A DNA stretch of 64,000 bases from the IMG/VR virus record IMGVR_UViG_3300046517_001279, one strand, 5' to 3'. A program made the position numbers and the translations under genes. How positions within the stretch are numbered: the stretch's first letter is position 1; each line of letters starts with the position of its first letter. The notes beneath the pieces were generated by a model. It made no database searches. It had not been told where the DNA came from and saw only the letters and a program-made list of their open reading frames with translations. Below, piece after piece: positions 1-64,000 of this stretch. Origin of the DNA: an uncultured virus (IMG/VR IMGVR_UViG_3300046517_001279). Its lineage: Duplodnaviria; Heunggongvirae; Uroviricota; Caudoviricetes.

Positions 1-597
1 GTGCTGATGGCGAGCGAAGAGTTTCAGTGGGACCCGAGCGAAGGGATAACTGACTATGTGTACGCCCTGATGGGCGCGGACGACGCAGCGGTCTTCTACA
101 CAGGGGACTTCCCCCACCTATCGCGCGCCGACGCGGACCTGATCGTCGCTGCGGTGAACGCTACAGCGAGCGAGCCTGCTGCGATCGTGGAGTCGTGGAC
201 GAACGGAAGCTACCATCGCAACTACCGCATCAAATGGCTAAAGGACGTGCCAGAGGGCACGAAACTTTATGACGTACCGAAGGTGGCGCAGCCTCTCGCC
301 GACGCAAGCCAGCCCGAAGGCATCGAAGGCCAGATCCGGCACCTCGTCACGTGCGTGCGCGAAGACGTGCTCGCGCATGACGGCAAGCTCGCGGCGCGGT
401 CTCAACTCGCTGAGGAGCGGCTGAAAGTGCTGATCTCGCTCGCGGTGAAGAACGCGACCGCGCCGAAGCCATTCAACGAAAAAGCCGAGCGCGCCGCGTT
501 CCTCGCTTGGGTCGATGCCTACATCGCGGAGCACGGCCAGAACCCGGCGCCGGAAGACGTGTGGATGGCATGTGCGGCGCAGGAGCGGAAACCATGA
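1..597 (+). CDS. hypothetical phage protein (probably 5'-truncated by the window edge)
   Basis: Open frame from base 1; its stop overlaps the next ATG (ATGA at 594-597). Confidence 0.6.
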   Translation: MLMASEEFQWDPSEGITDYVYALMGADDAAVFYTGDFPHLSRADADLIVAAVNATASEPAAIVESWTNGSYHRNYRIKWLKDVPEGTKLYDVPKVAQPLADASQPEGIEGQIRHLVTCVREDVLAHDGKLAARSQLAEERLKVLISLAVKNATAPKPFNEKAERAAFLAWVDAYIAEHGQNPAPEDVWMACAAQERKP

Positions 598-914
598 AAC
601 GCATCGAAGGAATCGACACGGAGTCCCGCGCAGAATGGCCCGACCCCCTCCGCTGCACCGGCCGCACGACGCTCCAGATGCTGGCCGCGCCGCAAGACGC
701 GGTTTTCATCTCGTGCCACGCCGGCTCAGTACGGCATGACCGGGATCTGGCGGCGAAACACGGCCGCCGAGACCTGAAGGTGTTCGCACCGACCTGGCTC
801 ATTGACCATCGCTGGGAGGGCCGGGAGTTCACAGGTATCGTCGTCGACCACGACGCAAAACTCACCGAGCGCGAGCGCCACAGCCTGAACATCGCACTCA
901 CGCGCGTCAGATAA
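594..914 (+). CDS. hypothetical phage protein
   Basis: ATG 594 coupled to the previous stop, AGGAG upstream; MKRIEGIDTESR... Confidence 0.6.
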   Translation: MKRIEGIDTESRAEWPDPLRCTGRTTLQMLAAPQDAVFISCHAGSVRHDRDLAAKHGRRDLKVFAPTWLIDHRWEGREFTGIVVDHDAKLTERERHSLNIALTRVR

Positions 915-947
915 CGCGTAAATACCTCAGCAGAGCGCTTTCAGCTA

Positions 948-976
948 TTGCTGTTAGGAATTTGCCGCGATACACT
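948..976 (+). promoter_or_regulatory. sigma70-like promoter for the GntR gene
   Basis: TTGCTG-17 bp-TACACT in an intergenic gap. Confidence 0.45.
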
Positions 977-1002
977 GAGTGCTCAACCATCAGGACACCT
1001 AA

Positions 1003-1275
1003 ATGCCCACCACCGCATTCAACGAAACCTCCCGCGTCGCGCGCACACTCGACGCGCTGCTCAAGGGCATCCTCGCGGGCAAGTACGGCACGACCCTCCC
1101 GCCGCAGGAGACGCTGTCCAAGAGCCTGGGCGTGAGCCGCACCGTGATGCGCGAGGCGATTGTGATTTTGCGCTTTTGCAATGTGCTGTCGATCCGGCCG
1201 AAGATCGGCACTCACATCAAACCGAGCAGCGAGTGGAAGTCGGCGCTGCTGGAGACCGTGGAGAAGGCAGCGTGA
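1003..1275 (+). CDS. stand-alone GntR-family winged-HTH regulator
   Basis: LPPQETLSKSLGVSRTVMREAI...RPKIGTHI matches the GntR HTH signature. Confidence 0.85.
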   Translation: MPTTAFNETSRVARTLDALLKGILAGKYGTTLPPQETLSKSLGVSRTVMREAIVILRFCNVLSIRPKIGTHIKPSSEWKSALLETVEKAA

Positions 1276-1970
1276 GACCCGAAATCCCACCCATCATCGA
1301 GAAACCCGAAGTCGGCCACGCCGACAGCGTCGCGCGCCATCCCGCCTACGCGCAGATCGGCGCGTCGCGTGTAAGCGGCAGCGCGCGCCTGTACGGCTCC
1401 GACTTCGTGCATCAGAACTGCGTGCGCGTGCGCATTGGCAAGTCGGAACTGCACCGCAGTCTCGCGAACGACAACCCGTACGGCAGCAATCAGAGCTATA
1501 TCGAGGTCGACCTGTCTGAGGCGCAATGGGCGTCGTTTGTCAGCAGCATGAATATCGGCTTCGGCACACAGTGCACGCTTCGTTACCGCGATGGAGAGGA
1601 AGTGCCGGGTATCGCGGCGCCTGAAGAAGACCGACGCGAGCAGTTCACGCGCGAGGCCGGCGAGCGGGCCGCGCGCGCGATCACCGAAATGGATACGCTG
1701 GCCGCCGAGATCGACGAGATGAAGATCCCGGAGAAGCAGAAAAAGGCGCTCAAGGGGCGGCTGGGGCAGGCGCGCCAGCAGTTGACGTCCAATATCCCGT
1801 TCGTGCTCGAACAGTTCGCCGAGCACATGGAAACGACCGTCGAAAAGGCCAAGGTCGAGGTCAACGCGTACGTGCTGAACACGATCCAGCGCGCGGGGTT
1901 ACAGGCGCTCGGCGTGCAGCCCGGAGAGGGGCCGTTGCTGGGGTTTGGGGACGCTGCGGAACAGAGTTGA
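1272..1970 (+). CDS. hypothetical phage protein
   Basis: GTG 1272 overlaps the GntR stop; long ORF with a coiled-coil-like C-terminus. Confidence 0.7.
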   Translation: MRPEIPPIIEKPEVGHADSVARHPAYAQIGASRVSGSARLYGSDFVHQNCVRVRIGKSELHRSLANDNPYGSNQSYIEVDLSEAQWASFVSSMNIGFGTQCTLRYRDGEEVPGIAAPEEDRREQFTREAGERAARAITEMDTLAAEIDEMKIPEKQKKALKGRLGQARQQLTSNIPFVLEQFAEHMETTVEKAKVEVNAYVLNTIQRAGLQALGVQPGEGPLLGFGDAAEQS

Positions 1971-2015
1971 CGTGACCGTTTAAAAGACCTATTATAAGAT
2001 CCGCTAAACGATCTT
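1967..2015 (+). promoter_or_regulatory. TA operon promoter with palindromic operator
   Basis: TTGACG(1967)-17 bp-TATTAT(1990); inverted repeat AAGATC-8 nt-GATCTT at 1996-2015. Confidence 0.65.
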
Positions 2016-2027
2016 TTGGAGGTTATC

Positions 2028-2276
2028 ATGGAAACCCTACTTGCCCGCGTCTCGGTGGGCATCTCCGAGTTGAAACTCAACCCTACGGCGGTGCTCGACG
2101 GGGCGGACGGAGGTGCTGTCGCCATCCTCAACCGCAATAAGCCTGTGGCGTACCTGCTGCCGGCAGCGATGTACGAGAAGATTCTGGACCGGCTCGAAGA
2201 CTACGAGCTGGGGGAAATTGTGCGGGAGCGTGAGAACGAGCCGTCCGTCGAAGTGGACATCAGCCGTGACCTATAA
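2028..2276 (+). CDS. Phd/YefM-family antitoxin (YafN/StbD-like)
   Basis: SVGISELKLNP...VAILNRNKPVAYL motif; GGAGG RBS; overlaps the toxin gene. Confidence 0.9.
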   Translation: METLLARVSVGISELKLNPTAVLDGADGGAVAILNRNKPVAYLLPAAMYEKILDRLEDYELGEIVRERENEPSVEVDISRDL

Positions 2277-2550
2277 GCTGCTGTTCAAGGAGAGCGCAGC
2301 CAAGGAGTGGAAGAAGCTCGACGGTGACATCCGGAGACAGTTCTCCAGGAAGCTGAACGAGCGACTGGAGAGCCCACGAGTTCCGCACGACGCGCTCCAC
2401 GGTATGAAGGACTGCTACAAAATTAAGCTCCGGACCAAGGGCTATCGGCTCGTGTACCGGGTCGAGGACGAGATCATCACAGTCACCGTGATCGCTGTTG
2501 GCCGACGCGAGGGCGGTGAAGTTTACGAAGAGGCTGCGAAAAGACAATGA
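2266..2550 (+). CDS. relE: RelE/StbE-family mRNA interferase toxin
   Basis: YKLLF..AAKEWKKLD...CYKIKLRTKGYRLVY...VIAVGRRE...VYEEAAKR. Confidence 0.9.
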   Translation: MTYKLLFKESAAKEWKKLDGDIRRQFSRKLNERLESPRVPHDALHGMKDCYKIKLRTKGYRLVYRVEDEIITVTVIAVGRREGGEVYEEAAKRQ

Positions 2551-3959
2551 TGAAAGACCACGAAATCGCTGCGATCGTCAACCAGTTGCGCGACATCGCC
2601 AAAGAGTACGGCCAGACGCAGCAGCTTCGCGAGCGTATCGCTGCGGTTGTCGTGCCGCTCCTTGCAAGCAAACCTGCCGCGCCAATGGATAACGCGTGCG
2701 CGTTGTCTGAAGGCTATCGGCGGGGCCTCATGGAAGCATTTCATGTTGCCAACATGATCCATGCAAACAGACAAGGCAGGACGGCCGAAGAAACATGCGC
2801 ATACCTCGTTCGCCGGTTAGCTGGACTTGCTAACGGCGGCGAGGAGCCTGCCGCGCCAGCGCAATCGGGTGAGCCGGTGGAAGCTGACGTAGTGCCGAAT
2901 GAAATTGCTGAACTTTTGACAGAGCCCTGCTGGAATTTATCCAGGAGGGATGTTTCCGACTTGCTCAAACGCATCGGCTCTATTCTCTACACCGCCCCGC
3001 AACCATCCCAGCCCGCGCAGTCTGGCGACCCAGTATTGCCCGTGTGGTTCGACATGTTCCTGACGAATGTGTGTGAAATCCCCGATCGCAATAGTCCCGA
3101 GGGCGAGCCCGAGGCGATGATCGCCACCGCTGAAGAATTGCGTAACTGTGCTTTGAATGCCATTGAAAATACAGCCGCCAATGCTGGAGATCGTGACGAA
3201 CGCCCAATCAGTCCGGCTGATATTTCGGCGGCGGCTGATGCGGTCCAACGCACTTACGGAGTATCGGGAGATATTGCAGAGCAGATTGCCGTTGCCGTGA
3301 TCGACACCCTGATAGCTCGCGGCAATCATCCGCCCTACTCAGTTCCCTCTGCCGTGGCGCTGGACGATGAGCGGGCGGCGGCGGAATGGGCTCTTTTCGC
3401 GCTTATCCCTTGCGGCCATCATGAATGGGCGCAGCGTCATCGCAAAGTGTTCTCCACCATGTTGGCCCGCGCCGCATCCCCGCAAGCCACGGAAGATACG
3501 CCCGCAAAGTTAGCGCGCGACGCGGTGCGCATGCTCGAAGGCTATGCCGAGTCGTATGAATCGATGGCAAAAATGGATAGCAAGAGTGGCGATGGCACGG
3601 TTCAGTGTCGATCTGTCGCCCGCGACATCCGCGCGAACATGGCTGGCTGGTTCGGCCCGCATCTCACCGTGCAAGCCACGGCGACGCAACCAGCACAGAC
3701 GTCACCCGCGAGAGAGCCCCTTTCCCCGGAAGCTCGCGCCTTCTATGCGAGACATGAGGCACGCATGGGGCGTAGCGGAACCATGCAGCCAGCACAGACG
3801 GAGCGGGCGCTGACGGATGGGACTTGTCAGTGGCGCGAGGAAGAAGGAAATTTTGGCGACAGAATCGTTCGCTGCCTGACTTGCGGAGTTCATCGCAGCA
3901 ATCCATGCCCGAAGTCTCTCGCCGCGCAGCCAGCAAGCGGAGCCGACCATGCACCGTAA
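2547..3959 (+). CDS. modular/mosaic hypothetical protein with repeated QPAQ linkers
   Basis: 470 aa ORF; segments separated by PAQSG(E/D)PV, PQAT and QPAQT linkers. Confidence 0.7.
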   Translation: MMKDHEIAAIVNQLRDIAKEYGQTQQLRERIAAVVVPLLASKPAAPMDNACALSEGYRRGLMEAFHVANMIHANRQGRTAEETCAYLVRRLAGLANGGEEPAAPAQSGEPVEADVVPNEIAELLTEPCWNLSRRDVSDLLKRIGSILYTAPQPSQPAQSGDPVLPVWFDMFLTNVCEIPDRNSPEGEPEAMIATAEELRNCALNAIENTAANAGDRDERPISPADISAAADAVQRTYGVSGDIAEQIAVAVIDTLIARGNHPPYSVPSAVALDDERAAAEWALFALIPCGHHEWAQRHRKVFSTMLARAASPQATEDTPAKLARDAVRMLEGYAESYESMAKMDSKSGDGTVQCRSVARDIRANMAGWFGPHLTVQATATQPAQTSPAREPLSPEARAFYARHEARMGRSGTMQPAQTERALTDGTCQWREEEGNFGDRIVRCLTCGVHRSNPCPKSLAAQPASGADHAP

Positions 3960-4161
3960 TTGCATTCGCTATAAAGATACGACCGCAGCGCCCGGCAGCC
4001 AGTTACACGCTGCGCTAACGGACAAAGACGCACCGCGCGCCGAGGCAATCTATCGGCAATGCGAAGCAGACGCGCGCGAGCTTGTCAGGCCGAAAGTCGC
4101 TGCCCCTGGTACGCTGCGCGGGCCGTGTGAGTATGCAAAGGCGCAGGGAGAGACGGCATGA
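3949..4161 (+). CDS. hypothetical protein
   Basis: GGAG RBS; overlaps both neighbours. Confidence 0.5.
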   Translation: MHRNCIRYKDTTAAPGSQLHAALTDKDAPRAEAIYRQCEADARELVRPKVAAPGTLRGPCEYAKAQGETA

Positions 4162-4391
4162 CCGCACAGGACACGACGGTTTTCGGCTGGACCTACGAAC
4201 AGTGGGTGAAGGCCATCGACTATCAGAACCAGTGCGAGCCAGCGGTCTTTGACGCGCCGACGACTCCGAACGCGTTCGTGGAGGCGCTGAAGGGCGCTAT
4301 CAACGCGCTGAAGTACCTGGCCGAAGTGCAGAGGTTCTGGCGCATGCGAAGGCTCGACCAACCGCTCGAAGTAAGGCTGATCCTGCCGTGA
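4158..4391 (+). CDS. hypothetical protein
   Basis: ATGA coupling, GGGAG RBS. Confidence 0.55.
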   Translation: MTAQDTTVFGWTYEQWVKAIDYQNQCEPAVFDAPTTPNAFVEALKGAINALKYLAEVQRFWRMRRLDQPLEVRLILP

Positions 4392-4576
4392 AAGTCCACG
4401 ACGAGCGCACGCCGATGTTCATTCATGACCAGTGCTACGACACGCCCGCGCTCCTCAAGGAACACGTCGACCTGGCCGCGTCTACGACATGGCACCTGAC
4501 GCAGCCCTCGACATCGATGCTGGGGGAAGCGCTGCGTTTTGGCTTTGTCGTGCTGGCCGCACACGTCGGGCTATAA
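4388..4576 (+). CDS. hypothetical protein
   Basis: GTGA coupling to the previous gene. Confidence 0.45.
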   Translation: MKVHDERTPMFIHDQCYDTPALLKEHVDLAASTTWHLTQPSTSMLGEALRFGFVVLAAHVGL

Positions 4577-4580
4577 AGAT

Positions 4581-4905
4581 TTCGGCCACCATACGCCGAA
4601 GGCCCGCACAGCCTCCAGCCTGTAAACGCTTCGTACAGCCTATTATCTGTATCGACTCTCGACTACACTGGAGTCCCACAAACGGAGGAACGCATGCTGC
4701 TTTACGCAATCCTCCGCTGGCTTCTGTTTCTCTTCAGGCGCGCCGTCCTTGATCGGCCCGGCGCGTTTCAGTGGGCGCGAGCAGCGCCCTCTAAGAACCA
4801 CGAGGCGACGCCTCAACTAAGCCAGCGGCGCGGACAGGGAAAGAGACCCTGAACCCGCGACGGCCGATCATTTACCCATGGAGCCGCCACAGAGCGGCTC
4901 TCTTG
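4581..4905 (+). ncRNA. candidate structured RNA 1 (structured leader or mRNA)
   Basis: Stems TTCGGC/GCCGAA, CTCCAG/CTGGAG, CGGAGGA/TCCTCCG, CCGCTGGCTT/AAGCCAGCGG, TGATCGGCC/GGCCGATCA, GGGCGC/GCGCCC, CAGGG/CCCTG and GAGCCGC/GCGGCTC. Confidence 0.45.
4694..4852 (+). CDS. 52-aa peptide with hydrophobic N-terminus (type I toxin-like)
   Basis: GGAGG at 4684-4688 then ATG; MLLYAILRWLLFLFRRAVLDRPGAFQWARAAPSKNHEATPQLSQRRGQGKRP; below the ORF-track size cut-off. Confidence 0.4.
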   Translation: MLLYAILRWLLFLFRRAVLDRPGAFQWARAAPSKNHEATPQLSQRRGQGKRP

Positions 4906-4936
4906 CATTAAAATCCTCTGTACAACGGTTTTCACG

Positions 4937-4964
4937 TTGCATGAAGCGACAAATCTGGTATAGT
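4937..4964 (+). promoter_or_regulatory. sigma70-like promoter for the ACP gene
   Basis: TTGCAT-16 bp-TATAGT with an extended -10 TG. Confidence 0.55.
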
Positions 4965-4998
4965 TAGACCATTCAAACAAAGCGCCGGGAAGACCACC

Positions 4999-5244
4999 AT
5001 GCCCACCATCGAAGACCGCGTAAAGCACATCATCGCCGACCAGGTTGGCCGCGCCGGAACCGACATCCGCAACGACCAGAATCTCGACAGCGATCTGGAC
5101 CTCGACTCGCTCGATCTGGTCGAGATCGGGATGGGTCTGGAGGAGGAGTTCAATTGTGAGATTCCGGACGAGCGCGCGCTAGGGCTCACCACGGTGCAGT
5201 CTGTGATCGACCTGGTCAACGAATACCAGCCCGCGACGCTGTAA
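4999..5244 (+). CDS. acpP: acyl carrier protein
   Basis: Acidic 81 aa; IEDRVKHIIADQ...DLDLDSLDLVEIGMGLEEEFNCEIPDE...TTVQSVID with the DSL phosphopantetheine serine. Confidence 0.92.
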   Translation: MPTIEDRVKHIIADQVGRAGTDIRNDQNLDSDLDLDSLDLVEIGMGLEEEFNCEIPDERALGLTTVQSVIDLVNEYQPATL

Positions 5245-5265
5245 TCGCTGCGGAAGATTTTTGAA

Positions 5266-5364
5266 ATGCTTCACAGAAAAGTTCAGCGCCTGTTGACCGG
5301 GTGCATTTTCCTCTCCCTCGCGCTGATGAGCGCGATGGCTTACGCTGCATTTGCGAGATTATGA
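5266..5364 (+). CDS. 32-aa single-TM peptide
   Basis: MLHRKVQRLLTGCIFLSLALMSAMAYAAFARL; fills the gap after ACP, and its stop overlaps the next ATG. Confidence 0.45.
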   Translation: MLHRKVQRLLTGCIFLSLALMSAMAYAAFARL

Positions 5365-5927
5365 CCACACGAAACCTGATTGAACTGGTGCGCGACGCGA
5401 ACCGGGAAATTACGGCCGCCGATCGGAACATGATTGTGACGGCGCTGGAGAGCGCGGCGCAAAAGCCTGTCGAAAAGATGGCGTACGGGCACGGCCCGTT
5501 CGTCACCTTCGACGACGACTCCAAAGCCTTCATCGACAGCTGGACTGGTGGCGCACACGACATCGGCCACTTCGGCGGCATCACGCTGCGCTTTGTCGCG
5601 CCGGACGGCACCGCGAACGTGCGCGGGTATCAGGCGTTGGATACGATCAAGGCGGCCGGGACACCCGCTGCGCAATGGCGCGAGAAGGGCGAGGCTGATC
5701 CGCATGCCGGGCATTACGACGGCGAGCGCGCCGAGCTGATGCTCGGTAATCTGACCGACGACGAACTGGCAAACGGCGTGTTTATGAACGCCGACCAGAA
5801 GCTGGACATCGCGCGCGTCCTTGCCCGCGATCCCGACTATCACCCGCCGATCGTCTGGCTGACCGCAGCGAAGGAGCGCATCCGCTGGCTCTCGCGCGCG
5901 CTGGCGAAGGAGTTGGGAAATGGCTGA
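5361..5927 (+). CDS. hypothetical phage protein
   Basis: ATG 5361; ORF overlaps the next gene. Confidence 0.65.
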   Translation: MTTRNLIELVRDANREITAADRNMIVTALESAAQKPVEKMAYGHGPFVTFDDDSKAFIDSWTGGAHDIGHFGGITLRFVAPDGTANVRGYQALDTIKAAGTPAAQWREKGEADPHAGHYDGERAELMLGNLTDDELANGVFMNADQKLDIARVLARDPDYHPPIVWLTAAKERIRWLSRALAKELGNG

Positions 5928-6774
5928 TTCACAGAAACACAGCGGGATTCTCGACATCGACGCGTTTGACGCCCTGATCGATGCCTACCAGTGCGCGCAG
6001 AAAGACGGCACGCTCAATGAGCGCGCCGACGCGCGGGCAGCGCTGAAGAAGGCGTATCGCGCTGCGCTTTTTCGGGCACAGACGAACGATCTGAGCGGGG
6101 TCACCGTGCACATTACCGACTCGATCCCAGAGCGTCTCGCAGCGCTGCTGGCCGACGCCGAGCGCGCCGGCCTGAACATCCGCGTGTGGAACGAGCCGCT
6201 CGCGCCGCTGGCGATGGGTCACCACACGATGCGCAGCGACGTCTACCCGGCGCGGTACCCGGTGGTCGAGACGCACGCGACGCGCGACGAGTCCGACTGC
6301 CGTGGAGAGCCGTTTGGCGAAGACGGCCCCGATGAAGACGGCTTCAAGGGGCCGCGCCCGTGGAACGGTTTTCAGGAGGCGAAGTCTTCCCAGCAACGCC
6401 CGGCAAGCTTCCCCGACCTGATCGAAAGCAGCGAAGCTGCGTGGAAGGCGTTGGCGCACACGGAGCGCGCAACAGCGATGAGTCCGGCATTTGCCGCGCC
6501 CTACGGCGTCGACGAGGGCAAGACACTCAAGGACTGCGTAGCGCGGTTTCCAGTTAAATACAGCACTGAGTTTCCGCCGTGCGTACCGCTCGCGAGCCCG
6601 ACGCCCACCCCTCAAACCGCGCAGCTGAACGCTGCGTATGCCGCGCTCGACGCCGTGTGCGAGTGGGCGCAGAAGGACACGGAGAGCGAGGAGACAGGGG
6701 CAGGGCCGCAACTGCTCGCGCTTTTGCTCACGCACGGCGTGCACCCGCGCGCCGCGACGGGAGAACCACAGTGA
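5920..6774 (+). CDS. hypothetical protein
   Basis: AGGAG RBS; 284 aa ORF in the operon. Confidence 0.65.
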   Translation: MADSQKHSGILDIDAFDALIDAYQCAQKDGTLNERADARAALKKAYRAALFRAQTNDLSGVTVHITDSIPERLAALLADAERAGLNIRVWNEPLAPLAMGHHTMRSDVYPARYPVVETHATRDESDCRGEPFGEDGPDEDGFKGPRPWNGFQEAKSSQQRPASFPDLIESSEAAWKALAHTERATAMSPAFAAPYGVDEGKTLKDCVARFPVKYSTEFPPCVPLASPTPTPQTAQLNAAYAALDAVCEWAQKDTESEETGAGPQLLALLLTHGVHPRAATGEPQ

Positions 6775-7172
6775 CCCTCACCGCGAGCAACGTCCACATC
6801 CATGACACGACCGTCACTGTCGAATGCGGCACCGTCCGCGCAGCCGTCGAACTCGCCGAGCGGCTGATCTGCGCGCAGCCGGTGGCGTACATCCGGCTCG
6901 AAGCGATGCGCCGACTGATCGCTGATCCTTCGCAGACGACGCCGGCAGTTGGCCGCGCCGTCGCTGCTGAGGACATGATCGGGCTTCATCCTATGCCGCA
7001 AGCGTCGGCGCGCAAGCAGGCGCTGGAGGAGGCCATAAAGCTTTGCGAGATGGCTGCGCTTGACGCGAAGCTGAAGGAGCCGGACTCCACCGTCGCGAAG
7101 CTACATCAGACAGGCGCACAGTGGCAGGCGGAAGTTCTTGCAGAAACCTTGCGCGAGATGCTCTCAAAATGA
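6771..7172 (+). CDS. hypothetical protein
   Basis: GTGA coupling, GGGAG RBS. Confidence 0.55.
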   Translation: MTLTASNVHIHDTTVTVECGTVRAAVELAERLICAQPVAYIRLEAMRRLIADPSQTTPAVGRAVAAEDMIGLHPMPQASARKQALEEAIKLCEMAALDAKLKEPDSTVAKLHQTGAQWQAEVLAETLREMLSK

Positions 7173-7630
7173 AACGCGACTACGAACCCTTCAACGCCCG
7201 CCTGTCCCGCATCCGCACCGAGCGCAGCCTGACCGCGTACGATCTGCGCGTCGCAACGGGCATGACGCTCGCTGCCGTCAAAGACTACGAAAGCGGTGCG
7301 CGCATCCCGGGCTATATAGGGCTGCGGCTACTCGCGACCCACCTCGACGTGTCGGCCGACTATCTCGCTGGGCTCACGGAAGAAGGCGGCCGGCTGCAGC
7401 GCGGCGCTGAAGTGACGACCCGGTTCTCCGATCGGCTCAAGCTCGCGCGCGCCGAGCGCGGCCTGTCCCAAGACGACCTCGCGGACCTGGTCAAGACGTC
7501 GCGCACGCGCATTGGCCGATGGGAGAGCGGGACGCTGCCGAGCTTCTGGTCGCTCGTCGAGATCGCTGTGAAGTGCAAGGTGTCGCTGGACTGGCTGCTG
7601 GGGTTGAGTGAGAGGATGACGACTGACTGA
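7169..7630 (+). CDS. tandem double XRE/Cro-type HTH regulator
   Basis: Two repeats: FNARLSRIR...YESGARIP...VSADYLAG and FSDRLKLAR...WESG.LP...VSLDWLLG. Confidence 0.85.
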   Translation: MKRDYEPFNARLSRIRTERSLTAYDLRVATGMTLAAVKDYESGARIPGYIGLRLLATHLDVSADYLAGLTEEGGRLQRGAEVTTRFSDRLKLARAERGLSQDDLADLVKTSRTRIGRWESGTLPSFWSLVEIAVKCKVSLDWLLGLSERMTTD

Positions 7631-7685
7631 AATCCTGGCGGCCACAAACACGCGGCCACCGTCGAATCGATTAGCACAACGAAAA

Positions 7686-8336
7686 ATGAAAAACACCGTA
7701 ATCAGCCTGTTCGACGTGACAGGCAAGATGGTCGAACCGTGGCTCGAAGCCGGCTATGAGTGCTGGATCGTCGATCTGCAGCACCCTCCTGCATACGAGA
7801 CGGGCGGCGTGACAACAGAAGGGCGTCTGCATAGGGTTCACTGGGATCTGACGAAGCCGTGGCTCTGCCCGGTCGACCGCCACCGCATCGCGTTTGTATC
7901 AGCCTTCCCGCCGTGCGACCACGTGGCAGTGAGCGGCGCGCGCTGGTTCAAGGGGAAGGGCCTACGCAAGCTGGCGCTGTCGATCGAGATGTTCGCGACC
8001 GCTGCGGAATTCTGCGAGTGGGCCGGCGCGCCGTACATGATCGAAAACCCGGTGAGCAATATTTCAAGCCACTGGAGGAAGGCCGACTACTACTTCAGTC
8101 CCGAGCAGTTCACGGGGTTCGAGCGCAGCGATAATTACACGAAGAAAACCGCGCTGTGGGTGGGTGGCGGCTTCGTGATGCCCGAGCAGTTTAAAGACCT
8201 GACGCTTGGGGCTCCTGACGACCGCATCCACAAGTGCCCGCCCGGCCCCGAGCGACACAACATCCGCAGCGCGACCGCGCTTGGCTTCGCACGAGCAGTG
8301 CGCAAAGCGAATGATCCGATACTTAGGGCTGCGTAG
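7686..8336 (+). CDS. DNA cytosine-C5 methyltransferase-like protein
   Basis: Motif I-like VISLFD, catalytic FPPC, motif VI IENP. Confidence 0.75.
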   Translation: MKNTVISLFDVTGKMVEPWLEAGYECWIVDLQHPPAYETGGVTTEGRLHRVHWDLTKPWLCPVDRHRIAFVSAFPPCDHVAVSGARWFKGKGLRKLALSIEMFATAAEFCEWAGAPYMIENPVSNISSHWRKADYYFSPEQFTGFERSDNYTKKTALWVGGGFVMPEQFKDLTLGAPDDRIHKCPPGPERHNIRSATALGFARAVRKANDPILRAA

Positions 8337-8337
8337 C

Positions 8338-8366
8338 TTGTAACCAAAGGTAATCGCCGTCATACT
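8338..8366 (+). promoter_or_regulatory. sigma70-like promoter
   Basis: TTGTAA-17 bp-CATACT. Confidence 0.45.
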
Positions 8367-8401
8367 CCGGGCAAACAACAAGCCGCCCGGGGAAACCACG
8401 C

Positions 8402-9304
8402 ATGATCGCTACGAAGAAGCTGCAGGAAGCAGTCGCCACGCATGGTAGTTTTCGTGCAGCCGCGAAGGTGCTAGGAGTCGATGAATCAACGGTGCGAAGA
8501 CGGCTGGCGCGGGGCGACGATATAAAGATCCTGCTACGCGAGCACAAGACCGTGAATGACCTGTGCATCAAAGACGGCAGCGTAATCATCGGCTCTGATG
8601 CCCATTACTCCCCCGGCCTGGTGACGACGGCGCACAAAGCGTTCTGCAATGTCATTGCTGAGTTCAAGAGCGAGTTGCGAGCGATCATCCTGAATGGCGA
8701 TTTGCTCGATGGCGGACGAATCAGTCGACACGGACGAATCGGCTGGCAAAAGACGTTCGGCGTCAAGGACGAGCTGGAAGCCGTCCAGGAGCGAACGGGC
8801 GAAATAGAATCGGTTGCGGGCGCACTGCCGCTGTTTCGCACGCAAGGCAACCACGACCTGAGATTCGATACGCGGCTGTCCCAGCAGGCACCCGAGTATG
8901 AAGGCGTCGCAGGTTTTGCCCTCGCGGACCACCTGTCGGCGTGGCATGACTCCTACCGCGTCGACATCAACGACGACACGAAGGTCATTCATGCCGTCGC
9001 CAATGGCATGCACGCAGCGTACAACAACGTCGTGAAAGGTGCAGGGTTCCACGTAGTCACAGGGCACACTCACAGGCTGCAGGCGGTCCAGTTTCGAGGG
9101 TTCGGCAAGTTGCGCTACGGCATTGAGACGGGAATGCTTGCTGATCCCGAGCAGAACGAGTTCTACTACCTGACCGGCAGGAACGCCAACTGGCAGAGCG
9201 GGTTCGCATACTTGACCTGGCGGGACGGCGAGATGCTGTACCCGGAATTCTGCGCGGTCCGGGATGACGGCAAAGCGTACTTTAGAGGGCTGTGGGTCGC
9301 CTGA
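8402..9304 (+). CDS. calcineurin-like metallophosphoesterase with N-terminal HTH
   Basis: SDAH, NGDLLD, GNHD and GHTH motifs; SFRAAAKVLGVDESTVRRR HTH. Confidence 0.85.
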   Translation: MIATKKLQEAVATHGSFRAAAKVLGVDESTVRRRLARGDDIKILLREHKTVNDLCIKDGSVIIGSDAHYSPGLVTTAHKAFCNVIAEFKSELRAIILNGDLLDGGRISRHGRIGWQKTFGVKDELEAVQERTGEIESVAGALPLFRTQGNHDLRFDTRLSQQAPEYEGVAGFALADHLSAWHDSYRVDINDDTKVIHAVANGMHAAYNNVVKGAGFHVVTGHTHRLQAVQFRGFGKLRYGIETGMLADPEQNEFYYLTGRNANWQSGFAYLTWRDGEMLYPEFCAVRDDGKAYFRGLWVA

Positions 9305-9311
9305 GAAATAG

Positions 9312-9341
9312 TTGCTCGAAAACCGCTCCATAGTGTACATT
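9312..9341 (+). promoter_or_regulatory. sigma70-like promoter
   Basis: TTGCTC-18 bp-TACATT. Confidence 0.4.
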
Positions 9342-9386
9342 GGCGGTTCTTCGCTTCACCCAAACCCAACCTGAATAGGACTCCTC

Positions 9387-9692
9387 ATGACCGACGCAAC
9401 CACGACCGAAGCAACGACGGCCGCAGCAGCTGATACGACCACCACGCAAGCAGCCGGCGCGCCGGTCGCAACGCTGAGCGGCAACATTGCGAGCGCGCTG
9501 AGCGCAGTCGCGACGACAACCACCACCGACGCAACAACCGGCACGACCGCCGTCGCGATCCCGGCCGCCTCGCACGAAGAAGCCAAGGGCATTTTCGCCA
9601 GCCTCGCGGAAAAGCTGGCGAACTTTGAGCACGCTTTGGCTGCCGACGCGAAAGCCGAAATCGAAAAGCTGAAAACGCTGCTCCACCTGTAA
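9387..9692 (+). CDS. Thr/Ala-rich low-complexity protein
   Basis: AGGA RBS; helical C-terminus. Confidence 0.6.
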   Translation: MTDATTTEATTAAAADTTTTQAAGAPVATLSGNIASALSAVATTTTTDATTGTTAVAIPAASHEEAKGIFASLAEKLANFEHALAADAKAEIEKLKTLLHL

Positions 9693-9695
9693 GCA

Positions 9696-9918
9696 GCGGT
9701 AAGGCAAGACAGAGAACCGGGCACGCGCCCGGTTCCGTTTCGTTAGGATTTCGAATCATTGCAGTCCTAACGAAACGGCGGTATAAATGTGACCGACCAG
9801 CAAGACACCGCATTGCACATGCGGCGCCCGAAGAGGCGACTCCAAGCGGAGCGTGCCGCAGCCCGTAATGTGCTGACGCGGCTAGGGGCGGTCCCCGCCA
9901 AGGGACCGCCCGCTTTTA
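9696..9918 (+). ncRNA. candidate structured RNA 2 ending in an intrinsic terminator
   Basis: 9-bp hairpin 9714-9735, 14-bp perfect hairpin 9735-9778, multibranch domain 9778-9859, 10-bp GC hairpin 9886-9911 followed by TTTT. Confidence 0.5.
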
Positions 9919-9941
9919 CCTTCGGGACCGCTAAATTCCCC

Positions 9942-9969
9942 TTGCGGAAAACTATAAACAGCGTATAGT
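9942..9969 (+). promoter_or_regulatory. sigma70-like promoter
   Basis: TTGCGG-16 bp-TATAGT. Confidence 0.45.
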
Positions 9970-9999
9970 TTGCTCGTTCCAACTCGAAACCCCGCTACC

Positions 10000-10236
10000 A
10001 TGCGACTTTTACCTGTCATTTTGTTTGCAGTTGCCACCGCTGCGCACGCCCAGTCGGACGACGTGCCTCTCAGAACGCACGCGACGCTGTTTCCTTGTCC
10101 GAACGGCCCCGGCGTCGCCGTGGTTGCGGATCAGCCGGACGGCAGCCAGGAGTGGGCCGGCTGCTGGGGTAGCGATGCTCCAGTGCAGGACGACTACCAC
10201 CGCGACGATCGCCGATCACACACGCTGCGCAAGTGA
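10000..10236 (+). CDS. small secreted protein
   Basis: Signal peptide MRLLPVILFAVATAAHA|Q; two Cys. Confidence 0.55.
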   Translation: MRLLPVILFAVATAAHAQSDDVPLRTHATLFPCPNGPGVAVVADQPDGSQEWAGCWGSDAPVQDDYHRDDRRSHTLRK

Positions 10237-10477
10237 CGGGCGCCCTGAAGTGCGCGACGCAGCCATACAGCCGGTCGATCAGAGACGCGGCTCCCTGTGG
10301 TCTGCGCACACCCCGGAATCAGCCAACGGGACTGCGTGAGCCCTAGTACGCTGGAGAGATCAACCGACTGCCGCTCCCGCGCTCCGGAGGGCCACGATAG
10401 CGTGATCGAGGCTTAGCAGGGAGCCCCAGAAGGGGATACATCGAACCGGGCCGCACTTCAGGGCGTCTGCCCTTTTT
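10237..10477 (+). ncRNA. candidate structured RNA 3 (nested long-range stems)
   Basis: 18-bp closing stem 10237-10254/10452-10469 with 2 G-U; nested 10271-10279/10440-10449 and 10289-10297/10417-10425; then TTTTT. Confidence 0.55.
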
Positions 10478-10500
10478 AACAACCACAAGAAGGAGTACTA

Positions 10501-10830
10501 ATGGGTTCTTTGAAAGCGTTTCTCATTACCGTTGCCGTGGTCTTAGGCATCGCGGCGCTCGGGGTCGCCGGCCGCGAGTTCTCGCTGCGCATGAACGCGC
10601 ACTACGCCCCGCGCGAAGAGCAGGTGCGCCACAACACGTTCGAGTGCAGCCAGTCGCACAGCGACGGCATGGCGCGCGAGATCCGCCAGTATCAGGATCA
10701 GTATGGCGCTGCCGACACTGCGGGTAAGGCAGTCATTCGTCAGCGCGTGCTGCAAGACGCCGAGAGCCAAAACAGCGACGCCTGCCCGCTGCCGTCCGAT
10801 GTTCAATCGTTTGTTCAATCCCTTCGTTAA
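10501..10830 (+). CDS. membrane-anchored hypothetical protein
   Basis: AAGGAG RBS; N-terminal TM helix; Cys pair. Confidence 0.75.
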   Translation: MGSLKAFLITVAVVLGIAALGVAGREFSLRMNAHYAPREEQVRHNTFECSQSHSDGMAREIRQYQDQYGAADTAGKAVIRQRVLQDAESQNSDACPLPSDVQSFVQSLR

Positions 10831-10833
10831 GCC

Positions 10834-11394
10834 ATGAACCTGAATACTTTCCGCCGTCCGCTCGCCGCTTTCGCAATCTGCGTGGGTGCTTTTTTCGTCC
10901 TGACCGCTGAATCGTGCGACGACCCAACGCCGCCGACCGCGAACCAGCGCGAGCAACGCGCGCAGGCGCAATTGACCGCCGAGTCGCAAATGACCGTCGG
11001 CATGCCAAACATCACGAACTTCAATCAGAAGAAACAGCTGAAGGCAATCATCGAAGCCTTCGACCAGCCGAACCTGATTACCTACAGCTACATCGTGAAC
11101 ATGAGCGGCAAGGCTGTGCCGCTGTGCCGCTCGCAGGGCTACGGCTTCAATGAGGCAACGCAGTTCACGAACCCGCTGGCGATTGAGTGGCGTCAGGGGC
11201 AGGGAAGTGGCAGTAGCATCGCGAGCGGCGTCGTCGGCCAGGCCGATCCGACCGGTCTGTACTCGCCGACCACGTCCGAGGGCACGCTGCTGATGTGCCT
11301 GACGACCGCAGGCAAGGTGCTTCCGGTGCGCAGCGAACCGAGCATTCTTACGCTGCCGGTGCCGTACGAGCAACTCGACCGCTCGGGGATGTAA
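10834..11394 (+). CDS. putative exported protein or lipoprotein
   Basis: Basic then hydrophobic N-terminus ending LTAESC (lipobox-like). Confidence 0.7.
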   Translation: MNLNTFRRPLAAFAICVGAFFVLTAESCDDPTPPTANQREQRAQAQLTAESQMTVGMPNITNFNQKKQLKAIIEAFDQPNLITYSYIVNMSGKAVPLCRSQGYGFNEATQFTNPLAIEWRQGQGSGSSIASGVVGQADPTGLYSPTTSEGTLLMCLTTAGKVLPVRSEPSILTLPVPYEQLDRSGM

Positions 11395-11400
11395 CCACTT

Positions 11401-12777
11401 ATGAAAACCATCGACACCACCAAACCCTGGGTCGTGAACCCGGAAACCGACTTAACCGTCCCCGAGATCTGCGGCCCGGCCGGCATCTGCATGGACGTGC
11501 ACGGCGCCACGACCGAACAGGCGCAAGAGATCGCCGACATGCTGAACCCGCTGGCCTGCGTGGAGGGCCAACTCGCCGAGTTCCGCGCGCCGTACAGCGT
11601 CGAAGTGCGCCAAGGTGACTGCGAGGTCATCTACAACGCGCCGAACGCTGAGGAGGCAATCTGGATGATGAAGCGCGCCGACACGGAGGTGACGGGCGAC
11701 GCTACGCCTATCAATATCTCGGTGCACGCGCCCGATCCCGAGAAGGCTGCCGACGCGCTGACGCGTTACTTCCGGCGCGGCGACGAGACGCCAGCGGCGC
11801 TCGACGAATCGACGACGTTCGTTATGAACGGCCGTCAGTACGGCAAGACGCACTCGATGCTCCAGGACGCGTATGCGCGCCTCAACAAGCTGACCTCTGA
11901 GAACGAGCGCCTGAAGGCCGAACTCCGCGACGCGGGCCAGATGCGCGACCAATGGCAGAACGCGTTCAATGCCGCGACCGAGCGCTTCGAGCAGGCAGAC
12001 CACGAGAGTCGGACGTGGCAGATGAACGCTGCGAGCTATTTGCGCAGCATGCACTGGTATCAGGAGCAACTCGACCGCTGCGGCCGCGCGCTCGGCGTCG
12101 AAGCATTCACGTGCGACGACGGCGGCAAGAGCGACACGCCGCTGCGCGCCAAGGTGGCGGAACTGGTGGAGCAGGTGTGCTTTGAAAACGCGGGCGCCAA
12201 GGGCGTCCCGCGATCACAGGTGCACGAACTGATCGCGGGCGCGATCTACAGTTTCGCGGGCGGGCTGACGACACGCGCAGGCATTCTCACTGTTGGCAGC
12301 GCGTGCGACGCAGCGCCGATGGCGGAGGAGGCAGACAAGTTTTGCAAGAGAGCGGGTCTGGTCGGCGAGCCCGACGTGAGAGGCTGGAGCAGCAAGATTG
12401 CGCTGTTCCTGGATCACGCGGAACAGACGGTCAAGCGCGGCCCCTGCGCCAAACAGACCGTCACCGCGACGATCGTCACGCCGACCGGCGAGCGCTTCGT
12501 GGGCACCAACGACTGTGCCAACCCGCAGACCACTTGCCCGCGCGACGTCTATGGCTACAAGACCGGCGAGGGCTACCACCTGTGCGAGGAAGTCTGCCGC
12601 CAGACCGGCCACGCCGAGGTCAACGCGCTGCGTGCGGCCGGCGAGAAGGCTCGCGGCGCCACGATGCATATCGAGGGTCATACGTATGCGTGCGGGCCGT
12701 GCCAGGAGTCGGTCATCAAGGCAGGCGTCAAGGACGTCTTCTTTCAAATGGCACCCGCGCAGCGTCCGAATAAATAA
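11401..12777 (+). CDS. mosaic protein with C-terminal dCMP/cytidine deaminase domain
   Basis: GPCAKQTVTA...GTN...CPR...HAEVNAL...YACGPC zinc-deaminase motifs in the last ~120 aa. Confidence 0.75.
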   Translation: MKTIDTTKPWVVNPETDLTVPEICGPAGICMDVHGATTEQAQEIADMLNPLACVEGQLAEFRAPYSVEVRQGDCEVIYNAPNAEEAIWMMKRADTEVTGDATPINISVHAPDPEKAADALTRYFRRGDETPAALDESTTFVMNGRQYGKTHSMLQDAYARLNKLTSENERLKAELRDAGQMRDQWQNAFNAATERFEQADHESRTWQMNAASYLRSMHWYQEQLDRCGRALGVEAFTCDDGGKSDTPLRAKVAELVEQVCFENAGAKGVPRSQVHELIAGAIYSFAGGLTTRAGILTVGSACDAAPMAEEADKFCKRAGLVGEPDVRGWSSKIALFLDHAEQTVKRGPCAKQTVTATIVTPTGERFVGTNDCANPQTTCPRDVYGYKTGEGYHLCEEVCRQTGHAEVNALRAAGEKARGATMHIEGHTYACGPCQESVIKAGVKDVFFQMAPAQRPNK

Positions 12778-12780
12778 CCC

Positions 12781-12818
12781 TTGCGCGGGGCTAATGGCGA
12801 TGTATGATTAGCCCCGCG
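12781..12818 (+). promoter_or_regulatory. promoter inside a 12-bp perfect inverted repeat
   Basis: CGCGGGGCTAAT(12784)/ATTAGCCCCGCG(12807); TTGCGC-16 bp-TATGAT. Confidence 0.45.
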
Positions 12819-12839
12819 AAAACCCACTGCGGAACGGAA

Positions 12840-13184
12840 ATGAAGACACGGTACAAACTGGACTACGACTGGAAGGCCGGCATGATCGTCGAGGTCGACG
12901 ACGAAGTGCTGACACCGCAGATCCTGGACGAATGGAACACCTTCTGGGGCGGTGCCGACGAGCGCGCTGAAGCGGAGGGCGGCCCGCTCGTACCCCTGCT
13001 GAAGATGATGCACCGAGTTGCGCTGCGCGAGAGCATCGCATCGAATAGCCCGCTCGCGAGCCTGCGCGAGGGTCGCGAGGAAGGCTTCCCGAAGATGGAT
13101 GGCAGCGCCGGCATCACGATCATCGAGTTCGACGAGTTCGAGTTCGACGGAGACGATATTACGTGCGAGAAGGTGTCGACGTGA
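12840..13184 (+). CDS. hypothetical phage protein (possibly DUF2528-like)
   Basis: YKLDYDWKAGMIVEVD...EWNTFW pattern recalled from phage proteins, not verified. Confidence 0.6.
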   Translation: MKTRYKLDYDWKAGMIVEVDDEVLTPQILDEWNTFWGGADERAEAEGGPLVPLLKMMHRVALRESIASNSPLASLREGREEGFPKMDGSAGITIIEFDEFEFDGDDITCEKVST

Positions 13185-13194
13185 GCAAGCCGCT

Positions 13195-13440
13195 GTGACC
13201 CACGGCCCCTTCCACCGGTTCGAAGCGATGATGCTTGACGCGTCGCGGCGCGCGCCCTACGTCGCTGAGGCGTTTCGCATCGTCACTGCGGATCTGGCGT
13301 TCAAACTGGTGGACGAGGGCGCGGCCGCCGCGCACGCCGACGTGATCAACGCGATGGCGATGCAGTGCGGCATGGTCATCAGCGTGTCGGCGCAGCCTCG
13401 CGCGTGGACTTACGAACTGACGGAAGGGCCGCACGCGTGA
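13195..13440 (+). CDS. hypothetical protein
   Basis: Fills the operon gap; GTGA coupling with the next gene. Confidence 0.45.
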   Translation: MTHGPFHRFEAMMLDASRRAPYVAEAFRIVTADLAFKLVDEGAAAAHADVINAMAMQCGMVISVSAQPRAWTYELTEGPHA

Positions 13441-13682
13441 AGTCCAGTTACACCGCCTACGCCACGCTCGCCAACGGCGCCAGCGTCTCGACACCGTTCA
13501 CCTGCGCCCTGCGCGCCGTGGCGCACGCGAAACAGGTTCACAGCGATGCCGGCGCGTGCTTCGTCGTGCGCAACGGCGCCGATTCGGAAGTGATCTTCAA
13601 TACCCACGGGTCGCTGCTCGATGTGCTGACGCACGCGGGCCGGTCAGTAAAACCGAAGGCCACAGAAAACACTTTACCTTAA
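13437..13682 (+). CDS. hypothetical protein
   Basis: GTG coupled to the previous stop. Confidence 0.45.
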   Translation: MKSSYTAYATLANGASVSTPFTCALRAVAHAKQVHSDAGACFVVRNGADSEVIFNTHGSLLDVLTHAGRSVKPKATENTLP

Positions 13683-13700
13683 CTATAAATTAGATATAAT
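13673..13700 (+). promoter_or_regulatory. sigma70-like promoter
   Basis: TTTACC-16 bp-TATAAT in an AT-rich patch. Confidence 0.5.
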
Positions 13701-13735
13701 TAGCTCACACCAACCAACACGTAGGAGTCCTGATC

Positions 13736-13969
13736 ATGAACCTTTTCAACCTGTTCTCTGCACCGAAGCCGGCTGACATCGCTGAGAAGCATCTGCGCCT
13801 GGCGCAACTCCAGCTGCTCGAAGCGCACGGCGCCCGCGAGGCTGCGAACGCCCAGGTGAATGCCCTGCAGGAGCGCGTGCGCCGCCTGACGACCACCGTC
13901 CAGACGCTGTCGGCAGAGAGCCCGTCTGACATCCCAACTCATGGCGCACTGGCATGGACAAAGAGCTAA
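13736..13969 (+). CDS. hypothetical protein
   Basis: AGGAG RBS. Confidence 0.6.
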   Translation: MNLFNLFSAPKPADIAEKHLRLAQLQLLEAHGAREAANAQVNALQERVRRLTTTVQTLSAESPSDIPTHGALAWTKS

Positions 13970-14424
13970 AAGCGAAACTGCTGGAGGCGGCCGATCTCGC
14001 GCTCAAACTGTGGCAGACAGACATGGCGAAAGCCATTCTCGCTGCCAACGCCGAGATCGATCGCCTGCACCAGGTGCTGTACGAGCAGGGGCAGCGGACG
14101 GCGCGAGTCTCGCAAGCGATGCTGACCGTTCTGCCGCTCCTGCGCCGCATCGAGGAGCCGAGCGAGGAGATGTTTGCGGCGATGTGTCTCGGCCGGACCC
14201 CGTTCATCCATCGCCGCAAGGCGGACAAGAGCGGCTACGAGGTGGTCCGGATGGATAGCGCCGATTGGCGCAGCGGCGTGAGCGAGAAGCAGACCGTCGT
14301 GTTCGATGGTGGAGACGAGGAGTCACTGACGTTCTATCACCGTGTGACCTTCCGGTGGCGCTACAACGAGATGCTGTGCGTCGCGAACAGTCAACCGATT
14401 CATAACCAGGAACAACCGGCATGA
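13954..14424 (+). CDS. hypothetical protein
   Basis: ORF overlapping both neighbours. Confidence 0.6.
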   Translation: MDKELKAKLLEAADLALKLWQTDMAKAILAANAEIDRLHQVLYEQGQRTARVSQAMLTVLPLLRRIEEPSEEMFAAMCLGRTPFIHRRKADKSGYEVVRMDSADWRSGVSEKQTVVFDGGDEESLTFYHRVTFRWRYNEMLCVANSQPIHNQEQPA

Positions 14425-14627
14425 AACCCACACTGACATTCGAAGGCCGCGACCCCGGCGACGCTGAGCCCCTGTTCATCGACGGCAAGCCGATGGACGT
14501 CGCAGTCGCGACCGAGATCAAGGACGGCCCGCTCGCGGGGATTCACATTTTCTCGAATCGCGCCCGCGCTGAAGAGTGGTGCTGGAAGAACGGTTTCGAG
14601 CCCGCGTTTGAGGGAGAGTCGGCGTGA
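14421..14627 (+). CDS. hypothetical protein
   Basis: ATGA coupling. Confidence 0.55.
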   Translation: MKPTLTFEGRDPGDAEPLFIDGKPMDVAVATEIKDGPLAGIHIFSNRARAEEWCWKNGFEPAFEGESA

Positions 14628-15229
14628 CGGAACCTGCCTACTTCATGATCGAAGGCGGCCGCGCGCTCGAACTGGCGAAGCGGCACATTAAGGACGTGCG
14701 CCGCGTACGCAATGCGTCGATAGCGCTAAGCCTGGAACTCGGCGCCGAGCGTTTCCGTGTGTGCCAGTCCAGCGGCGTCCTGTCCGCTGTAGAGTTTGGT
14801 AAATCGCAGGTGAGGCATCCCGACTTCAAGGTGCCTGGAAAGTACGGCAGCCTCCCGAAGAAGGGCACCGAGTGGGCAAATCGCTTCGCAGCGCAGGTCG
14901 GCCACGACAGCGCCTCGAAGGTCATAGGCGACGCGTTCGATATCCCGTTCTCGCTCTCGTACGGCAAGACAGATCTTTCGGGCTGGCGCCACATCGGATA
15001 CCCGCTGCAAGAGTGCGGCTTCCTGTACCCGGGCGAGAAAGGCCCGTTCGCGATGTACGTGGTCGACGTGCCGGCCGAGGTCGCTGCGATGAAGGTGCAG
15101 GGCTATAAGGTCGGCGAGCCCGCTGCGTCGTTCAAGATGGAGTTCGACGGCGCGCGCCGCATCCACAAGGAAGAGTGGGACATCGTCGTGACGCAGCACG
15201 CGCTGAAAGAGAAGCGACAGCCGGCGTGA
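14624..15229 (+). CDS. hypothetical phage protein
   Basis: GTGA coupling, GGGAG RBS. Confidence 0.65.
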   Translation: MTEPAYFMIEGGRALELAKRHIKDVRRVRNASIALSLELGAERFRVCQSSGVLSAVEFGKSQVRHPDFKVPGKYGSLPKKGTEWANRFAAQVGHDSASKVIGDAFDIPFSLSYGKTDLSGWRHIGYPLQECGFLYPGEKGPFAMYVVDVPAEVAAMKVQGYKVGEPAASFKMEFDGARRIHKEEWDIVVTQHALKEKRQPA

Positions 15230-15252
15230 CGGCAGTCATTTTATGCGCATCT

Positions 15253-15274
15253 AAACCCTCTACGGAGGGTTTTG
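15253..15274 (+). terminator. intrinsic terminator
   Basis: AAACCCTC-TACG-GAGGGTTT(T). Confidence 0.6.
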
Positions 15275-15313
15275 GTGTTAAGCTATAAATTCAACAATTT
15301 CAGGGAAGAAGAC

Positions 15314-15817
15314 ATGTCTCATTTTTTAGACGTCGTGCGTTTTAACGAGGCCGCGCGCGGCGCGCTCCCGCACACTCCGACGAAGCTCTCGCACGCCGAC
15401 ACGAAGCTCGCTCTGCGCTTAGTGCTGGAGGAGTCATTCGAGTGCGTGACCGCGATGTTCGACCCGGACAGCGCGGTGTACAAGCGCCTGCTGAGCCATC
15501 ACGAGCACATGCAGTACGTCCTGAAGACCGAGACGACCGCGCGCGATCTGCAGCAGGACGACGTCGAGTTGCTCGACGGCCTATGCGATACGCTCGTGGT
15601 CGCGATGGGAATGGCTGCGATGGCCGGCCTGCCGCTCGACGAAGGTATGGACGTCGTCAACGCGAGCAACCTCGCGAAGATCGATCCAGTGTCCGGCCGC
15701 TGCATCAAGGACGCGGGCGGAAAAATTCAGAAGCCTGCGGGATGGGTAAAGCCGGACCTCGCAGCGGTGATCGAGCGTGCGCGTGAGCACGGCAACCGAG
15801 GAGCCAAGCCATGCTGA
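15314..15817 (+). CDS. MazG-like (all-alpha) nucleotide pyrophosphohydrolase
   Basis: LVLEESFE...ELLDGLCDTLVV...VNASNLAK...KDAGGKIQKPAGWVKPDL. Confidence 0.85.
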   Translation: MSHFLDVVRFNEAARGALPHTPTKLSHADTKLALRLVLEESFECVTAMFDPDSAVYKRLLSHHEHMQYVLKTETTARDLQQDDVELLDGLCDTLVVAMGMAAMAGLPLDEGMDVVNASNLAKIDPVSGRCIKDAGGKIQKPAGWVKPDLAAVIERAREHGNRGAKPC

Positions 15818-16218
15818 AATGGTTCAATTTGCAGGATATCCACAAGCACAAAAAAATGCGCGACGCGTACTCCAGCTATCGTGGCCGGATTGCGCGCACG
15901 CACGCGAAGTACGCACGCCACATCGATATCCAGCGGACCGGCGCCGGCCGGCCGACGCGCGTCACGCTGATCACGATGGAAGGCGTCGAGGCGCTCTACG
16001 ACCCATCAGAGGAACTGCCCAAGCTGCGCGCCTACCACGTGCCGATGCGGCTGACGGACAAGGCCCGCGCGTACATTCTCGAAGGCGGCATCGACACCAA
16101 GTTCACGACGGAAGGACTGGAGGAGAAGCCGCGCCAGATGAACCGCGAGCAGTTCATCGCGTTTCTGACGAAGATCGGCAACGACGAGTTAGTCGAGCCG
16201 GACTTTATCCCTCTCTGA
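15811..16218 (+). CDS. hypothetical protein
   Basis: GAGGAG RBS. Confidence 0.6.
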   Translation: MLKWFNLQDIHKHKKMRDAYSSYRGRIARTHAKYARHIDIQRTGAGRPTRVTLITMEGVEALYDPSEELPKLRAYHVPMRLTDKARAYILEGGIDTKFTTEGLEEKPRQMNREQFIAFLTKIGNDELVEPDFIPL

Positions 16219-16219
16219 T

Positions 16220-16525
16220 ATGCGAACGATCCATAAGTTTAGAGGGCAGCCGCCCAGCGGCCGCAATGCGGGCGAGTTCCTGGTAGAGATGCCGCGCAAC
16301 GCGGACATCCTCTGCGTGAAGGTGCAGGACGGCACCGCGCGCGTCTGGGCGATCGTCGAGGACGACGCGAAGGCTGAGATGCGCCGAGTCGTGGTGGTCG
16401 GTACCGGCTGGCCGCTTCCTGCTGACATGGGGCGCGGCGAGTATATCGGCACGTACCAGACGGATGGCTTCGTGTGGCACGTGTTCGCTGCGAAGCCGAA
16501 CGCGCTATCGGGAGAGGCAAAGTGA
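16220..16525 (+). CDS. hypothetical phage protein
   Basis: VVGTGW...YIGTYQ...FVWHVF. Confidence 0.65.
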   Translation: MRTIHKFRGQPPSGRNAGEFLVEMPRNADILCVKVQDGTARVWAIVEDDAKAEMRRVVVVGTGWPLPADMGRGEYIGTYQTDGFVWHVFAAKPNALSGEAK

Positions 16526-17097
16526 GCGACGAGTATCTGGCAAGCATGAAGCAGCGGTTCGACGAGGCACACACGCTGGCAAGCATGAAGAAGCGGTTCG
16601 ACGAGGCATACGCGCCGATTTTGGGTAGGAACCGCGCTCAGAACGGAATCGGTACAGACGAGGCGTACCTGTACAAGATGAAGGTCGAGTTCGACGCAGC
16701 GATGGCGCTCGTGCGCGGCTCGGCTGAGGAGGTCCAGTGGGTGCGCAACGTTCTCGCCGAGCACGGCTACATCGGCCCGCTCAGTGAGACGACGTGCCCG
16801 CTGCGTGAGTGGTTGGCTCCGCAGGAGACGCAGCCGGTGCCTGAGAAGTTCACCGAGTACGTGATCGAGCACGACGCGCGCGGGCGCATCGTCTACTTCA
16901 GCCTGCAGGATGCAATGAGCAGGATGGGCGAATTCGCTGCGAACGGGGAGAAGTTCACCTTTTCGACCGGAGAGTTCAAGTTCGCCGACGAGTGGAAGTT
17001 CGCCTGCAACATGCTCGCGCAGGGGCAGCCGCTGTCGGGATCAAGCATCTACGCACTGAAGATCGGCGTCGCAGCCGGCATGACGCCAGATCTATGA
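16522..17097 (+). CDS. hypothetical protein with internal 13-aa duplication
   Basis: GTG coupled; LASMK(Q/K)RFDEA occurs twice. Confidence 0.6.
   Translation: MSDEYLASMKQRFDEAHTLASMKKRFDEAYAPILGRNRAQNGIGTDEAYLYKMKVEFDAAMALVRGSAEEVQWVRNVLAEHGYIGPLSETTCPLREWLAPQETQPVPEKFTEYVIEHDARGRIVYFSLQDAMSRMGEFAANGEKFTFSTGEFKFADEWKFACNMLAQGQPLSGSSIYALKIGVAAGMTPDL
16537..16614 (+). repeat. 39-bp tandem duplication
   Basis: CTGGCAAGCATGAAG(C/A)AGCGGTTCGACGAGGCA.. at 16537 and 16576. Confidence 0.9.
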
Positions 17098-17492
17098 CCC
17101 GCAAGCGCAGCGCGTATCGCCCATCCCTTAAGCGCGTCCCCGTGATGAAGGAACTGCATGATCAGATCGGCATGGGCCTTCACACGGCCTATGGCGTGCT
17201 GGAGCGCGCGCCGGACCAGACCGCAGTCAATCAGCTGGCCGAAGGGCTCGGCATGGTTGGCATCGCGGTCGAGGGAGACGCGCGTTTCGCAGACGCGCTG
17301 CGTATCGTCGATTCGGCGATGCGCACGCTTGAACAGATCGGAGCCAAGGGCGAGAAGCTGTCGGCCACACCGTTAGAACTCCTTCCGATCCGGAACGCCG
17401 TTTTGGCTGTAGACTCGCTGCTGCCGCGCCTGGATGGAGTGAAGCTTTTTCAGGCGCTCCAGAAGTTGAGAGTGCTGGCCGCCCAGAAATAG
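17094..17492 (+). CDS. hypothetical protein
   Basis: ATGA coupling. Confidence 0.6.
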   Translation: MTRKRSAYRPSLKRVPVMKELHDQIGMGLHTAYGVLERAPDQTAVNQLAEGLGMVGIAVEGDARFADALRIVDSAMRTLEQIGAKGEKLSATPLELLPIRNAVLAVDSLLPRLDGVKLFQALQKLRVLAAQK

Positions 17493-17521
17493 AAAAGGCC
17501 GGTCGCGAGACCGGCCCCTTC
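17493..17521. terminator. GC hairpin, probable terminator
   Basis: AAAA-GGCCGGTC-GCGA-GACCGGCC-CCTT. Confidence 0.55.
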
Positions 17522-17597
17522 ACCCCACTCCCACCACGGAACCCCACATGCCCCTGAAGAGTGCTGTAATCTTAGCACACCTAATCGACAAGAGGTC

Positions 17598-17915
17598 ATG
17601 AGCCGCGTCCACTGTCGCTGCAGGAAGTGTCAGGGACGCCAGGTGTTAAAGAAGCCACCAGAGCAGTATCGAACGCAGCCTATGTGCTGGTGCGGAGCGC
17701 GCGACTGGCGGCCAGACCCCTGGATGAACCGGCGCAACACCCGCCTGATGGGTTGTATGTGCAGCGGCTACGCCTGGGCGGGCAACATGAGCGGCGCGAT
17801 GCACCGACGCGGCTCGAAAAAATGCTGGTACAGAACAGACGGCAGTCGCAGGGAACACGGCGACGCTGACTACTACACAGAAGAAATGCACGGGGAATTG
17901 CATGAGTACGCCTAG
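17598..17915 (+). CDS. Cys-rich basic hypothetical protein
   Basis: CRCRKC, CWC and CMC motifs; GAGG RBS. Confidence 0.6.
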   Translation: MSRVHCRCRKCQGRQVLKKPPEQYRTQPMCWCGARDWRPDPWMNRRNTRLMGCMCSGYAWAGNMSGAMHRRGSKKCWYRTDGSRREHGDADYYTEEMHGELHEYA

Positions 17916-19314
17916 CGCAGTTGACGCCATTGTCAAGAAAGTCGCTTTTCCATACCCTCCGCTCGCCTACCAGCGCGATACGATCGACGCTCACGTTCAG
18001 GACTGCGAAGATCATGCGGGCCTATATTGGGGCATGGGGAGTGGAAAAACGTATTCGTCGACGCTGTTCAACATGATCTATCGCGACCGCGTCGGCGCTC
18101 AGGTGATACAGATAGTGCCACCGATTTTGCTGCGCCAGTGGAGCAAGTGGCTCGCAGCGTGCGGCATCACACATAAGGTCTACGCCGGCACGAAGAAGCA
18201 GCGCGCGAAGATCACGCTCGACCGCGACACCGCTTATTTTTTGCTAACTGTAGAGACCCTCAAAAACGATTTCGACCGTATCTATGAGGCGTTCAATGGC
18301 CGCAAGATCATGGTGTGCATCGACGAAGCGACGTCCATCAAGAACTACGAGAGCGGCAACTTCCGCGCGGTGCTCCAACTGAGTTCCGGGCAGGGGATTA
18401 TGCCGATGACCGGCACGCCGGTCAGCAGCCCCGCCGATGCCTACGCCTACATCAAGCTGGTGAACCCCGGCACCTACAGGAGCTTCGGGCAGTTCGAAAA
18501 TATCCACGTGAAAGAGCGCGACTTCTTCAAGAACGTGACCGAGTGGGGCAACCTTGAACTGCTGAGGTCGAACCTCGCGAAGCGCTCGTCGTTCATCTCG
18601 ACGCAGGAGGTGCACCCGGATATGCCGCGCTCGCGCATCAGCGAGATCGACTATGACCTGGAGAAGCATCACAGCGCTTTGTACCGCGAGCTTGTGGACA
18701 AACAGCTTCTGGTCTTTTCCGATGGAATGGCGATCGACGCCAGCACGCCCCAATCGCTATACCAAAAAACCCAGCAGATAATTTTGAACTATGGGTATTT
18801 TGCGCAGCACAACGATCTCGTGCCCGCAGGCTTCGAAGTGATGGACGAAGTGATCGCGCAACTGGCAGGTAAGAAAACCCTCATCTTCGCGAACTACCGC
18901 ATGAGTATCGCTGCGATCCACGCGCACCTTCAGAAGAAGGGCATCGTCAGCGTCGTGCTCAATGGGGACACACCAGATAGGGTGCGCGACGCCAACGTCG
19001 AGCGCTTTAAAGAAGACCCCACGTGCCAGGCGTTCGTCATGAACCCGCGCGCAGGTGGAGTCGGTCTCGACGGTCTGCAGCACGTCTGCCACCACGCACT
19101 CTTCATGGAGATCCCGACCGTCCCGGCGTACTTCTGGCAGGCATGTGCACGCCTTGAGCGCGTAGGTCAAAAATTCGTAACCGACGTACGCATTGCCACA
19201 GCGCTGGGGACCGTGCAAGTAAGGCTGCGAAAGAATCTCGTGCAGAAAGATGCGCTGGTCAACGAAGTCGTACCGTCCGCAAATGATCTTCGCGCAGCGC
19301 TGTACGGCGAGTAA
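17902..19314 (+). CDS. SNF2-family (SF2) helicase/ATPase
   Basis: MGSGKT, IDEAT, MTGTP, GGVGLDGLQ, QACARLERVGQ. Confidence 0.9.
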   Translation: MSTPSAVDAIVKKVAFPYPPLAYQRDTIDAHVQDCEDHAGLYWGMGSGKTYSSTLFNMIYRDRVGAQVIQIVPPILLRQWSKWLAACGITHKVYAGTKKQRAKITLDRDTAYFLLTVETLKNDFDRIYEAFNGRKIMVCIDEATSIKNYESGNFRAVLQLSSGQGIMPMTGTPVSSPADAYAYIKLVNPGTYRSFGQFENIHVKERDFFKNVTEWGNLELLRSNLAKRSSFISTQEVHPDMPRSRISEIDYDLEKHHSALYRELVDKQLLVFSDGMAIDASTPQSLYQKTQQIILNYGYFAQHNDLVPAGFEVMDEVIAQLAGKKTLIFANYRMSIAAIHAHLQKKGIVSVVLNGDTPDRVRDANVERFKEDPTCQAFVMNPRAGGVGLDGLQHVCHHALFMEIPTVPAYFWQACARLERVGQKFVTDVRIATALGTVQVRLRKNLVQKDALVNEVVPSANDLRAALYGE

Positions 19315-19534
19315 TTACTGTCGCGCCGCACAACAGATCTTCTCAATTGCAACTAATTTTCGCAACGACCAATAGTCGCGCGCCCACGTGCCAAAGCCAT
19401 CGACCGATTAGCGGGCAATAAGGTGGTCGTTTTACAGGATCGCCGGGTGTTTGCGCGCGCTATCGTTGCGATCTGCATTAAATGCGTCTTGCAGGTTTGT
19501 AACACGAATCGCCTCTGTGGAACGCATTTCGCGA

Positions 19535-19574
19535 TTGACGCTAATATTTTCAGGATGTAGTATGTGCGTCATAC
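19535..19574 (+). promoter_or_regulatory. promoter with palindromic operator upstream of the RHH/primase operon
   Basis: TTGACG-17 bp-TAGTAT; GTATG-5 nt-CATAC at 19560-19574 overlaps the -10. Confidence 0.55.
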
Positions 19575-19593
19575 CACACACCCTGTGAATCAT

Positions 19594-19728
19594 ATGAAAA
19601 GAGTGAATTTCTTTTTTCCGCCCCAAATGCTCGACCGCCTGAAGACACTGTCGGCGAAGACGGGCATACCGGCTGCGGAGATCCTGCGTCGTGCGCTTGA
19701 GGCGGCTTTGAAAGAAGGCGGGGTATGA
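19594..19728 (+). CDS. 44-aa ribbon-helix-helix (CopG/Arc-like) regulator
   Basis: MKRVNFFFPPQMLDRLKTLSAKTGIPAAEILRRALEAALKEGGV; ATGA-coupled to the next gene; absent from the ORF track. Confidence 0.8.
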   Translation: MKRVNFFFPPQMLDRLKTLSAKTGIPAAEILRRALEAALKEGGV

Positions 19729-20093
19729 CCGACTCCCTGGAAGAAAAGGTCGCCAGTATTGAAGTGAGCGCGGAACTATGCGGTGCCGTCGTGCTCGACT
19801 TCGATCTGGAAAAGGACGAGTTCGTGTTCATCTGGTGCGGGCCGGGAATTCTGATGGGCGTCGAGATCAAGCCCGAGATGACCGCTGAGGACTACGGGCT
19901 CGACACCTTGGCGGTGATCCATATCTCGGACGACCCGGAGTTCAATGGCGCGGCGGATATGCCGGCTGATAGCCCGCTCTGGGAATTCAAGCAGATCGGA
20001 GAACTGACGCCGGCACAGCGGTCTCAAACCTGCCTATGGGTGCAAGATGAGCAGTCCTTAGTAGCTGCGAATCCGCAGCCGTTCCGCCACTGA
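19725..20093 (+). CDS. acidic hypothetical protein
   Basis: ATGA coupling. Confidence 0.6.
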   Translation: MTDSLEEKVASIEVSAELCGAVVLDFDLEKDEFVFIWCGPGILMGVEIKPEMTAEDYGLDTLAVIHISDDPEFNGAADMPADSPLWEFKQIGELTPAQRSQTCLWVQDEQSLVAANPQPFRH

Positions 20094-20180
20094 CGCGAAG
20101 AAATCGCTCGCCATGCGGCTTCGGCGGAGTAAAATTCGCGTCTCGCACGCCTACACCCAACATAACAAAAGCCCCACCAC

Positions 20181-22997
20181 ATGGCTGACACCTATCGTTT
20201 TCACAGCTTGGAGAAGACCGGGGGCTGGGTTCCAGTTCAATCTTCCCAGGTGCAGCAAGTCATCGAGACCAAGCAGCCGAAGTACATCACCGTCCTGTCG
20301 GTAGACCGCCTCGTGGCCGACGACGAGCCGTTGGAGGAGTCGCTCAAAATCAAGTACGAGGGTCCGTTTTATGCGGACTGGGACTGTGAGGATCTGGTCG
20401 ACGGCGCTGCGTCCGTCAATCGCTTTCTGGACCTGCTCGCTGACCACGGCGTCGACCCGGCGTGCGTGTCGGTCTACGCATCAGGGGGGCGCGGGTATCA
20501 CGCAGAAGTGCCGTTCTGTATTTTCAGTAGTGCTAAGGGAGGCACGCAGTACCTGCCGCAGATCTTCCGCGAGGTAGCTAACGATTTGTATACAGAATCG
20601 TTAGATATGGCTGTGTACAGCGCAAAAAGAGGACGCATGTGGCGCGTCGCCAACGTCCCGCGCGAGTCCGGCGCGTACAAGGTACCGCTGACGCTCGACG
20701 AGATTCGCGAGCCGATGACGGCCGAGCGTTACGCGGAACTGTGCCGCGCACCGCGCCCGGTCCCGGAGCGCGCGCCGGCCACGCTGTCGCCATCGCTCGC
20801 CGCGCTGTTCTCTGACCATCAGCAGAAGGTGACGCAGCGGCTGCGCGAGCGCGCGAAGAAAAAGACCGACGACACGCTGATCAAGCGCATGGGAGGAGAT
20901 TGGCCGGAATCGGTCAAGGCCGTCATGCGCGGGGAGAACGTAAGCGACGCCGGCCTGAACAAGGTCGCGCTCCAGCTCGGCATCCTTTCGAACGCGCTCG
21001 GCAAGACCTGGGAACAGCATCTTTCCGCCTGCGAAGGGCTCGTGAAGACGTATAAGGGTGACGGCCACGGCACGCGCCGCGCCGTGCGCGAGGAACTGAA
21101 GCGCATGTTCGGCTACGCATGCGGCAACAACGCGTACTCGTACTCCCCCGCAGCGATGGCCGCGATCATGGAGACTCCGGCCCTCGCCAAAGATCTCCGA
21201 GGCAACGCCGCCCCCACAGCCGGCACGAACCCCGAAGACATGGGCGACCTGTCCAAGGGCGTGATGCTGGGAAGTAACGGACTATATTCGCTACGCGAAG
21301 ACACGCTGCACCGCGAGACGAACTGGCACTTCGATGCAGACAGCGTCACCGAGATCATCGACGCCGAGACCGGCCAGTCGCGCGGGTTCATCCTGCAGAG
21401 CATGGACTCGGGCACGCGCACGCAGGAGATCAACCTGGATCACATGACATTCACGAGCGCGGAAAAGTTCAAATCGTTCCTCGCCGGCAAAGGCGCCGTC
21501 GCGCCGCAGATGGACACGATCAAGACCGGCAAGATTCTGGCGCTGATCATGCAGGCTGCGAAGGCGAACGGAAAGGTGTTCTCTCTCCCGAAGGAAGGTT
21601 TCAATCTGGTCAAGGACGAACTGGTGTGGTGCAGCCCGAGCGGCTGCTGGGCACAGAACTCCGGCGTCACGTACCGTTTCCGTGGATCGCAAGGCAGCGA
21701 GGGCGGCAACTTCAAGTCCGACGTGATGGCGGCGCCGCGCATCGACGAGTTCGACAACGCTGCGGACGTCGTCGACGCGCTGCTGCGCTGGAACAATTCG
21801 GATTACACGGTCGCAGCGACGCTCGGCTGGTTCGTGGCGTGCTGGCACAAGCCGATGCACGTCGCGCTAGGCGGTAGTTTTCCAATCCTTCAGGCGTACG
21901 GCGAGTCGGGCGCGGGCAAGACGCTGGCGTTCATGCGCATGCTCAAGATGTTCTATTTCAACGAGAGCCCGAAGGCCATGAACGCGTCGCAGGGCTCCGC
22001 GTACGGCCGGCGCGTGATGTTCAGCGGCTCGACGACCATTCCGGTGCTGGTTGACGAGTTCAAGCCCACGAAGATGTCGCTCGAAGCGGTGCGCGACTTC
22101 CGCATGACGATCCACGAGATGTACACGCCAGCATTCCAGTCGCCGCGTGGCGGCGGTGATGCGCGGTCGAGCGCGCCGGGCAACTGGGCCGAGATCAGCC
22201 AGGACACGAAGACGACGCCGCTGTGCTTCACGACGGAGACAGCCGAGTCGGAAACGGCCATTCAGGAGCGCACGGTCTCGGTGCCGTTCAGCAAGGCAGC
22301 GCGCACCGGACGCGCGGACGCTGCGTTCAAGGTGCTGACCGATAACGAGGACGTGCTCTCAGCGATCGGCAAGCTGCTTCTGCTCGGCGCGGCCGCGAGC
22401 AAGCGTGACAGTCTGAAGGCGCTGATCGCGCGCGGCCACGAGGTCGCAGCGGAAAACCTGTCGCGCTCAGGCAACAGCCGGATCGTCTACAACGCAGGCG
22501 TCGTGATGTCGGGCCTGGGCTTTCTCGGCATGGTGCTCAAACAGCACATGCCGGACGTGTACGAGGCGCGGTTCAAACCTCGCCTGAAGGAGTTGCGCGC
22601 AGCGCTCGTCGACCCGACGAACTACGCGGCGCTGCAGGCCGCGCCGGAAATCGTGAAGATGCTGCGCTTCATGATGACCATCTCGCACCAGGACGATCTG
22701 GACGCCGAGTGGAATGTGCGCCACGGCATCGAGTATGCGTACCACCAGCCGGGCATGGATCTCGATATCTCGTCCGACGCGTTCTTCTGGCGTTACCGCG
22801 CAGCTGCGCAACGCCGGAACATGACGCCAGCGTTCACGGACGTCGACGCGTTCTTGAACGGGCTGCGCACGTCGTCACTCGCGCTGGAATCGTCGCCGCC
22901 CGACACGTCGCTCAATTCCGGCACGAATGCGCCGCGTGTTGTGCGGCTGTCGGCTGCTGCGCTGGAGGAGTACGGGCTGGGGGCGTTCAAGGTTTAA
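20181..22997 (+). CDS. AEP-type primase fused to a P-loop helicase domain
   Basis: AEP motifs FYADWD, SGGRGYH, LDMAVY; Walker A GESGAGKT, Walker B VLVDEFK. Confidence 0.85.
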   Translation: MADTYRFHSLEKTGGWVPVQSSQVQQVIETKQPKYITVLSVDRLVADDEPLEESLKIKYEGPFYADWDCEDLVDGAASVNRFLDLLADHGVDPACVSVYASGGRGYHAEVPFCIFSSAKGGTQYLPQIFREVANDLYTESLDMAVYSAKRGRMWRVANVPRESGAYKVPLTLDEIREPMTAERYAELCRAPRPVPERAPATLSPSLAALFSDHQQKVTQRLRERAKKKTDDTLIKRMGGDWPESVKAVMRGENVSDAGLNKVALQLGILSNALGKTWEQHLSACEGLVKTYKGDGHGTRRAVREELKRMFGYACGNNAYSYSPAAMAAIMETPALAKDLRGNAAPTAGTNPEDMGDLSKGVMLGSNGLYSLREDTLHRETNWHFDADSVTEIIDAETGQSRGFILQSMDSGTRTQEINLDHMTFTSAEKFKSFLAGKGAVAPQMDTIKTGKILALIMQAAKANGKVFSLPKEGFNLVKDELVWCSPSGCWAQNSGVTYRFRGSQGSEGGNFKSDVMAAPRIDEFDNAADVVDALLRWNNSDYTVAATLGWFVACWHKPMHVALGGSFPILQAYGESGAGKTLAFMRMLKMFYFNESPKAMNASQGSAYGRRVMFSGSTTIPVLVDEFKPTKMSLEAVRDFRMTIHEMYTPAFQSPRGGGDARSSAPGNWAEISQDTKTTPLCFTTETAESETAIQERTVSVPFSKAARTGRADAAFKVLTDNEDVLSAIGKLLLLGAAASKRDSLKALIARGHEVAAENLSRSGNSRIVYNAGVVMSGLGFLGMVLKQHMPDVYEARFKPRLKELRAALVDPTNYAALQAAPEIVKMLRFMMTISHQDDLDAEWNVRHGIEYAYHQPGMDLDISSDAFFWRYRAAAQRRNMTPAFTDVDAFLNGLRTSSLALESSPPDTSLNSGTNAPRVVRLSAAALEEYGLGAFKV

Positions 22998-23067
22998 GCA
23001 GTTGGAGGGCTAATGGAGGGTCATCTTCCGTCAGCATAAAGAAGTTGTACACATAGCGCGAAAGTAG

Positions 23068-23096
23068 TTGCACAGAAGTGTTTGGTAACGTACATT
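23068..23096 (+). promoter_or_regulatory. sigma70-like promoter
   Basis: TTGCAC-17 bp-TACATT. Confidence 0.55.
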
Positions 23097-23172
23097 ACCA
23101 CCTGCGCTGAGGGGAAAATCAGCACACCTAAACGCAGCAAATAGACCATCGTTCACGCAAAAGGAAAATAAA

Positions 23173-24108
23173 GTGGGAATCCTTAAGAAAAATGCAGCAT
23201 CCGCAGAAGCCGCTAATCAGCAACCGGCGTTCGAACAGGAAGACGGCGAGCAGGGCGGCACGGCAGTTGTGCAGGAGACCGTAGCAGTAAAGACGGTCAC
23301 GCGCGAGCAGGTCGCGCCGGCAGTGAAGGAGCCGGAAGTCGTGGTCGAGAAGACCGCTGAAGTCGTGGCGGAAGTGGTTGTCGAAACCGTGGTCGTGGAA
23401 GCAGCAGCGCAGTCGGCCGCAGCGTCGACCTCGACCGAAGTCGCCGTGCAGAAGCCGGGCGTGATCAAGAACTTCCTCAGCAGTGGCAAGGGGATGGTCA
23501 ACCCGCTGGTCGACTTGAAGGACGCTTTCAAGAAAGCTGACATCGAAGTGGACTACGCAACGTTCCCGCGTCTGCGCGTGGACGCTGGTTGCATCGCTTC
23601 GACGGAAGGCAAGGAAGCGGGAGAGTTCATCGAACTCCAGGTGATCAGCTACTCGCCGTCGTGGACCGTCACGACCGGGACAGACGGTAAGGAGTCCAAA
23701 GAGCACGTCAGGTTTAGCGACGACGGCAAGGTGACGAACGCGGCCGGCGACTCCGACGAGCACGCCGGAACGCCGCTCGAAGAGTACAAGCAGCACCTGA
23801 TCAGCCTCGGCTTCGAAAAGGCGGCAATCAAAGAATACACCGTGGTCTTTGGTATCGCCCTGGAAAGCGAGGAAGCTGACTTTCCGCACTTGAACGAAGT
23901 CGTCGGCCTGTCGCTCGCGCCGGAATCGCGCAAGAAATTTGATAGCTATAAGATCAATCGCGCGCTGCAGGCTCGCATGGGTCGCGTGCAGGAGACCTCG
24001 GGAAATCCGGTCGTACGCTGGTCGGTGGAGCGCGTGTCCGGGAAAGAGAGATCGTATTTTAATCTGATCCCTTCGCACGGCAAGACGGCGCCGGTCGATC
24101 TGGGCTAA
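23173..24108 (+). CDS. hypothetical replication-module protein (possible ssDNA-binding protein)
   Basis: Own promoter, AAGGA RBS and terminator; E/V/A-rich N-terminus; SSB role inferred from position only. Confidence 0.6.
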   Translation: MGILKKNAASAEAANQQPAFEQEDGEQGGTAVVQETVAVKTVTREQVAPAVKEPEVVVEKTAEVVAEVVVETVVVEAAAQSAAASTSTEVAVQKPGVIKNFLSSGKGMVNPLVDLKDAFKKADIEVDYATFPRLRVDAGCIASTEGKEAGEFIELQVISYSPSWTVTTGTDGKESKEHVRFSDDGKVTNAAGDSDEHAGTPLEEYKQHLISLGFEKAAIKEYTVVFGIALESEEADFPHLNEVVGLSLAPESRKKFDSYKINRALQARMGRVQETSGNPVVRWSVERVSGKERSYFNLIPSHGKTAPVDLG

Positions 24109-24125
24109 GCAGTAATCGTTAGGCG

Positions 24126-24152
24126 TACCCGGCTTCGGCCGGGTATTTCTTT
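24126..24152 (+). terminator. intrinsic terminator
   Basis: TACCCGGC-TTCG-GCCGGGTA-TTTCTTT. Confidence 0.85.
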
Positions 24153-24174
24153 GACCTGCAGAGCTGGACACGAC

Positions 24175-24555
24175 ATGAATACCTACAGGCACAAGTTTGT
24201 TTCTGCATGCCCCAACAATGCAGAGATCATTTACTACGATCTGGAAATCCAGTCAGAGCAAATGATCCAGGTTGAGCACATCATTACCCAGGCAGCGCTC
24301 TGTCGTCTTGAGGCGTCGTACCACGAGAAGATCGCAGACGCGTTTTTCGCGCGCTTCGGCGGCCGTCAGGTAATAAAGGCGCATCACCACGGCGTCGACA
24401 TCGAGACCGTCCGCGAGTCATCCAATACCCCATCCGGCAAAGTCCTGACGGAGCGCGTTGTGGTAGGACCGCGAGTTTTTGAAAAGGGCGTCTCTGTTGA
24501 TGTCGTGGTGGACTTCCTGAGTACGGGTGGAAGGTATGACCACGACCGCATCTGA
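24175..24555 (+). CDS. QueF-like T-fold protein (putative)
   Basis: FVSACPNN ~ QueF FTSLCP; YHEKIAD ~ FHE; HHHGVDIE ~ RGGISI. Confidence 0.5.
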   Translation: MNTYRHKFVSACPNNAEIIYYDLEIQSEQMIQVEHIITQAALCRLEASYHEKIADAFFARFGGRQVIKAHHHGVDIETVRESSNTPSGKVLTERVVVGPRVFEKGVSVDVVVDFLSTGGRYDHDRI

Positions 24556-24784
24556 AACAATCGGCGCGCGCATCCGAAGGCTGCGCAAAGAGCGCTGTAT
24601 GACTTTGGAGGCCGTCAGCAAACGGGTGAGGTCACGGGGAAGTTACCTCGGGCAGGTCGAGCGGAATGAACACGCGCCTGGCCTGATGGTTGCCGCCGAA
24701 CTTGCCAAACTTTTCGGCGTGAGCCTCGATTACATTGCCGGTCTTACAGAACACGAAAATAACCCTTACGTTAAGCGCGTATAA
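24536..24784 (+). CDS. XRE-family HTH regulator
   Basis: IGARIRRLRKE...YLGQVERNEHAP...LFGVSLDYIAG. Confidence 0.85.
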   Translation: MTTTASETIGARIRRLRKERCMTLEAVSKRVRSRGSYLGQVERNEHAPGLMVAAELAKLFGVSLDYIAGLTEHENNPYVKRV

Positions 24785-24798
24785 AGCGGGAGTCCAAA

Positions 24799-25170
24799 AT
24801 GCTTGTATATCTCTGCGGCCCGATTAACGGATGTACCGACGCTGAATGCAATGACTGGCGCTCGTACGTTAAGAGCCGGATGCCGGACACCCTGGACCCG
24901 ATGCGCCGCGATTACCGTGGACGCGAAGCGGAGTCAGTCAACGAGATCGTTGAACTCGACAAGATCGACGTGCAGGAATGCGACGTCGTAATCGCGAATT
25001 GCCCGAAGCCAAGCGTTGGCACCAGCATGGAGGTGTTCTTCGCATGGCAACTCGGCAAGACGGTCGCCGTAGTCGCCCAGGAGCCAGTCAGCCCCTGGTT
25101 GCGCTATCACAGCGCGAAGGTGTTCGGGACGATCAAGGAAGCAGTGGACTGGCTGGAGGCGCGAGATTGA
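24799..25170 (+). CDS. nucleoside 2-deoxyribosyltransferase-like protein
   Basis: VYLCGPI...WR...DP...DKIDVQECDVVIA...SVGTSMEVFFAWQLGK. Confidence 0.8.
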   Translation: MLVYLCGPINGCTDAECNDWRSYVKSRMPDTLDPMRRDYRGREAESVNEIVELDKIDVQECDVVIANCPKPSVGTSMEVFFAWQLGKTVAVVAQEPVSPWLRYHSAKVFGTIKEAVDWLEARD

Positions 25171-26630
25171 TCCACTATCACGGGCTACCCATCACGCCCG
25201 GGACCGCTGCGATCAAGGCCATATTCTGCGGGCACGCGTTCATTTCGTTCCGTCACCCGGAGCAGCTGGGGGTGGCGCTAGAAGTGGTTCAGACTTTCGC
25301 GATCGATAACGGAGCGTTCTCAGCGTGGATGAGCGGGTCACCGATCACCGACTGGAAGCCTTATTACCAGTGGGTCGCGGAGTTACATCGCTACCCGTCT
25401 TTCGACTTTGCGGTAATTCCCGATGTCATTGGGGGAAGTGAAGAAGATAACGACAACCTGATCGAGGAGTGGCCGTGGAAGGATACGGCACCTCATATCG
25501 GAGCACCTGTATGGCACCTTCACGAAAGTCTTGAGCGCCTGCAACGCATGGCTCTGCGCTGGCCTCGCATCTGTATTGGCAGTTCCGGGGAGTTTGCGAC
25601 GGTCGGCACTGAGCAGTGGAACACGCGCATGGCTGAGGCAATGGACGTCATTTGCGATAAGCAGGGACGGCCGGTGTGCAAGATACACGGTCTGCGAATG
25701 CTTAACCCGAAGGTTTTTACTCGGTTCCCGTTTGCAAGCGTGGATAGTACGAATATTGGACGAAACATAGGCATCGACAAGAATTGGAAAGGGACGTACA
25801 CCCCTCCCTCAAAAGAGTCACGTGCGCAGGTCATGCGGGATCGGATCGAGGCGCACCAGGCACCGACTTTTTGGGAGAGGGACAAAACGACTAGCGCTGT
25901 GACTGAGGTTAAGACCGCCCCAGTTGCTCCTAAAAAACGCTCAAAAAAGCCCAAGAAAACAATGGTACGAATCTACATTGCCGATACAGAAACAACGGGG
26001 CTAGACAACGATGCGCGGGTAGTCGAATACGCGCATATCGAATGCACGCTGCAGAACAATCGCCTCGTCGAGCGCAGCCGCTTCGAGACACTCGTGCAGC
26101 CTGGCATCCCGATCCCGGCCGGCGCGACCAAGGTGCACGGCATCACCGACGAAATGGTCAAGACAGCGCCGGCCATCCGCGACATTCTGCCGGCTGCGCT
26201 GAACGTGAAGAAGGGCGAACACATCCAGGTGTTCGGTCACAATTTCCCCAGCTACGACATGAAAATGCTGGACGGTGTCTACCCGAAGGGCATCGACATC
26301 GGCTGCACGCTGAAGGCCGCGCGCGTGTTTATCGAAGCGCCGGGCCACAGCCTCGACAAGTTGCGCGAACACCTGAAGCTGGAGAAGACCGGGCAGGCGC
26401 ACAGCGCGCTGGCCGACTGCCTCGACACGCTGCAGATCATCAATCACATGCTGGCCGATCGCGAGTGGGACGTATTGGAGTCCTGCATGCTCCAGCGCCC
26501 GACGACGATCTCGTTCGGCAAACACAAAGGCAGCAAGCTCGAAGATCTGCCGGATAGCTACGTGCGCTGGCTGCTCGAAGACTGCGACTCAGTTGGTTGG
26601 GAGTTGCGTCAGGTTCTGGAGGCACTGTGA
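25167..26630 (+). CDS. TGT/DpdA-like TIM-barrel domain fused to a DEDDh (ExoX/DnaQ-like) 3'-5' exonuclease
   Basis: TTG start with GGAGG RBS; DNGAFS, IPDVI, PVWH, IHGL, SVDSTN; K-rich linker; then DTETTG, HNFPSYD, HSALAD and FGKHKG...YVRWL. Confidence 0.65.
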   Translation: MIHYHGLPITPGTAAIKAIFCGHAFISFRHPEQLGVALEVVQTFAIDNGAFSAWMSGSPITDWKPYYQWVAELHRYPSFDFAVIPDVIGGSEEDNDNLIEEWPWKDTAPHIGAPVWHLHESLERLQRMALRWPRICIGSSGEFATVGTEQWNTRMAEAMDVICDKQGRPVCKIHGLRMLNPKVFTRFPFASVDSTNIGRNIGIDKNWKGTYTPPSKESRAQVMRDRIEAHQAPTFWERDKTTSAVTEVKTAPVAPKKRSKKPKKTMVRIYIADTETTGLDNDARVVEYAHIECTLQNNRLVERSRFETLVQPGIPIPAGATKVHGITDEMVKTAPAIRDILPAALNVKKGEHIQVFGHNFPSYDMKMLDGVYPKGIDIGCTLKAARVFIEAPGHSLDKLREHLKLEKTGQAHSALADCLDTLQIINHMLADREWDVLESCMLQRPTTISFGKHKGSKLEDLPDSYVRWLLEDCDSVGWELRQVLEAL

Positions 26631-27007
26631 TGAAAGCCTCTGAACTCGACGGCGCGCAGCTCGACTACTGGGTAGCGAAAGCGCTCGACATCCCCTGCAA
26701 GCTGATCCGCCCACGCGACAAAATCAACGGTGTCGTGGCGCGCACGACGTTCTGCGCCACGCTCACAGCCGGCTCGAAAGACTGGTACCAGCCGTTCTTC
26801 CCGTCCTCAGCGTGGGCGATCGGCGGCCCGATCCTGTGCGAGCGCGGCATCGGCACGCGGCAGTGGGTCGGCAACCGCACGACCGCAGCCGAGCCCTGGT
26901 GCGCTGAATTGGCGGCCGCGTGGGCAGTCGGCCGCGACCAACTTGTGGCCGGCATGCGTGCGCTTGTCGTTTTCAAGTTTGGCGAAGACGTTGCTCTCCC
27001 AGCCTGA
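26630..27007 (+). CDS. NinX/DUF2591-like phage protein
   Basis: SELDGAQLDYWVAKA...PSSAWAIGGPIL...AGMRALV..KFG. Confidence 0.7.
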   Translation: MKASELDGAQLDYWVAKALDIPCKLIRPRDKINGVVARTTFCATLTAGSKDWYQPFFPSSAWAIGGPILCERGIGTRQWVGNRTTAAEPWCAELAAAWAVGRDQLVAGMRALVVFKFGEDVALPA

Positions 27008-27057
27008 CACAGACTACGTTCAATTACAAACTCCTTCTGTGCGGTAACCCACCTATC

Positions 27058-27633
27058 ATGATCAAACCTATTTTCATTGGCCTCACAGGCCCGACTGGTG
27101 TCGGTAAGGACACCGTAGCAACAATCCTGAACGAACACTACCTGTTCAAGCGCCTCGCGTTCGGCGACCCGCTCAAGCGCGCAGCGCAGATCGCGTTCAG
27201 CCTGGAGGACCGTTGGCTGCAGGACGACCACAAGACGATCGTTCACCCGTACTGGGGGCGCACCCCGCGCGAGATGTTCCAGCGCACAGGCACCGAGGCA
27301 TTCCGGGGCAACTTCGGCGAGGACTTCTGGGTGCGCCGGCTGAAGTTGGAGTACAACCAGGTGCTCGCTGCGAATCCGCAGCAGTTCATCGTCATCACCG
27401 ACGTGCGCAACGTCGGTGTGCAGACGGAGCCGGCGTGGGTGCGCGAGCAGGGCGGTACTGTCGTGCACATGCAAGGGCCGCAGCGCCGCGAGGACGTGAG
27501 CGCTGCGCACGTGAGCAACGACCCGGTCACGTTCATCGAAGGTGACCGGGTGCTGGTGAACGACGGCGATATGGACACGCTGACGGAGAACGTGCATGTG
27601 CTGATGGCTGAAATTTTGGGCTGGGCGAAGTAA
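27058..27633 (+). CDS. deoxynucleoside monophosphate kinase
   Basis: GLTGPTGVGKDT, AFGDPLK, TPREMFQRTGTE, ITDVR. Confidence 0.9.
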   Translation: MIKPIFIGLTGPTGVGKDTVATILNEHYLFKRLAFGDPLKRAAQIAFSLEDRWLQDDHKTIVHPYWGRTPREMFQRTGTEAFRGNFGEDFWVRRLKLEYNQVLAANPQQFIVITDVRNVGVQTEPAWVREQGGTVVHMQGPQRREDVSAAHVSNDPVTFIEGDRVLVNDGDMDTLTENVHVLMAEILGWAK

Positions 27634-28169
27634 TGGGCGTTGCCTCCCACCGTTTCGACAACGAAAAGCGCCGCCGCCCTGACCACCACGCGCGACAAGC
27701 CATGCTCACGCCAGCCTACGTGCTAGAGCCGATTCGCGAGTTGCTCGGCGGCATCGGGCTCGACCCATGCACCGAGCCAGACAACCCGACGCGAGCGGCG
27801 AAGTTCTACCACCGACCGATGGACGGCTGCGCGCTTCCTTGGGACGTCGCTTCGGTATTCTGCAACCCTCCGTATGGCGAGGCGCGTGGCAGATGGGTAG
27901 AGAAGTGCATCGACGCGAAGCGGGTCGGCAGCCGCGTCGTGTTGTTGATCCCGTCGCATACGGAGACGCAGATATTTCAACGCGCGCTCGGGCACGCCGA
28001 CAGTGTGCTGTTCGTGCAGGCCCGGCTGCGCTTTGGGGTTCTGCGGGAGAACGGTAGGCAGGAGGCTGCGAGCCACGGTTCAGCGATCTTCGGGTTCAGC
28101 GTGGACCTCGCGCCGCTCGCGATGCTCGGCACCGTTGTACGCCCTGAGCACGCGCAGGCCCATCGATAA
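27633..28169 (+). CDS. phage DNA N6-adenine methyltransferase
   Basis: TP...LDPC...DG...W...VFCNPPYG...LLIP...RLRF. Confidence 0.8.
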   Translation: MGVASHRFDNEKRRRPDHHARQAMLTPAYVLEPIRELLGGIGLDPCTEPDNPTRAAKFYHRPMDGCALPWDVASVFCNPPYGEARGRWVEKCIDAKRVGSRVVLLIPSHTETQIFQRALGHADSVLFVQARLRFGVLRENGRQEAASHGSAIFGFSVDLAPLAMLGTVVRPEHAQAHR

Positions 28170-28189
28170 CCGACAGACAACCTTACATC

Positions 28190-31100
28190 ATGCGCATCGC
28201 AAAGCACATAATTTACGACCTGAGCAGCGTGCTCAAGCGCGCTTACTTCGCAGGTATCGATAAGGAATTCGGCTTCCCCGTCACGTTCGAAGAAAAGCAG
28301 GTGCATGTGAACGGATGGGAGTACGGCCGCGAGAATTTCCTGAACAGCGTGCATGCAACGCTGCGGGATCTCAACGCAGCGCCGATGGACGTGATCTTCG
28401 TTCTCGAAGGTAGCCACGGCACCACGATCCGCCGCAATATCCTGCCTCAATACAAGACACGCGCGCCGCGTCCGCAGGAACAACTCGACCAGTACAACAA
28501 GCTGGAACAGTGGGTGCAGACGTTCTTCACGCGCATGGGATCGACGTTCGTGCGTCAGGATGGGTTGGAAGCTGACGATGTTGTCGCGTATCTCGCGCGC
28601 AATTTGAAGGGCGAGCGCGTAGTCGTAATGGACGACGGTGACGCACTTATTCTTGCGCAAGAGCGAGGTGTCACCGTTCGCTACCAGAGCAAGCAAATCA
28701 CGCCGGACGCTGAAAACCCGCTTGGGCCTTTCGCGGTTGAGTTCAATCGCATCTTCAAAGCGATCGTCGGTGATAAGAGCGATACGCTGCCGGGTGCTAA
28801 GGGGGTCGGCGACAGAGGCTTCCTCGACCTGTTCGTGATGTGTGAAGAAGACGGCTTGCGCGCGCTCTCTAAGATCATCGAGGATGGCGATTGGGACCAG
28901 ATCCGCGAGGACGCCAAGCAGGTCAAGGTGCTCCAGAAGATCCTGGACTCGGCGGACACTGTGCGCCGCTGCTGGAAAGCGGCCGGGTTCTTCGACCACC
29001 TCGTCAACGTGCCCGGCAAAAAGCCCGTTTGGCAGCCGGGTATCGTGCTGGAGAAACCAGAAGGCGAAGTGCCCGACGAACGCTGGGATAGATTCTATCA
29101 GCAGCGCCGGATCGTGCACGCCGATAATTTCGCGCAGGTTATGGCTTCAGACATCTGGGCCAAGGTTCGCCAGTCGCGCTGGGTGTCGATCGACCTTGAG
29201 TCCTTCACGCCGCCCGAGAGCGACGAGTGGCTGCGAGCGGTGAACGACCAAAGTGACGACGATGAGCCGAAGGGCATCGATATCCCCGGGCAGATCATCG
29301 CCGGCATGGGCGTGACGTTCGGCTTCAACCAGGAGTTCACGCTCTACTTCACGGTGAACCACGCGACCGACAAGAACATCACGATGGAGCAGCTTTATCT
29401 GTTCCTCGACAAGTTGATCAAGGCCGATCCGGACATCCGTTTCAACGTCCATAATGCGTCGTTCGAACTGGTGGTCTTCTTCAACAATCTGATCAATTAC
29501 ATCGGCGAGAACGAGGCATGGGATTGTGGCTTCCTGCCGCGCATTGACGACACGATCTTTCAGGCCAGCTATGTCGACGAGAACCAGAAGCTCGGCCTGA
29601 AAGCACAGGCGAAGTTGCGTCTGGGCTACGAGCAGGTCACATACGAAGAAGTGACGCAGGGCCGGAAAATGAACGCCCTAACGCCCAAGGAAGTGTTCTC
29701 GTACGGCACAGACGACACAATCGTCACCTCGGCGCTGCGCAATTTTTACCAGATCATCCTCGAACTGGAAAACACGTTCGACCTGTACCGCGACGTCGAG
29801 ATCGACGCTGCGTATCTGGTCGCAGCGGGCATGGTGACCGGCTTCAAGTTCAACCGCGAAACGATGCGCCAACAGGAGCGCGCTGACGACAAGTTGCACG
29901 ACGAAGCGTGGGGCAAAGTGCGCTCGTATCTCGTCGCGCAGAAGTGGGACGGCGTCGAGATGCAGCCGCTCACGCTCGAACCGGCGAGCATGAAGGACAC
30001 GTTCCGGCTCGTGACCGGTCGCGACCTGGAGACGAAGGTCCGCACTCCGTCGAAGATCGTCGACCTGATGCGCGACGAGGACGGCGCCGAAACACTGGCC
30101 GAACTCTACGCGCAGGCCATCGCTGCGAACGGCGATATGCAGCACGTCGAAGCCTACGCGCGCAAGTTCTTCAAGGGCGAGCCCGACCTGAACGTCGATA
30201 GCCCGAAGCAAATGACCCGGCTGCTGTACGAGACGATGGCGCTGCCGATCCGCGTGCGCAACCGACCGACCGCAGCGGACAAGGCCCAGTTCGGCCGTAA
30301 AGCCGAAGGCTCTCCGAAGTCGGACGCACTCGCCATCGCGAGTGCGAAGTTCTACGACGGTGAGACGCATGGCGAGGCTGTGGCGGTGCTCGACGCGCTG
30401 CACACGATGCGCGCTGTCGCCACACGCCGCAAGCTGTTCTACAAGCCGTATCGTTATTTGCAGCACTGGAAAACAGGCCGCATCCACGGCTCTGACGGTC
30501 AGTGCATGACCGCGACGCGCCGTTTCGCGCCGTCGCGCCCCAACAAGGCGCAATGGCCGAAGACCAAGGGTGATTTCCGCCAGAACATCGAGCCGCACCA
30601 CAAGGACGCTGTGGTGGTCGCACTGGACTTCCGGGCGCAGGAGTTGCGCGTTATCGCGGACACGTCGGGCGACCCGGCAATGACGTCGTGCTTCGTGGGC
30701 GAGAATCAGGCCGACATGCATCACCTCACGGGTGTGTCGATCGCGCAGAAGAAGATCGACCCCGCGATGTCGTACGAGGTGTTCGCAGCGGCGATTGACG
30801 ACGTGAGCCACCCTCTGCACAAGCAGATCAAGGCGACGCGCGCCAAGGCGAAGACGACCAACTTCGCGAGCGAGTACGGCGCGCAGGCTCCGAAGATGGC
30901 GCAGACGCTTATGGTGCCCGAGGCCGAGGCGCAGTCGTACCTTGACGCAAAGCACGCGACGTTCTGGATTGCGGAAGAGTGGAAGTCGGAGAAGGTCATC
31001 CCGGCTGCGAAACAGCGCGGCTATGCGCTGACACGTTTGGGCGGCCGGCGCCACCTCGACGAAGCGTTCGCATCGGACGACTGGGGTGTTCGCAGCGGCG

Positions 31101-31456
31101 CTGAGCGGCAGGCTGTGAACTTCGAGATCCAGGGCTCGTGCGCGGAGATGACGAAGAAGGCGATGGGCCGCATCTGGCGCGCGAAACTGCTGGTCCGCTT
31201 CGATGTCGAGTTCATCGCTGTCGTTCATGATGAACTCGTCTTTTCGTGCGGCCGCGAAGACGTTATCGCGTTCACGCAGGAACTGCACGCGCTGATGACG
31301 CAGCGCTATGCCGACATGACGATTCCTATTGAATCGTCGATAGGCCTGGGTCACAATTTCAAGGACTTGATCGAGATCGGCGACCAACCGACGACGGAAG
31401 CGATCAGCGGGGCGCTGCGGAAACTGTTTCCTAAGCACTACGAACTGGCCGCATAA
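28190..31456 (+). CDS. polA: family A DNA polymerase with 5'-3' and 3'-5' exonuclease domains
   Basis: EADDVVA, GDKSDTLPGAKGVG; SIDLES, HNASFE; motif A LDFRAQELR, motif B RAKAKTTNFASEYG, motif C VHDELV. Confidence 0.95.
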   Translation: MRIAKHIIYDLSSVLKRAYFAGIDKEFGFPVTFEEKQVHVNGWEYGRENFLNSVHATLRDLNAAPMDVIFVLEGSHGTTIRRNILPQYKTRAPRPQEQLDQYNKLEQWVQTFFTRMGSTFVRQDGLEADDVVAYLARNLKGERVVVMDDGDALILAQERGVTVRYQSKQITPDAENPLGPFAVEFNRIFKAIVGDKSDTLPGAKGVGDRGFLDLFVMCEEDGLRALSKIIEDGDWDQIREDAKQVKVLQKILDSADTVRRCWKAAGFFDHLVNVPGKKPVWQPGIVLEKPEGEVPDERWDRFYQQRRIVHADNFAQVMASDIWAKVRQSRWVSIDLESFTPPESDEWLRAVNDQSDDDEPKGIDIPGQIIAGMGVTFGFNQEFTLYFTVNHATDKNITMEQLYLFLDKLIKADPDIRFNVHNASFELVVFFNNLINYIGENEAWDCGFLPRIDDTIFQASYVDENQKLGLKAQAKLRLGYEQVTYEEVTQGRKMNALTPKEVFSYGTDDTIVTSALRNFYQIILELENTFDLYRDVEIDAAYLVAAGMVTGFKFNRETMRQQERADDKLHDEAWGKVRSYLVAQKWDGVEMQPLTLEPASMKDTFRLVTGRDLETKVRTPSKIVDLMRDEDGAETLAELYAQAIAANGDMQHVEAYARKFFKGEPDLNVDSPKQMTRLLYETMALPIRVRNRPTAADKAQFGRKAEGSPKSDALAIASAKFYDGETHGEAVAVLDALHTMRAVATRRKLFYKPYRYLQHWKTGRIHGSDGQCMTATRRFAPSRPNKAQWPKTKGDFRQNIEPHHKDAVVVALDFRAQELRVIADTSGDPAMTSCFVGENQADMHHLTGVSIAQKKIDPAMSYEVFAAAIDDVSHPLHKQIKATRAKAKTTNFASEYGAQAPKMAQTLMVPEAEAQSYLDAKHATFWIAEEWKSEKVIPAAKQRGYALTRLGGRRHLDEAFASDDWGVRSGAERQAVNFEIQGSCAEMTKKAMGRIWRAKLLVRFDVEFIAVVHDELVFSCGREDVIAFTQELHALMTQRYADMTIPIESSIGLGHNFKDLIEIGDQPTTEAISGALRKLFPKHYELAA

Positions 31457-31483
31457 TTCACACGGTATCGGGGGACCATAAAA

Positions 31484-31750
31484 ATGCCAGACGTAGCAGA
31501 CGACGCAGCCCAGACAATCGAACTGGAGTTGCAGGCGCGTATCTCAGCGGTGCGCAAACACACGGGGCAGCACTTGGTGCCCAAGGTTAACGAACGCACG
31601 GGAAAGATCGTTTGCCACAACTGCGACTGTGAAATCGCGCCGGGTAAGCTGTTCTGCGACCCTCTGCCTGCCGACCCGAACAAGCCGCGTAAGACGGAAA
31701 TTTCGGAGTGCCAAGAGGATTATGAAAACCGGATGAGGCGATCAGCATAA
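31484..31750 (+). CDS. TraR/DksA-like C4 zinc-finger protein
   Basis: N-terminal DVADDA; CHNC...FC...ECQEDYE. Confidence 0.7.
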   Translation: MPDVADDAAQTIELELQARISAVRKHTGQHLVPKVNERTGKIVCHNCDCEIAPGKLFCDPLPADPNKPRKTEISECQEDYENRMRRSA

Positions 31751-32037
31751 TGGGAATGATCAGCATATGGGACGGCGAGGATCTGCCGCCTCTCGGGTGC
31801 GACGTGCTGATCGAGCACGGTAACCTGGAGCACGCGGTGTGCACCGTTACCGGCTACTCGGTCCGTCCGTCGCTGCACGGCAACAAGTTTGAGCACCGCA
31901 TCGACGTGAACCTGCTCTACAAGGACACGACAACCACGAACCAACGGCTGCTGTGCGATGTGCGTCCACTCCACAAACCTTTCGAGAAACGCGATGAGCG
32001 AGCAAAGCGAGTACCCAAGAAAGCGCCCGCCGCCTGA
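31750..32037 (+). CDS. hypothetical protein
   Basis: TAATG coupling. Confidence 0.55.
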   Translation: MGMISIWDGEDLPPLGCDVLIEHGNLEHAVCTVTGYSVRPSLHGNKFEHRIDVNLLYKDTTTTNQRLLCDVRPLHKPFEKRDERAKRVPKKAPAA

Positions 32038-32251
32038 CACAGGCCCAGAAGCGCCCGTACAGGCCGCCGTGAAGGTCGGGCAGGTGTGGGAGGAGGCAGA
32101 CCCACGCGGCGGCCGCACGGTGACCGTCACGGCCGTTTTGGGGAGTTCCGTGACGGTGCGCAGCGCTGGGGCGAGTCCGCAGATCTACGCGTCGAACCTC
32201 AGCCACTTCGGATCGCTGAACGGGTACCGACTGGTGGAGGACGTCAAATGA
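31994..32251 (+). CDS. hypothetical protein
   Basis: VKVGQVWEEADPR; coupled to the next gene. Confidence 0.5.
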   Translation: MSEQSEYPRKRPPPDTGPEAPVQAAVKVGQVWEEADPRGGRTVTVTAVLGSSVTVRSAGASPQIYASNLSHFGSLNGYRLVEDVK

Positions 32252-32382
32252 AGATGACCATAAAAGCGCTCATTACGTTCCCGGTCTGTCCGCCGTTGGT
32301 GTGCGTAGGACTGCTTGCCTACAGCGCCGAGCAGATCTGCAGCCACGCGCTCGACCGCATCAACGACTGGATCGAAAAATGA
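32248..32382 (+). CDS. small hydrophobic protein
   Basis: GGAGG RBS; ATGA coupling at both ends. Confidence 0.45.
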   Translation: MKMTIKALITFPVCPPLVCVGLLAYSAEQICSHALDRINDWIEK

Positions 32383-32720
32383 GCGACGCAACGATGAAGC
32401 ACGCAGTGTCCGCCGCCTACTGGATTCGAATCTACGTGGCGGGGCCGATAGATGTTGCCAAGCAGATCCTGCGAGAGGAGTGCATGCGGGAGGGCCTGTG
32501 CGTCACTATCGAGCCCACGACGTACATGTACACGGGCGGCGAGGAGGCAGGCTATGTCGTAGGTCTGGTGAACTATCCACGATTCCCCCTTGAACCCGCA
32601 GCGTTAGTGGATAGAGGTAGAGACCTGATGCGCAAACTCATTACAGGGACGTTTCAACACTCGGGAATGCTGATGACGCCGGACACAGCGGAGTGGATAT
32701 CTCAACGGGGCGAAGCATGA
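32379..32720 (+). CDS. hypothetical phage protein
   Basis: GLCVTIEPTTYMYTGGEEAG...NYPRFP; coupled to the PP-loop gene. Confidence 0.65.
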   Translation: MSDATMKHAVSAAYWIRIYVAGPIDVAKQILREECMREGLCVTIEPTTYMYTGGEEAGYVVGLVNYPRFPLEPAALVDRGRDLMRKLITGTFQHSGMLMTPDTAEWISQRGEA

Positions 32721-33532
32721 CGAAGCATGTTGTTTGTTACTCAGGCGGCCACAGTTCGGCTCTTGTCGCGATAGAGGTGGCGCGGAAGTTCCCGGGAGAC
32801 GAGATCGTACTACTGAACCATGATCTCCCGTTCTGGGTGGAGGACCGCGACACCAAAAGGTTCAAACAGGCGGTTGCGGACTACTTAGGGCTGCAGATCA
32901 CATTCGCCAGTCATGAGAACGGGTCGAAGGACCAGTTTGACGTAACCGTCGCCAAGAAGGCGTTCAAGGTGGGCGGCGGCTCCGAACTGTGTACCAGCGT
33001 GCTGAAGACGGAGCCGTTTCAACGGTGGTTGAAAGAAAACGCGGACCAGAGCAACGCGATTTGTTACTACGGCTTAGACGCCAACGAGCCGGCGCGGATT
33101 CAGCGCCGCTCGTCGATCATGGGGCAGATGGGGTGGCGCACGGACTACCCCGTCGCGCTGTGGCCGCAGCGAACGATTTACAGCACGCTGGAGATTGGTA
33201 TCCCGCTGCCTTGCTCGTACGGCGTCTTCAAACACGCCAACTGCGTCGGGTGCCTGAAGGCAGGTCTGCAGCACTGGTACGTCGTATTTTGCACCCGGCA
33301 GGACGTCTGGCTAAAGGCGAAGTGGGCTGAGGATGAAATCGGCTACGCCATTCACAAGGATAAGGACGGGCCGGTTTTCCTGGAAGACTTGGAACCGCGA
33401 TTCCAGGCGATGCAGGACGCAGGCGTAGAACCCACCGAGCAGACGCCGTCAGGGCAGTTCTGGTCGAAGGCCAAGAAGATTGTGGCTATCCATGCCACAA
33501 CCGAAACCAAACCTTGCGAGTGTGCAGCATGA
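32717..33532 (+). CDS. PAPS-reductase-like PP-loop protein with Cys motifs
   Basis: VVCYSGGHSS PP-loop; CTSVLK; HANCVGCLKAG; C-terminal PCEC. Confidence 0.75.
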   Translation: MTKHVVCYSGGHSSALVAIEVARKFPGDEIVLLNHDLPFWVEDRDTKRFKQAVADYLGLQITFASHENGSKDQFDVTVAKKAFKVGGGSELCTSVLKTEPFQRWLKENADQSNAICYYGLDANEPARIQRRSSIMGQMGWRTDYPVALWPQRTIYSTLEIGIPLPCSYGVFKHANCVGCLKAGLQHWYVVFCTRQDVWLKAKWAEDEIGYAIHKDKDGPVFLEDLEPRFQAMQDAGVEPTEQTPSGQFWSKAKKIVAIHATTETKPCECAA

Positions 33533-34017
33533 GCGACGCAACCGCCTTCACCGACTACCGTGACCGCAAGAAACTCTCGCAGCAGGGCAAGTCCGCTGAG
33601 AGCCTCGTGAAGAAGTACTGCGAGCGGGAAGCCGAGCGGCGCGGCATCGCGTTTCACTGGGAGCGCATCCCCGACGCGCGCGCCGCTGGTGGCCGCTTCA
33701 CTCCTGTGGCCGGCGACTTCCGCATGGGCTACGGCGGACGCTACGCAGTGGTCGAGGTCAAGGAAACGACCGCGATTCACAAACTGCCGAAGAAGAACTA
33801 CTCCCGCGACGCGATCGCCCGGCTGTACAAGCACCACTTGTCGGGCGCGGTGACTGCGGTGCTCGTGCGCCACATGCCGCTGGACGTGTGGGTCGTGATG
33901 CCGATCAAGCACATATTCGACGCGGACACACCGAGCTGGAGCACGCTGGAGTTCCCGCATTTCGAGTCGGCCGACATTGCGCTTGACTTCGCGTTGCGCG
34001 CATTGTTAAATAGCTAA
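33529..34017 (+). CDS. PD-(D/E)xK nuclease, Holliday junction resolvase (RecU-like)
   Basis: GKSAE...RIPD...GDF...VEVKET. Confidence 0.7.
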   Translation: MSDATAFTDYRDRKKLSQQGKSAESLVKKYCEREAERRGIAFHWERIPDARAAGGRFTPVAGDFRMGYGGRYAVVEVKETTAIHKLPKKNYSRDAIARLYKHHLSGAVTAVLVRHMPLDVWVVMPIKHIFDADTPSWSTLEFPHFESADIALDFALRALLNS

Positions 34018-34042
34018 ACGTGACGCGAAACGCGTTCCACAG

Positions 34043-34066
34043 AGGGCATCCGAGAGGGTGCCCTTA
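34043..34066 (+). terminator. GNRA-capped hairpin, possible terminator
   Basis: AGGGCATCC-GAGA-GGGTGCCCT-T. Confidence 0.45.
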
Positions 34067-34107
34067 ACAATTTGTGCCGATCAGCGGATCGGACACGGGG
34101 AAATAAA

Positions 34108-35622
34108 ATGATCGTAGAAGAAGAACAGGTCGCTGCGCGCAGCGAGACCATTACGCTCAACGAGGACCAGCAGGCCGCGTATGACGCGATCATGGCGTGG
34201 CTTGAGGCGCGCGACCCGCGTGTGAAGCGGGCGGATGGGATTGAGCTTCGCTACAAGAAGCCGAAGTTCAAATTGCCGGAAGGGGCGGAGGAATGGTTTC
34301 AAGATAAACCGGACGATTTTTTCGTGCTCAAGGGCTATGCGGGCGTGGGCAAGACGTATCTGACTGCTAAGGTTATCTTGGACCTCAGCGAGCGGGACTG
34401 GAACATGGTGGTTTGCGCACCCACCTTGAAGGCGGTAGGCGTCATCCAGGAGAAGGTACGGGAGGCTGCGCAGGACCGCGTACTTGCAGCAACTTTTAAG
34501 TCTGTCCATTCCGTCTGCGGCCTTCGTCTTGTCGAGACGGATGAGGGCGATCACGTGGTGACGGACACCGGCATGGGCAGCCTAGACCAGTTCAACCTCT
34601 GCGTTATCGACGAGGGAAGCATGCTTGATTCGTCGACACTGCTGCGGTCGGTGCAGCGCATGCGCGGCCAATGCTTGATCCTGATTATCGGAGATCCCGC
34701 GCAACTCCCGCCTATCGTGGAAAAGTCGGTCGCCAAAGTGTTCCGTCTCCCACAGGGCGCGATGCTCAGTAAGGTGACGCGTCAGGCCGAGGGCAACCCG
34801 CTGATCGCAGCGTCTATGAAGATCCGCGAGCGCAACCGCGTGGATGATCTGCTTGATGGTGAGTCTGACGATTTCTTTGCGGGCTTCGGTGCAGACGATC
34901 GCATGCAGGCGTCCGAATTAATGGGGTTGCTGCCGGAATCAATGGTTCGCGGCAGCAAGAGCCTGGTCGATATGTGTATCGACTACCAACGCCAAGGCGT
35001 TGACGCACGTATCGTGGCGTACCGTAACTCGACAGTGCTTCGCTGCAACGAGATCATTCACCACGCACTGTATCCGGAAGCAGGGCGCGTGCCGTTCGCG
35101 CCGGGCGAGCGCGTGATCATTCAATCGGCGTGCAAGGCCGAAAGTCTCGACACAGGCAAGACTGTCGATCTGGCGACGAGTGAGGAACTCGTCGTGGAGT
35201 ACATCGAGCGCGATGACCACCCGTCGTATCCCGGCGTCAAGGCATACATGCTGGTGATGAAGGATGACCTAGGCAACCTAGTCAAGGTCTATACGCCGAC
35301 GCTCATGACCGCGTTCAAGCACCGCTGCAGCGAACTGTTCGATGATGTCAACGCCATTAACCGGCAGTTGAAGCGCGGCCCTGACGCGAAACTGTACGAC
35401 AGACTGAAGCTGGCTCGCGGCGCTGCGTGGGGGTTCAAGTCGGCGTTCGCTGAGGTAAGACACTGTTTCGCGATCACGTCGCACAAGAGTCAGGGGAGTT
35501 CGTTTGACGTCGTCTTGGTCGATCTGCCTGATCTGATGACGATTCAGTCGAGTTTCGAGTTCAATTGCTCGTTGTACGTCAGCGTCACTCGTCCGCGCTT
35601 GCGCGCACACATCGCTTATTAA
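34108..35622 (+). CDS. Dda/RecD-like SF1B helicase
   Basis: GYAGVGKT, IDEGSM, GDPAQLPP, TRQA, AITSHKSQGS, YVSVTRP. Confidence 0.9.
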   Translation: MIVEEEQVAARSETITLNEDQQAAYDAIMAWLEARDPRVKRADGIELRYKKPKFKLPEGAEEWFQDKPDDFFVLKGYAGVGKTYLTAKVILDLSERDWNMVVCAPTLKAVGVIQEKVREAAQDRVLAATFKSVHSVCGLRLVETDEGDHVVTDTGMGSLDQFNLCVIDEGSMLDSSTLLRSVQRMRGQCLILIIGDPAQLPPIVEKSVAKVFRLPQGAMLSKVTRQAEGNPLIAASMKIRERNRVDDLLDGESDDFFAGFGADDRMQASELMGLLPESMVRGSKSLVDMCIDYQRQGVDARIVAYRNSTVLRCNEIIHHALYPEAGRVPFAPGERVIIQSACKAESLDTGKTVDLATSEELVVEYIERDDHPSYPGVKAYMLVMKDDLGNLVKVYTPTLMTAFKHRCSELFDDVNAINRQLKRGPDAKLYDRLKLARGAAWGFKSAFAEVRHCFAITSHKSQGSSFDVVLVDLPDLMTIQSSFEFNCSLYVSVTRPRLRAHIAY

Positions 35623-35624
35623 TC

Positions 35625-36335
35625 ATGGGCCACAGTACGAAAAAGATTGAAGTCGAAGTTGGCTCGCGGTTTCACCGCTTAGTAGTCTTAAAAGAGGTTG
35701 ATAGGCTCAGCGGGGTGCCCCGCCGCAGGTTCCTTTGCAGGTGCGATTGCGGAGAATTGCTGGCTGCGCCCCTCGACAGTCTACGAACGGGCAACACGAA
35801 ATCGTGCGGGTGTCTAAAGATGGACAAGATCTTGGCGCGGTCCACATCGCACGGGCTGAGGCACCACCCGGCGTACCACAGTTGGAACGCCATGATGGGC
35901 CGCTGCTTCAACCCCAAGAATCGGGGCTACCGCAGGTACGGTGGTCGCGGAATTACGGTGTGTGAGCGTTGGCGGGATGTAAGGCTGTTTATTGCGGACA
36001 TGGGCGAGTCTCATTCCCCGGGGCTCACGCTGGAGCGCGAGGACGTTGACGGCAACTATGGCCCCGGAAACGTAATTTGGGCGACTCAGAAAGTACAGAA
36101 CAGGAACATCCATCGGCGCCGTGATAACACGAGTGGCCGATCCGGCGTGCTCAAGTCGCGCGGAGCCCGAGGATCTCACTACTGGCTGGCGCGATGGATA
36201 GCATCGGATGGTACCAAGTATCAAAGGTCATTTTCAATTTTGAAGTACGGCAACGACGAGGCGTATCGACGCGCTTGCGAAGTGCGAGACGCCCAGTTTA
36301 AACAACATGGCTACTCAGACAAACACGGAAAATAA
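35625..36335 (+). mobile_element. free-standing HNH homing endonuclease with AP2-like C-terminus
   Basis: CRCDCG, KSCGC, YGGRGITVCERW, TLEREDVDGNYGPGNVIWAT..QNRN; NTSG..GV...FSILKYG. Confidence 0.85.
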
Positions 36336-37768
36336 TGAACTCACTCCAAGCATTCGAAGCTATCGAGCAAATCGCCGCGACCAGCAGCAAGAACGAAAAG
36401 CAGGCGCTCGTCGCAGCCGGCATTGGGAATCTTTTGTTCAAGACCGTGCTCGTCGCAGCGCTCGATCCTCTGACCAGTTATGGTATCAGCAAGCGGCCAC
36501 CGACCGAAACGAGCGGCGACGCCATGTTCGACGGCAGCACGTGGGAGATCCTCAACGACCTCGCGACGCGTCGGCTGACAGGCAACAACGCGATCGACGC
36601 CGTGCGCGGCGAGATGGAGCGCCTCGAACCCAAGTCGTCCGAACTGTTCTGGCGCATCGTCAAGAAAGATCTCCGCGCAGGCTTCGGCGCGGAGACGGTC
36701 AACAAGGTCTCCAAAGGACTTATCCAAACGTTCCCGTACATGCGCTGCGTGTTGCCGGCAGACGCTAAGTTTAGCGATTGGGACTGGACCACAGGCGCGT
36801 TCAGCCAGCAGAAGGCAGACGGTGCGTTCACGAACGTCGACCATGACCACGCGGGCGTCGTGCGGCTGACCACGCGCGCAGGTAACGAATTGCCGATCGA
36901 GCAGTTCGCGGGCATCGAGTCGGACGCGCGGGCGGTGCTCGCCAAGGGCACGCAGACGCACGGCGAGATCCTTGTACTGGTCGACGGCAAGATCGCAGAG
37001 CGCGCAATCGGCAACGGCATCCTGAACAGCGTACTCTCGGGCGGCAGCTTCGCTGAGAACGAGGTGCCCGTGTTCTTCGCGTGGGACCAGATCCCGCTGT
37101 CGGCCGTGCAGCCGAAGGGCGAGTATAAAGTGGCCTACCGCCACCGCTTCGGCTCCTTGGTCGAGCAACTCGGCGAGTCTGACTGCTCCGTGCGCCTGAT
37201 CCCGACGCGCCTCGTGCACTCGCTCGAAGGTGCTTATGCGCATTGCACAAGTCTGCAGGGCGAAGGCAAGGAAGGCACCGTGCTCAAGAACGGTGCCGGC
37301 TTCTGGAAAGACACCAAGAGTGGCAATAAGGACGTCGTGAAGCTCAAGCTCGAAGTGGCCGTCGACCTGATCACGAAGGCGATTCTCGACGGCGAGCCGG
37401 GCACGAAGAACGAAGGGCGCGCCGGCCGCGTGCGCATGGAAACGCGCGATGGGCTGCTGAGCGTGAACGTCGCCGTGAAGAACGAGAAGCTGCGCGACGC
37501 CATCGACAAGGACCGCGCTGCGTTCATCGACCGCATCTGGACCGTGCGTTTCAATGAAGTCACCGCGCCGTCCGACAGCAATCCGCTGCACTCGCTGTTC
37601 CTGCCCCGCATGGCCGAGGACTGGTACCGCACCGACAAAGACACGGCGGACTCGCTCGATGAGGTGAAGGCGCAGCGTGATGCGGCGGTGCGCGGAGAGA
37701 TCACCGTCGAGGCGCAGCAACCACACGGAAACCGTTCTGTAGTGGACTTTCGCGAGAGGATCGAGTAA
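36335..37768 (+). CDS. ATP-dependent DNA ligase
   Basis: Motif I QQKADG; HGEIL, WDQI, EGTVLK, KLKLE, LFLP. Confidence 0.9.
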   Translation: MNSLQAFEAIEQIAATSSKNEKQALVAAGIGNLLFKTVLVAALDPLTSYGISKRPPTETSGDAMFDGSTWEILNDLATRRLTGNNAIDAVRGEMERLEPKSSELFWRIVKKDLRAGFGAETVNKVSKGLIQTFPYMRCVLPADAKFSDWDWTTGAFSQQKADGAFTNVDHDHAGVVRLTTRAGNELPIEQFAGIESDARAVLAKGTQTHGEILVLVDGKIAERAIGNGILNSVLSGGSFAENEVPVFFAWDQIPLSAVQPKGEYKVAYRHRFGSLVEQLGESDCSVRLIPTRLVHSLEGAYAHCTSLQGEGKEGTVLKNGAGFWKDTKSGNKDVVKLKLEVAVDLITKAILDGEPGTKNEGRAGRVRMETRDGLLSVNVAVKNEKLRDAIDKDRAAFIDRIWTVRFNEVTAPSDSNPLHSLFLPRMAEDWYRTDKDTADSLDEVKAQRDAAVRGEITVEAQQPHGNRSVVDFRERIE

Positions 37769-37806
37769 GATCGGTCCTCGTTTCTCATCCCCACGGAAAA
37801 CAATAA

Positions 37807-38871
37807 ATGCTGGTTTTAAACGACACACACATCGATCCAAACCGCACGGGCGGAACGACCCCGCTCTCGCATGCGCTGCTGCGGGAGTACATGCACGAGA
37901 ACTTCGAGAAGCAACTCGACATTGGCAGCGCTGACGGCTGCGTGCTGCTGAACGGTGATCTCCACGATGGTTTTACGATCTCCAACGCAGCAGTGCTCCG
38001 CGTCTATACGGCGATCGGCGCGCGTCTGGAGTCGGGTGCAATCAAGACGCTGTTTCTCGCGCGCGGCAATCACGACATCGCCCGCGATACGACCAAACTG
38101 TCCAGCTTCGACTTGCTCGGCGCGCTACTGGTCGACTCGTACCCGCAGCGCGTGGTCGTCATCACCGAGCCGACGCTGATCGCTTGGGGCGAGCACGCTG
38201 CGGATCAAGGCTGGGTCGTGCCGCACGCGCCGAATCAGGATATTTTCGACCTGTGGATCGCGGAAGTTGGAATGCAACCGCTGCCGTTTGTATTTGTGCA
38301 CTGTAACTACTCAAACGGCTTCGCAGCAGAGTCTGACCATAGCCTGAACATCACCGTCGAGCAGTGCGCAATGCTTGAAGCAGTAGGGTTCAAGCACATC
38401 ATTTTTGGACACGAACACCAGCAAGGCACGCGCCCGAACGGCGTCATCATTGTAGGCAATCAGACGCCCAGCTCGGTTAGTGACTGTCTGAATAACACCT
38501 ACAAGCGCGCGCTCCAGATCGACGGCGGCAAGATCAGCGAAGTCGTCACTTGGACCGACAAGGGCAGCTACTACGAATGCGACTGGAGCAAACTCGACCA
38601 GATCCCGCAGGACGCGCAGTTCGTGCGTATCAAGGGCGAGGCTACCGACGAGCAGGCCGCAGCGGTTCTGGAGGCCATCTCGACGCTGCGCAAGCGTCAT
38701 AGCGCCTTCGTGATCACGAACGCAGTGATCGTGAACGGCCGCTCGCTCGACGTGTCGTCGATGGAAGCGGTCGAGCAGGTGCAGACGTTCGACGTGCTGG
38801 AGTTCCTGTATTCGAATCTCAGCGGCGATCAGGTGGACTACCTGAAGAAGTTGCATAAGGAGCGTGCGTGA
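37807..38871 (+). CDS. SbcD/Mre11-like nuclease
   Basis: NDTH, NGDLHD, GNHD, GHEH; upstream of an SbcC-like gene. Confidence 0.85.
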   Translation: MLVLNDTHIDPNRTGGTTPLSHALLREYMHENFEKQLDIGSADGCVLLNGDLHDGFTISNAAVLRVYTAIGARLESGAIKTLFLARGNHDIARDTTKLSSFDLLGALLVDSYPQRVVVITEPTLIAWGEHAADQGWVVPHAPNQDIFDLWIAEVGMQPLPFVFVHCNYSNGFAAESDHSLNITVEQCAMLEAVGFKHIIFGHEHQQGTRPNGVIIVGNQTPSSVSDCLNNTYKRALQIDGGKISEVVTWTDKGSYYECDWSKLDQIPQDAQFVRIKGEATDEQAAAVLEAISTLRKRHSAFVITNAVIVNGRSLDVSSMEAVEQVQTFDVLEFLYSNLSGDQVDYLKKLHKERA

Positions 38872-39083
38872 GCCTGATCAGCAGGATGGACAACGAGACG
38901 TACGAGGCCGTCAAGGCGTGCGTCTGTTCCTACTGCGACGCGGGACTACCGTCCACGCTGTGGAGCTACCCGCACAAGAACCTCTGGACGCATACCATCC
39001 CCGGAAGCGGAGAGCGCTTCGATTGCGCAGCAACGCGCTTGCGTAACGCCCGATTTGATCCCAAGGAAAATCAAAATGCTTGA
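38868..39083 (+). CDS. hypothetical protein
   Basis: GTGA coupling, AAGGAG RBS. Confidence 0.5.
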   Translation: MSLISRMDNETYEAVKACVCSYCDAGLPSTLWSYPHKNLWTHTIPGSGERFDCAATRLRNARFDPKENQNA

Positions 39084-41253
39084 CCAGATCATCCTCACCA
39101 ATTTCCGCCAGTTCGACGAGAAGTCCGTCGTGTTCGGCCCCGGCAACACGTCGCTGCGCGGCGCCAACGAAGGCGGTAAGTCGACGATCATCGAAGGGTT
39201 CCTCTACCTTCTCGGCGGCGCCAAGGCATGCCGCAACAACGATTTCGTGCGGTGGGGCACCAAGCCCTCAGCGTGCAAGGTCGAAGCGCTCATGACGCTA
39301 CAGGGCACGCAGATCCGCGCCGTGCGCGGCAAGTCCGGCGCCGAGATCTATGTGCCGCACAACGCGCTCGCGCCGACCGTCACCGGCCAGAACGAAGTGA
39401 CGGCATGGTTTGCCGAGCAGATGGGCGCGCCGCTCGACGTGATGGCGAAGATGTGTGTGGCCGGGCAGAAGGAGATCGGGGGCCTCCTCGACGAGAAAAA
39501 CGGCCAGGTCGTGGAATTTATTGAGGAAATGTCAGGGCTCGACATCGTCGAATTTTTTATCAACAAAATTCAGGCGACGGGCAAGGTTGGCTCAACGACT
39601 GCGCTGGTCGAGCGCGCGAACGCCGACCGCGAGCAACTGAAGTCGCAGCAGGGTATCACCTACGCTCAGGCGATCGTGGAGGCAGAGGCTGCGATTGGAC
39701 CGATGGAGACGGAGTCGCTCGACCTGAAGGCAGTAATCGACAGCGAGGAAGCAGCGCTCAAGACCGACCGCGAATCGCTGCGCGCCGTCACGACCTACGC
39801 AGCGAACCTCGCGAACGCGCACTCGCGCGTGCTCACAACGAAGACGGGCATCGAATTCGCGGGAATCGCTCTGGACGACGCTGAGAAGGCCCTAGCGGCG
39901 GCTCGCGATGAGTCGGCAATAGACGCGGACCTCGAAGCGGCGCAAGAGCGTCAGCGGGGCGCTGATGACCTCGCAACGCGGCACAAAGCGCTCGCTGCGT
40001 CAAAGGCGTGGCCGGCGCCCGAGTCGGAGTGGGACGAAGGTGTCGAGTCGCTGCAGCAATTCGTCACGAGCAACCGGCAGGCGGCCGAGCAGACCGGTGA
40101 GCAAATCCGCGCGACCGAGTCGGCGATCAGCAAGTTGCGGCAGGCTATCGCCGTGGCCGAAAGCAAGAAGGTGACGTCGAGCGCCTGCGGCCTGTGCGGC
40201 AAGGACGTCAGCGAACTGCCGGAAGTGAAGCAGCAGAACGCAGCGCTCGACGCCGAGATTGCCGCAGCGGCCGGCGAGATCGCGACGCTGGTCATGCGCG
40301 TGGCCGAGTATCAGGAGAAGCGCGGCGAGGCGAAGGACAACGTCACCGCTGGCGACGCGATCCTCAAAGCACCGTTCTTCGAACTCGCGCTCACGCGGCC
40401 CGACCTGTTCGAAGTCGACCGCACCTACGTGCCGTTCCGCTTCAAGTGGATCGGCGGTGAATTGCCGACCGCGAGCACGGACGACAAGGCGACCATCGCA
40501 GCGTTGAAGTCGGAGCGCACTGCGCGCGCGACGCTGGAGCGGACTCGCGCCACGGCGGCCAGCGAGGCATCGTCAGCGCGCGTCGCGCTGGACACGGCCA
40601 ATACGGAACTGTTCAACCTGCAACAGCAGGCACCCATCGAAGACGAGCAAAGCCTGTCGTCCAAAATCGCTACTCGTGATGCTGGCCTCACGGAAAAGCG
40701 TTTGAGGGCGTTCAAACTCGCGGAGGATCTGGGCGGAAAGCGCAGCCTGCTGCGAGGGCTGAAGCAGTCGGAGGAAACCCACGCGGACCTGCTGCAGCGA
40801 TTGGCCGCCGCGCTCGAAAAGACGGAGCAGGATCTGGCGCTTGCGGAGTTTCACAACAAGTTGATCGAGGATCTTCGGAAGGCGCGGCCTGTGGTTGCGA
40901 ATCAGCTTTGGAACTCTATTTTGCACAGTGTCAGCACATACCTCACGCGCATGCGCGGCGAGCCGTCGATTGTTGAGCGGATCGACAAGAGTTTCGTCAT
41001 CAATGGCCGGCCGCATACGAGCTACAGCGGAAGCGCGCTCGACCTGCTCGCCCTGGGAATCCGCATTGCGCTGACAAAAGTTTTTGTGCCGGGCGCGGAT
41101 ATGCTGGTTCTCGATGAGCCGTTCGCAGCGTGTGACGCTGATCGGACGCTCCAGTGCCTCAGCTTCGCTGCGGCAGCGGGATTCGGTCAGACGATCATCG
41201 TGACGCACGAGCCGCTGTCGGAAGGGCTCGCTGACAATCTGGTGGAGGTGTGA
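39076..41253 (+). CDS. SbcC/Rad50-like ATPase
   Basis: GANEGGKST, coiled coil with CGLC zinc hook, YSGS, LDEPF, IVTH. Confidence 0.9.
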   Translation: MLDQIILTNFRQFDEKSVVFGPGNTSLRGANEGGKSTIIEGFLYLLGGAKACRNNDFVRWGTKPSACKVEALMTLQGTQIRAVRGKSGAEIYVPHNALAPTVTGQNEVTAWFAEQMGAPLDVMAKMCVAGQKEIGGLLDEKNGQVVEFIEEMSGLDIVEFFINKIQATGKVGSTTALVERANADREQLKSQQGITYAQAIVEAEAAIGPMETESLDLKAVIDSEEAALKTDRESLRAVTTYAANLANAHSRVLTTKTGIEFAGIALDDAEKALAAARDESAIDADLEAAQERQRGADDLATRHKALAASKAWPAPESEWDEGVESLQQFVTSNRQAAEQTGEQIRATESAISKLRQAIAVAESKKVTSSACGLCGKDVSELPEVKQQNAALDAEIAAAAGEIATLVMRVAEYQEKRGEAKDNVTAGDAILKAPFFELALTRPDLFEVDRTYVPFRFKWIGGELPTASTDDKATIAALKSERTARATLERTRATAASEASSARVALDTANTELFNLQQQAPIEDEQSLSSKIATRDAGLTEKRLRAFKLAEDLGGKRSLLRGLKQSEETHADLLQRLAAALEKTEQDLALAEFHNKLIEDLRKARPVVANQLWNSILHSVSTYLTRMRGEPSIVERIDKSFVINGRPHTSYSGSALDLLALGIRIALTKVFVPGADMLVLDEPFAACDADRTLQCLSFAAAAGFGQTIIVTHEPLSEGLADNLVEV

Positions 41254-41254
41254 T

Positions 41255-41419
41255 ATGACGTGCGACCTGCCGACGCTGGTCGCGCTGCTCAAGGAAGCGC
41301 GAGAGCACGTGACCGACAAGCCGTGGGACGACCCCACGCACCTGCACGACCGCATCTCCGACGCGCTCGGAATGCCGCGCAGTTACCCTGACCACCTGCG
41401 TAATAATCTCGAAGACTGA
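41255..41419 (+). CDS. 54-aa hypothetical protein
   Basis: GGAGGTG RBS; fills the gap before thyX. Confidence 0.5.
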   Translation: MTCDLPTLVALLKEAREHVTDKPWDDPTHLHDRISDALGMPRSYPDHLRNNLED

Positions 41420-41420
41420 A

Positions 41421-42107
41421 ATGAACGAAATCAAAGTGCTCGACCACGGCCACGTGCGCCTCGTAGAGTCGATGGGTAGCGACCTGTCCATTACTCGCAA
41501 TGCCAGGGTTTCGTACGACGCCGAGTGGCGCACAGGCGAAGACGAAGGCAAGGACGCCAAGCTGATCGACTACCTGGTCAAGAACGGCCACACGAGCCCG
41601 CTCGAAGCGGTGCAGTTCACGTTCGACGTGAAAGCGCCGATCTTCGTGTTCCGCCAGTGGCACCGGCACCGCACGTGGTCGTTCAACGAGGTGAGCGCGC
41701 GCTACGCGGAGTTGCCGGAAGAGTTCTATGTGCCGGCCGTCGAGCAGATCACGACGCAGCATGCGAGCAACAAGCAGATGCGTACGGACGAGCAGCATCC
41801 GGAGGCTGAGACCTGGCGCAACCTCATGCGGCAAAACAACGAAGCTACGTTCTCGATTTACCGATCGATGATCCGCGACGGAGTGCCCCGCGAGTTGGCG
41901 CGCAGCGTGTTGCCGGTCGGCACGTACTCTCATATGTTCGCGACCGTCGACCTGCACAACTTGGCCCACTTCCTCAAGCTTCGGCTGCACTCACACGCGC
42001 AATATGAAATCAGGGTCTATGCCGAAGCCATGCTCAAGGTGATCGAGCCGATCGTGCCCGTCGCGGTCGCAGCGCTCAAGCGTCACCGTCTCGAAGGTGT
42101 CGCGTGA
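41421..42107 (+). CDS. thyX: flavin-dependent thymidylate synthase
   Basis: ARVSY, HTSPLE, RHRTWSFNEVSARY, ARSVLP, HAQYEIR. Confidence 0.95.
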   Translation: MNEIKVLDHGHVRLVESMGSDLSITRNARVSYDAEWRTGEDEGKDAKLIDYLVKNGHTSPLEAVQFTFDVKAPIFVFRQWHRHRTWSFNEVSARYAELPEEFYVPAVEQITTQHASNKQMRTDEQHPEAETWRNLMRQNNEATFSIYRSMIRDGVPRELARSVLPVGTYSHMFATVDLHNLAHFLKLRLHSHAQYEIRVYAEAMLKVIEPIVPVAVAALKRHRLEGVA

Positions 42108-42298
42108 ACGTCAGAATCAAAGTCATGAACTCCAGCGGCTTCACGGCCACGCTCGACGCTGCGCAAACACAGGCGGTCGGCCCGATCTTCAAGCGGGTGG
42201 TCGAAGGGAAGATCAGCCTGCGAATGGCGAACGACATGATGATTAATAAGCTGGAGCGGATGAAGACGCCCGTCCAGTTCCCGGAAGCTCCGTCGTAA
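42104..42298 (+). CDS. hypothetical protein
   Basis: GTGA coupling; last gene of the + arm. Confidence 0.5.
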   Translation: MNVRIKVMNSSGFTATLDAAQTQAVGPIFKRVVEGKISLRMANDMMINKLERMKTPVQFPEAPS

Positions 42299-42376
42299 TA
42301 ACTCGTTACGCCTCCGATCCGCGCGACAGGCTACGATAGCGCCTCGCATCTGGTCCCCCGACCGATGTGACCTTTC

Positions 42377-42446
42377 AGCCGGCCTGTATGCGCGGCTCTT
42401 TTTCATCCGACACCGCCAAAAAGAAAGCCCGCATCGCGGGCTTCAA
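42377..42446. terminator. converging terminators between the two arms
   Basis: AGCCG..CGGCT-CTTTTT (+); AAAAAGA-AAGCCCGC-ATC-GCGGGCTT (U-tract on -). Confidence 0.65.
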
Positions 42447-42509
42447 AACTACCTTACTCGCCGCGCTCCGAGCGCCCAGTCTTGGCTGGGCTCTTACGGG
42501 CGTGGTTCC

Positions 42510-43100
42510 TTACTGCGCAGCCTGCGTGACGCCGGGTACCGAGCCGTTGCAGACTTCGCGATCGTGCAGAATCACTTGCTGGAGAGCGGCGTAGTCGGCT
42601 GCGAGTTGGTCGGCTGCGGAGAATTCGTCGATGAAAAACTGAGAAGATCGCTGGTCCAGTGCTGCGGCACCGGCTTGAGCATCCACGGTTCCGCTGGCGC
42701 CAGTTTTGAACACGCCAGCTGGTTGCTTGCCGGCGTCGGCGGTGCGGACATACAGCCGCTGAGCGAGGCTGCGATTAGCAGCGAGCAAAGCATCACGCCT
42801 TTGAGTGATTTCATTCAGATTCTCCGCATGTGTCTGGTTGATTTTCGCCACCGCAGCGGCGTCCGCCTGTTGCTGCACGAACAGCGCGGACTTGTTCGCT
42901 GCGACCTGTTTTTCTGCTGCGGCCGCTTGCTGGCTCTTGTAGAGATTGAACTTCGCTTCCTCAGCGCGGTGCCCTTCGACGTAGCCGAACAGCGCTGCGC
43001 CTGCGATGACCACAATGCCGCCGAGCAATACCCACGGCAGCACCGAGCCGCCCGTGGCGCCTTCTACGGCTGTTTCCGCCGCTGTTGTGACAATGCCCAT
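42510..43100 (-). CDS. i-spanin (Rz-like)
   Basis: N-terminal TM helix, coiled-coil periplasmic domain, C-terminal Cys; in the lysis cassette. Confidence 0.8.
   Translation of the reverse strand: MGIVTTAAETAVEGATGGSVLPWVLLGGIVVIAGAALFGYVEGHRAEEAKFNLYKSQQAAAAEKQVAANKSALFVQQQADAAAVAKINQTHAENLNEITQRRDALLAANRSLAQRLYVRTADAGKQPAGVFKTGASGTVDAQAGAAALDQRSSQFFIDEFSAADQLAADYAALQQVILHDREVCNGSVPGVTQAAQ
42572..42814 (-). CDS. o-spanin lipoprotein (Rz1-like) embedded in Rz
   Basis: Lipobox LSGC, Pro-rich; alternate frame inside Rz; GGAG RBS. Confidence 0.8.
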   Translation of the reverse strand: MKSLKGVMLCSLLIAASLSGCMSAPPTPASNQLACSKLAPAEPWMLKPVPQHWTSDLLSFSSTNSPQPTNSQPTTPLSSK

Positions 43101-43132
43101 TTAGGAATCCTCTGTAGTGGGTGGGTGCGCGC

Positions 43133-43162
43133 AGTATAGAGCAGCCGGTCACCCTGCGTCAA
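43133..43162 (-). promoter_or_regulatory. sigma70-like promoter upstream of Rz
   Basis: TTGACG-18 bp-TATACT on the - strand. Confidence 0.5.
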
Positions 43163-43167
43163 AGGGC

Positions 43168-43455
43168 TCAATTCTGGCGATTCATAGCATCGTCGTCGTG
43201 CAATTCCCCGCGCGCCTTGAACGCCACGCCACCTGCCAGCATCCCGATGCCGCCCATCATGGCGCCGAACGCAGTGCCGAAAGCGATCATGTCGAAGCGA
43301 TGCTCAGGGCGGACGGTCGAGTAGATCGTCAGGCCGATGAACGCTGGGACGCTCAGCATGGTCAGCAAGCCGCCGCCGACGCGGAACATGCAGTACGTCT
43401 TGCCGTCGACCTCAGTCGTGCAGTCCTTGAAGACCTTCCGCAGCACAGTGAACAT
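43168..43455 (-). CDS. holin-like protein (2 TM)
   Basis: Two hydrophobic helices, charged C-terminus; between endolysin and spanin. Confidence 0.6.
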   Translation of the reverse strand: MFTVLRKVFKDCTTEVDGKTYCMFRVGGGLLTMLSVPAFIGLTIYSTVRPEHRFDMIAFGTAFGAMMGGIGMLAGGVAFKARGELHDDDAMNRQN

Positions 43456-43457
43456 GG

Positions 43458-44111
43458 TTACCCTTGTCCCAGTATTTCCTTGGGCGACATCCCTTTTCTA
43501 GCGCGCGCATATAGCGCGCCAGGTTTGACCTGGAGTTCTCTGGCCCATTCGACTATCGTTTGGGTTTTGCCTTCAAAGCAGACGATGACGTTATTGCGCT
43601 TGTTGTTGCACTGCTCTCGCTGGGTAGCCCAACGTACGTTGCAGGGCTCGTAGTGCCCGTTAGTATCTGGATACCTGTCCAGCGACTTCCCTTTGGGGCG
43701 CGGCCCGACGTCAGCATAAAAATTCTCGAAAGAGTCGGCCCAGCGCTCACACACAGTAACGCCTCGCCCACCGTAATCCGCGTAAGCGTGGTGCCTCGGG
43801 TTGAAGCACCGCTGCCGCATTTGCACCCAGACGACATACTCGGGGGAGTTGTTCATCCCGTGCTTCGCCATTGACACTGCTCTGGCGGTTGCTATTTCGA
43901 TCGACAAACACCCGCATGATTTCGCGTGGCCCCTACGTACTTCGGAAATGTTGTACTTCTTTACTGATCCACACTCACACAGAGCTTCGACCCACCGAGT
44001 ATATTTTGGATACTTCTGTTTACCATAAATCTTGCTGGTCGTTTCCAACTCTCGGATGACCGTGAGTCGGTTAAATTTTTCGCCTGGAATGATATCCTTG
44101 CGTGCAGTCAT
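43458..44111 (-). mobile_element. free-standing HNH homing endonuclease
   Basis: CECG, KSCGC, YGGRGVTVCERW, SLDRYPDTNGHYEPCNVRWAT..QCNNKRNN. Confidence 0.85.
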
Positions 44112-44196
44112 CGTTCACTCCGTATAGTGGATGCTGATTAGAGAGCCGGTCAGCGTTGACGCGCTACCCGGCTCTTGCTGCTTTGTGTCAGCTTAT

Positions 44197-44685
44197 TTAC
44201 AAAACTCCGTCTGCAGCGGGCATCGTCCCGGTCTCCATCGCCTGACATAGCCGCTTGGCCCGGTCTCCGGTTTGGCGATACCACTGACTGCTGACCATAG
44301 CGGCTGCGGCGATGGCGTATGACCCTCTCTGCATAGCGCCGAGCGCCGTTTTAAACCCCAGGACGCCTGTTCCGAGTGTGGCGTTTCCTACGCCCATGTT
44401 GAAAGCCATGTTGGCGAGCACCCGTTGTCGCACGTCATCCATCTGACGCCACCAAGGAATATTCGCGTCGAGTTTGGCGAGACTCGTGGAAATGTCCCGC
44501 GCCAATAGTTGGTTGATCTGGGCATCGGCTAACGGGCATTCCCAGCCGACAGGCAGCGGCGAGACCTGACAGTTGTGCCCCACACCCACTGTGGGAATTC
44601 CCTTTGTATCGCTATAGACCGAGTAGCGAACGCCTTCGTCGCGGCGAAGCTCTGCTTCCAGGAGGTCCAGATTTAAAGTGACCAC
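44197..44685 (-). CDS. endolysin, GH24 (T4-like lysozyme)
   Basis: DEGVR...YSDTKGIPTVGVGH catalytic E-x8-D-x5-T; NMAFNMG; WYRQTGDRAKRL. Confidence 0.9.
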   Translation of the reverse strand: MVTLNLDLLEAELRRDEGVRYSVYSDTKGIPTVGVGHNCQVSPLPVGWECPLADAQINQLLARDISTSLAKLDANIPWWRQMDDVRQRVLANMAFNMGVGNATLGTGVLGFKTALGAMQRGSYAIAAAAMVSSQWYRQTGDRAKRLCQAMETGTMPAADGVL

Positions 44686-44686
44686 G

Positions 44687-45094
44687 TCAGGTTGTCCTGT
44701 TCAGCATCAGGTTGTCGATGCGTTCGTTGATCGCCTTGATCCCCGCGCGCGACTCCTGTGCGTTGGTCTGTATGGCCTGCGTGAGCTGCTGGATGGTGCG
44801 GTCAAGGCTGCCCATCACCTGCAGCAGGCCGGGGTTCGACACGAAGTTCTTGGCGCACTCGGCCTCGAACTGCGATTGCTGAAGTTTCAACGCAGCGTGA
44901 TCCTCAGCAGTCCTAAGTTCGAAGTCCGAAAGACGTTGCTTGGCAGCGTCCAGGTCGGTCTTGTCCGCCTTAGTGTTCACCGTGTCGATCTTCTTCTGGA
45001 CACTGCGAATCCAGAACCAGGCGACTGTCCACACGACTACGCTGACGCCGCCGACTGCGGCCAACCCAATAGCGACAACCGAACTGGTATCCAT
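44687..45094 (-). CDS. single-TM coiled-coil protein (holin or antiholin candidate)
   Basis: MDTSSVVAIGLAAVGGVSVVVWTVAWFW then coiled coil; abuts the endolysin. Confidence 0.6.
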   Translation of the reverse strand: MDTSSVVAIGLAAVGGVSVVVWTVAWFWIRSVQKKIDTVNTKADKTDLDAAKQRLSDFELRTAEDHAALKLQQSQFEAECAKNFVSNPGLLQVMGSLDRTIQQLTQAIQTNAQESRAGIKAINERIDNLMLNRTT

Positions 45095-45200
45095 TGCTTC
45101 CCCGATGTGACCGCCTCTGGGAGACGGTTCGATTTTGATGTGCGGATGCCGCGTCGCGCTGGCCGCATTGTAAACCGAAATCGGGGCTGGTAGCAGGTGA

Positions 45201-45641
45201 TCAGGCCGCTTTGCCGAGGCAGAGTCTCTTGAGCGCAACGTACAAAGCGTTCGGGTCAAAGCGCCACGCCTGCTCGAACCCGCACGCAGCGCCGCACGCG
45301 AACGAACAGAACTTGTGCCCGTTCTCGTGGCTGATGAATCCCAGAATGAAGTGCAGATCACCGAGCACGTCGTAAGGCTGGCCGGCGTGCTTCATGAACC
45401 ACGTGAGCGCAGCGGCCTCGTCCACGCCGGGCAGATCGAGCACGTCCCACTGGGTCGTGTCGCTGAAGTCGATCTCGCCGGGTTTGGTGAAGCGCACGCC
45501 GTTGGAGAGGACCGACGAGGCGCTGCGGCCGTCGTTGAAAAGCAGTTCAACATGGCTGTAGTCGCCTTCCTCCCACTCTCTGATCGCTATATCCACGAGA
45601 CCTGAGATGCCTGTCGTGCCTTTATAGAAAGCTGCTTTCAC
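45201..45641 (-). CDS. permuted papain-like (YiiX/YebB-type) hypothetical protein
   Basis: YSHVEL...GVRF...GQPYD...FCS. Confidence 0.55.
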   Translation of the reverse strand: MKAAFYKGTTGISGLVDIAIREWEEGDYSHVELLFNDGRSASSVLSNGVRFTKPGEIDFSDTTQWDVLDLPGVDEAAALTWFMKHAGQPYDVLGDLHFILGFISHENGHKFCSFACGAACGFEQAWRFDPNALYVALKRLCLGKAA

Positions 45642-45704
45642 TGGTGTTTTTCCCGGTTCTTACAGTTGACGCGATTATGCGGAGTGGGGGAGCAATTCAG
45701 GGCC

Positions 45705-48386
45705 TTAATACCAACTGGCAGAGCCCGCGCGCCATATGAGTTCAAGCTGCTGGCCGGCGATAAGCGATGCAGGCACATTGGCATGCGTCGTGTTCTGCCC
45801 TGTGTTGGGCGTCAGGGTGAACGCCGTGATCGCAACGGCCGCCTTGATCCTGACTCGCTTGCCATCGCGCGGACTCGGTGGCAGCGTGACGGTGTATGAG
45901 GAAACGGTCGATCCACCCGAGAGGATCAGATTGGTCTTTGCCATCGTCAGTGAACCAGCCGCCGTCATCGTAATAATGTCGTATGCGTCATCACTCGATG
46001 CTGACGTGCCGCTATAGCTTGTCACGTTCACATTGCCCGGCGAGCCCCCGCTGTTGTCGATCCACTCCCCGGTGACGTTATCTTTCAGCGAGCCGCCGAT
46101 CCAGTTGCAGTCCGTCGCGCCAGCGGCTACTTCGAAGCCGTACTTCTGCATCTTGGTGATACCGATGTTCAGGCCAGTCTCGCACCCGAGCGCATTGAAC
46201 TTCACGGCAGTCGGCCCGCAGTAGACTGCCGAATATCCCGCAGAACTTGCTTGAGAGTTTCCGCCGATGAGCGTGCCCATTACCTTCACGCGCGACCCGT
46301 TGTTGTTAATGCCGCACTTATAATGTCCGGTACTGCGGCCGCCTTTGAACGACACAAGATCTACGCCGTTGGCAATGTAGATACCATCCGTGGTATTCGA
46401 TCCATGTGAATACATATCCGTGAAGTGTATGTCTACACCCACATCTAGGCGGATCTGCTCTGACACATTGCTAAGGTCACCTTCCGTGTCGTAGTAGCGC
46501 GCGAAATTGCCGACTGTTGTTGATGCCGAGTTCTTGTGCCAGATGAAGTGATTACCCCGGATACCTACCATCCCGAAAACCTGAAGGGTATTGAAATATC
46601 CGTCTACTGTGAACAGGTCAGGGTTCGCTACGCCGTCGCCTGACAACGATAACCCGACAATGCGTAGACAGTCTGATCGTTGCGTAGTGCCATCGCACAG
46701 CACCACATTCGTTCCGCGATAGCCTTCAAACTGGCATTGTTCAATTGCCGTGGTGTTGGTCTGTACCAGGTGGATACCATTCCATCCATTCACACTGCGC
46801 ACATTGCGAAAAATCAGTCTCGTCGCCCAATTGACGGAAAGCGTATAGCCGCCGGTCATACCAGATGCGTCGATCTTGAGGTTCTCGACTCCACCGCCAG
46901 TTCCGCCCGCCGTTGCGAGCGTCATGCAGTCAAAGTTGCCGACGAACTTGAGTACGGTCAAGCCCATGCCTTGCCCGATGCAGCGCTGTCCCTGGACAGC
47001 CAGCGTGAAGCCTGCATTGAGGAGGTAGGTCTTCGGGCCGCATACGATCGTGCGACCAGTTGCGGCCGCCTTGATGAACGCGCCCGAGTCGTCCGTCACA
47101 CCGTCGCCAACGGCTTGAAAGTCCTCTGGAGTGACCGGGAGGTCGAAAAGTTTCGAGAGGATCGTCCGCGCAATCGCCCCCGTCCCGCTCTGCGTGAACG
47201 CGAGGAATGTGCCGAGCATCCACAGGGCAATCGCCGCGAGCGTCGTCTTCACAAACGACCCGCCCTGCTTGACCGTCTGCTCCTCAGCGCCTGTCAGCGT
47301 TGCCGCCGCGCTCTGCAGGTCCGGATCAATCACCTGCGCGACCGTCTGCGTCGCCGAGTGCGCAATCAGGTTGTCGCCATTCCCCGCAGCGCTCGAAGCC
47401 AGCGCAGCGACCGTCGTTGCATTCCCGTTCGCGCCTGTGAAGCCGACGATATCAGCGCCGCCGCTCGGCAGCGCACTAGCTAGGACTGCTGACGAAACGC
47501 CCACCACGGGCAACGCCACAGCGATGCCGAGCACGATCGTGACTTCGTAGCCGGCGACCAGCGGGTTGTTGAACCCGATGCTGTTGCCTGTCGAGTCGGT
47601 GAACGACTCCGTGCGGTTCCACCGCGCGCCGTTGACGAAAACCTGAGCAGTGCCAGGTATCCACGTCACGCCGCTTTGCGACCACGACGCTTGACCGGCC
47701 GTCGCGGTGAAAATGTACTGCGCCGGGTTATTCGCCAGAGCAGCGACGGTTGCCTGCGCAGCGCTGTTGGCCGCCTGCGCGCCGGTCTCTGCGGTCTCTG
47801 CGGCGGCTGCCGATGCCGACGCATTCCCGGCCTGCGTCGTCGCCGTCGCCGCGCTCCCGGACGCGGATGTTGCGCTGCTCGCCGCCGCAGCGGCTGACGC
47901 GCCGGCCTGCGTAGCTGCAAGCGAGGCATTCGCGCTCGCAGCCTCTGCCGTCGCGTCCTGGTCCTGCCAGCCGGTCGACGTGTAGACACGGACCTTCGCC
48001 GGATTGGTGCTCGTGTTCAGGTACTCGGCGCCGATCACGAGCGCTGCGCCTGACGTGGGGTTGACAGTTGGGTCAGTCGTGAACGACCCGAGCCACGTCG
48101 CTTCGAAAGAAGCGAGCCCGGCCTGGAAGACGGCCGCGCTCGCGGCAGCCGAGTTCTCGCTCGCAAGCGCGGCCGCTGCGCTGGCCGTCGCTGAATTCGC
48201 CTCAGCCGTGGCCGTGGCGGCAGCGCTCGTAGCTGTCGCCGCTGCGCTGCCTGCTGTGGCTGCGCTCGCGGCCGCCGCCGCTGCTGACGCGGCAGCCTCG
48301 CCCGCGAAAACGCCTGCTGCCTGCGCGCTGTTGACATCAACTACGAGCGAAAAGTCATTCGACGTCAGTACTGGATTAGGGCTCAT
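45705..48386 (-). CDS. tail fibre/spike with pectate-lyase-like beta-helix (depolymerase)
   Basis: Ala-rich N-terminus; VTPEDFQAVGDGVTDDSGAF head motif followed by G/N/T-rich beta-helix repeats. Confidence 0.85.
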   Translation of the reverse strand: MSPNPVLTSNDFSLVVDVNSAQAAGVFAGEAAASAAAAAASAATAGSAAATATSAAATATAEANSATASAAAALASENSAAASAAVFQAGLASFEATWLGSFTTDPTVNPTSGAALVIGAEYLNTSTNPAKVRVYTSTGWQDQDATAEAASANASLAATQAGASAAAAASSATSASGSAATATTQAGNASASAAAAETAETGAQAANSAAQATVAALANNPAQYIFTATAGQASWSQSGVTWIPGTAQVFVNGARWNRTESFTDSTGNSIGFNNPLVAGYEVTIVLGIAVALPVVGVSSAVLASALPSGGADIVGFTGANGNATTVAALASSAAGNGDNLIAHSATQTVAQVIDPDLQSAAATLTGAEEQTVKQGGSFVKTTLAAIALWMLGTFLAFTQSGTGAIARTILSKLFDLPVTPEDFQAVGDGVTDDSGAFIKAAATGRTIVCGPKTYLLNAGFTLAVQGQRCIGQGMGLTVLKFVGNFDCMTLATAGGTGGGVENLKIDASGMTGGYTLSVNWATRLIFRNVRSVNGWNGIHLVQTNTTAIEQCQFEGYRGTNVVLCDGTTQRSDCLRIVGLSLSGDGVANPDLFTVDGYFNTLQVFGMVGIRGNHFIWHKNSASTTVGNFARYYDTEGDLSNVSEQIRLDVGVDIHFTDMYSHGSNTTDGIYIANGVDLVSFKGGRSTGHYKCGINNNGSRVKVMGTLIGGNSQASSAGYSAVYCGPTAVKFNALGCETGLNIGITKMQKYGFEVAAGATDCNWIGGSLKDNVTGEWIDNSGGSPGNVNVTSYSGTSASSDDAYDIITMTAAGSLTMAKTNLILSGGSTVSSYTVTLPPSPRDGKRVRIKAAVAITAFTLTPNTGQNTTHANVPASLIAGQQLELIWRAGSASWY

Positions 48387-48808
48387 CAGGCTCCGCCTAC
48401 AGTGTTCTGAGGGGCAATCCAGACGTCGCCGCCCATGAGGGTTGACACATTGCCAGATGGGTCCGTGATTTTCACGTCATACGACCCGAGCAGCGCGACA
48501 CGGCGGCCGTTCATCATTCTCGACAGCGGAATGGGACCGGAGGTCAGTGCGGCCGACTGCGCAGCGTTCATTTTTGGCTGCATGGTTCCCGCCGCACCGC
48601 CGAGCACGATGCCGCCTGTGTTGCTATGCAGGTCAAGCAGCGTCGCGCCTGCGTAGTAGGTCGACCGGATCTGCATGTGCGCGGAGTAGCCGGTGAAGTT
48701 GAACGGCGCCCCCGGCACTCCAGGTGTCGGGGTGGGCCAACTCCACGTCCATACCGGCTGCCAGGTCTCGCCCTGTTCAAGCTGGATATCGTATGCCGCA
48801 GCGGCCAC
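48386..48808 (-). CDS. tail-fibre adaptor-like structural protein
   Basis: IQLEQGETW...FNFTGYSAHMQIR...YDVKI; next to the spike. Confidence 0.6.
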   Translation of the reverse strand: MAAAAYDIQLEQGETWQPVWTWSWPTPTPGVPGAPFNFTGYSAHMQIRSTYYAGATLLDLHSNTGGIVLGGAAGTMQPKMNAAQSAALTSGPIPLSRMMNGRRVALLGSYDVKITDPSGNVSTLMGGDVWIAPQNTVGGA

Positions 48809-49000
48809 TTATTTCCCCTTCGCGAATTTGGTCTTGACCGCCGCGACCGCGTCGCGCACCTTGAGCGCATCTTGCGGAGGCACTGTGCCGTCGACGAGGG
48901 CGTTCAGGATCTTCCACACGGCGTCAAGCTGCTCACCCGTAGACGGGTAAGCCTTCGCGCGCAACGGTCCCGGGTCCGGGTTATGAATAATTTTTGTCAA
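48809..49000 (-). CDS. small tail-associated protein
   Basis: TTGA coupling; RAKAYPSTGEQLDAVWK...VKTKF. Confidence 0.6.
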   Translation of the reverse strand: MTKIIHNPDPGPLRAKAYPSTGEQLDAVWKILNALVDGTVPPQDALKVRDAVAAVKTKFAKGK

Positions 49001-49386
49001 GACTGCGTCACCGAAAAGACTGCATCGAGCATCGGCCATGAGGACACCTGAACATCGTAGGTACCAGGCTGCGTGAAGCTCAGTTCGACTTCCCCGTCCG
49101 TCACCGTCGTCGGGCTTCCGCCCGCGATTGTAACAGTGGAAGGGTTCGGAACGTTCGACAATTGCATGCCTGAGATCGTCGTCGGATTCGCCGGGCGCGG
49201 CACGACAACTCCGTTGCTCCCGTAGGACGTCGCTGCGGTGCCGGCACCTAGCGCGACCGACTGCCCTGACGCCAGAGGCTGCATCGCGACCATGAACTGT
49301 GGCACGCGCCCGTAGTGCTGAATCGCCCCCGTCTGGTCGACGACTGCGTAATCAGTCATCGTGTAGTCCACACTCGCGTCAGTCAT
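48997..49386 (-). CDS. tail-associated hypothetical protein
   Basis: ATGA-coupled to J; Ig-like C-terminus (FTQPGTYDVQV). Confidence 0.6.
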   Translation of the reverse strand: MTDASVDYTMTDYAVVDQTGAIQHYGRVPQFMVAMQPLASGQSVALGAGTAATSYGSNGVVVPRPANPTTISGMQLSNVPNPSTVTIAGGSPTTVTDGEVELSFTQPGTYDVQVSSWPMLDAVFSVTQS

Positions 49387-52300
49387 TTCAACGCCTCAAA
49401 TATAGTGATTGTCGCTTGCGGCCCGTGCGGCGAAGACACAGATACCGTGTAAGTTCCCGCAGGTGGTTGGATCACCATCGCATTGGCCGACTGTATTGGA
49501 CCGCCCGTTCCGGTCACGCTCAATTGTGACCCGGCAATAGTTATGGTGACCGTACTTGACAGCGGGCCGCCACCGTTCACCCCCGTGTCGTAGTAGCCCA
49601 CCGCAGCGTACAAGGCCACAACCAGCACGCCACCGCTTGACGGGTATACGGCCGTCTGCCCATTGCCCAGGCCGCCAAACGCAGCCTGAACCGTGATCGC
49701 GTGGTCTGCGACCTGCAGCGTGTTGACCGAGAGTTGCTCGATCTGCGCGGTCCCTACCGCTTCGTTGGCAATCAGCGCTGATGTGACAGCCTCGAACTGG
49801 ATCTGCGCGGTGCCGATCGCCGCGTTCGCGATCAGCGCCGTGGTGATCGCAGCCTGTGCGATACACGCGGTCGTGATCGACGCAGCTGCGATCTGCTGTG
49901 CCGTCACCGCGCCGTTCTGAATCTGCGCGGTCGCAATCGCTGCGTTCTGGATATTGACCGACGCCACCGCCTGTGCAGCGATGTTGGCGTTCGTGATCGT
50001 CTGGTTCGCGATCAGTGCGCCGTTGATCTCCTGGGCATTCGCGATGTCATAGAGGATCGTGCCGAGGTCGAAGTCGCCTAGCGGCATCGCCAGCACTGTC
50101 GCAGCGGTGCCGAGCGTGGCGTTGTACGGGCCGACGACGCCGCTCGTGTTGACCGCGCGCACCCAGTAGTAGTAGGTGGCACCCGCGACGAGCCCGCCGA
50201 CCGTCCACGTCGTCGTGCCGACGTTGTTGCCCACCATCACCGCGTTGGCGATGTTGTTGGTGGAGCTTTCGAACACCTGAAAGTAGTTCAGGTCGATGTT
50301 GCCCGGCGCCGCCCAGTTCAGCAGGACCGACTGTATCTGGCCTTGCGCCGTCAGGCTCGTCGGCGCACCCGGGGGCGCACCCAGCACAGGCACGGTGAAC
50401 GTCTCGACGAGCGGCTGCGACGTCGTCCCGTCGACCGAAATACCGTACACCTGGAAGTCATAGATGTCGCCGGCCGTCACGCCTGTGACGGTGTAGGCGG
50501 GCGTCTTGAGCGTCACCGTCTGCCACGGTCCGCCGTTGACCCGCCACTGGAACATGTACTGGGCCGAGTTGCCACTCCACGAACAGAGCAGCTTCTGGCC
50601 GAGCACGCCCGGCGCGATCAGGTAGCTCGTGTCGGTGACTGACCAGCTCGACGGCAGCAGTGCAACGAGGCTCAGCGTCAGGCTGATCGGCGGAATCAGC
50701 AGCGCGGTGTTGAAGTCGACGCCGTCGAACTTCGACTCGTTGTAGGTGACCGCCAGCACGTCGAACACGTTGCGCGCCGACTCCTGCACGTTGATCACGC
50801 GGAAGAGTTGCGTATTCAGGTTCGAGCCCGACAGTGCCCACATGAAGCCTGGGTTCGGCGCGGTCGGTGCACTGGTCGTGAACGTCAGTTCGTTCGTCGT
50901 CTCCATCGTGTTCACGACGCCGACTGACTGCTGCGCGCCCGTCTCATCCGAGAAGTAGAGCGTGTAGGTCTGCCCGGGGTCCAGCACCACAGGCGCGTCC
51001 AGCGTGATGCTGCCCGTGGTGCCGGCCACGACACGGCCACCCATGCGCTCGCCCGCGCGCACCGGGTCCGCGATCTGGATCACGGTGCCCGGCGTGAGTT
51101 GCGCTGCGTCCATCCCAGCCTGAAACTGACACTGATCCGTGTCGAGGCGCTCGCTGAGAAGTTGCCACTTTCCGAGCCGGTACGCCTGCCCGCGCGTCGT
51201 GCAGCCGACCGCCATGATGTTCGCAGCGCGTACGCCGTAGCGCGCGATGCCGTCCGGATCTTCAACGTACTCGGTGGCCTGCGCGTACAACTGATTCGGG
51301 TCGTTGTACGTCACATACGCGACCGTGTGGCGGTCGCGACGCTGGCTGCCCGAGTAGGAGAACTGTCCGCCCACTATGTTGGCCGGCGAAAAGAGTGGCA
51401 TCGGCCCTTGCCACGGCGCGTCCTGCGTCGTCAGGATCGTGCCCGCGCCCCAGTAGGTCATGCCCCGGAACACGCTGCACAGATCCTGCACGACGTCGTA
51501 GGCACCCTTGGGGGTCGTGATGCAGGTGTTCAACTGGAATCGCGGCTCCTGGCCGCCGAAACCGTCCGGCACCAGTTCGTCGCAGTACTGCCCGATCTCA
51601 TACAGGCTCGTCACGTCGATATCGGACGTGTTCAGGTAAAGCCCCAAGCCGTAGCGGTCGGACGTCAGCAAGTCGTACAGACACCACGCCGGGTTGCTCG
51701 AATAGGCAATCTGGAAGCCGCCGTCCCATGCGCCAGTGTAGGTGCGTGCGACCGGATCGTAGTTGTTCGGCAGGCGGATCAGCAGGCCCTGGATCAGGTA
51801 CGTGCGCGTCGGGATACTGGCGAACTGCCGCGCGTCGATCTGAAAACCGACCAGCGCCGAATTCGGATAGGCCAGTTTCGTGTCGACGACCGTCGTCACC
51901 GCGTCCACGTAGGTCGGATTGACGAGGTCTACGTTGTCGCTATCGGGCGTGTTGCGCACCACCTGCACGGTCCAGGGGCCGGTCCCTGTCAGCGGGAACC
52001 TGAAACTCTTCTCGTACTTCGTGTTGGTGTAGCCGTTGAACGTATAGCTGAATGCCTCAATCCACGAGCCACCTGACGGCTGATAGTTCACGGTGAGTTG
52101 CGCGGTCGTGCCCGAGATATCCCCGCTGCTCGTGTCTGTAGAGGAAAGGCCGCCGACCGAGAGCGTAATGACAACCGCATCGGCTTCAGGATTGTCGATC
52201 TGGCTCGTTACCGGCACGCTGTTAAGCACTTGCGTGCCGAGTACAGCCGTCGCCTCGACAGAACTGAACCCGGGCAGGTACCCCTGCGTCTGCGTGCCAT

Positions 52301-52559
52301 TGGTCCACGCGATCGTGGCGCCGACGAAATTATTCGTCCCGTTCGACTCCTGTACCGGCACGCCATTCAGATAGATCGACTGCAGGCCGTTCACGAGACC
52401 CTTGATCTCTCCCTCGCAGAGCAGGTCAAGGAACGTCGCGAACGCCACCGACTGCAGCGAACTGGATGGCGGCGGTGTTGTCCCGCTGCCGCCGCCCAGC
52501 AGGCCACCTGCGCCGCCAGGGGAAATTACCCGCGCATACTCGCTATTGATCTCGCTCAT
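49383..52559 (-). CDS. tail tip/host specificity protein (lambda J-like)
   Basis: DLLCEGEIKGL, YPNSAL, SNPAWCLYDLLT, QYCDELV, FN3 domains. Confidence 0.95.
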   Translation of the reverse strand: MSEINSEYARVISPGGAGGLLGGGSGTTPPPSSSLQSVAFATFLDLLCEGEIKGLVNGLQSIYLNGVPVQESNGTNNFVGATIAWTNGTQTQGYLPGFSSVEATAVLGTQVLNSVPVTSQIDNPEADAVVITLSVGGLSSTDTSSGDISGTTAQLTVNYQPSGGSWIEAFSYTFNGYTNTKYEKSFRFPLTGTGPWTVQVVRNTPDSDNVDLVNPTYVDAVTTVVDTKLAYPNSALVGFQIDARQFASIPTRTYLIQGLLIRLPNNYDPVARTYTGAWDGGFQIAYSSNPAWCLYDLLTSDRYGLGLYLNTSDIDVTSLYEIGQYCDELVPDGFGGQEPRFQLNTCITTPKGAYDVVQDLCSVFRGMTYWGAGTILTTQDAPWQGPMPLFSPANIVGGQFSYSGSQRRDRHTVAYVTYNDPNQLYAQATEYVEDPDGIARYGVRAANIMAVGCTTRGQAYRLGKWQLLSERLDTDQCQFQAGMDAAQLTPGTVIQIADPVRAGERMGGRVVAGTTGSITLDAPVVLDPGQTYTLYFSDETGAQQSVGVVNTMETTNELTFTTSAPTAPNPGFMWALSGSNLNTQLFRVINVQESARNVFDVLAVTYNESKFDGVDFNTALLIPPISLTLSLVALLPSSWSVTDTSYLIAPGVLGQKLLCSWSGNSAQYMFQWRVNGGPWQTVTLKTPAYTVTGVTAGDIYDFQVYGISVDGTTSQPLVETFTVPVLGAPPGAPTSLTAQGQIQSVLLNWAAPGNIDLNYFQVFESSTNNIANAVMVGNNVGTTTWTVGGLVAGATYYYWVRAVNTSGVVGPYNATLGTAATVLAMPLGDFDLGTILYDIANAQEINGALIANQTITNANIAAQAVASVNIQNAAIATAQIQNGAVTAQQIAAASITTACIAQAAITTALIANAAIGTAQIQFEAVTSALIANEAVGTAQIEQLSVNTLQVADHAITVQAAFGGLGNGQTAVYPSSGGVLVVALYAAVGYYDTGVNGGGPLSSTVTITIAGSQLSVTGTGGPIQSANAMVIQPPAGTYTVSVSSPHGPQATITIFEALK

Positions 52560-52566
52560 CTGCGCG

Positions 52567-53205
52567 TCAGTCCAGGATCAGGCCGGTTTCGGTCGGCGCG
52601 GCGCTCAGGTCCACAGCCTGCAGCGACGAACTGACCGGCAGGCCGCCGACGAGCATTTGCCCATAAACGACTGGCACTGGCTGCCCCTGCGTGATCGTGT
52701 TGGTCGTGGAGCCGCCGTTGAAGTAGTAGGACGCAGCGGACCCGGGCTGCTGAGGGCTGAGTAGCTGTGTGATACCCGCCAGGACCAGGCTCATACCGAT
52801 CGAACCGACCGCTGCCGCAGTTCCCGATGACATAAGTGCGCCCGCGCCGACCCAACCAACCGGGTTCCATATCGCCAGCGCGACAAGCGCGGCGCCCGCC
52901 ACGATTTCGAGAACGCTGCCGAAGACCCCTTTGGCCCCGTCCACCGCGTGCGAGATGATCAGACGCTCGCCAGCGGGCAAGCCCAACTGTTCTTCGCTAC
53001 GGCTGCGGCGGTCACAGATGACGTGAAAATTCACACCGTCGCGCGCGCTTTCCATCATGTACGCCTTGAAGTCTGGGCGGGCGAGGCCGATGAGGCGCAG
53101 CGCCTGCTTAGGCGTCCTGCATACCAGTCGCCACTTGCGGCCGAACTTCTTACCGAGTTCCCCAGCCAGATAGACGTCAGTGTATTCAGCCGGGACGGTT
53201 CTCAT
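52567..53205 (-). CDS. tail assembly protein (lambda I-like)
   Basis: LAGELGKKFG...QGQPVPVVYG. Confidence 0.9.
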   Translation of the reverse strand: MRTVPAEYTDVYLAGELGKKFGRKWRLVCRTPKQALRLIGLARPDFKAYMMESARDGVNFHVICDRRSRSEEQLGLPAGERLIISHAVDGAKGVFGSVLEIVAGAALVALAIWNPVGWVGAGALMSSGTAAAVGSIGMSLVLAGITQLLSPQQPGSAASYYFNGGSTTNTITQGQPVPVVYGQMLVGGLPVSSSLQAVDLSAAPTETGLILD

Positions 53206-53936
53206 AGTTGTGATTTATGTCGTAAGTAGTGCGTAGCATTTTTCTGCCACTGGCCGCCGTATGGAAAGATCCCCGACAGGCGTTTGTAGGTGTGGTGCAG
53301 TATCTTGCCGTCGCCCAAGTATATCGCAGCGTGATTCGGTACAGGAGAGAGGATTTGCATCAGAATCGCGTCTCCGCGTTGCAATTTCCTCACATCGGTG
53401 CCGATCGACACGAAACCGTTCCGCTCAAAGCCGTCCAGGTAGAGACTTTGCCCTTTGTTCCACCACTCGTCTTCCCGCTCATCGTCGGGAAGGTCGATGC
53501 TCATCTCCCGCTTGTACCAGTCGCGGCACAATGCGTAGCAGTCCAAAATACCGTGGACGAACGTACGGCCGACGTAGGGCGTCTCGTAGCCGGTCGGCTC
53601 CGTGTAGCTGTGGCCGCCTGCCGGCCAGCTCACGATGTGCCAGGGCAGGCCCGTCTTTTCGATCATGGCGCGGTCGCCGTCGCTCGGCGCGGCGCTCGCG
53701 TTGGGGTGGGTATGCCACAGCGACACGACTTCGTAGTCGACATTCAGGAACGCCCACTCTTCGGCCGAGATCTTGAAGTACTCGTGCGGGTTGGGGTGGA
53801 CGTTGGTGCACTCGATCAGGCGCTGGCCGACGCCGTCCTGCACGATGACGCCGCAGCGTTCTTTCGGGTGCGCGTTGGTCGCGGCTTCTGCTGCCGCGAT
53901 CTCGATGATCTGCCGGACGAAGTCGAATTTCGTCAT
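53202..53936 (-). CDS. tail assembly protein (lambda K-like; JAB + NlpC/P60)
   Basis: ERCG...HTHP...SDGD; DCYALCRDWY...NHAAIYLGDG.ILHH. Confidence 0.9.
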   Translation of the reverse strand: MTKFDFVRQIIEIAAAEAATNAHPKERCGVIVQDGVGQRLIECTNVHPNPHEYFKISAEEWAFLNVDYEVVSLWHTHPNASAAPSDGDRAMIEKTGLPWHIVSWPAGGHSYTEPTGYETPYVGRTFVHGILDCYALCRDWYKREMSIDLPDDEREDEWWNKGQSLYLDGFERNGFVSIGTDVRKLQRGDAILMQILSPVPNHAAIYLGDGKILHHTYKRLSGIFPYGGQWQKNATHYLRHKSQL

Positions 53937-54619
53937 ACGTAGGTACGGCTGCCCGGGAAAGCGCCGAACGGAAGCAGCGCGTTCGTACCGAACCTCGCCT
54001 GGCACGACGTCAACCGCTTGCCGCACTGATCGCCGCCAACCGCCGCCTGTGGCGCGTCGGTCGTGTCGAAATACTTGCCCGGCACCGGCACCCACGTGCA
54101 CTGCGCGCCCTTGTAGATCCACGGGCAGCTGTTCTGCAGGATCTGGCGCGCCGGCAGTTGCAGGCCCGTCGTGTCGAACTGCGTCGTCAGTTCAAACACC
54201 ACCTGCACGCCCGTTTCCGAGATCTTCCGGTTGACGTAGTAGATGTCGGGCACGAGCATCTGCGACGGATCTGCGCCGGGCTGGTCGTCGAGAAACTGTG
54301 CAAACGTGCGCAAGCGCGTGACCTTGGCGCCCACCAGGTCGTTCAACTGCAGCGCGGTCGCCGAAATGATGCCGCCGATATTGGACAGCGCGATCTGCGG
54401 CTGCGGGATGGTTCCCTGACCGGTGAACTCGAAGCCGGTCGCCTCCAGCGGCCAGGGCTGATAGGTGAGCCCCTGAAACACGATCGGCTTCCGGTTGGCG
54501 TCGGTGCCCGCGAAAAAATAGTCGATCGTGCCGAAGCCGATGACCGTGGTGTCAAGCTGATACAGTTCGATCAGCGCGCCCGGGGTCAGGCTTTGCAGTG
54601 CTGCGTTGATTTCACTCAT
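53933..54619 (-). CDS. minor tail protein (lambda L-like)
   Basis: LPARQI..CPWIYKG.QC...CGKRLTSCQARF...FGAFPG. Confidence 0.92.
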   Translation of the reverse strand: MSEINAALQSLTPGALIELYQLDTTVIGFGTIDYFFAGTDANRKPIVFQGLTYQPWPLEATGFEFTGQGTIPQPQIALSNIGGIISATALQLNDLVGAKVTRLRTFAQFLDDQPGADPSQMLVPDIYYVNRKISETGVQVVFELTTQFDTTGLQLPARQILQNSCPWIYKGAQCTWVPVPGKYFDTTDAPQAAVGGDQCGKRLTSCQARFGTNALLPFGAFPGSRTYV

Positions 54620-54621
54620 GC

Positions 54622-54972
54622 TTAGTCCGGGTCAAATACCTGCTGGAATGTGACGGAGATGGTGGTCTGCCCCGCGTCGCTCTCGGTCCTGCTGATCTTG
54701 CCGGTCGTCTTGACCTTGATCGACATGCCCCGGCGCGGCGGCGTCCACCAGAAGCGCAGATAGCCGCCCTGGTTCATCAGGAAGTTGTAAATGTCATCCG
54801 CCTCATCCGGCTGCCGGTTGAACTTCAGAGTCCACGCCTGCGGCATCGAATTGATACCGAGCGGCGTGTCCTGCGAGTAGCCGTCGCCGAACTGCGCAGT
54901 GAGCACGGTCGGTGTGACGTCTACCTGCGCGCCGTAGTCCGGCTGCCAGGGGAAAAATGCAAGGTCGCTCAT
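54622..54972 (-). CDS. minor tail protein (lambda M-like)
   Basis: AQFGDGYSQ...GIN...FWWTPP...FQQVF. Confidence 0.9.
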   Translation of the reverse strand: MSDLAFFPWQPDYGAQVDVTPTVLTAQFGDGYSQDTPLGINSMPQAWTLKFNRQPDEADDIYNFLMNQGGYLRFWWTPPRRGMSIKVKTTGKISRTESDAGQTTISVTFQQVFDPD

Positions 54973-57900
54973 CGCGTCGCTGCCGTCCTGATGATGTTAT
55001 TGATCTGGCCGCCCGGCAGCGAGTGCTTGCGCACGATCTCGATCACGGACGCCTGCAATTCTTTCTGCATCGCGGCCGATCGCGTTTGAGCTTGCGCCGA
55101 CGTGTCCTGCTGCCCGTTGCTCGCCGTGCTGTTGATATGAAACGCGATGCTCGTGCCCGCCGCGCCTTGGCCTCCGCCTGTGTTCACGAAGCCGCCGTCA
55201 GCGAAGTGCGTCTTGCCCGCGTAACTTCTGGCGCCGCCGTTCAGCGCCTCAAGGATAGGGCGGTGCTGCGCGGTCGCAGCGGCGTTCACCACGAACTCGC
55301 CGTTCGACAGGCGCGCGGGGATACTGTCGCTCGTGCTCGAACCCGGGCCGGTAACGTGGCCGCCGTCTGCGAAGCCTGTTGCAAGTGCGGCGAACTGCGA
55401 GCCCAAGCCCAGACCCGCTGAGTCAGCGATGCCGGTCCCCGCTGAAGTCACCATCGCGTCCAGCCCCGCGCTGCCGCCTGCAGTGAGGCCCATCCCGAGG
55501 CCAGCGGACATCGACGTTCCGCCCATGCCGAACATCTGCAGGAGCGCCCCGAGAGGCCCTGCGGAGACGGAGCCCCCTGGGGCCATGCCGCTTTGGATCA
55601 GGCCGAAGACCTTCGACTCCGCAGCCTGGATCTCCATCTTCGCGAGCGCCTGCACGAAGCTCGCCGCGAGCGCCTGAAAGTTGACCTGACCGGTCATAGC
55701 GAACTTCAGCAGGTCGTCCGTCAGGCCGTTCAGGAAACCTGTGGTGGCCGCAGCGACCTGACCTGTCGTGTTCTGCGCTTGTGAACTCCAGCTGCTCCAT
55801 GCCTTTTCTGCGCCGGTCGACCAGCTATCGTCGGCCTGCTGCATCTTCTGCGTCGCAGCTTCGTGCATCGCCACGGACGTCGCTTCTGCACTCTGTTGCG
55901 CCTGGTCCATCGCGGCGTACTGGTTGCTGTCGATCTTCCCGGAGTAGAGTTGCTGCTGGAGGCTTGTCGCGGCGATATTCTCCTTACCTTGCGCTTGCGC
56001 AGCGAACCCTGCGTGCTTGCCGCCCGCAATCTGTGCGTTGTCCGCTTCCGCCTGCTTGTTTAGCTGGTCCTGGAGCGTCGCGACGTACCGCTGTACCGCA
56101 GCGGTCTTGGCTTCGGTGCCTTGGAGTTCTTTCGCGTCGATCTCAGTCTGCGTGGCTGCGTAGTGTGAGATGGCGACGTTGGCGTCTGACTGCAGCGAGT
56201 TAATCACCGTCTGGTCTTTCACCTTCTGCGCCGCGCTGGTAGACGACGATGCGATATCCGCCCGCAGCATGGCCTCCAACCTGGCGTAGTAGGAGAGCTT
56301 ATTCACCAGGTCCTGGTCACTCAGTTGCCGTTCCTGATCGTAATAATCCTTGTCAGAAACGAGCTTTGCCTTGCGATTGTTGTCGAGGATTTGCTGGTTG
56401 TCGGACTCCAGTTTTTGCTGCTGGGTGAACTGGTCCTTTTGCCCTTGCAGCAACTGTTGGGAGTCTGCGTTGTCGAGCGCTCCTGCGCCCCGCGTCGAGG
56501 GCGTGCGGGGTGTCAGGCGCTTCGTGATCGCAGTCGTCAGGTCTGCGCCTTGCCCATCTGCTGCCTGACCGCCTGCCTCCTGAACAGCCCTCAGCGCTGC
56601 CGCCTGCTTGTCCAGCACGTCAGTCAGTTCGCTGCGCTTGCTGTACTCATTCTGCAACTGGTCGAGCACTCGCTGGCCCGCGATGCCGGCTTGTTGCGTC
56701 TGCTGATACGACCCTTGCAGGTCATGCGCGCGCCGGCTCGCGCCTTGCTCGTTCTGCAGGCGGTATTGCTCGCTCTGTAGCGAGGCCACGTTGCCGCCCG
56801 GCGCCTGCGTGGTCTCCGTAGTGCCGAGTGCCTGGTCGAAGTTGCTCGTACCGGCCCTCGCAGCGGCGAGCGACTTGGAGACCTGATCGAGTTGGTCCTG
56901 GATTGTCTGCGGCTTGCCGATACCAAGCATCGCGTTCCACGCGCCGCTCGCGACGTCTCCAATATCCTTCCACGCGGTCTGCAGCGTGCCCAGGTTGCCT
57001 TCGATCTCTTTGGCGCGGTCGCCCAGGGCGCTCGCGTAGGCAGCCTCTGCCGCGTCGGCCGCGCCCACTGCGTCGCCTTGCTTCTGCAACGCATCTATCT
57101 GCTCGAAGACGGCCGTCGTCAGGTAGTGGTACTGCTCGTTCAGCGCGGCAGACGCCTTGACCGGGTCTTCCTGCAGCTTCACGAACTGGGCAATCGTCTT
57201 GTCGACGGCGATGCCTGTGGCATCGGCCATCTGGGTAGCAGCGGTGCCGATCATCATGATCTGGTCGCTCGTGAAGCGCCCCGAGTTCGCCAGATCCGTG
57301 ATCGCCTTAGCCGCCACACCTGCGCGCTCGCCCCCGGCTGAGATCTGATTGACCATCTGCTGCAGCCCCGCCGCGCTCGTGCCGGCCGAGTCGCCCGTCA
57401 GGATCAGCGACTCGTTAAACGCCTTCCACTGTGCTTCGCCCTTGCCCACAGCGAGCGTCATCACGCCTAGGGCCGCCACCACCCCCAGGACCGCAATACC
57501 GACCGGGCTAAAGACCGCGTCGAGCGCGCCGCTGATATTCAGGAGTCGCACGAACGAGCCCGCCAGCCGGTCGACGTCGCCACGATTGATCTCATTGCCC
57601 ATCGTAACGATTTCGCGCGTTACGCCCGAAGTCGCAAACGAAGCGCCAACTGCGGCCGCGCCTTCCTCGACGTAGGCCGCCGCCATTCTCGTGCCTTGTG
57701 CGATCTGCGCCGTGCGCAACTCGATTTCCTTGGCGAGCATCACTTGGTAGGCAACCTCGCCCTCTGTTGCGCCCGCGAGGCGCGCGTCGTACTCGGCCAG
57801 TTGCGCGCCGGTCGCGGTGATCGCAAACGCCTTGCGCTCCAGCGACGCTGTCGTGCGCGCGACGGCGGCGTTGTAGACGTCGTCAGCCTCAGCGGCGCGC

Positions 57901-58718
57901 GTGACAGCGGCCGCCGACTCAGTGGCGGCGGCGGTCGTCGCGGCGAGCGTCGCATTGAATGATTGGCCGGCGCGCTCGGCTTCGGTCGCGGCTGCCGCAA
58001 CCGCGTCGACGCTCTCCGCGTACTTCGCTGCGATCGCAGCGGTCTCGCTCTGCGCAGCAGTCCATTCCAGCGCGGTAGCTGCTATGGCCTGAAAACGTAG
58101 GGTGGCCGCGTCCGCGCTCTCCGCAGCGGCAGTCGTGGCCGTCGTACTAGCAGCCAGCGCAGCGGTCTGCGTCTCAATCGCAGCGATGAGCGGCGCCGCC
58201 TGCTCGGTCACGCCGAGTTGCGCCGCCTTGTATTCGAGCAGTTCGGTTTTCGACAGGCCGATCGTTTCGGACTGCGTAACGAGACTCGCGATAAAACGCT
58301 CGCCGGCTGCCACGTTAGCCGCCTGTGCAGCAGCGAGCGCATTGGCCTCGGCCGCCTGCGCCTGCATCGATTGCAGCGTGAGCGTTTGCGCCTTGTACCA
58401 CTCCAGTTCGGTCTCAGCCATGCCGGCCAGCACACCGTTGTAGTGCGCGACGGCATCGGCCGACGCGCCGAATAGCGCGATCTGCTTTTCAACGGTGGCG
58501 AGGAGGCGGTCGGCAGCGGTGGCCGAAGCGGTCGATGCAGCGGCAGCAGCATCCGACGCACTCGTCTGCGCCGCTGCCGCTTGGGTCGAGGACGCAGCCA
58601 GCTTCGCGTTGGCGTCGGCGGCACGGTTAGCACCCCCAACGAATGCGTCGAGATCGGCGGTGGCTTTGATGGCCGCCGTCGAGTCGATTGAGAGGCCCAG
58701 CGCGGCGATATCGGCCAT
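54969..58718 (-). CDS. tail tape measure protein
   Basis: 1249 aa Ala-rich helical ORF; DPVKAS..LNEQYHYLT; GPGSSTSDSIPARLSNGEFV. Confidence 0.92.
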   Translation of the reverse strand: MADIAALGLSIDSTAAIKATADLDAFVGGANRAADANAKLAASSTQAAAAQTSASDAAAAASTASATAADRLLATVEKQIALFGASADAVAHYNGVLAGMAETELEWYKAQTLTLQSMQAQAAEANALAAAQAANVAAGERFIASLVTQSETIGLSKTELLEYKAAQLGVTEQAAPLIAAIETQTAALAASTTATTAAAESADAATLRFQAIAATALEWTAAQSETAAIAAKYAESVDAVAAAATEAERAGQSFNATLAATTAAATESAAAVTRAAEADDVYNAAVARTTASLERKAFAITATGAQLAEYDARLAGATEGEVAYQVMLAKEIELRTAQIAQGTRMAAAYVEEGAAAVGASFATSGVTREIVTMGNEINRGDVDRLAGSFVRLLNISGALDAVFSPVGIAVLGVVAALGVMTLAVGKGEAQWKAFNESLILTGDSAGTSAAGLQQMVNQISAGGERAGVAAKAITDLANSGRFTSDQIMMIGTAATQMADATGIAVDKTIAQFVKLQEDPVKASAALNEQYHYLTTAVFEQIDALQKQGDAVGAADAAEAAYASALGDRAKEIEGNLGTLQTAWKDIGDVASGAWNAMLGIGKPQTIQDQLDQVSKSLAAARAGTSNFDQALGTTETTQAPGGNVASLQSEQYRLQNEQGASRRAHDLQGSYQQTQQAGIAGQRVLDQLQNEYSKRSELTDVLDKQAAALRAVQEAGGQAADGQGADLTTAITKRLTPRTPSTRGAGALDNADSQQLLQGQKDQFTQQQKLESDNQQILDNNRKAKLVSDKDYYDQERQLSDQDLVNKLSYYARLEAMLRADIASSSTSAAQKVKDQTVINSLQSDANVAISHYAATQTEIDAKELQGTEAKTAAVQRYVATLQDQLNKQAEADNAQIAGGKHAGFAAQAQGKENIAATSLQQQLYSGKIDSNQYAAMDQAQQSAEATSVAMHEAATQKMQQADDSWSTGAEKAWSSWSSQAQNTTGQVAAATTGFLNGLTDDLLKFAMTGQVNFQALAASFVQALAKMEIQAAESKVFGLIQSGMAPGGSVSAGPLGALLQMFGMGGTSMSAGLGMGLTAGGSAGLDAMVTSAGTGIADSAGLGLGSQFAALATGFADGGHVTGPGSSTSDSIPARLSNGEFVVNAAATAQHRPILEALNGGARSYAGKTHFADGGFVNTGGGQGAAGTSIAFHINSTASNGQQDTSAQAQTRSAAMQKELQASVIEIVRKHSLPGGQINNIIRTAATR

Positions 58719-58720
58719 TG

Positions 58721-59089
58721 TTATTCCGGCTTTTTCTCGTTAGATACGCGGATTCTAACTGAATCGATCCGTTTTATCGCCTCAACTTCCCACGGCGCGA
58801 GCGTCACGCGCATCAGCGTCGCCCACGCCTGGATCTCGGAATAGCTCAGCGGATTCAGGCCGAACCCGTTGCTCCCGCGCGCGCCGTCAAGCTCAAGGAA
58901 CCAGCCCCAAAGGTACCCCACCTCAGCAGGCATCTCCGGGATCTCGGCCAGTTGTTTGGGTTTTCGTCCCGTCTGGCGTTCGATCGACTCAAGATGGCTA
59001 CGCAGCGAGGTACCGTCTTTCTGGGCGACTGCGAGGCGGAACTCTGCTTCGCAGTGCTTGACGGCGTCCTCGATCAGCGTTTCAAAAAA
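58721..59089 (-). CDS. tail assembly chaperone GT extension (-1 frameshift product)
   Basis: The -1 frame is open from the slippery TTTTTTG through ...EIPEMPAEVGYLWGWFLEL... to the stop at 58721. Confidence 0.8.
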   Translation of the reverse strand, partial: FFETLIEDAVKHCEAEFRLAVAQKDGTSLRSHLESIERQTGRKPKQLAEIPEMPAEVGYLWGWFLELDGARGSNGFGLNPLSYSEIQAWATLMRVTLAPWEVEAIKRIDSVRIRVSNEKKPE

Positions 59090-59553
59090 TTGGCACCATT
59101 CTCGATGGCGGACAGCACCTTGTCGCGCACGACGGCGTTCTTCGTGTAGAGCATCTTGGCGTTCGCAGCGCTGTACGCGAACTCGTCGCCGCCGTTGGTC
59201 AGGCCGAACCAGCCGACCGTCGCTGCGACGGCCAGCGCGACGCTGGTCATGTCGCGCTGATCGATGAACTCCTCGGAGTCGGAGTCCTTCTTGAGATCGA
59301 GCGGGCGTCCGCGCACGGCGGACTTCTTCAGCGCGACGCGCGTGATCGCGCGGTCAGCATCCTTGTACTGCTGCGAATTCTTGCCGACGACCGTGATCGC
59401 AGCGGTGGTGTTGCCGTCTGCATCGAAGTCGAACGGGATGTCGTAGGTGACGTCGTTGTCGTCCGACAGACCGATGTCAAAGCCGACTGCCTTGGGTTTC
59501 GTTTGCACTACTGACGTTTCGCCCGTTTGGCCGTCGTCCAGAGTATCTTCCAT
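59074..59553 (-). CDS. tail assembly chaperone G
   Basis: Between tube and tape measure genes; ends GANFLKR over the slippery site. Confidence 0.85.
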   Translation of the reverse strand: MEDTLDDGQTGETSVVQTKPKAVGFDIGLSDDNDVTYDIPFDFDADGNTTAAITVVGKNSQQYKDADRAITRVALKKSAVRGRPLDLKKDSDSEEFIDQRDMTSVALAVAATVGWFGLTNGGDEFAYSAANAKMLYTKNAVVRDKVLSAIENGANFLKR

Positions 59554-59580
59554 CAGGTTCCCCGTGGGTTGTATGGTTGT

Positions 59581-59619
59581 GAAGCCCCCATTATAGAGGG
59601 CTTCCGCGCTTTATATCAA
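59581..59619 (-). promoter_or_regulatory. sigma70-like promoter with the -10 inside an inverted repeat
   Basis: TTGATA-18 bp-TATAAT; GAAGCCC/GGGCTTC flanks the -10. Confidence 0.5.
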
Positions 59620-60863
59620 CCCAAAGCGACCGGCGAGCCGCCCGTCGCGATCGTGGAGTCCTGGATGGACATCGTCGTCACGAGCGAGCCCGCGACCGGC
59701 GCGATGTTGTTCAGGAGTGCCACGAACGGCACGGTCTGGACGATACCCACCTGGCCGTCGTTCTTCGTCGCGCCGTTCAGCTTGCAGCGCGGGAAGGTGT
59801 AGACCTGGAATGCGGCGTTCGGCGTGTTGTCGGCCGTGAGCGCCACGATGATCGACACTTCCTCTTCGTTGAAGAACGCAGACTGGAAAGTCTCGTCTTC
59901 GAAATAGGCCGACATCGTGCCCGACACGTCCATCGATCCCGGGAAGATGTCCGGCGCGACGTTGGAGCCGACCACGTCACCGCTGGTCATGTTGCCGTTG
60001 ACCGTGAAGTCGATCGACGTCACCACAGCGATCTGCTGGCCGCCCATGTACATCGCGCCGTTCACCGCAGCGAGGATTTGACCTGTCGACGCGGCTGCCG
60101 GGTTCGTGAAGTACTGTGCGGTGGCTTCCGTGGCGTTGATGCCGAGGATCGGGAAGTCGACGGTCGCGAGGCCGGTCGACGGCAGCTTGACCGCCATCTG
60201 GCTCACGCGGCAGCCGACGAACAGTTCGCTCTGACCGATGTCCGAGTAGAAGTGCTCGATAGTGTACGAGTCGCGCGTGTGGCCGGTGAGCGGCATCCAC
60301 GTCTTCGAGCCCATCACCGCGCAGCTGACTGCCGTGCTGGCCGAGTCAGCCACCAGGAGTGTGCCGTCGAGGAAGACGCCGTTCAACGCCAGCGCGGTGA
60401 TGCCGGTGATGAAGAAATTGTTGGCGTTATTCGCCGTGCCGACCGTGAAGCCTTCGAACTGCGCCACGTCGCCGAGCATGTAGCCGTCCGTCAGGAACGA
60501 GCCGGCTGCACGGGTGATCTGCTGGGTCAGCGCGGTGCCCGCCACTGCGTCGAGCGCGGTCGCAGCCGTCGAGCCCGCCTTCTGCCACGCCTGGCGTGTA
60601 ACGGACGCCATGAACTGCTGCCACGTGCCCACCGACAGTTCGTCGGAGATCGTGCCCGTGACCGAGCGCGTACCGTGGCGGAAGTCGGAGAACTGGTAGT
60701 CCGGACGGATTTCAGTCGACTTGTACGTCTTCTTCGACAGATCGACGTTGCTCGACGTGCGGCGCATCAACTGGCCCGAGGACGCCAGCGCGGGGACCGC
60801 GAAGGTCGTTTCCTTCGCGATGGTAAGTAGTTTTGATACGCCAACAGCGATCAAGCCGGACAT
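59616..60863 (-). CDS. major tail tube protein
   Basis: KETTF...STEIRPD...FRHG...VSGTMSAYFED...YTFPRCKL; position upstream of the chaperones. Confidence 0.85.
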   Translation of the reverse strand: MSGLIAVGVSKLLTIAKETTFAVPALASSGQLMRRTSSNVDLSKKTYKSTEIRPDYQFSDFRHGTRSVTGTISDELSVGTWQQFMASVTRQAWQKAGSTAATALDAVAGTALTQQITRAAGSFLTDGYMLGDVAQFEGFTVGTANNANNFFITGITALALNGVFLDGTLLVADSASTAVSCAVMGSKTWMPLTGHTRDSYTIEHFYSDIGQSELFVGCRVSQMAVKLPSTGLATVDFPILGINATEATAQYFTNPAAASTGQILAAVNGAMYMGGQQIAVVTSIDFTVNGNMTSGDVVGSNVAPDIFPGSMDVSGTMSAYFEDETFQSAFFNEEEVSIIVALTADNTPNAAFQVYTFPRCKLNGATKNDGQVGIVQTVPFVALLNNIAPVAGSLVTTMSIQDSTIATGGSPVALG

Positions 60864-60923
60864 GTAGTTCCCCTATGGAAATTGACGCCCTGTCGGCGTT
60901 CTCGCGCGCATTATAGCGGATTC

Positions 60924-61343
60924 CTAACCGAATACGTCTTCGCGATAGCGAATGCGCACCGGAATAAAGAAAAACCCGTTCTGATCGTTCAAGCCTTTCG
61001 CGCGCGTCGGCGTGTAATCGACGTGGATCGTCACGCCGTTCTGCGTCAGGCCCACCCCGCGCGGGAACAGTGCGATGAGCGCATCGGCGATCGCCTCAGC
61101 CGGGCCGGGGCCATCGTTTTGAATTCCATACACGTTGATCTGATAGATGCCTACCAGGCGGTCGGACGCGACCCCGAGCCACGGGTTCTGCGTCGGCGCC
61201 GGCAGCATGGCGCACTGCAGAAACGCGGTGCTGGGGGATGGCGTATAGCCCGAGTTTTCCCAAGCGACGGGCAGCGCAGGCGTCTGAGCCGCAGCGAACA
61301 CCGCGATGCGTGTCTCGAAAGCTTCCCGGATGTCTGCGTTCAT
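60924..61343 (-). CDS. tail terminator-like protein
   Basis: PVAWEN...GIYQINVY..A..IAD.L..LFP.G...IPVRIRYR. Confidence 0.75.
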   Translation of the reverse strand: MNADIREAFETRIAVFAAAQTPALPVAWENSGYTPSPSTAFLQCAMLPAPTQNPWLGVASDRLVGIYQINVYGIQNDGPGPAEAIADALIALFPRGVGLTQNGVTIHVDYTPTRAKGLNDQNGFFFIPVRIRYREDVFG

Positions 61344-61804
61344 ATTTTCAGTTTCTCGATGGCCGGCTTGACGAACTCTTCTTCCCACCCGATGGCCGTG
61401 ACGCCAATGACGCCGGCCGGCGCCTGGGTCGAGAAGCCGTTGACCGTCTTTCCTGTGGGGCGCTTGGGCGGGTTGGGGTACAGGCCATACTCGATCGTGG
61501 GCATGTACGGCATGGCATTGTTCACGTACGTGATGCCACCGACCGGCGACTCCAGGATCTGCGCAGCGAGTTCCGCGACCGTGTCGGCGCCGCCCGCTGA
61601 CTCGTCCTTTGCGGTCTCGTCTATGCTGTACGGCCGCGTGCCGGCGCCGAAATTCCAGTTGGCGCGCAGTGGCGTGATATCGACCGGCGTGCGCTCGACC
61701 AGCGCGGCCGTGATCCCGATGGTCGCGTCGTGCACGACTGCGGTGACGTTGCCGAGCGCCTTGTCTCGGAACGCCTTGACCTTGGCTGCGAAGTCGTCGG
61801 CCAT
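61340..61804 (-). CDS. neck/tail completion protein (HK97 gp10-like)
   Basis: RTPVD...LRANW...NAMPY...IEYG...STQAPAG. Confidence 0.75.
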   Translation of the reverse strand: MADDFAAKVKAFRDKALGNVTAVVHDATIGITAALVERTPVDITPLRANWNFGAGTRPYSIDETAKDESAGGADTVAELAAQILESPVGGITYVNNAMPYMPTIEYGLYPNPPKRPTGKTVNGFSTQAPAGVIGVTAIGWEEEFVKPAIEKLKI

Positions 61805-62229
61805 TACGATGTGGTGATACCGCGCACATGCGCCTCGTGCACGATCGGAGTCGCACCAGACGGGTCGGTCGTGGTCGTCGCCTGGACGCTGTAGACGTTC
61901 CCCACCGAGTCGATGATCTGGTCGTCCGTGCTCGGCTGGGGCATCTGCACGGCCGCGCCGTTGAGCGTTGCCTGCATGCTCAGCAGCAGCCGCTTGTCAC
62001 CCTGTTGGATCTCGGTGCCGCGCATCGTCGTCACGGACGGCGAACTCATGGAGAAATCCACGAGCACGCCTTGGCCGACATACGTGGTCGTGGTCGTCGT
62101 GTTCTTGCTGGTCGCCGGGTCGTACGAGGTCGCCCCTTGCTGCACGAGCGTGATCTGCTGCCCGTAGCTCTGCAGCATCGTGACCGTGGTGTTCTGGAGC
62201 CGCGTGTAGATGCTTGAGAGGGCGGTCAT
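61804..62229 (-). CDS. head closure/head-tail joining protein
   Basis: YGQQITL...YDPAT...IQQGDKRLLL...PSTDD.I. Confidence 0.7.
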   Translation of the reverse strand: MTALSSIYTRLQNTTVTMLQSYGQQITLVQQGATSYDPATSKNTTTTTTYVGQGVLVDFSMSSPSVTTMRGTEIQQGDKRLLLSMQATLNGAAVQMPQPSTDDQIIDSVGNVYSVQATTTTDPSGATPIVHEAHVRGITTS

Positions 62230-62636
62230 TTGCGCTTCTGCTTTTTCTTCAGCTTGTCGTAGGCCGCGAACAGGCGCTGGCACATCGCCTGCATGCAGTA
62301 CGCCTTGAATTCCTTGCTGGGATTCTCCTCGCCCAGTTCTTCCATCGCGTAGTCACACAGGTGTGTCGCCTCATGCACGATCATCGCGTGGACCTGTGCG
62401 AGCGTCAGGTCGTCGCGCTCCGTGATGCAGATGATCGCAGCCGGCTCGCCGTCGCCCGAGCAGTCGAACCGGTGCACCGTCGCGCCCGACGTCGGTCGGA
62501 ACAGGTAGGGCGTCCGGTCCTCTGGCTTGATCTTCAGGTGGTCGAGCGCCTTCTGATACTGCTTCTCGGTGATGCAGAGGCAGAAGTTGAACGGGTTCTT
62601 GATCAGGGTGCGCTCGCACCAGATGCCGCCGCTCAT
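62226..62636 (-). CDS. HExxH zinc-metallopeptidase-like protein
   Basis: IVHEATHLC...EFKAY. Confidence 0.65.
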   Translation of the reverse strand: MSGGIWCERTLIKNPFNFCLCITEKQYQKALDHLKIKPEDRTPYLFRPTSGATVHRFDCSGDGEPAAIICITERDDLTLAQVHAMIVHEATHLCDYAMEELGEENPSKEFKAYCMQAMCQRLFAAYDKLKKKQKRK

Positions 62637-62878
62637 TCTGGCGCAACCCCGAGAGCGACAGGCGGCATGCCCCCACCGATCACCGACAGCATGACGAGCG
62701 CGCCGTTCTTCAGCGCCTCGATCTCCTCAGCGGTCGGGCGCCAGAACGAAACGATGGCGTCGACGCCGTCGTACGTGGTCCGCGTGATAGGCAGAGCGTC
62801 GCACGGCAGCGTCGCCTGGTCCCACCCTGCGGGCGCGCCAAGCACTCCGTTATTCGACCGGTGCTGAGTCTTGTTCAT
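62633..62878 (-). CDS. hypothetical phage protein
   Basis: GAPAGWD...CDALP...SFWRPTAEE...PPVAL. Confidence 0.65.
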   Translation of the reverse strand: MNKTQHRSNNGVLGAPAGWDQATLPCDALPITRTTYDGVDAIVSFWRPTAEEIEALKNGALVMLSVIGGGMPPVALGVAPE

Positions 62879-63483
62879 ATGCGATTGATCCGCGTCGTCA
62901 GACCGTTCGTGCCATCCAGATACGGATTGAGCAGCAGATCGATCTGGCGGTAGCGCCGGTACTGCGGCGACATCCGGTCGTAGTTCACCTGGATCGGGCC
63001 GACCTTTTCGACGAGCGTGCGTTGATCCAGATCAGGCCACAGCGTCTGATTGGTCTGTGCGAGCACCGCGGCGCGCTGCGCCAGCTCGATGTTGGCCGTC
63101 ACGACCTCGTTGGGCACCAGGTTGGCCGGGAACGTGTAGCTCAAGCGTTGGTCGACGAAGAATGACGCAGTGTCCTTCAGGATCACGCCGATGCGCGGCC
63201 AGTCCAGAGACTGGCCCGGCAGCCACGCACCCGGCTGCCCGAGGAGGGCCGGATTCGGGATCGCAGCCGGCTGCACCCGCAGCCCGAGCCAGCGCATGCG
63301 GTACACGCCCGTCATGTACTGGCAAGCCTGCTGCAGGTATTGCTCCTGCTGTGACTCGGTCAGCGCGGCCCACCACGCGTAACCCATGTTCGCGCAGTAG
63401 GTGAGGGCGGCAGCGACCGTCGAATATGAATTCGAATTCTGGACGACGGTGCCGTCTTCGACGATCAGCGTGCCGGTTGTCAC
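62875..63483 (-). CDS. head-tail adaptor (DnaT-like domain family)
   Basis: IVEDGT..NSNSYST...QSLDWPR...EKVGPIQVNY...LLNPYL. Confidence 0.75.
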   Translation of the reverse strand: MTTGTLIVEDGTVVQNSNSYSTVAAALTYCANMGYAWWAALTESQQEQYLQQACQYMTGVYRMRWLGLRVQPAAIPNPALLGQPGAWLPGQSLDWPRIGVILKDTASFFVDQRLSYTFPANLVPNEVVTANIELAQRAAVLAQTNQTLWPDLDQRTLVEKVGPIQVNYDRMSPQYRRYRQIDLLLNPYLDGTNGLTTRINRI

Positions 63484-63779
63484 GATGCAGGCGTCTCAGT
63501 ATTCGCAGCGGTTTTGATCGCGGCCAGCGCTGCTTCGTCCGCTGCGATCTTCGCGTTGGCGTCCGCTTCAGCCGCAGCCTGCTGGGCAGCGGTCGCGGCA
63601 TCCGTCGCCTGCTGTTGCGCGGTGTTGGCGATCGACTGCTTCTTCATCGCCTTGCGGCGGGCGGCCTCCGCTGCATCGTCGGCGAGCACCATGCTGTCGG
63701 TGAGGTCGGACAGGTTCACGATCATGAAGCCGCCCGGCGCTGCCGGGTTCAGTACTTTGGCGGTCGGGAGTGCGGGCAT
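63480..63779 (-). CDS. hypothetical structural-region protein
   Basis: AAGG RBS; LPTAKV...GFMIVN.SD. Confidence 0.55.
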   Translation of the reverse strand: MPALPTAKVLNPAAPGGFMIVNLSDLTDSMVLADDAAEAARRKAMKKQSIANTAQQQATDAATAAQQAAAEADANAKIAADEAALAAIKTAANTETPAS

Positions 63780-63780
63780 G

Positions 63781-63978
63781 TCATTTCACCTTCTTGTTGT
63801 GAGCCGCCATCAGCTTCCTGGCTTGCGCCATGTCCGCTGCCTTGTCGGCCGGGGAGTTGTCGTAGAGATCGTACGCCTGCTGCAGCGTGATCTTGCCAGC
63901 GGGCGGCGTCTTGTTGGTCATCGACGGTGTCGACTTGGTGCTCTTGACTGCGGGTTTTGCTGCGGGTTTCATAGCCAC
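63781..63978 (-). CDS. Lys-rich hypothetical protein
   Basis: GGAG RBS; in the operon orientation. Confidence 0.5.
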   Translation of the reverse strand: MAMKPAAKPAVKSTKSTPSMTNKTPPAGKITLQQAYDLYDNSPADKAADMAQARKLMAAHNKKVK

Positions 63979-64000
63979 GTAGAGGCTCCATCGGCTCAGT

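Follow-up and report, generated by a model that had tools for sequence, protein, structure and literature searches.

A predicted 325-nt folded RNA masks the ribosome-binding site of a small hydrophobic reading frame in a soil phage

The locus and its relatives

The DNA analysed here (the window, 64,000 nucleotides) makes up most of a 71-kb contig of a soil tailed phage. It carries lambda-type tail genes together with genes for DNA polymerase, helicase, primase, ligase, SbcCD and thymidylate synthase, and a Tgt-like gene. The element under study is 325 nt long (4581–4905) and lies between a small gene and the conserved promoter of an acyl carrier protein (ACP) gene. It starts 4 nt past the stop codon of a 62-aa open reading frame (ORF; 4388–4576) and contains a 52-aa ORF (4694–4852, + strand) that is separated from its neighbours by 117 nt upstream and 146 nt downstream. 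A 117-nt gap ahead of an ATG is unusual within this run of overlapping genes, which also includes a type II toxin–antitoxin pair. The right boundary is marked by the promoter TTGCAT-16-TATAGT (4937–4964, + strand), which is conserved in the clade and drives the downstream genes; the ACP gene (4999–5244, + strand) lies outside the element behind this promoter of its own. A contig from a public run, which may be the source sample, spans 4349–5015 and thus both boundaries with zero differences and offers no covariation.

The core promoter at 4937–4964 is kept in relatives and is repeated along their early regions. A scan for it recovered two syntenic metagenome loci (L209 and L214). In these and in a third relative (G001), the same promoter precedes the ACP gene and a protein-coding ORF ends 12–55 nt upstream of it. 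Because the 325-nt element is absent from the syntenic site in all three relatives, it is an accessory insert.

ACP genes lie behind the same promoter in four related phages (window 4999–5244, L209 3316–3531, L214 1052–1300 and L181 1480–1794), and each adjoins tiny hydrophobic ORFs; the phage ACP has only two matches among annotated phage records. A 32-aa hydrophobic ORF follows the ACP gene in the window (5266–5364) and has a look-alike in L209 (4066–4167).

No close cultured relative of the phage was found. Relatives of its helicase show 50–87% identity (74–87% for the closest), several of them on contigs of 84–95 kb. A promoter-like site followed by the type II pair, a Phd/YefM antitoxin and a RelE/ParE toxin, occupies 1967–2550. 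The host is probably a member of the Burkholderiaceae, because at the DNA level the antitoxin–toxin pair matches Caballeronia replicons best (72% over 84% of the query). Among the relatives, G002 is a complete one with a helicase at 57%; it carries ParA, a repeat array and a Rep3 initiator (L187 1104–3337) and is a phage-plasmid. A tyrosine integrase was found in none of four records and Rep3 in none of five other relatives, and the window proteins that were scanned yielded neither a Rep nor a Par gene. The G002 genes and the lack of a tyrosine integrase in the four records indicate that at least part of the group replicates as plasmids. Toxin–antitoxin genes are described as frequent on phage-plasmids (PMC7969092).

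Strength of the fold

The original prediction placed a structured RNA at this site, and the element does fold better than shuffled sequence: the + strand reaches −130.6 kcal/mol (z −4.33), with none of 100 shuffles as good. The − strand reaches z −3.93, again with 0 of 100 shuffles as good, and the two values are so similar that they favour neither strand. The signal is spread across the element, with z −3.86 when the two end hairpins are removed, −3.94 for the core (4714–4872) and −3.02 for the leader; three consecutive 120-nt tiles give −4.5, −2.3 and −2.5. The further local hairpins that had been claimed are also there, nine being found against 3.8 expected (as many in 17 of 1,000 shuffles). 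Taken singly, the features of the fold are modestly rare. Two helices of at least 9 bp occur in 18 of 1,000 shuffles. The geometry of a loop-to-strand pseudoknot occurs in 969 of 56,514 shuffles (1.7%) and in 9 of 196 window tiles, the element counted among them.

Ranked by z, the element is second of the 196 tiles of 325 nt in the window. Given the spread of these tiles (mean −0.49, sd 1.38), the best tile of any such window reaches about the z of the element anyway, and two other tiles fold about as well (z −4.5 and −4.2, the latter inside a kinase gene). Controls on the coding region are sharper. Of 400 codon shuffles that keep the peptide and its codons, only 1 folds the ORF as well, and the same control applied to 10 neighbouring genes gives z from −1.4 to +1.3. 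Synonymous recodings matched for GC fold as well in 0 of 250 cases for the ORF and in 17 of 250 for the whole element; unmatched recodings, which have higher GC, do so in 110 of 300. We consider it likely that RNA structure is under selection in the element.

Predicted architecture of the RNA

At the 5′ end is a hairpin, H0 (4581–4600, + strand). Just downstream lies an upstream anti-Shine–Dalgarno (anti-SD) sequence, CCTCC (4612–4616, + strand), which is masked by a leader domain (4613–4673, + strand) closed by CTCCAG/CTGGAG with a pair probability of about 0.7–0.9. The SD sequence GGAGGA (4684–4689, + strand), whose GGAGG ends 5 nt ahead of the ATG at 4694, is paired in every modelled form. 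It is part of CGGAGGA (4683–4689), which pairs with a second anti-SD, TCCTCCG, in codons 6–8 of the ORF (4710–4716, + strand; inner 6 bp, pair probability 0.5–0.95).

Within the coding region a 10-bp long-range helix (4714–4828, + strand) joins CCGCTGGCTT (4714–4723) to AAGCCAGCGG (4819–4828) and closes a three-hairpin junction (4737–4767, 4773–4789 and 4802–4814); its inner 7–8 bp have probabilities of ~0.95–1.0. A 9-bp loop-to-strand pseudoknot (4750–4870, + strand), which is beyond the nested folding model, would pair TGATCGGCC in a loop of the junction (4750–4758) with GGCCGATCA in the 3′ untranslated region (UTR; 4862–4870), with a duplex energy of −15.8 kcal/mol. The 3′ strand of this pseudoknot has an alternative partner at 4582–4587. 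Folding predicts a two-stem hairpin over the stop codon (4829–4859, + strand). The element closes with a 3′ terminal hairpin (4881–4900, + strand; stem 4881–4887/4894–4900), which has a probability of ~1.0 in every span that contains it and, with its tail TCTTGCATT, is a probable weak terminator, although the terminator scan made no call. All the sequences named in the original prediction, including this terminal hairpin, lie where it had placed them.

Masking of the Shine–Dalgarno sequence

The original prediction described a switch, in which the SD helix buries the ATG and the overlapping 10-bp helix frees the SD. Sequestration of the SD is borne out, its core being unpaired with a probability of at most 0.15 in all eight + strand spans folded. 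The other two parts are not. The ATG sits in the hairpin loop, outside the stem (A4694 unpaired 0.96), and the 10-bp helix shares just CCG (4714–4716) with the SD helix. The minimum free energy structure contains both, with 6 bp of the SD helix and 8 bp of the 10-bp helix, and leaves the SD core paired. Either helix can be imposed in full at a cost of 0 to 1.8 kcal/mol. Imposing the full 10-bp helix does not alter the energy (−130.8), and GGAGG then takes CCTCC at 4612–4616 as its partner, a pairing that has a probability of 0.04–0.17 in spans containing this upstream anti-SD. The observation therefore holds for its sequences, its coordinates and a fold above chance, and fails for the burial of the ATG and for a helix that frees the SD.

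Folds of the growing transcript show the SD caught on emergence by CCTCC 4612–4616, with the in-ORF anti-SD taking over after codon 8. Opening of the ribosome-binding site (RBS) costs ~13 kcal/mol until position 4825 and ~9 kcal/mol once the 10-bp helix is complete. No activatable conformer was seen in any of 32 truncations (RBS opening 5.9–9.9 kcal/mol) under a model that excludes pseudoknots and standby loading, and opening still costs 8.4 kcal/mol with the leader blocked as it would be by an antisense RNA. Because opening stays costly in all modelled forms, in the truncations and under the leader block, the element as modelled would be a lock and not a switch. The degree of RBS occlusion is unexceptional, since 4 of 17 neighbouring starts are costlier to open.

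The encoded peptide

The 52-aa peptide has a predicted hydrophobic helix at residues 2–20, with Arg at positions 8, 15 and 16, and a disordered polar tail. The hydrophobic N terminus that had been claimed is present (19-residue hydropathy 1.62), and AlphaFold, run without an alignment, gives the helix a pLDDT of 80–90 and the tail low confidence. Type I toxins are expected to have fewer than 70 aa, a transmembrane helix and a polar C terminus (PMC2887945); here the length is 52 aa, the hydropathy of 1.62 lies at the threshold in a helix that includes Arg, and the polar tail is long. The hydrophobic run has only 14 residues and is interrupted by an Arg, and the 36-residue tail uses rare codons. 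The codon score of the ORF is −0.09 per codon, compared with +0.11 to +0.33 for most neighbours and 0.01–0.02 for two of them.

An SD followed by an ATG and a hydrophobic ORF arises, on either strand, in 0.11% (any SD) or 0.03% (GGAGG) of 20,000 shuffles. The thresholds were set post hoc at the observed values, so we read the chance of this combination as 0.1–1%. Tiny hydrophobic ORFs are common in the phage group, and relatives have several of 29–40 aa around the ACP gene; a real peptide therefore need not be a toxin.

Of the earlier interpretation, then, an above-chance folded RNA, a sequestered SD and a hydrophobic N terminus stand. The specific switch mechanism does not, and both of the readings that were offered, a type I toxin-like locus or a non-coding RNA (ncRNA) with an incidental ORF, stay live.

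Transcription and the antisense strand

The promoter scan found no promoter of the element's own, and the nearest upstream promoter-like site is at 1967, ahead of the type II pair. No convincing antisense promoter was found either, the candidates being at chance level. A weak divergent candidate, GTGAAA-17-TTTAAT (4907–4935, − strand; score 8.6), would start an antisense RNA at ~4900, the first base of the right hairpin; 133 site–spacer combinations in the window score 8 or more, which puts this candidate at chance level. A lone −10-like hexamer, GATAAT, without a −35 (4642–4647, − strand; score 7.2, chance level) would yield an antisense RNA of ~62 nt that covers the leader side.

Read on the − strand, H0 is a terminator-like site followed by a U-rich run, ATCTTTAT. 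In the modelled − strand RNA a G·U-rich 10-bp hairpin (4619–4595) outcompetes H0 and stops the terminator from forming, and the ends pair in a closing long-range 5′–3′ helix with a probability of ~1.0. The − strand is also G-rich, since the + strand is, narrowly, the most C-skewed of 133 tiles (−0.141 versus −0.138); structured RNAs tend to be G-rich. At another locus found by the same promoter pattern (L213), opposite-strand genes lie immediately upstream of the promoter. These points keep a − strand ncRNA alive and do not establish it.

Searches for homologues

The element has no hit in Rfam at the gathering thresholds, and one chance hit at E 2.3 is the only one at E up to 10; ARAGORN found no tRNA or tmRNA in it. 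No true match was obtained by blastn against phages or Escherichia coli genomes, and ten hits at E 1–4 against plasmids are at chance level. Three DNA patterns recovered 61, 0 and 114 loci in viral contigs, none of them similar to the element by blastn or nhmmer; a covariance model of the core was applied to 59 loci of the first set and 41 of the third, with a best E of 0.71. Two single-sequence covariance models run on 52, 44 and 4 sequence sources and 30 virus records gave a best E of 0.075, at L213, which proved to be coding sequence. Among 21 genomes of an unrelated phylum there was one 39-nt match. Scans of viral contigs with ACP and helicase patterns were empty, and a metallophosphoesterase scan returned non-syntenic phages only. 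No RNA data set carrying the element was listed.

The full peptide has no match in Pfam, NCBIfam or PHROGs. The protein search gave no candidate homologue, the peptide is absent from the protein collection and it has no Atlas match; its sole genome match (L217) is out of frame inside a large gene. The proteins scanned include no reverse transcriptase, IscB/TnpB, recombinase or RNA-guided nuclease as a possible partner.

Neither RNA nor peptide profiles matched a named type I family, riboswitches, ribozymes, c4, HEARO, RNase P or tmRNA. Cobalamin riboswitches, RNase P, and HDV-like and twister-sister ribozymes were rejected on their motifs. Group I introns are marked by a P4–P6 domain, a bulged P7 within the P3/P7 pseudoknot and an interrupted gene; the crossing order here is similar, but only 26 nt stand at the position of P4–P6, the 9-bp helix is unbulged and no gene is split. 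Hammerhead ribozymes are marked by CUGANGA, stem II, GAAA and an NUH site; the − strand has CUGAAGA and then GAAAC (4737–4726), but it lacks stem II and has no NUH ahead of stem I. A CsrA sponge was rejected because the GGA motifs sit in stems, and inspection by eye revealed no target duplication of the kind expected of a MITE.

Word searches of the literature listed nothing on the element; supplementary tables of predicted RNAs could bear on its novelty. The available portion of bioRxiv 10.64898/2026.09.22.753630 holds nothing that matches. The element is a single unreplicated sequence, and as such a lead and not a discovery.

Comparison with known systems

Large ornate phage-associated ncRNAs and the omega/HEARO RNAs share the size class of the element, its multi-branch fold and its loop-to-strand pseudoknot. 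Unlike them, the element has no Rfam match, no tRNA and no RNA-guided nuclease among the proteins scanned.

Among small-peptide mRNAs, aapA3/IsoA3 of Helicobacter pylori forms successive metastable anti-SD hairpins during transcription and yields an inert full-length mRNA, according to the available text of PMC6733600. Like aapA3, the element has an upstream anti-SD and then a second one, an untranslatable full-length RNA as predicted, and possible 5′–3′ pairing. The SD of aapA3 is masked by the long-distance pairing itself, and trimming of the 3′ end activates that mRNA, whereas in the model the RBS of the element stays closed after 3′ or 5′ truncation; neither sequence similarity nor an antisense RNA was found. 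The sequestered SD and untranslatable primary mRNA given in that source as a type I hallmark are found here by computation. The timP/TimR system of enterobacteria combines a pseudoknot with a competing long-range helix in a small-peptide mRNA (PMC13000454, available text). The element likewise combines these two features with an SD hairpin, and in both RNAs one strand has a choice of mutually exclusive partners. In timP the pseudoknot and activating helix are 5′ UTR features that free the SD, whereas the element has its pseudoknot and long-range helix in the coding region and 3′ UTR; its competing helix removes only three of the seven SD pairs. As described in PMC4825925, the Gifsy-1 isrK–orf45 leader is, like the element, phage-borne and would share with it a read-through transcript and fold-silenced translation; unlike that leader, the element has no coupled downstream gene, and a separate promoter follows its terminal hairpin.

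Type I systems are reported to be hard to find by homology (PMC12390103, PMC2887945). One published search filter asked for more than 400 nt upstream and more than 250 nt downstream to the flanking genes (PMC2887945), and the gaps of 117 and 146 nt here fall short of it. An antisense RNA with its own promoter and terminator is given as a type I feature (PMC12390103); in the element the terminator-like site is outcompeted in folding and the promoters are at chance level. By analogy, the element would work like a silenced type I toxin mRNA, a likeness that does not establish membership of the class.

Interpretation

Our best reading, which we hold tentatively, is that the element is an accessory, translationally locked, type I toxin-like cassette. 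It would form the 3′-terminal part of an early transcript from the + strand and encode a small membrane-active peptide silenced by the fold of its own mRNA. Judging from sequence and computed folds, the SD in the nascent RNA would be caught by CCTCC 4612–4616 and then by TCCTCCG in codons 6–8, after which the coding region would form the three-hairpin junction, whose loop could lock onto the 3′ UTR and leave the full-length RNA untranslatable. Transcription would arrive by read-through from upstream and end at 4881–4900. Activation may require processing, or a slow refolding that lies outside the model, and a − strand antisense RNA ending at the hairpin 4600–4581 may block it. Once made, the N-terminal helix would enter the inner membrane, and the purpose could be addiction or competitor exclusion in a phage clade that includes plasmid-replicating members. 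We prefer this reading because the combination of SD, ATG and hydrophobic ORF is rare in shuffles; because two successive anti-SDs leave the SD never free; because the ORF fold beats codon shuffles and GC-matched recodings; because the peptide has a predicted helix at residues 2–20; because a terminator-like site lies at the left end on the − strand and the element is absent from three of three relatives; and because a type II pair is nearby, G002 has plasmid genes and none of four records has a tyrosine integrase. Against it stand the short Arg-interrupted run, the rare-codon tail, the low codon score and the lack of an own promoter; the chance-level antisense promoters, the missing terminator hairpin in the modelled antisense RNA and the absence of an active conformer; and the unexceptional RBS occlusion, the short gaps to flanking genes, the lack of a peptide homologue, of Rep3 in five of five other relatives and of a Rep or Par gene among the window proteins scanned.

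It is also possible, if less so, that the element is an orphan structured ncRNA of ~325 nt with a multi-branch core and the 9-bp pseudoknot, and that a GGAGG/CCUCC helix and a pyrimidine linker give rise to the SD and ORF as by-products. Such an RNA may be read from the − strand, from ~4900 at the divergent promoter to the U-tract at 4573–4580, closed by the 5′–3′ helix, and would serve as a scaffold or decoy for a protein of the host or of a rival phage. The structure extends through and past the ORF, the helices use all codon positions and the tail codons are rare; the G-rich − strand, its closing helix, a promoter candidate whose RNA would begin with the first base of the 4900 hairpin, and the gene arrangement at L213 fit the − strand version. 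This account requires the 0.1–1% coincidence of SD, ATG and hydrophobic run, similar z values favour neither strand, its promoter is at chance level, no partner protein was found among those scanned and there is no Rfam match. A plainer account, which we think unlikely, is that two terminator hairpins flank either a decaying insert or a small hydrophobic early gene of the ordinary kind, whose internal fold is incidental and was singled out as the extreme of a window scan. The small hydrophobic ORFs around the ACP gene in relatives, the two other tiles at z −4.5 and −4.2, the pseudoknot pattern in 9 of 196 tiles and the recodings that fold as well (110 of 300 unmatched, with higher GC; 17 of 250 GC-matched for the whole element) agree with it. 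The fold signal, which stays at about −3 to −3.9 when the parts are taken singly or the end hairpins removed, the codon shuffles (1 of 400 as good, unlike all 10 neighbours) and the unusual 117-nt gap argue against it. It is highly improbable that the element is a cis attenuator in the style of phage leader RNAs, in which translation of the ORF or loop–3′ strand pairing would set termination at 4881–4900 against read-through into the ACP run. The 3′ strand of the pseudoknot does lie 10 nt ahead of the terminal hairpin and weak alternative pairings to that hairpin exist, but the hairpin forms with a probability of ~1.0 in all spans containing it, and the ACP genes are served by a strong promoter of their own and do without the insert in three of three relatives.

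The element could represent an undescribed class of phage RNA module, a suggestion that we regard as somewhat doubtful: a ~325-nt fold in which a 9-bp pseudoknot ties an in-ORF three-hairpin junction to the 3′ end. Such a module would either control a new toxin family that lacks a classical antisense partner or travel as a free ncRNA in a mobile cassette behind phage promoters. If it is a toxin family, its occurrence on a phage or phage-plasmid of Burkholderiaceae type and the placing of its control elements within the coding region and 3′ UTR would extend the known hosts and mechanisms; if it is an ncRNA, it would be a new pseudoknotted phage RNA.

Other features of the window

A second strongly folded gap (9693–9945, z −6.0) contains a long hairpin together with a promoter-like site at 9759 and a clade promoter at 9942. 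Its sequence differs in relatives and it looks like a terminator–promoter module; self-BLAST ruled it out as a second copy of the element. At 2547–3959 lies a mosaic 470-aa frame with short internal repeats, and public contigs skip 83–292 bases between its repeats. In a single 550-aa frame (24978–26630), a half that resembles queuine tRNA-ribosyltransferase is fused to a DNA polymerase exonuclease subunit; among the matches shown, relatives align to the second half only, and the fusion suggests 7-deazaguanine DNA modification. An HNH endonuclease gene (35565–36335) has a homologue at another site and in the other orientation in G001 and is probably mobile. Origin-like arrays of palindromic repeats, different in each relative, are present in G001 (31371–32262), G004 (29150–29950) and G002 (80000–80450).

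Follow-up and report, generated by a model that had tools for sequence, protein, structure and literature searches.

Several described systems come close to the locus studied here. R1.1 of phage T7 is a long stem that lies between the cistrons of a polycistronic phage mRNA and has the length of an RNase III substrate. For this enzyme a 12-bp stem can suffice, no strong consensus is followed and loops of four to thousands of nucleotides occur, according to PMC8708148. DicF, encoded in the dicBF operon of the Qin prophage, stems from an RNase III product of about 190 nt between small genes (10.1101/2023.04.14.536235). ROOL, GOLLD and lnc001/002 of phage K, a looser parallel, are gene-free structured stretches of phage genomes with no known role (PMC9241854, PMC12286853). 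MITEs and invertons have in common with the element that short inverted repeats flank some 200 bp of DNA without coding content.

The element described here (10237-10477, plus strand) is a gene-free stretch of an uncultured soil phage that is closed by an 18-bp helix, P1, and so contains the at least 12 bp of double strand of an RNase III stem. It differs from each of these systems. R1.1 is a local stem-loop of 49 nt, whereas the arms of P1 are 197 nt apart around a folded domain. With DicF it shares neither sequence nor an Rfam match; a terminator forms the end of DicF, which is shortened to a pairing RNA of 53 nt, whereas a double cut in P1 would split the interior from the U-tract. Compared with ROOL, GOLLD and the phage K RNAs the element is much shorter and has no adjacent tRNA genes, no Rfam match and no covariation support. 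Unlike MITEs and invertons, it shows no target duplication, second copy, recombinase or internal promoter, all of which were looked for.

Genomic setting of the element

The window, i.e. the whole analysed stretch of 64,000 nucleotides, is part of a tailed phage genome. Genes for the tail tube, tape measure, tail tip and lysozyme are on its minus strand, and genes for DNA polymerase A, helicases, a ligase and ThyX on its plus strand. Its proteins were also found on a contig of 71,198 bases, which extends beyond the window by at least 7 kb. The named relatives, Pseudomonas phages Lana and PMBT3 and Vibrio phages, are distant (26-29% in the polymerase). Uncultured relatives form a clade with 49-87% identity in the helicases and several genomes of 84-95 kb, and five of its members (G006-G010) were compared as DNA (55-64%). 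Another five phages (G001-G005) were rejected as relatives, having in common only the 109/186-aa gene pair described below and one or two other genes. In rhizosphere sequencing runs, four DNA runs contained only short identical pieces and no variants.

The element lies among the small genes of an accessory arm (acyl carrier protein, methyltransferase, phosphoesterase), and the genes around it are tightly packed with gaps mostly below 90 nt (11 of 14). Several other features of the window were recorded. The acyl carrier protein gene (4999-5244, plus strand; PF00550, phrog_5934) has a promoter-like site upstream at 4937, and a similar-looking ORF was seen at the matching place in the complete relative G006. 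A pair of a Phd/YefM antitoxin and a ParE/RelE-type toxin at 2016-2550 (plus strand), preceded by a separate promoter-like site (1967), hints at a phase that is temperate or plasmid-like; despite this pair neither an integrase nor a resolvase turned up in 5 kin records. A 52-codon ORF at 4679-4852 (plus strand) has a hydrophobic basic N-terminus and a strong Shine-Dalgarno sequence that pairs inside the ORF at -12.8 kcal/mol. A terminator-like hairpin follows near 4881-4900, the folding z-score of the region is -5.1 and no match was found in Pfam or PHROG; we take the ORF to resemble the message of a type I toxin or of a small membrane protein. A run of strong hairpins at 9700-9930 (plus strand, z -6.3), 3' of a 101-aa gene, includes terminator-like sites at 9714-9735 and 9886-9911 and remained without a match in Rfam and phage searches. 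In G006, one terminator-like hairpin stands behind the homologue of the 101-aa gene.

Observations were also made in the other genomes. Repeats of 14-30 bp, which occur in either orientation in gene-free arrays and look like replication-origin iterons, were found in G006 (31806-32253, L160) and G009 (28931-29872, L172), and a palindromic 14-16-mer stands ahead of many small genes in G007 and G008. Gene-free intervals of 218-292 nt with closing helices of 11-13 bp occur at 28488-28705 in G006 and 33263-33554 in G007, which are kin, and at 25936-26175 in G003; their sequence is unrelated to the element. An accessory interval of G006 (L159, about 15300-16900) codes for a 530-aa protein that by eye is like a sedolisin (S53) peptidase.

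The features of the locus are as follows.

9942-9969, plus strand: promoter-like site of the sigma70 type (TTGCGG, 16 nt, TATAGT), at which the operon transcript is predicted to start
10000-10236, plus strand: gene of a 78-aa secreted-type protein, supported by homologues; its stop codon adjoins the element
10237-10254, plus strand: 5' arm of P1, the long-range clamp (helix scan, pair probabilities, shuffles)
10257-10309, plus strand: local irregular hairpin of the minimum free energy (MFE) structure (fold A), z -3.25, which excludes P2 and P3
10271-10279, plus strand: 5' strand of candidate helix P2 (fold B), from the sequence, pair probability 0.002-0.004
10289-10298, plus strand: 5' strand of candidate helix P3 (fold B), 9 Watson-Crick pairs and 1 G-U pair, the longest interior helix
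10299-10415, plus strand: core, z +0.35
10416-10425, plus strand: 3' strand of P3 (fold B), with the 9-bp Watson-Crick part at 10289-10297/10417-10425
10440-10449, plus strand: 3' strand of P2 (fold B), with one bulge in P2
10452-10469, plus strand: 3' arm of P1 (helix scan, pair probabilities, shuffles)
10460-10477, plus strand: weak terminator-like hairpin (5 bp, 4-nt loop) with U-tract, overlapping and competing with the 3' arm of P1
10471-10493, plus strand: candidate hairpin that would place the U-tract over the Shine-Dalgarno sequence of the next gene (10490-10495)
10501-10830, plus strand: gene of a 109-aa protein, hydrophobic segment at the N-terminus, supported by relatives
10834-11394, plus strand: gene of a 186-aa predicted lipoprotein, widespread in phages (phrog_24725)

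The gene upstream of the element is, judged by its conservation, a real gene. Five homologues of 79-84 aa with 57-72% identity share a signal-peptide-like start and two invariant cysteines and end at about the same place; no family was found for the protein in Pfam or PHROG. Read-through of its stop codon (UGA followed by a stem) was rejected, since a second in-frame UGA follows four codons later and the homologues end where this gene does. The promoter-like site at 9942-9969 was found by a motif scan, is similar to the site at 4937 and has related stretches in the kin G006; a scan with a stricter -35 rule gave no promoter at this position. Downstream, the 109-aa protein has relatives in other phages at 41-91%, none of them with the element upstream. 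The 186-aa protein belongs to an atlas cluster 'Lipoprotein family protein' (score 0.95, 86% viral, 2985 members, no Pfam family). The pair of genes (10501-11394) has 70-82% DNA identity among phages that otherwise share almost nothing. With a signal peptide upstream and a membrane anchor followed by a lipoprotein downstream, both flanks look to be of the envelope type, as the original prediction had it.

The outer helix and the 3' end

The pairing of 10237-10254 with 10452-10469 was found at the predicted place. P1 is the longest helix of the window scan and consists of 16 Watson-Crick and 2 G-U pairs on the plus strand, whereas on the minus strand 14 bp are left. When the 264-nt gap was shuffled with preservation of dinucleotides (n=1500), no shuffle contained an equal helix, either as 14 consecutive Watson-Crick pairs or as 18 bp with 16 Watson-Crick pairs. 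In ViennaRNA the pair probabilities of P1 were 0.87-1.0 and the helix dominated the ensemble. In a transcript context of 584 nt the inner 14 pairs kept 0.87-1.0 and the outer 4 fell to 0.08-0.26. A second register of P1 was 2.5 kcal/mol worse. The 5' arm begins one base past the upstream stop codon and the 3' arm stops three bases before the U-tract. P1 is a real long-range clamp around a gene-free stretch of 200 nt.

That both non-Watson-Crick pairs are G-U on the plus strand was also borne out, but as an argument for the strand and for selection on the RNA this appears weak, because two transition mismatches share a strand half the time and because the end of the helix was itself set by permitting G-U. 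It is hardly credible that the gap is a neutral spacer with a chance inverted repeat. The interior is near chance and no conservation was seen, as such a spacer would have it, but P1 was reached by none of the shuffles, its arms lie exactly at the ends of the gap and the neighbouring genes are tightly packed.

No reading frame runs across the element on either strand, the G+C content is even across the codon positions within it, and 7 frames tested gave no PHROG match. Among the ORFs of at least 20 aa inside the clamp, none on the plus strand is hydrophobic and starts with ATG. A type I toxin mRNA with 5'-3' pairing was rejected, since no small hydrophobic ORF with a Shine-Dalgarno sequence lies inside the clamp. 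The likeliest reading is a non-coding structure of the plus strand, because the better folding z-score, the flanking genes, the promoter-like site and the U-tract are all on this strand.

The element was said to fill the whole gap. It takes up 241 of the 264 nt, but the remainder is the leader of the downstream gene. The tract of five U that was to follow is present at 10473-10477 and is the only U-tract of the element; the 23 nt behind it are too short for a promoter. The terminator-like hairpin at 10460-10477 was not called by a terminator scan. Its modelled energy is -7.5 kcal/mol, and that of the candidate hairpin at 10471-10493 is -4.5 kcal/mol. In the transcript context most positions of the Shine-Dalgarno sequence are predicted to be paired.

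These overlaps could mean that the element is purely a cis-acting control of the downstream genes, with the interior as a sensor or spacer and a free RNA irrelevant, which we consider unlikely. In such a device P1 would cover the 5' arm and the loop of the terminator-like hairpin (antitermination), and it would put the upstream stop codon about 20 nt from the next Shine-Dalgarno sequence, with the U-tract free to cover the latter. The overlaps are real in the sequence, for the two hairpins as well as for the second register of P1, the lack of room for a promoter behind the U-tract makes read-through necessary, and a 10-nt segment is predicted to switch the interior between two folds (see below). 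However, the terminator-like hairpin is short and was not called, no riboswitch was matched in Rfam, and the downstream genes occur elsewhere without the element. At 7 of 7 loci (3 distinct sequences) the similarity of the 109/186-aa pair begins at 10481 or later and another gene is directly upstream; likewise, in the kin G010 the pair is directly behind another gene. The downstream pair therefore does not need the element, and the element is not its required control.

The interior and its two candidate folds

Inside P1, two more nested helices and a multibranch had been proposed. The complementary sequences of P2 and P3 are present, but they do not form the preferred fold. Their pair probabilities in ViennaRNA were 0.002-0.005, and imposing them cost about 4.8 kcal/mol of ensemble energy and 6.8 of MFE, because the hairpin at 10257-10309 takes their 5' strands. 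The helices of the original prediction alone gave -72.7 as compared to -113.0 for the MFE. When 10255-10264 was deleted, the prediction turned to P2 and P3 at 0.99. This effect of a 10-nt deletion points to two competing folds, A with the local hairpin and B with P2 and P3. Thus, of the three nested helices the outer one stands and the three-helix arrangement as the fold does not; it is, in the modelled ensemble, one of two candidate folds. The inner multibranch fails in the form given, since its GCGT/ACGC and CTGGAG/CTCCGG hairpins both use nucleotide 10351 and are mutually exclusive as written.

How far the interior departs from chance depended on the part tested. For the hairpin of fold A (z -3.25), 2 of 300 shuffles were as good, and for the core (z +0.35) 176 of 300 shuffles folded equally well. 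A 9-bp Watson-Crick helix somewhere, which is the background for P3, occurred in 211 of 3000 shuffles, and a rule tailored to P2 and P3 after they had been seen was satisfied by 1 of 3000. A plain end-to-end duplex test was equalled by 43, 76 and 88 of 1000 shuffles with arms of 50, 45 and 60 nt, respectively, and the same untailored test of the interior by 386 and 840 of 1000 with arms of 40 and 35 nt. The whole element had z -3.85 on the plus strand as compared to -1.55 on the minus strand. Since the interior alone reached only -1.37, the value of the whole comes from P1. Helix-trimmed control intervals from other phages had z -3 or lower on at least one strand in 7 of 8 cases (-3 to -6), and one of these intervals is inside an open frame of 1077 codons. 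As the controls reach equal values, the -3.85 is not extra support.

A pseudoknot between 10257-10264 and 10329-10337 is not claimed; a duplex of -13.1 is possible, and by a hand estimate a 6-bp match is expected by chance. Nine bases at 10342-10350 (plus strand) resemble the 5' half of the sarcin-ricin loop of 23S rRNA. The tetraloop half is missing and the resemblance is probably due to chance.

Relatives, known families and a possible processing module

The distribution of the element was examined in several collections. A BLAST comparison of the element with 50,697 phage records gave no match with an E value of 1 or below, and the upstream 551 nt were likewise without a match in phage records. 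In 72,556 plasmid records only short chance pieces were found; none of the matches listed (15 of 38 weak ones) exceeded 16% coverage. Exact patterns of the P1 arms did not occur in IMG/VR, and three interior motifs gave 13 loci there, all by chance (alignment scores 18-27, closing helix 5-9 bp). Whole virus records compared by BLAST (5, 5, and 50 of 54 intended) gave only matches of 14-42 nt with E 0.017 or worse. A covariance model of 10271-10449, a weak search as it was built from one sequence, found only itself in 46 sources with 840,657 bases (next match at E 1) and nothing in 50 records. DNA scans for loci that encode homologues of the 78-aa protein were either empty or led to spurious places, 39 metallophosphoesterase loci were without the element, and a metagenome scan with the 109-aa gene gave two loci, of which one lacked the element and the other broke off at the gene. 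No description of the element was found in the open-licence literature.

In the complete relative G006, the interval between the homologues of the 101-aa gene and of a 458-aa gene is taken up by different cargo of about 5 kb, and nothing of the element is seen there. Together with the occurrence of the downstream pair elsewhere without it, this marks the element as lineage-specific cargo in a hot spot. Such a distribution would also fit a small insert that is mobile or has decayed, be it MITE-like or a captured piece of DNA, with P1 as its terminal inverted repeats, which would be tolerated because the paired ends loop it out of the message. This explanation has a low probability in our view. 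The element is found in one lineage, in an interval where the kin carry other cargo, a perfect 14-bp inverted repeat is at its extreme ends, and its interior folds near chance. But neither a flanking direct repeat nor a target duplication of 2-12 nt was found for four choices of the ends, the window holds a single copy, the listed plasmid matches stay within the coverage given above, and no transposase was among the 59 window proteins scanned.

The same 14-bp repeat could be the site of a recombinase that flips the 197 bp and alters the expression of the envelope genes. The length is within the 10-40 nt of inverton repeats, and invertons are found near surface genes, as stated in PMC11892184. 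We nevertheless regard a DNA inversion switch as very improbable, since the enclosed DNA has no internal promoter or U-tract on either strand and since neither the 59 window proteins scanned nor any of the 5 kin records (2 complete) yielded an integrase or a resolvase. Among the matches listed, 3 of 3 contigs across the left arm had the orientation of the window, at a depth of only 2-4; no inversion joint was among them, and none crossed the whole right arm.

Stems that close the 5' and 3' ends are common to 6S, SRP, Y, retron and DRT RNAs. The judgement that the element is not 6S, SRP, RNase P, tmRNA or a riboswitch was upheld by a search of Rfam 15, which covers ribozymes, group I and II introns and ROOL, GOLLD and OLE as well and gave no match in the window at the gathering score. 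At E up to 10, four matches were obtained in 9600-10600, none of them over the element. ARAGORN reported no tRNA or tmRNA, and neither a T-loop motif on the plus strand nor a terminal CCA was present. Retron RNAs have paired terminal inverted repeats (a1/a2), and P1 has this form, which is not specific for retrons. A retron or DRT RNA was rejected because it requires a reverse transcriptase, and neither the 59 proteins scanned in the window nor any of the 5 kin records included one; the contig continues for at least 7 kb outside the window. Group II introns start with the motif GUGYG, which is present at 10250. Such an intron was rejected, as Rfam gave no match to domain V and both flanking genes are whole. 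For a Csr/Rsm sponge, 6 GGA were counted in the element as compared to 5 in the upstream gene, which has the same length, and 1 in the gene downstream. YrlA, a bacterial Y RNA, carries the motif GNCGAAN0-1G near its 5' end (PMC4201824); the motif is absent from both strands of the element, and no Ro60/TROVE gene matched among the proteins scanned around it (criterion: within 4 kb).

There is little to suggest a diverged member of a described family, or a published viral candidate RNA outside Rfam. Closing stems are widespread among known RNAs, but no Rfam match over the element was seen even at E up to 10, the motif tests failed and the window and the kin lack a reverse transcriptase. A catalogue of 10,006 viral candidate RNAs has been published (PMC10690425), and short motifs of the element gave no match in the six of its supplementary files that were searched. 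The element could be among the candidates of this catalogue.

Taken together, the element is an unclassified clamp that most likely serves RNA processing, perhaps with a passenger RNA, and that probably works in the manner of an RNase III stem. As a specific mechanism we favour, at a little under even chances, a clamped RNA module that is cut by RNase III from a polycistronic message, like the T7 and dicBF stems, with the freed RNA acting in trans. This reading is preferred because it needs the fewest unshown parts. The host RNA polymerase would start at 9942 and transcribe the 78-aa gene and the element, then partly stop at the U-tract or read into the 109/186-aa genes. P1 is predicted to close once its 3' arm has been transcribed, and the 18-bp helix would be cut by the host RNase III. 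The cut would part the upstream and downstream messages and free a folded RNA of 200-215 nt, the ends of which may be shielded by the remaining stem. Most likely, the freed RNA would act in trans on a host protein or RNA; we infer this because products of accessory regions usually act on the host, and from the size of the RNA, the extra order of its interior and the independence of the downstream genes.

The bracketing of the gap by P1 from the stop codon to the U-tract counts for this processing module, as do the promoter-like site and the conserved upstream gene on the same strand. The interior has more order (hairpin A; P2 and P3 with 43-88 of 1000 shuffles at arms of 45-60 nt) than an inversion site or transposon ends would need. 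DicF offers, by analogy, a precedent for an RNase III product of 190 nt (same source, 10.1101/2023.04.14.536235). The orphan status of the element and its absence from G006 speak against the module, since a useful RNA might be expected in the kin. Against it are also the overall folding of the interior, which is like that of shuffles, the z-score of the whole element, which the helix-trimmed controls match, and the presence of two incompatible folds, neither of them dominant on independent evidence.

Going beyond the processing module, the element might represent a new class of phage RNA, a two-state RNA of 200-240 nt that is released by RNase III and serves as a decoy for a defence or regulatory protein of the host, which we regard as rather improbable. 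Fold A would then be adopted during transcription and fold B, a three-helix rod with purine-rich internal loops, after refolding or binding of a partner. If this were true, the accessory arm of the phage would contain up to three structured RNAs, the element among them.

The accessory regions of phages collect anti-host functions, of which the non-coding ones are poorly catalogued. As a single sequence for which no relatives were found, the element opens no general question yet. If P1 is only a processing or attenuation stem, it would be a tidy, ordinary case of a known mechanism; if the RNA is released and stable, it would add an unclassified RNA to those of phages.
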